From Candidatus Asgardarchaeum abyssi (GTDB lineage Archaea; Asgardarchaeota; Asgardarchaeia; Asgardarchaeales; Asgardarchaeaceae), in the NCBI GenBank assembly GCA_040225955.1, contig JBECUL010000055.1:1-12913 (forward strand): DNA of 12,913 bases, read 5' to 3'. Under the pieces are notes generated by a model. It made no database searches. It was not told the origin of the DNA and was given only the letters and a program-made list of their open reading frames with translations. The translations under genes and the position numbers were made by a program. Of this stretch, positions 1 to 12,913 are shown in pieces; within the stretch, counting starts at the first letter, position 1, and the number at the start of each line of letters is the position of its first letter.

Positions 1-77
1 GATAACTTTGTGTTTTTGGGGCATACTCTACTCATCATCGTACCCCCTTTTTAAATCACCCATTCTCGGATGTTACC
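1..77 (-). mobile_element. Left end of an insertion sequence (IS1-family-like), continuing off the window start
   Basis: The minus strand reads GGTAACATCCGAGAATGGGTGATTTAA from 77, then GGGGGT and ATGs (ATG at 24 gives MPQKHKVI..., running off the window). The same end recurs at 2605-2631 (24/27 identical). MNT homology starts abruptly right after position 77. The family call rests only on the GGTAA-type terminus. Confidence 0.6.
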
Positions 78-169
78 GGAAAGTTGATATTTTAACCTCT
101 GATGGAATTGAGTCGATAAGATTGGAACATGTTAAGGAAGAGATAAAAAGGAGTGTTGAATATGCATAA
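78..169 (+). pseudogene. mntA: C-terminal remnant of a minimal nucleotidyltransferase (MNT/MntA) antitoxin, cut by the IS end
   Basis: The frame reads (R)KVDILTSDGIESIRLEHVKEEIKRSVEYA*, a typical MNT C-terminus (KVD.LT). Its stop at 167-169 overlaps the hepT ATG at 162. Confidence 0.8.
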
Positions 170-416
170 GCGAGGAGATAAAGAGTTTTTAATGGATATG
201 CTTATCTCATGTGAAAAGATAATGAAATATACGGAGAATCTGTCTTATGAGGGTTTCAAGAAGAATGATATGGTTATTGATGCTGTTGTAAGAAACATTG
301 AAATTTTAGGAGAAGCTTCTAAAAGTATCTCAGATGAGTTAAAAGAGAAATATCCTGAAATTGAGTGGCGGGAGATTTCGAGAACGAGAGATAAAATAAT
401 TCATTTTTACTTTGGG

Positions 417-610
417 GTTCAGTGAATGTCCGCATTGGTGAGCGAACATCCACCTTGGGCCACATCAGCCTCAGCTCCCTCTGGGTTCATAGGGAGCAAG
501 TCATCGGTCTCGACCCCGTTCAGGGTAACCCCATAAGCCCCACATCGCAGCATCCTTTCACATTGCGGTGTCCTTTCGGTGCTTTACCCCCACCACATTC
601 GGACACTATC
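417..610 (-). ncRNA. Putative structured guide-scaffold RNA (omega-RNA-like), about 190 nt
   Basis: A 5'/3' closing helix pairs 589-607 with 425-442, with G.U pairs that form only on the minus strand. Internal hairpins include GCTCCCT-10nt-AGGGAGC (474-497) and CC-GAAA-GG. It lies just downstream of a BRE/TATA-like element. Confidence 0.5.
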
Positions 611-635
611 TTAATACTCACAAATGCTCATAAAA

Positions 636-650
636 TATTTAACTGTTTCG
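636..650 (-). promoter_or_regulatory. Archaeal BRE/TATA-like promoter inside the insertion
   Basis: The minus strand reads CGAAACAG-TTAAATA. Standard spacing puts the start near 610-612, at the beginning of the closing helix. Confidence 0.45.
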
Positions 651-1026
651 GAAGGCGTTGATCTTGATATAATATGGGATATAATAACCGTGGATATTCC
701 CTCTCTAAGGAAAAAGCTTAAGAGGATATTGAAAAAAGAGGGTTGGGAAACATGAGACTCATAACAAAGAGGTTCAATTTATTATTTATAATACTTCCTA
801 AATTAATTTAATCATAAGAAATAATAATAGATTGTGTTATTCGTGATGGTGCTCAAGACATTCTTAAAGCTTTTAGAAAAAATTGGCATAGGTCTACAAA
901 TGTAGCAGAAGACATCGATACCATAGCAAAATGAGCCTGAGGGTTAATTTACGATATCTATTATTATTGTTTTTTATTCATCCATGTTTTCAATTATGAT
1001 ATTTCTTAGTTTTTAGTCATTCTTTC

Positions 1027-2292
1027 TCATACGATAATAATATCCTTAGCACACTTAATGAAATCCCTCAGTTTCTGCTCAAGCACTCTTGGTTCATGAT
1101 AGTTTTGGTCTCTCCACCCAGCATGGTTTATATCGTTTCTAAAATCACCCATGTTGCGCCATAATTCTAAAATACTATTTGGTATTTGTTCGTATTTACA
1201 ATTTAACATGACCTCGGCAATCACTCTGTTCTCTTTCTTTGTGAGCTCTTCATTTTTCAAATTTTTTATTATTACATAATTAGTAATTGTCTCGCGTAGG
1301 ATCGTATAACCTTGTTGAATTAGACCATGCTCTAGACACCAAGACGCAACATCCAGTCCACAATATACTTCATTTTCTATATTCATGGCGGAGAATCTTT
1401 CTCTTATCTTTTCAAATAGAGGGCCAAAAGGTCTTAGTCTTCCTAATTCTTTTTCTGCATCTGGTAGGGCTTCTAAAATTCTTTCTATAGCACATTTTAA
1501 TTCTGGGCCGCGGCAAGTGGACACTCTCTCTGAAAAGTAATTCAGCGAGTTAATTAAATTTTTAAGTCCCTTCCCCTTTTCTCCTTTGGTCTCTGCAAGT
1601 AGGGGCTTTAATTCTATAAGTCCTAATTCTTTTATCATACGAGCGTTTCCAGTTTCTAAAAATCTCTCAATGGCAACAGTCCAGTCAAATAATCTTACGA
1701 AGGAGGTAAGATCAAATATGGGTATTATTCTTTCTTTTATAGGAATATCTTTGACCTCATTATAATTTCCTAATGCTTCCATGGCACCATAAACAATTTT
1801 TTCTATCTTTACGCTTTTTACGAACTTTACATAGTTTAAGATTACTAAAGTTAGCATCGGAAGATAGCGATAGCTATGGGTAATATCAAAAATTATAGTG
1901 TCACCTTCATCAATTTTGCTGTTAATTTTTTCAAAAATGTTCCATATTTCATTCTCACTTTTACCATCTGGGATTTCAATATTTTCTATGCATATATTTA
2001 GGTTAAATTCTTCTCTGATTTCCTCCAATCTTTCTCTGAGGCCTTTTTCAAAGTTTGCGTTAGGAAAATCTTTCTTGCTGTACCAGTTTTTCTTTTTCGA
2101 TTCCTCCGTTAGGAAAATGATGATGCTATCGTCTTCACACCAGTCTTTGCAGAAAAATCTAATAAGTGCTTCTTGAATAAATTGACATGGTTCATCTGTT
2201 TGTTTATCCTCATATGAATAAAATGCTTCTATATACTTGGTTGGTCCAATAAAACTTAATAATTTATTGCTACTCAAATGTATATTCACCAC
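1027..2292 (-). CDS. csx1: CRISPR-associated CARF-HEPN ribonuclease Csx1 (TM1812/TIGR02221 type, also annotated Csx2)
   Basis: N-terminal LLSFIG..Y, IPDGKSENEIW.IF, CARF motif FDITHSYRYLP, DLTSF..LFDW, and C-terminal HEPN RNDINH (RX4H). The start may be the GTG at 2289 after GAGGTG. Confidence 0.92.
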   Translation of the reverse strand: MVNIHLSSNKLLSFIGPTKYIEAFYSYEDKQTDEPCQFIQEALIRFFCKDWCEDDSIIIFLTEESKKKNWYSKKDFPNANFEKGLRERLEEIREEFNLNICIENIEIPDGKSENEIWNIFEKINSKIDEGDTIIFDITHSYRYLPMLTLVILNYVKFVKSVKIEKIVYGAMEALGNYNEVKDIPIKERIIPIFDLTSFVRLFDWTVAIERFLETGNARMIKELGLIELKPLLAETKGEKGKGLKNLINSLNYFSERVSTCRGPELKCAIERILEALPDAEKELGRLRPFGPLFEKIRERFSAMNIENEVYCGLDVASWCLEHGLIQQGYTILRETITNYVIIKNLKNEELTKKENRVIAEVMLNCKYEQIPNSILELWRNMGDFRNDINHAGWRDQNYHEPRVLEQKLRDFIKCAKDIIIV

Positions 2293-2535
2293 CTCAACTT
2301 CTCACATATTTTTTATATTATCAAAAACCAACTAACTTTCATCACAACATTAAAAAGAAATTAAAAAATTAGGTTAACGAATATCACCGTTGTTGTACTT
2401 TATTCATTAAGAAACATTAATGATGATAGCCGATTTTAAAAAGTATTTTTCCATAAGAAAAGCTACCTGCTACCTCTATTCATCGAGGGTTTAGTATAAT
2501 ATAATGTTGGAAATTTCTAATAAATTTTTCGAGCT

Positions 2536-2631
2536 GGTAAAATCCGGGGAGATAATTATAAATGAATCATCATAACTTCTTAACTCCTATGTAATAAAAC
2601 GTTGTTATATCATCCATTCTTGGATGTTACC
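2536..2631. mobile_element. 96-bp MITE-like element with IS1-like imperfect terminal inverted repeats
   Basis: Starts GGTAAAATCC and ends GGATGTTACC (reverse complement GGTAACATCC, 9/10 match). 2605-2631 matches the IS end at 51-77 at 24/27. No target-site duplication is visible. Confidence 0.7.
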
Positions 2632-2653
2632 TTAATAACTCTTATATTTTGGT

Positions 2654-3040
2654 TTGAGGGATTTAGAAGATTTATCTTTATTTAAGATTAGGATGTCGTA
2701 TGAGAAAGTTAAAACAAAAAGGGAATTCGTTGCAGAGAAAAAGAAGGAATTTGGGACACATGGTGAGACTATTAAGAGATGGTTTTCTGAATATGTATAT
2801 AAAGAGAAAGAGAGAAATATGGACGAAAAGAAAGGAGGTATTTTATCATCAATGAAATATATTCTAAGTGCTGGTGGTCTTACAGCATCACTCACGGTTG
2901 TTTCCCAGTTATTGTCATATATAAATGCATTGCCTAATTTACAATTGATAGGACCGTTAACTTTCTCTTTTCCTGTAGCTGTAGTAACTACTGTTACATC
3001 ACTTGCTTTAGTATTCATATATTCAACTTCTAGAAAATAA
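2654..3040 (+). CDS. Hypothetical protein: charged N-terminus and two predicted C-terminal transmembrane helices
   Basis: 128-aa ORF (alternative ATG at 2693). Hydrophobic stretches are YILSAGGLTASLTVVSQLLSYI and LIGPLTFSFPVAVVTTVTSLALVFIY, with a basic C-terminal tail (RK). Confidence 0.55.
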   Translation: MRDLEDLSLFKIRMSYEKVKTKREFVAEKKKEFGTHGETIKRWFSEYVYKEKERNMDEKKGGILSSMKYILSAGGLTASLTVVSQLLSYINALPNLQLIGPLTFSFPVAVVTTVTSLALVFIYSTSRK

Positions 3041-3424
3041 GCTAATTAGGAAGTGGTTTGATGTTTTTATTACATTATACGAACTTGTAGTAAGGTTATT
3101 ACTTTATTTTTACCCAGTGCAAATATTTTTCACATGTAACTTTTTTTAAATAATTATTAAGTTTTAATTAAAAATGTTATTGGCTATTAAAGAGGAGAGT
3201 ATAGAATAATATCCAAAAAGATAAAATTAGCCTTAGTATATTAATAATATGGATTTTTTTAGTTGATTTTTTAAAAATAAGAGTTCTCGTGTTCAAAAAA
3301 ACGATATAAGGACTTGATATTAGATATTTCATATTAATTAGTTATTTTTAAATAAATTAAGATTCAACTATGTTAATTTAGTTTTTGATTATTTGAATTG
3401 GTTTATACTTTTCTGGTGATCACA

Positions 3425-5950
3425 ATGGCTATTATCCGTGGGCTTTTAGTTCCAGACGTTTCTACTGGCAGGTTGCAGAAAGTAATTATGTTAAACGAGC
3501 TTGACATTGAAGCTTTTGCTGCTAATGTCTTTAGTGAAATATCACTATTATGGACCAGGCGATGGAAGGATGTTGAAAATGTGATAATTAAAGATGCTAA
3601 AGGATTAAGTGATTTTGTAAAGCTATGTATGGCATATTTTATGTACGGCGAATCATCTAAGATTCAGAAAGATATTGCGGAAGAAATTTTTAAGGAATTG
3701 GGGCTTGGTGATGAAATTAACAAGAGTGAAATAAACATAGAGAAAAATGTTTACTTTTTTAGAATGATACCATCAGATACCAGATTTGGGGCTAATACAA
3801 CATCGCTTTTGTATCACTCAAAAGTTGTTATGGCAATCGTTTCCGCATTAAGCTTTAATAAATTGTCAGAGGAAGATTTTCAGATATTGAGAATAGCTGC
3901 ATTGTTTCATGATATTGGAAAACCATTTAACTGGGCAAGACACGATGAAGAAGGTGCCAAGATTTTTGAAAGGTTTTTTGGGAAAATTTTTGATGAAAAA
4001 TATAAAGAGAGAATTAAGCAGCTAATTTCAAATCATCATAAAGATATTGCTGATGATCCGCTTATTAAATATCTTCGTATGGCTGATGTATTTGAATCCG
4101 CTCAAAATAGGCTTTCTTCACTTATTGAATTTATAATGAACCTTGATAGTTATAAAGAGAAACATAGAGATATGGTTGGGCAGGAATTTAACATTAATGA
4201 CTATATTAAGAGATATCATGTTATTTATAATTTAGAAGCTACTAAAGAACTAACTGATATCTTTCTCACTGCGATTCAAGATCGTAATGTTTTGGGGCAA
4301 TTCTTTAAAAATTTTATAGAGCATGACCCTCTTAGAACTTATAATGAAGAAAGCGCAGATGCGGATTTCTCCTTTTATATGGTGAAGGGTGATGCTCGTG
4401 GAATAAAGAAGTTTGTTGATGGAAGTATACTAATACGTGAATTGCGTGGAGGAAGTGTTCTTGTATCTGAAGCGCAAAAGAAGGCTGTTTTGGAACTTAT
4501 AAATAATAATATGCCTCTTGAGTTTGTAATATATGTTGGAGGCGGAAATATAGTTTTTATCGCTCCTGTTAAAGATATAGAAAAATACATCAATGTAGCT
4601 AGACAGGCTTTTGAGGAAACTGCAAAAGGTGTCAAAATAACTTTTGCGAAAATGTTAATAGATATTAAAAAACTTGATAAGGTTCCTTTTGGTGCTATCT
4701 GGCAGATTTTGAATCAAAAGTTGGGATTAGAAAAGAGACGAATTACAATGAAAGAATCAAAAATAATCCCTGGGGGATTAAGGCCTTGTGATTCATGCAG
4801 AATTAACCTAGCTACTAAAATGTATCCACGTGGTGAAGATGCATTCTATTATTGTGATAATTGTTATTCTAAGGTCTGTGAAGGAGAATCATCAATCAAA
4901 AGATTAGCTGAGGAGTTTGTAAAGGTAGATGCTTTAGGTACCTTTGAGGAGTTCTCAATTATTAGTGAGCATCTTATGGAATTTATAGCTGGAGCCGATA
5001 TAGAAACGCTAAAATTATTAGATGAAAAAGAAAAGGAATATGAACTTCCTAATTTGATGGTTATGAAAGCAGATGGAAATTTGATGGGTGAATTTTTTGC
5101 ATGGAGTATATCGCTTCATGAGATTATTGAGAAAAGTGGTCTAGCAGATTTGGCAATTGCGAAAATAATAGAAAAAGTTTATGATTTTTTAAGTAGAATA
5201 GACAGATACATGCCTTTGCGATTTAGGTTGGGTCAAATATATTCTGATGGAGATGATATTTTATGGTTATTGCCAAGTGAGGTTGCTTTTCAAATAGCAT
5301 TTATAGTTGTTAATGAATTTTACAGAAGAATGGGTTATCTAAAACGGATGAGTGTAGCCTTAGTATCGTTTCATCCAAAGTTTCCTTTGCCAGTTGCAAT
5401 AAAAATTGCTGATAATTTATTAAGTCTTACAAAGAGTAAAACCAGAAAATATGAGATTTTAACAAATGATAGTGATAATATATGTGGCTGGATTGATTTT
5501 GAAATTATTGAGGGTGGAGGTTTTACTCCTGAAAGCCTTAAAAATATAAGAGAGAACATAGGATTGCTTACAAGAAGGCCATATCCAGTTAAATTGAAGA
5601 GAAGTTTGTTGGATCTTGATGATTTTGCTAATCTCTTTAATTATGTTACTGGGATTAATGTTGATTTTTGTGGTAGATTAAGTAAGGATATGCGCGAATA
5701 CATGAAGTCAAATGTCAGAGTTTTTCGTCGCGTTCTAGAGTACTTATCCCTTGAAATGCCTTATGATGATGCAAGACGAATTGCAATTGCATATTGTATT
5801 AGGCAAATTGGACGGTTTAAGGATAACTTAGAGAGACGTAAAAATTATGAAATTGCTCTTACTTTACTTGAACCAGAAAAATTAGGTAAGGATATTCCAA
5901 TAAAACTTCTTGACGGATATGTCTTGTTGAAAATTTTATTGGGAGGCTAA
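3425..5950 (+). CDS. cas10: Cas10 large subunit (HD nuclease, two Palm domains, Zn finger), III-D-like; Palm2 motif reads DGDD
   Basis: PSDTR..N..L.YH, FHDIGK, HH and AD (HD domain); KGDARGIKKF and IYVGGGN (Palm1); CDSC..CDNC; MKADGNLMG and YSDGDD (Palm2). The ATG at 3425 follows GGTGAT and is preferred to 3398. Confidence 0.95.
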   Translation: MAIIRGLLVPDVSTGRLQKVIMLNELDIEAFAANVFSEISLLWTRRWKDVENVIIKDAKGLSDFVKLCMAYFMYGESSKIQKDIAEEIFKELGLGDEINKSEINIEKNVYFFRMIPSDTRFGANTTSLLYHSKVVMAIVSALSFNKLSEEDFQILRIAALFHDIGKPFNWARHDEEGAKIFERFFGKIFDEKYKERIKQLISNHHKDIADDPLIKYLRMADVFESAQNRLSSLIEFIMNLDSYKEKHRDMVGQEFNINDYIKRYHVIYNLEATKELTDIFLTAIQDRNVLGQFFKNFIEHDPLRTYNEESADADFSFYMVKGDARGIKKFVDGSILIRELRGGSVLVSEAQKKAVLELINNNMPLEFVIYVGGGNIVFIAPVKDIEKYINVARQAFEETAKGVKITFAKMLIDIKKLDKVPFGAIWQILNQKLGLEKRRITMKESKIIPGGLRPCDSCRINLATKMYPRGEDAFYYCDNCYSKVCEGESSIKRLAEEFVKVDALGTFEEFSIISEHLMEFIAGADIETLKLLDEKEKEYELPNLMVMKADGNLMGEFFAWSISLHEIIEKSGLADLAIAKIIEKVYDFLSRIDRYMPLRFRLGQIYSDGDDILWLLPSEVAFQIAFIVVNEFYRRMGYLKRMSVALVSFHPKFPLPVAIKIADNLLSLTKSKTRKYEILTNDSDNICGWIDFEIIEGGGFTPESLKNIRENIGLLTRRPYPVKLKRSLLDLDDFANLFNYVTGINVDFCGRLSKDMREYMKSNVRVFRRVLEYLSLEMPYDDARRIAIAYCIRQIGRFKDNLERRKNYEIALTLLEPEKLGKDIPIKLLDGYVLLKILLGG

Positions 5951-5956
5951 AGGTAA

Positions 5957-6640
5957 ATGGGTGACTTACATACAATAGAGTATGAGATTATAGCTCTATC
6001 GAAATTACATATAGGCTGTGGTATGCTCCCAGAGTTACCTACTAGTCCGAAACCAGTATATAGAGTTTACTCGCAAGATGGGCATGTCATTAAGTTAATG
6101 ATACCAGGAAGTACTCTCAAAGGGATCACTCGACATATTGCTGATAAGTTATCATCTGTGTATGGATATTCTTCATGTAAATCTGTAAAACCTGAAGAAA
6201 TTGTAGATCAACATAGAAAGATGGGTGGCAAATGTGATGTTTGCAATCTATTTGGTACACCAGGTGGTTATTCTTCTAAAATATATTTCTTGGATGCTTT
6301 TGCAAACATTTCCCCAAAGCTTCTTGATATGTATACAGGGATATTAATTGACCGTAGTAAAATGGTGGTTCGTGAGAAACATCTTTATAGCTATGAGATA
6401 ATTCCAGCTGGTACAAAGTTTCATGGAAGTATAATAACCTATGGGTTTACAGAATTGGATTGGAAAATATTGCTGATTGCGCTTTCAGAAATTCCATATG
6501 AGGGAATAGGGTTAAGGCGAGGGGATGTGGACTTTAAGATAGTAAAGATAACACCAGATTTATCAAACGAACTAGTCTCCAAAATTAAAAACTGGTTAGG
6601 TGATAGATATGAAAGCATTTTTAGTGAAGTTAAAAAATGA
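5957..6640 (+). CDS. csm3: Cas7-group RAMP (Csm3-like), probably non-catalytic
   Basis: LHIG, IPGSTLKG..R, C..C.LFG, IYFLDA and LYSYEIIPAG motifs. No Asp at the usual catalytic position and a degenerate G-rich loop. Confidence 0.85.
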   Translation: MGDLHTIEYEIIALSKLHIGCGMLPELPTSPKPVYRVYSQDGHVIKLMIPGSTLKGITRHIADKLSSVYGYSSCKSVKPEEIVDQHRKMGGKCDVCNLFGTPGGYSSKIYFLDAFANISPKLLDMYTGILIDRSKMVVREKHLYSYEIIPAGTKFHGSIITYGFTELDWKILLIALSEIPYEGIGLRRGDVDFKIVKITPDLSNELVSKIKNWLGDRYESIFSEVKK

Positions 6641-7799
6641 AAGTTTGCTTCAGGTAGGTAGTCATGAAATTTCTAGGTTTATGTATTTTAGTCAAAATTT
6701 TATACCCTCTCAAACTTTGAGAGGTGCTTTAGCATATGCTTTCTTTCAAGAGGTTTGCACTAAAAGTACAAATAAATGTTTAGGAGATAAATGCCCCGAT
6801 AAAGATAAATGTCCATTTTTTGAGGTATTTAACAAGCCAAGTCTGTTTTTAACTCCTGCTTATCCTATTGATGAAACTTGCTCCTTTATTACGGTACCTG
6901 CTCAGTTTATTTCAAAGTGCAAAGTATGCGGTAAAGTGTTTAATATGGTTCCATATATGCTATCCTCACTTTTTGAGAAAAGATCAAAAATATTGATTCA
7001 CACAGCTCAATTTAATGGCGAATCTCATACTTGTGGGTTAACAACATTGAAAGCTTGTAGCTCAGCATATTATTGTTTGGGAAATGGTACTATTGTTGAT
7101 CCTCCTAGGAAGCAAAGCAAGGTATCGATTGGTATTAACAGGAAAAGAGCTGCAGCTGAGGAAGGTATGCTATATCTCTATGAAGGTATAAGACCCAAGC
7201 AACATTTCTCTTCCTTAATATTTACACTAAGTGATGTCTTCGCAGAGTTTCTTAAGAATTTAGATAAAGAAACAATATTTATAGGAAGAGGAAAAAGTAG
7301 AGGTTTTGGTGTAACAAGAGTCATGGTAAGCCGAGTTAATTTCTCTATAGAGAAAAGGGCGGAAGAAATCCTTAATGCTGTACTTTTCGAAAACACTATT
7401 GTTGGTATCGCTTTATCGCATATTTTTAATTTTCAGATTAATGACAAGGGCGATATAATAACTACTTCAATTTTTGACATAAATAAGGCCATTAGAAATG
7501 CTGTAAACACGCTAGGTATAAACATAACCATGAAAAATGAGTTTGAGATTTTGGATATTTTTGGTTCTATTTCCTACATAGGCGGTTGGAGTCTAATGAG
7601 CATGCAACCTAGAACTAAGATTCAAGTAGCCTTACCTGGTTCTGTCTATGTTATTCGTGCTAAAGAGAACATAACATTTGACGATGCTATAGGTTTAGCA
7701 TGTTTAGAAATAGTTGGAGGATCACCGTTTATAAATTCTGGTTTCAATCGCCTCTATTTTGCTAATAAGAATTTGTTAACTAATATGATTATAACTTAA
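6609..7799 (+). CDS. csx10: Cas5-group RAMP (Csx10/Csm4-like) with Cys-rich insertions
   Basis: FIPSQTLRGAL, FLTPAYP, IGINRKR.AAEEGMLY.YE, IGRGKSRGFG, GGWS, PGSVY and GFN motifs. The ATG at 6609 follows AGGTGA. Confidence 0.8.
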   Translation: MKAFLVKLKNESLLQVGSHEISRFMYFSQNFIPSQTLRGALAYAFFQEVCTKSTNKCLGDKCPDKDKCPFFEVFNKPSLFLTPAYPIDETCSFITVPAQFISKCKVCGKVFNMVPYMLSSLFEKRSKILIHTAQFNGESHTCGLTTLKACSSAYYCLGNGTIVDPPRKQSKVSIGINRKRAAAEEGMLYLYEGIRPKQHFSSLIFTLSDVFAEFLKNLDKETIFIGRGKSRGFGVTRVMVSRVNFSIEKRAEEILNAVLFENTIVGIALSHIFNFQINDKGDIITTSIFDINKAIRNAVNTLGINITMKNEFEILDIFGSISYIGGWSLMSMQPRTKIQVALPGSVYVIRAKENITFDDAIGLACLEIVGGSPFINSGFNRLYFANKNLLTNMIIT

Positions 7800-7814
7800 T
7801 TAGGAGGTAGATAA

Positions 7815-8234
7815 ATGTCTGAGGGTATAAAAAATTTGGGGTTTAAAGAAATTTTAGATAAATCTGCCAAGTCTGCCGTTTTAGCAAAGATAGGTGGAGC
7901 TTCTGCCAGTCAGATAAGCAACTTGCTTTCTGTTCTTGAAGCTGAGAGAGGAGAAGACGCAGTTTATCTTTTAATTGCTTATATTGCTAGACAAACCAAA
8001 CGAGGTGAGATTTCAGAAGCCTTTGCAAGAGATATTATTGGAAATTTACAACAGTTCTTATCTTTAAAGAAGTCGTCAGAAACTATTGTAGAGACCGTAA
8101 GACAATACCTTGGCCTAATAAAGTGGATTTTCGATTCAATGAGGGACATAAGAGATAGAAGGCAAATAAGGCATGTGAATAATTTCGAGGAATTCATAAA
8201 TGAAGTATTTCTTCCAAATTTAAGAAGTAGGTAG
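7815..8234 (+). CDS. csm2: Cas11 small subunit (Csm2-like)
   Basis: 139-aa helical-looking protein with LIAYIARQ..RG and YLGLIKWIF motifs. It sits between the Cas5 and Cas7 genes and has a strong GGAGGT RBS. Confidence 0.75.
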   Translation: MSEGIKNLGFKEILDKSAKSAVLAKIGGASASQISNLLSVLEAERGEDAVYLLIAYIARQTKRGEISEAFARDIIGNLQQFLSLKKSSETIVETVRQYLGLIKWIFDSMRDIRDRRQIRHVNNFEEFINEVFLPNLRSR

Positions 8235-8246
8235 GAGCGTGATATA

Positions 8247-8999
8247 GTGACTAAATATAACTATAGTGACTTTGACACCTTTAAAAATAAAATAATTATT
8301 AATGGTATACTAGTAAATGAATCACCACTTCATATTGGATCAAGTGAAATGGTTGCTTTTGGTCCAGATAATTCTGTATTGAAAATAAAATTCTTGGAGG
8401 AAGCGGATGGAAAACCAAAAGAATTGCTGGTGCCAATAATTCCTGGGTCATCATTAAAAGGTGTTTTTAGATCATATATTGAGCGTATTGCAAAACTAGA
8501 CGATAGTGAACGTGATGACATTTGCATACCACCGAATCTATGTGAGGGTGATAAAGTTTGTCTCGTATGTGGAATCTTTGGTGGGAAATCTATAGCATCG
8601 CATATTAGAATATTAGACGCTGTACCTATTCAGAAGGAAGACGTAAAACTCATAACAATAACAAGAACAAGAATCAATAGAATTACAGGAACTGTTGATA
8701 AAGGAGCTCTTTTTCAAGTTCAAGCAATTGCTCCAGGGACAGAATTTCGTTTCAAGATGATAATTTACAATATTCCAAACTCGAAGGATGACAGTGAAGA
8801 TAAACGCACAAAGTTGATTATTAACTTGCTTGAAGCATTGGTGAATGGTGAAATTTACGTAGGTGGTATGACATCAGTTGGTATGGGACGAATAAGATTA
8901 AAAGATTTAGAGATAAAGTACATAACTTCGGAGGATATTAAAAGCGGACGCAAGCCGAAGTCATACTCATTCGATGAATTTAAGGAGGTGTTTAAATGA
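8247..8999 (+). CDS. csm3: Cas7-group RAMP backbone subunit (Csm3-like)
   Basis: PLHIGS...GPD (candidate catalytic Asp), IPGSSLKGVFRS..E, C..C.IFG, RINR.TG and VGGMTSVGMG. Confidence 0.92.
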   Translation: MTKYNYSDFDTFKNKIIINGILVNESPLHIGSSEMVAFGPDNSVLKIKFLEEADGKPKELLVPIIPGSSLKGVFRSYIERIAKLDDSERDDICIPPNLCEGDKVCLVCGIFGGKSIASHIRILDAVPIQKEDVKLITITRTRINRITGTVDKGALFQVQAIAPGTEFRFKMIIYNIPNSKDDSEDKRTKLIINLLEALVNGEIYVGGMTSVGMGRIRLKDLEIKYITSEDIKSGRKPKSYSFDEFKEVFK

Positions 9000-9832
9000 T
9001 AGGACATGACTATATAGTCACAAGTATCTCAATGAAGGGAGAAATTGTAGCTAAAATGCCGATATATATTGGTAGCGGCCAATCAATCACCAGACCTGCT
9101 GCTGTAGATATGGAGTTTATTAGACTTAGTACTGTTGAAGGAAAGATCTTTCCATACATACCTGGATCTTCAATAAAAGGTGTACTAAGAAGTACATGTG
9201 AGAGAATTATAAAGAGTATAAAAAACCCTCAAATAAGAGCATGTAATATTCCATCAAATTCGTGTATAGATAATGATAAAGAGAAAATAATTAAAGAAAG
9301 TCTCTTGAAGGAACCAGAGGTTGCAAGAAAGATGCTTGAAGAAAATTTGTGTGAAGTATGTAAAATCTTTGGGAATCAAGTGTATTCTTCTCACATGTTG
9401 ATAAATGATGCTATCGGTGTACAATGGAGCTTTGGAATTAGGCCAGGAATAGCAATCAATCGAGAGTATGGCTCGGTAGAGCATGGCCCATTTTTTGTTG
9501 AATATGTTGCTCCTGGAAGTGTGTTTAGTTTTGAAATTTTAGCACGCAATCTGGAACCATATCAACTTGGGTTAATAGCCGCTGCCATTCAAGAAATCAA
9601 TAAAGGACGGATTAAAGTTGGCGGATTAAAATCTAGGGGATTTGGAACTATTGAAATTATCTTTCATGATATTAATTATGAGACTTACGATTCAAGATAT
9701 TCTATTGAGTTGCCAAAATCGCCACCACCAGATGCTAGTATGGATGAATTTAAAACTTTTACAGAGCGTGTATTGGAAATTTTAATATCAAGGTGGGAAA
9801 GTTATGTCAAGGAGAGGAAGCAGACCACTTAA
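8996..9832 (+). CDS. csm3: Cas7-group RAMP backbone subunit (Csm3/Csx7-like)
   Basis: IYIGSG...VD, PYIPGSSIKGVLRS.CE, CEVCKIFG, RPGIAINR and VGGLKSRGFG. Overlaps the upstream gene by ATGA. Confidence 0.92.
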   Translation: MIGHDYIVTSISMKGEIVAKMPIYIGSGQSITRPAAVDMEFIRLSTVEGKIFPYIPGSSIKGVLRSTCERIIKSIKNPQIRACNIPSNSCIDNDKEKIIKESLLKEPEVARKMLEENLCEVCKIFGNQVYSSHMLINDAIGVQWSFGIRPGIAINREYGSVEHGPFFVEYVAPGSVFSFEILARNLEPYQLGLIAAAIQEINKGRIKVGGLKSRGFGTIEIIFHDINYETYDSRYSIELPKSPPPDASMDEFKTFTERVLEILISRWESYVKERKQTT

Positions 9833-10835
9833 ACCAATAGAAAGAGAATTAGTTGATATAGGACCCCTAAATTTATACTCGATGGATAATAAAAGAAGGA
9901 CTTATCATATGAAGTTTAAGATTATACTAGAAAAAGGAAAATATCTCTTTGTCGGGAGTGGAATTTTAAGGAATCAAAAAGCTTTTTCTCAATCTCAGAG
10001 AGAGATCCTTAAGAAAGGCCCATTTGAGAAAATTTTATCACATGTTAATGAGTTATCATTGCTAAATGAATTTTCATTTACTGGCAATAGATATACTATA
10101 CCAGGATCTACTATTAAAGGAGCTATTCGATCTAAACTTGAATTGTGCTTAAGTAGCTCTATATCTTGTTATTCGGTAACTGGTAGGAAAGCTTTTTCTA
10201 GGCAATCTTGGAGACATATAAACCTATTTAAGCCAGATAGACGTCTTGGTGATGAAGCTGTTATTCCAAATGAAAATGAAAAAGAGAATATTATAAGAGG
10301 ACGAGGGAAACTTGATAGAAAGCGAGTATGTATTGTATGCGACTCATTTGGAACTTCTGCTAGAAGTAAAAGATTAGATTATAGAGTTAATGGCTTTTCA
10401 TGGGTGCGTATCAGAATACCCTCCTTAATGTCTAAATTTCTCTTCTCAGATGCTACTCTGAGTGAAGGTAATTCAAATATTCAAGTCTTGTCAATTTTCG
10501 GTAGAATGACTAGAGTTATCTGCGGACCTGCAGTTTTTGAATTTGAGGTTGTTGCAAATAACGTTCTCGAGGAAGAATTAATATTATTTATGCTGGCAAC
10601 AGGTTGTCTTGAGGAAAAGGAAATTTTACTTGGTGCATATAAGTACCGAACTATTAACGGCAAAACGTTTGGGAAGGTCAAATTAAGCCTAGAAGAGATA
10701 AATGAAATAAAAGTTATTGATGGAGTTCCAAAAGAATTCCCTGTTGATATTAATAATCTGAAAAATAAGCTGGTGAGGGTAAAAGAAAATAAAGGGTGGG
10801 GCATGCTTAATGATAGCAAAAAACCTGGATGCTAA
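9804..10835 (+). CDS. Divergent Cas7-group RAMP with insertions (Csm5-like capping subunit)
   Basis: YLFVGSG, IPGSTIKGAIRS.LE, CIVCDSFG, FLFSDA and a degenerate C-terminal loop LLGAYKY...FGKV. Confidence 0.8.
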   Translation: MSRRGSRPLKPIERELVDIGPLNLYSMDNKRRTYHMKFKIILEKGKYLFVGSGILRNQKAFSQSQREILKKGPFEKILSHVNELSLLNEFSFTGNRYTIPGSTIKGAIRSKLELCLSSSISCYSVTGRKAFSRQSWRHINLFKPDRRLGDEAVIPNENEKENIIRGRGKLDRKRVCIVCDSFGTSARSKRLDYRVNGFSWVRIRIPSLMSKFLFSDATLSEGNSNIQVLSIFGRMTRVICGPAVFEFEVVANNVLEEELILFMLATGCLEEKEILLGAYKYRTINGKTFGKVKLSLEEINEIKVIDGVPKEFPVDINNLKNKLVRVKENKGWGMLNDSKKPGC

Positions 10836-11121
10836 ACAAGTGGTGGAGAAAATAGTATCCATTAAGCCAGAATATTTAATGTACGTTGATGTTCTAGGCA
10901 ATGAATTTTTCCTAAGATACGATGAATGGGGTCAGAAATTAGGAATTCTAGGGATTGCTGTGGCTGAATTAAAAATCGTGAAATGGTTACTAGAAGATGA
11001 AGATAAATATACATTACTTGAGGAAACCTTTAAACAAAAAGGTGAATATTACATTCATTCATCTCTATGGGAAAAGCTAAAAGTATCTAAAGATGATAGA
11101 ATACCATTTCCGAAGATATAA
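10810..11121 (+). CDS. Small operon protein, possibly a Csx19-like III-D subunit
   Basis: 103-aa ORF overlapping the last RAMP gene by 26 nt. The identity is inferred from size and position only. Confidence 0.5.
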   Translation: MIAKNLDAKQVVEKIVSIKPEYLMYVDVLGNEFFLRYDEWGQKLGILGIAVAELKIVKWLLEDEDKYTLLEETFKQKGEYYIHSSLWEKLKVSKDDRIPFPKI

Positions 11122-11135
11122 AATGGTTACTGTGC

Positions 11136-12098
11136 ATGGGTGGCATCAAAAATATGGAAGATAAAGAATCTCTAATTTCATGGACATGCCTTAGTATCTT
11201 TAGAGATATAAAGTATTTGCCGTTGGAAGTAAATTTTCTAATTGAGAATAAAATAGAGAAAAGAATAACACCTAAGGATTTTTGGGAGCGGCTATATTAT
11301 AGAATGAAAAATATTATTTCATGTACTGCGGGAGAAGATTGTATTTTATGTGCAAGTAATCCTAATTGTATAGTTGGTAAAATATTCTTTCCTGTTAATA
11401 AAGAAAACCGAAGATCATTGTTGCCACGATTGAGAGTCATTGATGTTCATCAAAGAAAGAAAAATCTTTCCAGCAGTATTATATTATTCGGAGAGTGTTA
11501 TAAGTATCTTTCATATCTATACGCTGCTATGACCTCTATCGATAGGAATCTAAGATTATTAAGAATCACCATTCATAAAGAATTCTCCGAGAAGACCGTA
11601 ACTTTACTGGATAGCTACAAGATAGTTTTAAGTGGGGAAAATCTTATAGAATCTCTGGATTTATTTATCGAAAGGAAAATGAAGAGCATTAATTCAAGGG
11701 ATGAAATTACTATAACTACTAAAACCCCTATTTTAGTAAGAGCCCAATTAGATAATAATCCATATAACATTATTTATTATATAATAAGAAACTCCTTAGG
11801 AAAACTTTTCCTCTTGGTGAACGAAAGAAGTAAAAATAAGTTGATGAAATCGCTAATTAACAAAGAATCTATTACGAACGGAGTTAAGGTTTCCGGGTCT
11901 AATATCAGTGTCAGTAAAAAAAGATTTAAGAGTATAAGGACAGGTAAATCAATTTTCTTTTCATCTATAAGTACGAAACTTAGTTTGATGTTTAAAAATC
12001 AAGTTAAAGAGATTTTAATTCCAATTCTTTTGTCCTCACAAGTAACTGGTATTGGGCGGCTCTCGTCATGGGGATATGGTAATATAAAAATAATTTAA
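11136..12098 (+). CDS. cas6: Cas6 crRNA-processing endoribonuclease with an N-terminal Cys4 cluster
   Basis: C-terminal G-rich loop GIGRLSSWGYG, T.TP motif, and N-terminal C-x4-C-x2-C-x5-C..GKIF seen in Zn-binding Cas6 variants. Alternative ATG at 11154. Confidence 0.85.
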   Translation: MGGIKNMEDKESLISWTCLSIFRDIKYLPLEVNFLIENKIEKRITPKDFWERLYYRMKNIISCTAGEDCILCASNPNCIVGKIFFPVNKENRRSLLPRLRVIDVHQRKKNLSSSIILFGECYKYLSYLYAAMTSIDRNLRLLRITIHKEFSEKTVTLLDSYKIVLSGENLIESLDLFIERKMKSINSRDEITITTKTPILVRAQLDNNPYNIIYYIIRNSLGKLFLLVNERSKNKLMKSLINKESITNGVKVSGSNISVSKKRFKSIRTGKSIFFSSISTKLSLMFKNQVKEILIPILLSSQVTGIGRLSSWGYGNIKII

Positions 12099-12134
12099 CT
12101 TAATTTTATTAACATAATTTTAGAGGGTAGCGTC

Positions 12135-12332
12135 ATGGGTAGACCCTTAAATATTTGGATTGGAGAAGGTGTAAAACAGAAGCTTGAAGAGTTCTGTATA
12201 AAGCATTTTGGCGAACTACTTATGGACAAAATTTATGGAGAAATTGGTAGGTTAGCTATTCTTTATGCGCTGGAGCATGAGAATGATTTTATAAATTACA
12301 TAAAAAACAAAAAGAGGGAATATAATGAGTAA
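12135..12332 (+). CDS. Small ribbon-helix-helix (CopG-like) DNA-binding protein
   Basis: Alternating beta pattern RPLNIWI, then helix EGVKQKLEEFCIKHFG and helix YGEIGRLAILYALE. GAGGGT RBS. Confidence 0.6.
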   Translation: MGRPLNIWIGEGVKQKLEEFCIKHFGELLMDKIYGEIGRLAILYALEHENDFINYIKNKKREYNE

Positions 12333-12494
12333 CATTAATTTTGAAAGTAAGGAGGAAGTAAAAAATATGCTTTTAATAAAATTAGATTTGGCTTAGTTGA
12401 AGCAGAGGTGATGCTAAAAAGGGAGAATGTAAAATACAAAAAGCGTATCGTTGAAGAAAAGAATAAAATTCTTGTAGAACTCGAAATTGAATAG
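12325..12494 (+). pseudogene. Small hypothetical ORF split by a one-base frameshift in an A-run
   Basis: The ATG at 12325 overlaps the RHH stop. Adding one A to the A6 run at 12360-12365 gives MSNINFESKEEVKKYAFNKIRFGLVEAEVMLKRENVKYKKRIVEEKNKILVELEIE* (56 aa). Confidence 0.45.
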
Positions 12495-12527
12495 ATTACC
12501 TATGCATCTGATAATTTTAGATACTAG

Positions 12528-12565
12528 GGCTGTTATCGACGGATAATTACTATCAATAAATAGCC
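12528..12565. repeat. 38-bp imperfect palindrome, possibly a fused IS-end scar or hairpin
   Basis: GGCTGTTATCGACGG-ATAATTA-CTATCAATAAATAGCC. It lies exactly at the 5' breakpoint of the downstream gene fragment. Confidence 0.45.
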
Positions 12566-12747
12566 AGAAATTAGTTTTACATATATCATTTACGTTTTAG
12601 ATTTGATGGAAAATGCAAAACGTAGAGAAATAGACCGAAAGTTTGACTTTTCAGTTTTACTAATGTATAGAGCCTTTGAGATGATTATACAGAGACTTCT
12701 AATCAAATATGGGATGAATCCGAGAGAGCCAGATTTTGAGTACTTTT
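12566..12747 (+). pseudogene. Internal fragment of a TIGR02710-family CRISPR-associated CARF protein
   Basis: EISFTYIIYVLDLMENAKRREIDRKFDFSVLLMYRAFEMIIQRLL matches the family motif DL..NA.RR....YD.A...LYR..E...Q..L. No N-terminal CARF domain lies upstream, and homology ends at the IS-like junction. Confidence 0.7.
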
Positions 12748-12913
12748 CAGTACTTCCGCACTATTTTCGAAATGAGTACGCTCCCTAGACACCAAGATCC
12801 GCCTCAATCCTCCATGAATTTTCAAAATTCCCCAATAAAAAATATTCCGCGCACACACCAAAAAGTCATGTGAAAGCATCGTACGCATCAAATATTAGAA
12901 TAACCAGTAGACA
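12748..12913 (-). mobile_element. End of an insertion sequence (ISH3-family-like), continuing off the window end
   Basis: Begins CAGTACTTCCGCAC (a CAG terminus is typical of the ISH3 family). Base composition shifts here, and a minus-strand frame (...ENSAEVL) runs into this end. The other end is not visible. Confidence 0.45.

Follow-up and report, generated by a model that had tools for sequence, protein, structure and literature searches.

A short insertion in an Asgard archaeal hepT gene resembles a gene-less IS607-family element carrying a TnpB omega-RNA scaffold

The stretch of DNA considered here (the window) comprises the 12,913 nucleotides at positions 1 to 12,913 of contig JBECUL010000055.1 from Candidatus Asgardarchaeum abyssi (assembly GCA_040225955.1), a 2.6-Mb metagenome-assembled genome in 189 contigs. 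Near its start, a hepT gene encoding a HepT-like/DUF86 toxin is cleanly split. Positions 153-416 match the Pfam profile PF01934 (HepT-like) over profile positions 1-96, and positions 657-752 continue the match over profile positions 97-120. The 5' part of the gene lies at 153-413 on the plus strand (E 3.3e-18, with the junction Gly included in the profile match), and the 3' part lies at 657-755 on the same strand. Exactly one Gly codon is shared at the junction, the net insert is 240 bp, and nothing else has been lost or duplicated, in agreement with the first-pass annotation of this DNA, which had described a 240-bp insertion splitting hepT. The practical effect in the window is that the hepT toxin gene is inactivated by the insert. 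The insert has a G+C content of about 54%, compared with 34% for the genome. Both junctions between hepT and the insert are spanned by DNA contigs of three public metagenome runs; thus the insert is not an assembly artefact. No contig with an uninterrupted copy of this hepT was found in the public DNA reads. One public contig that skips the insert comes from a diverged relative of hepT in which the codon at this position is GGT, and it does not settle whether GGG or GGC is the original codon. A comparison with window positions 381-715 located an uninterrupted diverged relative of this kind, with GGT as the Gly codon in …FGVDLSIVWD…, in a sediment metagenome (run X3, DNA) and on a metatranscriptome contig (run X11, RNA).

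The insert belongs to a family of repeated elements. A BLAST search of the source genome with the insert, which had been proposed as a check in the first-pass annotation, found at least 16 full-length copies with 82-98% identity, in subfamilies of 240 bp and about 220 bp, together with further partial copies (fragments, truncated elements, and some at contig ends). The edges are sharp and the same in every copy, the flanks are unrelated, and the genes broken by the copies include hepT, a methyltransferase, and a permease. Neither target-site duplications nor terminal inverted repeats were found in the flanks of the 16 copies and in the ends as compared by eye in the copy alignments. The element is therefore not a MITE in the strict sense, and can be called MITE-like only as a short non-autonomous derivative. 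No vacant-site paralogues were found in the source genome. A DNA search of 60 other genomes of the phylum did not find the full 240-bp element, and only the scaffold part described below was matched. Only the last 130 nt or so of the insert, in minus-strand sense, are conserved in other genomes, where they are located at the 3' end of tnpB.

The boundaries of the element are not evident from hepT. The conserved block common to all copies is 243 nt long (414-656) and consists, on the plus strand, of GGG, 237 nt, and GGC; this block can be parsed equivalently into a 240-bp element in several ways, of which 417-656 is one. Because GGG and GGC both encode Gly, hepT is uninformative as to which triplet is that of the host. 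The boundary test made use of the C144 copy, which interrupts a class I SAM-methyltransferase. If the triplet on the side of the left end is host sequence, the interrupted codon is GCC (Ala), while a host triplet on the side of the right end gives CCC (Pro). Elsewhere in the phylum, 27 homologues were compared, and at the junction 26 have Ala, one has Thr, and none has Pro. The Ala in 26 of 27 homologues indicates that the host triplet is GCC and that the element is 414-653. For the C110 copy, which would have Gly or Ala at the junction, a search of 200 genomes found no homologue, and in its only paralogue the corresponding residue is Ile; the remaining copies either give Gly under both parses or have the junction at an unconserved position. 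From the junction codon of the one informative copy (C144), the true boundaries are thus read as 414-653, a 240-bp mini-element on the minus strand with its left end at 653 and its right end at 414, the orientation being that of tnpB.

The element is a mobile one that encodes no protein. A 79-aa open reading frame on the plus strand was considered and rejected: its length is expected by chance (P 0.15-0.42), the differences among copies show no synonymous excess (11 synonymous, 35 non-synonymous), and the indels that distinguish the subfamilies are not multiples of three. On the minus strand, positions 419-553 contain a 44-codon remnant of a TnpB C-terminal tail, GVTLNGVETDDLLPMNPEGAEADVAQGG, which matches the TnpB tails at C135/C97 in the source genome and at L041, L042, L046, and L052 in relatives. 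The same tail ends real TnpB genes, partial at C135/C97 and full-length (370-474 aa) elsewhere in the phylum, and the genes bearing it were confirmed as TnpB by Pfam (PF07282 and PF01385). The similarity is also seen in the DNA, being common to the minus strand of the insert and to the tnpB 3' ends of C135/C97 and of phylum-level relatives.

A covariance model, R1, was built from nine tnpB-linked 3' regions with the mini-element copies left out. It matches 414-548 on the minus strand over its full length (model positions 1-147; 130.2 bits, E 3e-37), and the match ends exactly at the element boundary. There are 28 R1 sites in the source genome, and all 16 mini-element copies have a full-length scaffold scoring 110-132 bits. 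Of 151 genomes sampled from the phylum, 19 have R1 matches. The scaffold, which ends ...CACUGAACCCC, has four helices: a long-range GGGGTY/RACCCC pairing, two small hairpins, and a 13-bp terminal hairpin. At the scaffold end, ...CUGAACCCC, the terminal CCCC pairs with the upstream GGGG. In the nine tnpB-linked sequences, covariation is seen in the four helices, with 15 of 30 pairs changed on both sides, and the GGGGTY/RACCCC helix includes a switch from T-A to C-G between clades. Paired cells amount to 92%; in shuffles the figure is 77%, and sliding the partners lowers it to 33-57%. None of 500 shuffles reached the observed score, although the helices were drawn by hand on the same nine sequences, which favours the structure somewhat. 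Owing to length variation in the terminal hairpin, RNAalifold recovered no more than 13 pairs from a MAFFT alignment of all relatives. The folding energy of the minus strand is -80.8 kcal/mol (z -3.2 relative to shuffled sequences), while the plus strand has a z of +0.09. Considered together, the tail remnant, the tnpB-linked R1 match, the covariation, and the asymmetry in folding indicate that the minus strand of the insert is the sense strand of a TnpB omega-RNA scaffold composed of the tnpB 3' tail and the right end.

Rfam 15 does not include this RNA: no match over the window reached a gathering score, and a search of 380-700 in E-value mode returned two chance-level snoRNA matches (E 3.8 and 8.7). 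Upstream of the scaffold, a variable segment at 549-610 on the minus strand, delimited from the fold and the copy alignment, contains a GUGUCC/GGACAC hairpin and is partly deleted in the subfamily of about 220 bp. The scaffold is modestly more conserved among copies than this segment, with a nucleotide diversity of 0.055-0.060 compared with 0.083-0.139. Within the family, stem variants read on the sense strand include 10 G-U and 4 A-C pairs, a difference that is not significant, and one compensatory double change. At 455-500 on the minus strand, GAUGA and CUGA boxes flank a GCUCCC/GGGAGC hairpin; the arrangement has the look of a K-turn and is a possible L7Ae site. In relatives, the GAUGA box is nearly invariant and the CUGA box is variable. 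Some genomes of the phylum have many R1 matches, with at least 20 in G081 (L086-L095) and 16 in G075. In G081 the copies have 735 bp or more in common on the upstream side of the right end; these are longer elements, probably bearing tnpB, and not mini-elements. Much of what the first-pass annotation had proposed from the letters of the window is borne out by these results: a protein-free mobile cassette, an omega-type RNA on the minus strand that abuts the element edge (the R1 match ends at 414) and would take its guide from the flank, and the existence of longer tnpB-linked elements with the same right end, which were found at C135/C97 and in relatives within the phylum.

The left end (611-653, minus strand) contains TTCC-GAAACAG (643-653), the TATA-like sequence TTAAATAT (635-642), and, in plus-strand reading, a pair of CTCAYAAA repeats (618-625 and 627-634). 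In the copy alignment it is the most invariant stretch over the 16 copies, and the TATA-like box itself is invariant. A promoter role for this box is proposed, but TATA-like words are common in a genome of 34% G+C. Immediately beyond the left end is the host target triplet GCC (654-656, minus strand), which on the plus strand reads GGC, a Gly codon of hepT. The triplet is GCC or GCT at 16 of 16 copies, and the base preceding it is C, T, or A in these copies but never G. In 15 of the 16 copies, CC is the final dinucleotide of both the target triplet and the right end (...CCCC), and the only register having both an equal core and the 240-bp spacing is 414-415 / 654-655. By analogy with the IS607 TAM TGGG and scaffold end UCGG, GCC is a candidate for both the TnpA target and the core of the TnpB TAM, the putative motif, (H)GCC, abutting the left end on its 5' side.

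The predicted guide, AAAGUAAAAAUGAAUUAUUU, is antisense hepT sequence at 394-413 on the minus strand. It is assigned by position only, as the sequence directly 3' of the scaffold end, and its length is set by analogy with published TnpB systems. From 413 downwards the predicted guide reads AAAGUAAAAAUGAAUU, and the expected vacant site is ...ATCAACGCC|AAAGTAAAAATG.... With boundaries at 417-656, which are 3 nt off, the first-pass annotation had arrived at the guide CCCAAAG and the TAM ATCAAC. With the boundaries taken from the methyltransferase codon test, the predicted guide starts AAAGTAAAAATG, CCC is element sequence, and the candidate motif is displaced by the same 3 nt to (H)GCC beside the left end. 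Each guide in the family matches its own vacant site only.

Evidence for the parentage of the element comes from other loci in the genome. The gene at C44:111-770 encodes a serine-recombinase TnpA with MerR-HTH and Resolvase domains, as in the IS607 type. The left-end motif GCC-N4-GAAAC-W-GTT is common to the mini-element (GCC-TTCC-GAAACAGTT), the DNA upstream of the C44 tnpA (GCC-TAAA-GAAACTGTT), and an element at C1 (GCC-TTTT-GAAACTGTT). The link between TnpA and the exact subfamily of the mini-element is made by this motif, the full-length parent being absent from the assembly. The C1 element (C1:3703-5104, or L027:413-1814) is an IS607 element consisting of a left end, an HTH-only tnpA remnant, a tnpB of 396 codons, and a right end ...GTGAACCCC. 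Its TnpB, a possible partner for the mini-element RNA, is apparently intact: reading by eye finds D, E, and D where the RuvC motifs call for them. The scaffold of the C1 element is related to that of the mini-element but more divergent (66 bits with R1). The closest tnpB relative, at C135/C97, is cut by contig ends and is about 83% identical over the core; no full-length tnpB with the exact tail or terminal hairpin of the mini-element subfamily was found in the assembly. At C135, a tnpA fragment is fused directly to the omega-RNA and right end. A second gene-less derivative, at about C53:455-651, combines a left end of the C44 type, up to and including the tnpA start codon, with an omega-RNA of the C1 type, and is flanked by ...AAA|GCC and CCCC|AGAAAG. 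The 12-mer GAAACAGTTAAA at the start of the C1 tnpB recurs in the left end of the mini-element, which hints at recombination between GAAAC-W-GTT repeats. The sequence hallmarks of IS607 are all present: there is no duplication, there are no inverted repeats, the same CC is found at both junctions, and the host motif GCC lies beside the left end. Judged by these sequence features, the parent family is IS607, with a serine recombinase, and not IS200/IS605, and the mini-element appears to retain approximately 45-60 bp of the left end and the last 135-190 nt or so of the parent, that is, the tnpB 3' tail and the right end.

The explanation that best accounts for these observations, and in which we have good confidence, is that 414-653 is a non-autonomous derivative of an IS607 element with tnpA and tnpB, formed by internal deletion and carrying an omega-RNA that takes part in the following proposed mechanism. 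A serine recombinase acting in trans, such as the C44 TnpA, would move the element, with crossover at the CC common to (H)GCC and ...CCCC. The TATA-like box TTAAATAT, located about 25 nt upstream of the structured part, would drive a minus-strand RNA of about 200 nt through the right end and into hepT, and a compatible TnpB made elsewhere would trim and bind this omega-RNA. After excision, TnpB would cut the restored site, ...CGCC|AAAGTAAAAATG..., and recombination would copy the element back, resulting in selfish retention. The targets of TnpB would then be GCC-flanked sequence matching AAAGTAAAAATGAATT, and the occupied site would be spared, since there CCCC, not GCC, precedes the target. 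Cutting of the vacant site followed by copy-back is the published model of retention (bioRxiv 10.1101/2023.11.20.567912; bioRxiv 10.1101/2023.03.14.532601). Transcription of the omega-RNA and its use by TnpB in trans are plausible; RNA coverage consists of one unstranded contig from a single library, with a depth of about 2.5, which includes the right end of the C177 copy and 85 nt of flank and in which carry-over of DNA is possible. A more general proposal is that the IS607 elements of this Asgard lineage have repeatedly shed both genes to become hyperparasites made up of a left-end promoter and an omega-RNA, with an unusual GCC motif and CC core, and selected through a TnpB in trans that restores them after excision. 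This proposal is tentative, and we would lean slightly against it at present.

If the element were instead an inert relic, it would be, or would have been, mobilised by TnpA and would have no functional guide; its omega-RNA part would persist solely as a consequence of overlapping the right end, which recombination requires. The absence of a cognate full-length TnpB from the assembly would be consistent with this, as would the weak signs of selection on the RNA within the family, the stem mismatches or stops in the tail remnant of some copies, and RNA data consisting of one thin, unstranded contig. However, 60 bp of the right end are enough for excision in the clostridial IS607 that was tested (bioRxiv 10.1101/2023.11.20.567912), while at least three independent derivatives (the 240/220-bp family, the C53 element, and the C135 fusion) keep the entire scaffold of at least 120 nt. 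That three derivatives have kept the whole scaffold, when so short an end suffices elsewhere, favours an RNA that is used. The high-scoring, full-length scaffold in 16 of 16 copies, the invariant TATA-like box, and at least one intact related TnpB in the genome also argue against a relic, which we consider unlikely but deserving of serious weight. The first-pass annotation had gone further in the other direction, suggesting that the copies act as a dispersed guide library for a protein supplied in trans. Its description of a copy family in which each member has its own flank-derived guide is upheld, and published relatives of TnpB have been domesticated as RNA-guided regulators, so that a host-domesticated set programming a TnpB or TldR-like protein for regulation or defence could be imagined. 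The guides, however, are simply the DNA beside each insertion, and since each matches its own vacant site only, a library serving the host is unlikely. The copies also break genes (hepT, the methyltransferase, and the permease), their divergence is transposon-like, and the full element was not found in the DNA search of 60 other genomes of the phylum; neither guides matching conserved distant GCC-flanked targets nor a co-occurring nuclease-dead TnpB were seen. Domestication by the host is therefore regarded as quite improbable, while the likely role of the RNA is selfish retention of the element, which is more economical than a guide library.

With respect to the mode of transposition, the first-pass annotation had allowed for an origin in either IS200/IS605 or IS607 elements, and only the latter is supported. 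An IS200/IS605-type PATE would depend for its movement on a Y1 tyrosine TnpA acting on single-stranded DNA, and some features of the insert are compatible with this: TnpB and omega-RNA occur in IS605 elements too, the insertion is 3' of a short motif without duplication, and the genome has one Y1_Tnp gene. The best of the three Y1_Tnp matches, however, is interrupted by an in-frame stop, and the remaining matches are either short or weak. Inspection by eye revealed no subterminal palindrome or hairpin in the AT-rich left end, the motif of this end sits upstream of a serine recombinase at C44, a serine-recombinase fragment is fused to the same type of right end at C135, and the same CC is found at both junctions, as expected for IS607. 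A PATE of this type is accordingly very improbable. Ends matching an IS110 or DDE element, which the first-pass annotation had named as an outcome that would contradict its proposal, were not observed, and a reading as an IS110/bridge-RNA element or DDE transposon was rejected, as there is no DDE or IS110 gene and there are no inverted repeats or duplication. Group I intron (IStron) and BHB-intron readings were also rejected, the hallmarks of both being absent and the left end being only about 45 nt long.

The best-studied comparison is with the clostridial IS607 elements and IStrons of Clostridium botulinum, which have the TAM TGGG, a scaffold end of UCGG, and a GG crossover core, and in which G versus C at position -3 avoids self-cleavage (Zedaveinyte et al., bioRxiv 10.1101/2023.11.20.567912). 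The system described here is similar in its serine-recombinase TnpA with a MerR-type HTH, the lack of duplication and inverted repeats, the same dinucleotide at target and right end, the target motif beside the left end, and an omega-RNA that overlaps the tnpB 3' end and the right end and reads into the flank. The target and scaffold end also differ at -3, with G versus C in both systems. It differs in that the mini-element is gene-less, has a CC core and (H)GCC motif in place of GG and TGGG, is found in an Asgard host, and is known here from sequence alone; its RNA matches no Rfam family.

Stand-alone mobilised omega-RNAs without effector and transposase, functional in trans, have been published (Altae-Tran et al. 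2021, as described in PMC10691335), and protein-less PATEs, too, often carry an omega-RNA gene (Meers et al., bioRxiv 10.1101/2023.03.14.532601). Like these, the mini-element is protein-less, has transposon ends and an omega-RNA, coexists with effector-encoding copies, and, as they do, would depend on TnpA and TnpB in trans. PATEs, however, are of the IS200/IS605 type with palindromic ends, and the other stand-alone omega-RNAs are bacterial IscB/TnpB loci, while the mini-element appears to be derived from IS607 and, unlike either, has a TATA-like box directly upstream of the scaffold. In archaea, ISC1733 is an IS607-like element. Its transposase is required by SMN1, a 320-bp ORF-less non-autonomous element of Sulfolobus (PMC3718332). 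Compared by description, SMN1 resembles the mini-element in being archaeal, short, and ORF-less, and, as proposed for the mini-element, it relies for its mobility on a transposase supplied in trans by an IS that carries tnpB; omega-RNA content is not described for SMN1 in PMC3718332.

Given that stand-alone trans-acting omega-RNAs were already published, the mini-element is an ordinary further example and brings no conceptual change. It adds a many-copy, natural, gene-less IS607 derivative with a complete omega-RNA in an Asgard archaeon, for which the boundary is defined and a guide and (H)GCC motif are predicted, as well as a covariation-supported RNA model that is not in Rfam. The model may be of use in annotating GC-rich "orphan structured RNAs" in these genomes. 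The family could also help in choosing a compact archaeal TnpB/omega-RNA pair for biochemistry and in asking whether TnpB in trans maintains guide-only elements.

Locally, the insert accounts for the dead hepT toxin gene. The neighbouring MNT antitoxin gene, upstream of hepT, is cut by another mobile element with terminal inverted repeats GGTAACAT...ATGTTACC, the end of which occupies positions 1-77, so that the window begins within it. At least nine genome copies of this element are of a MITE form of about 99 bp (including C24:873-971, C10:53262-53360, and C14:44376-44471), a longer form has the same ends, and the C24 copy has an 8-bp duplication. Two members, those at C14 and C24, lie 4-5 bp from the left ends of mini-IS607 copies. 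Beside the broken MNT-HepT pair, positions 1027-2292 on the minus strand encode a protein of 421 aa with a weak match to the Csx1 CARF profile (PF22230, E 0.009, below cutoff), which may be a divergent CARF/HEPN effector.
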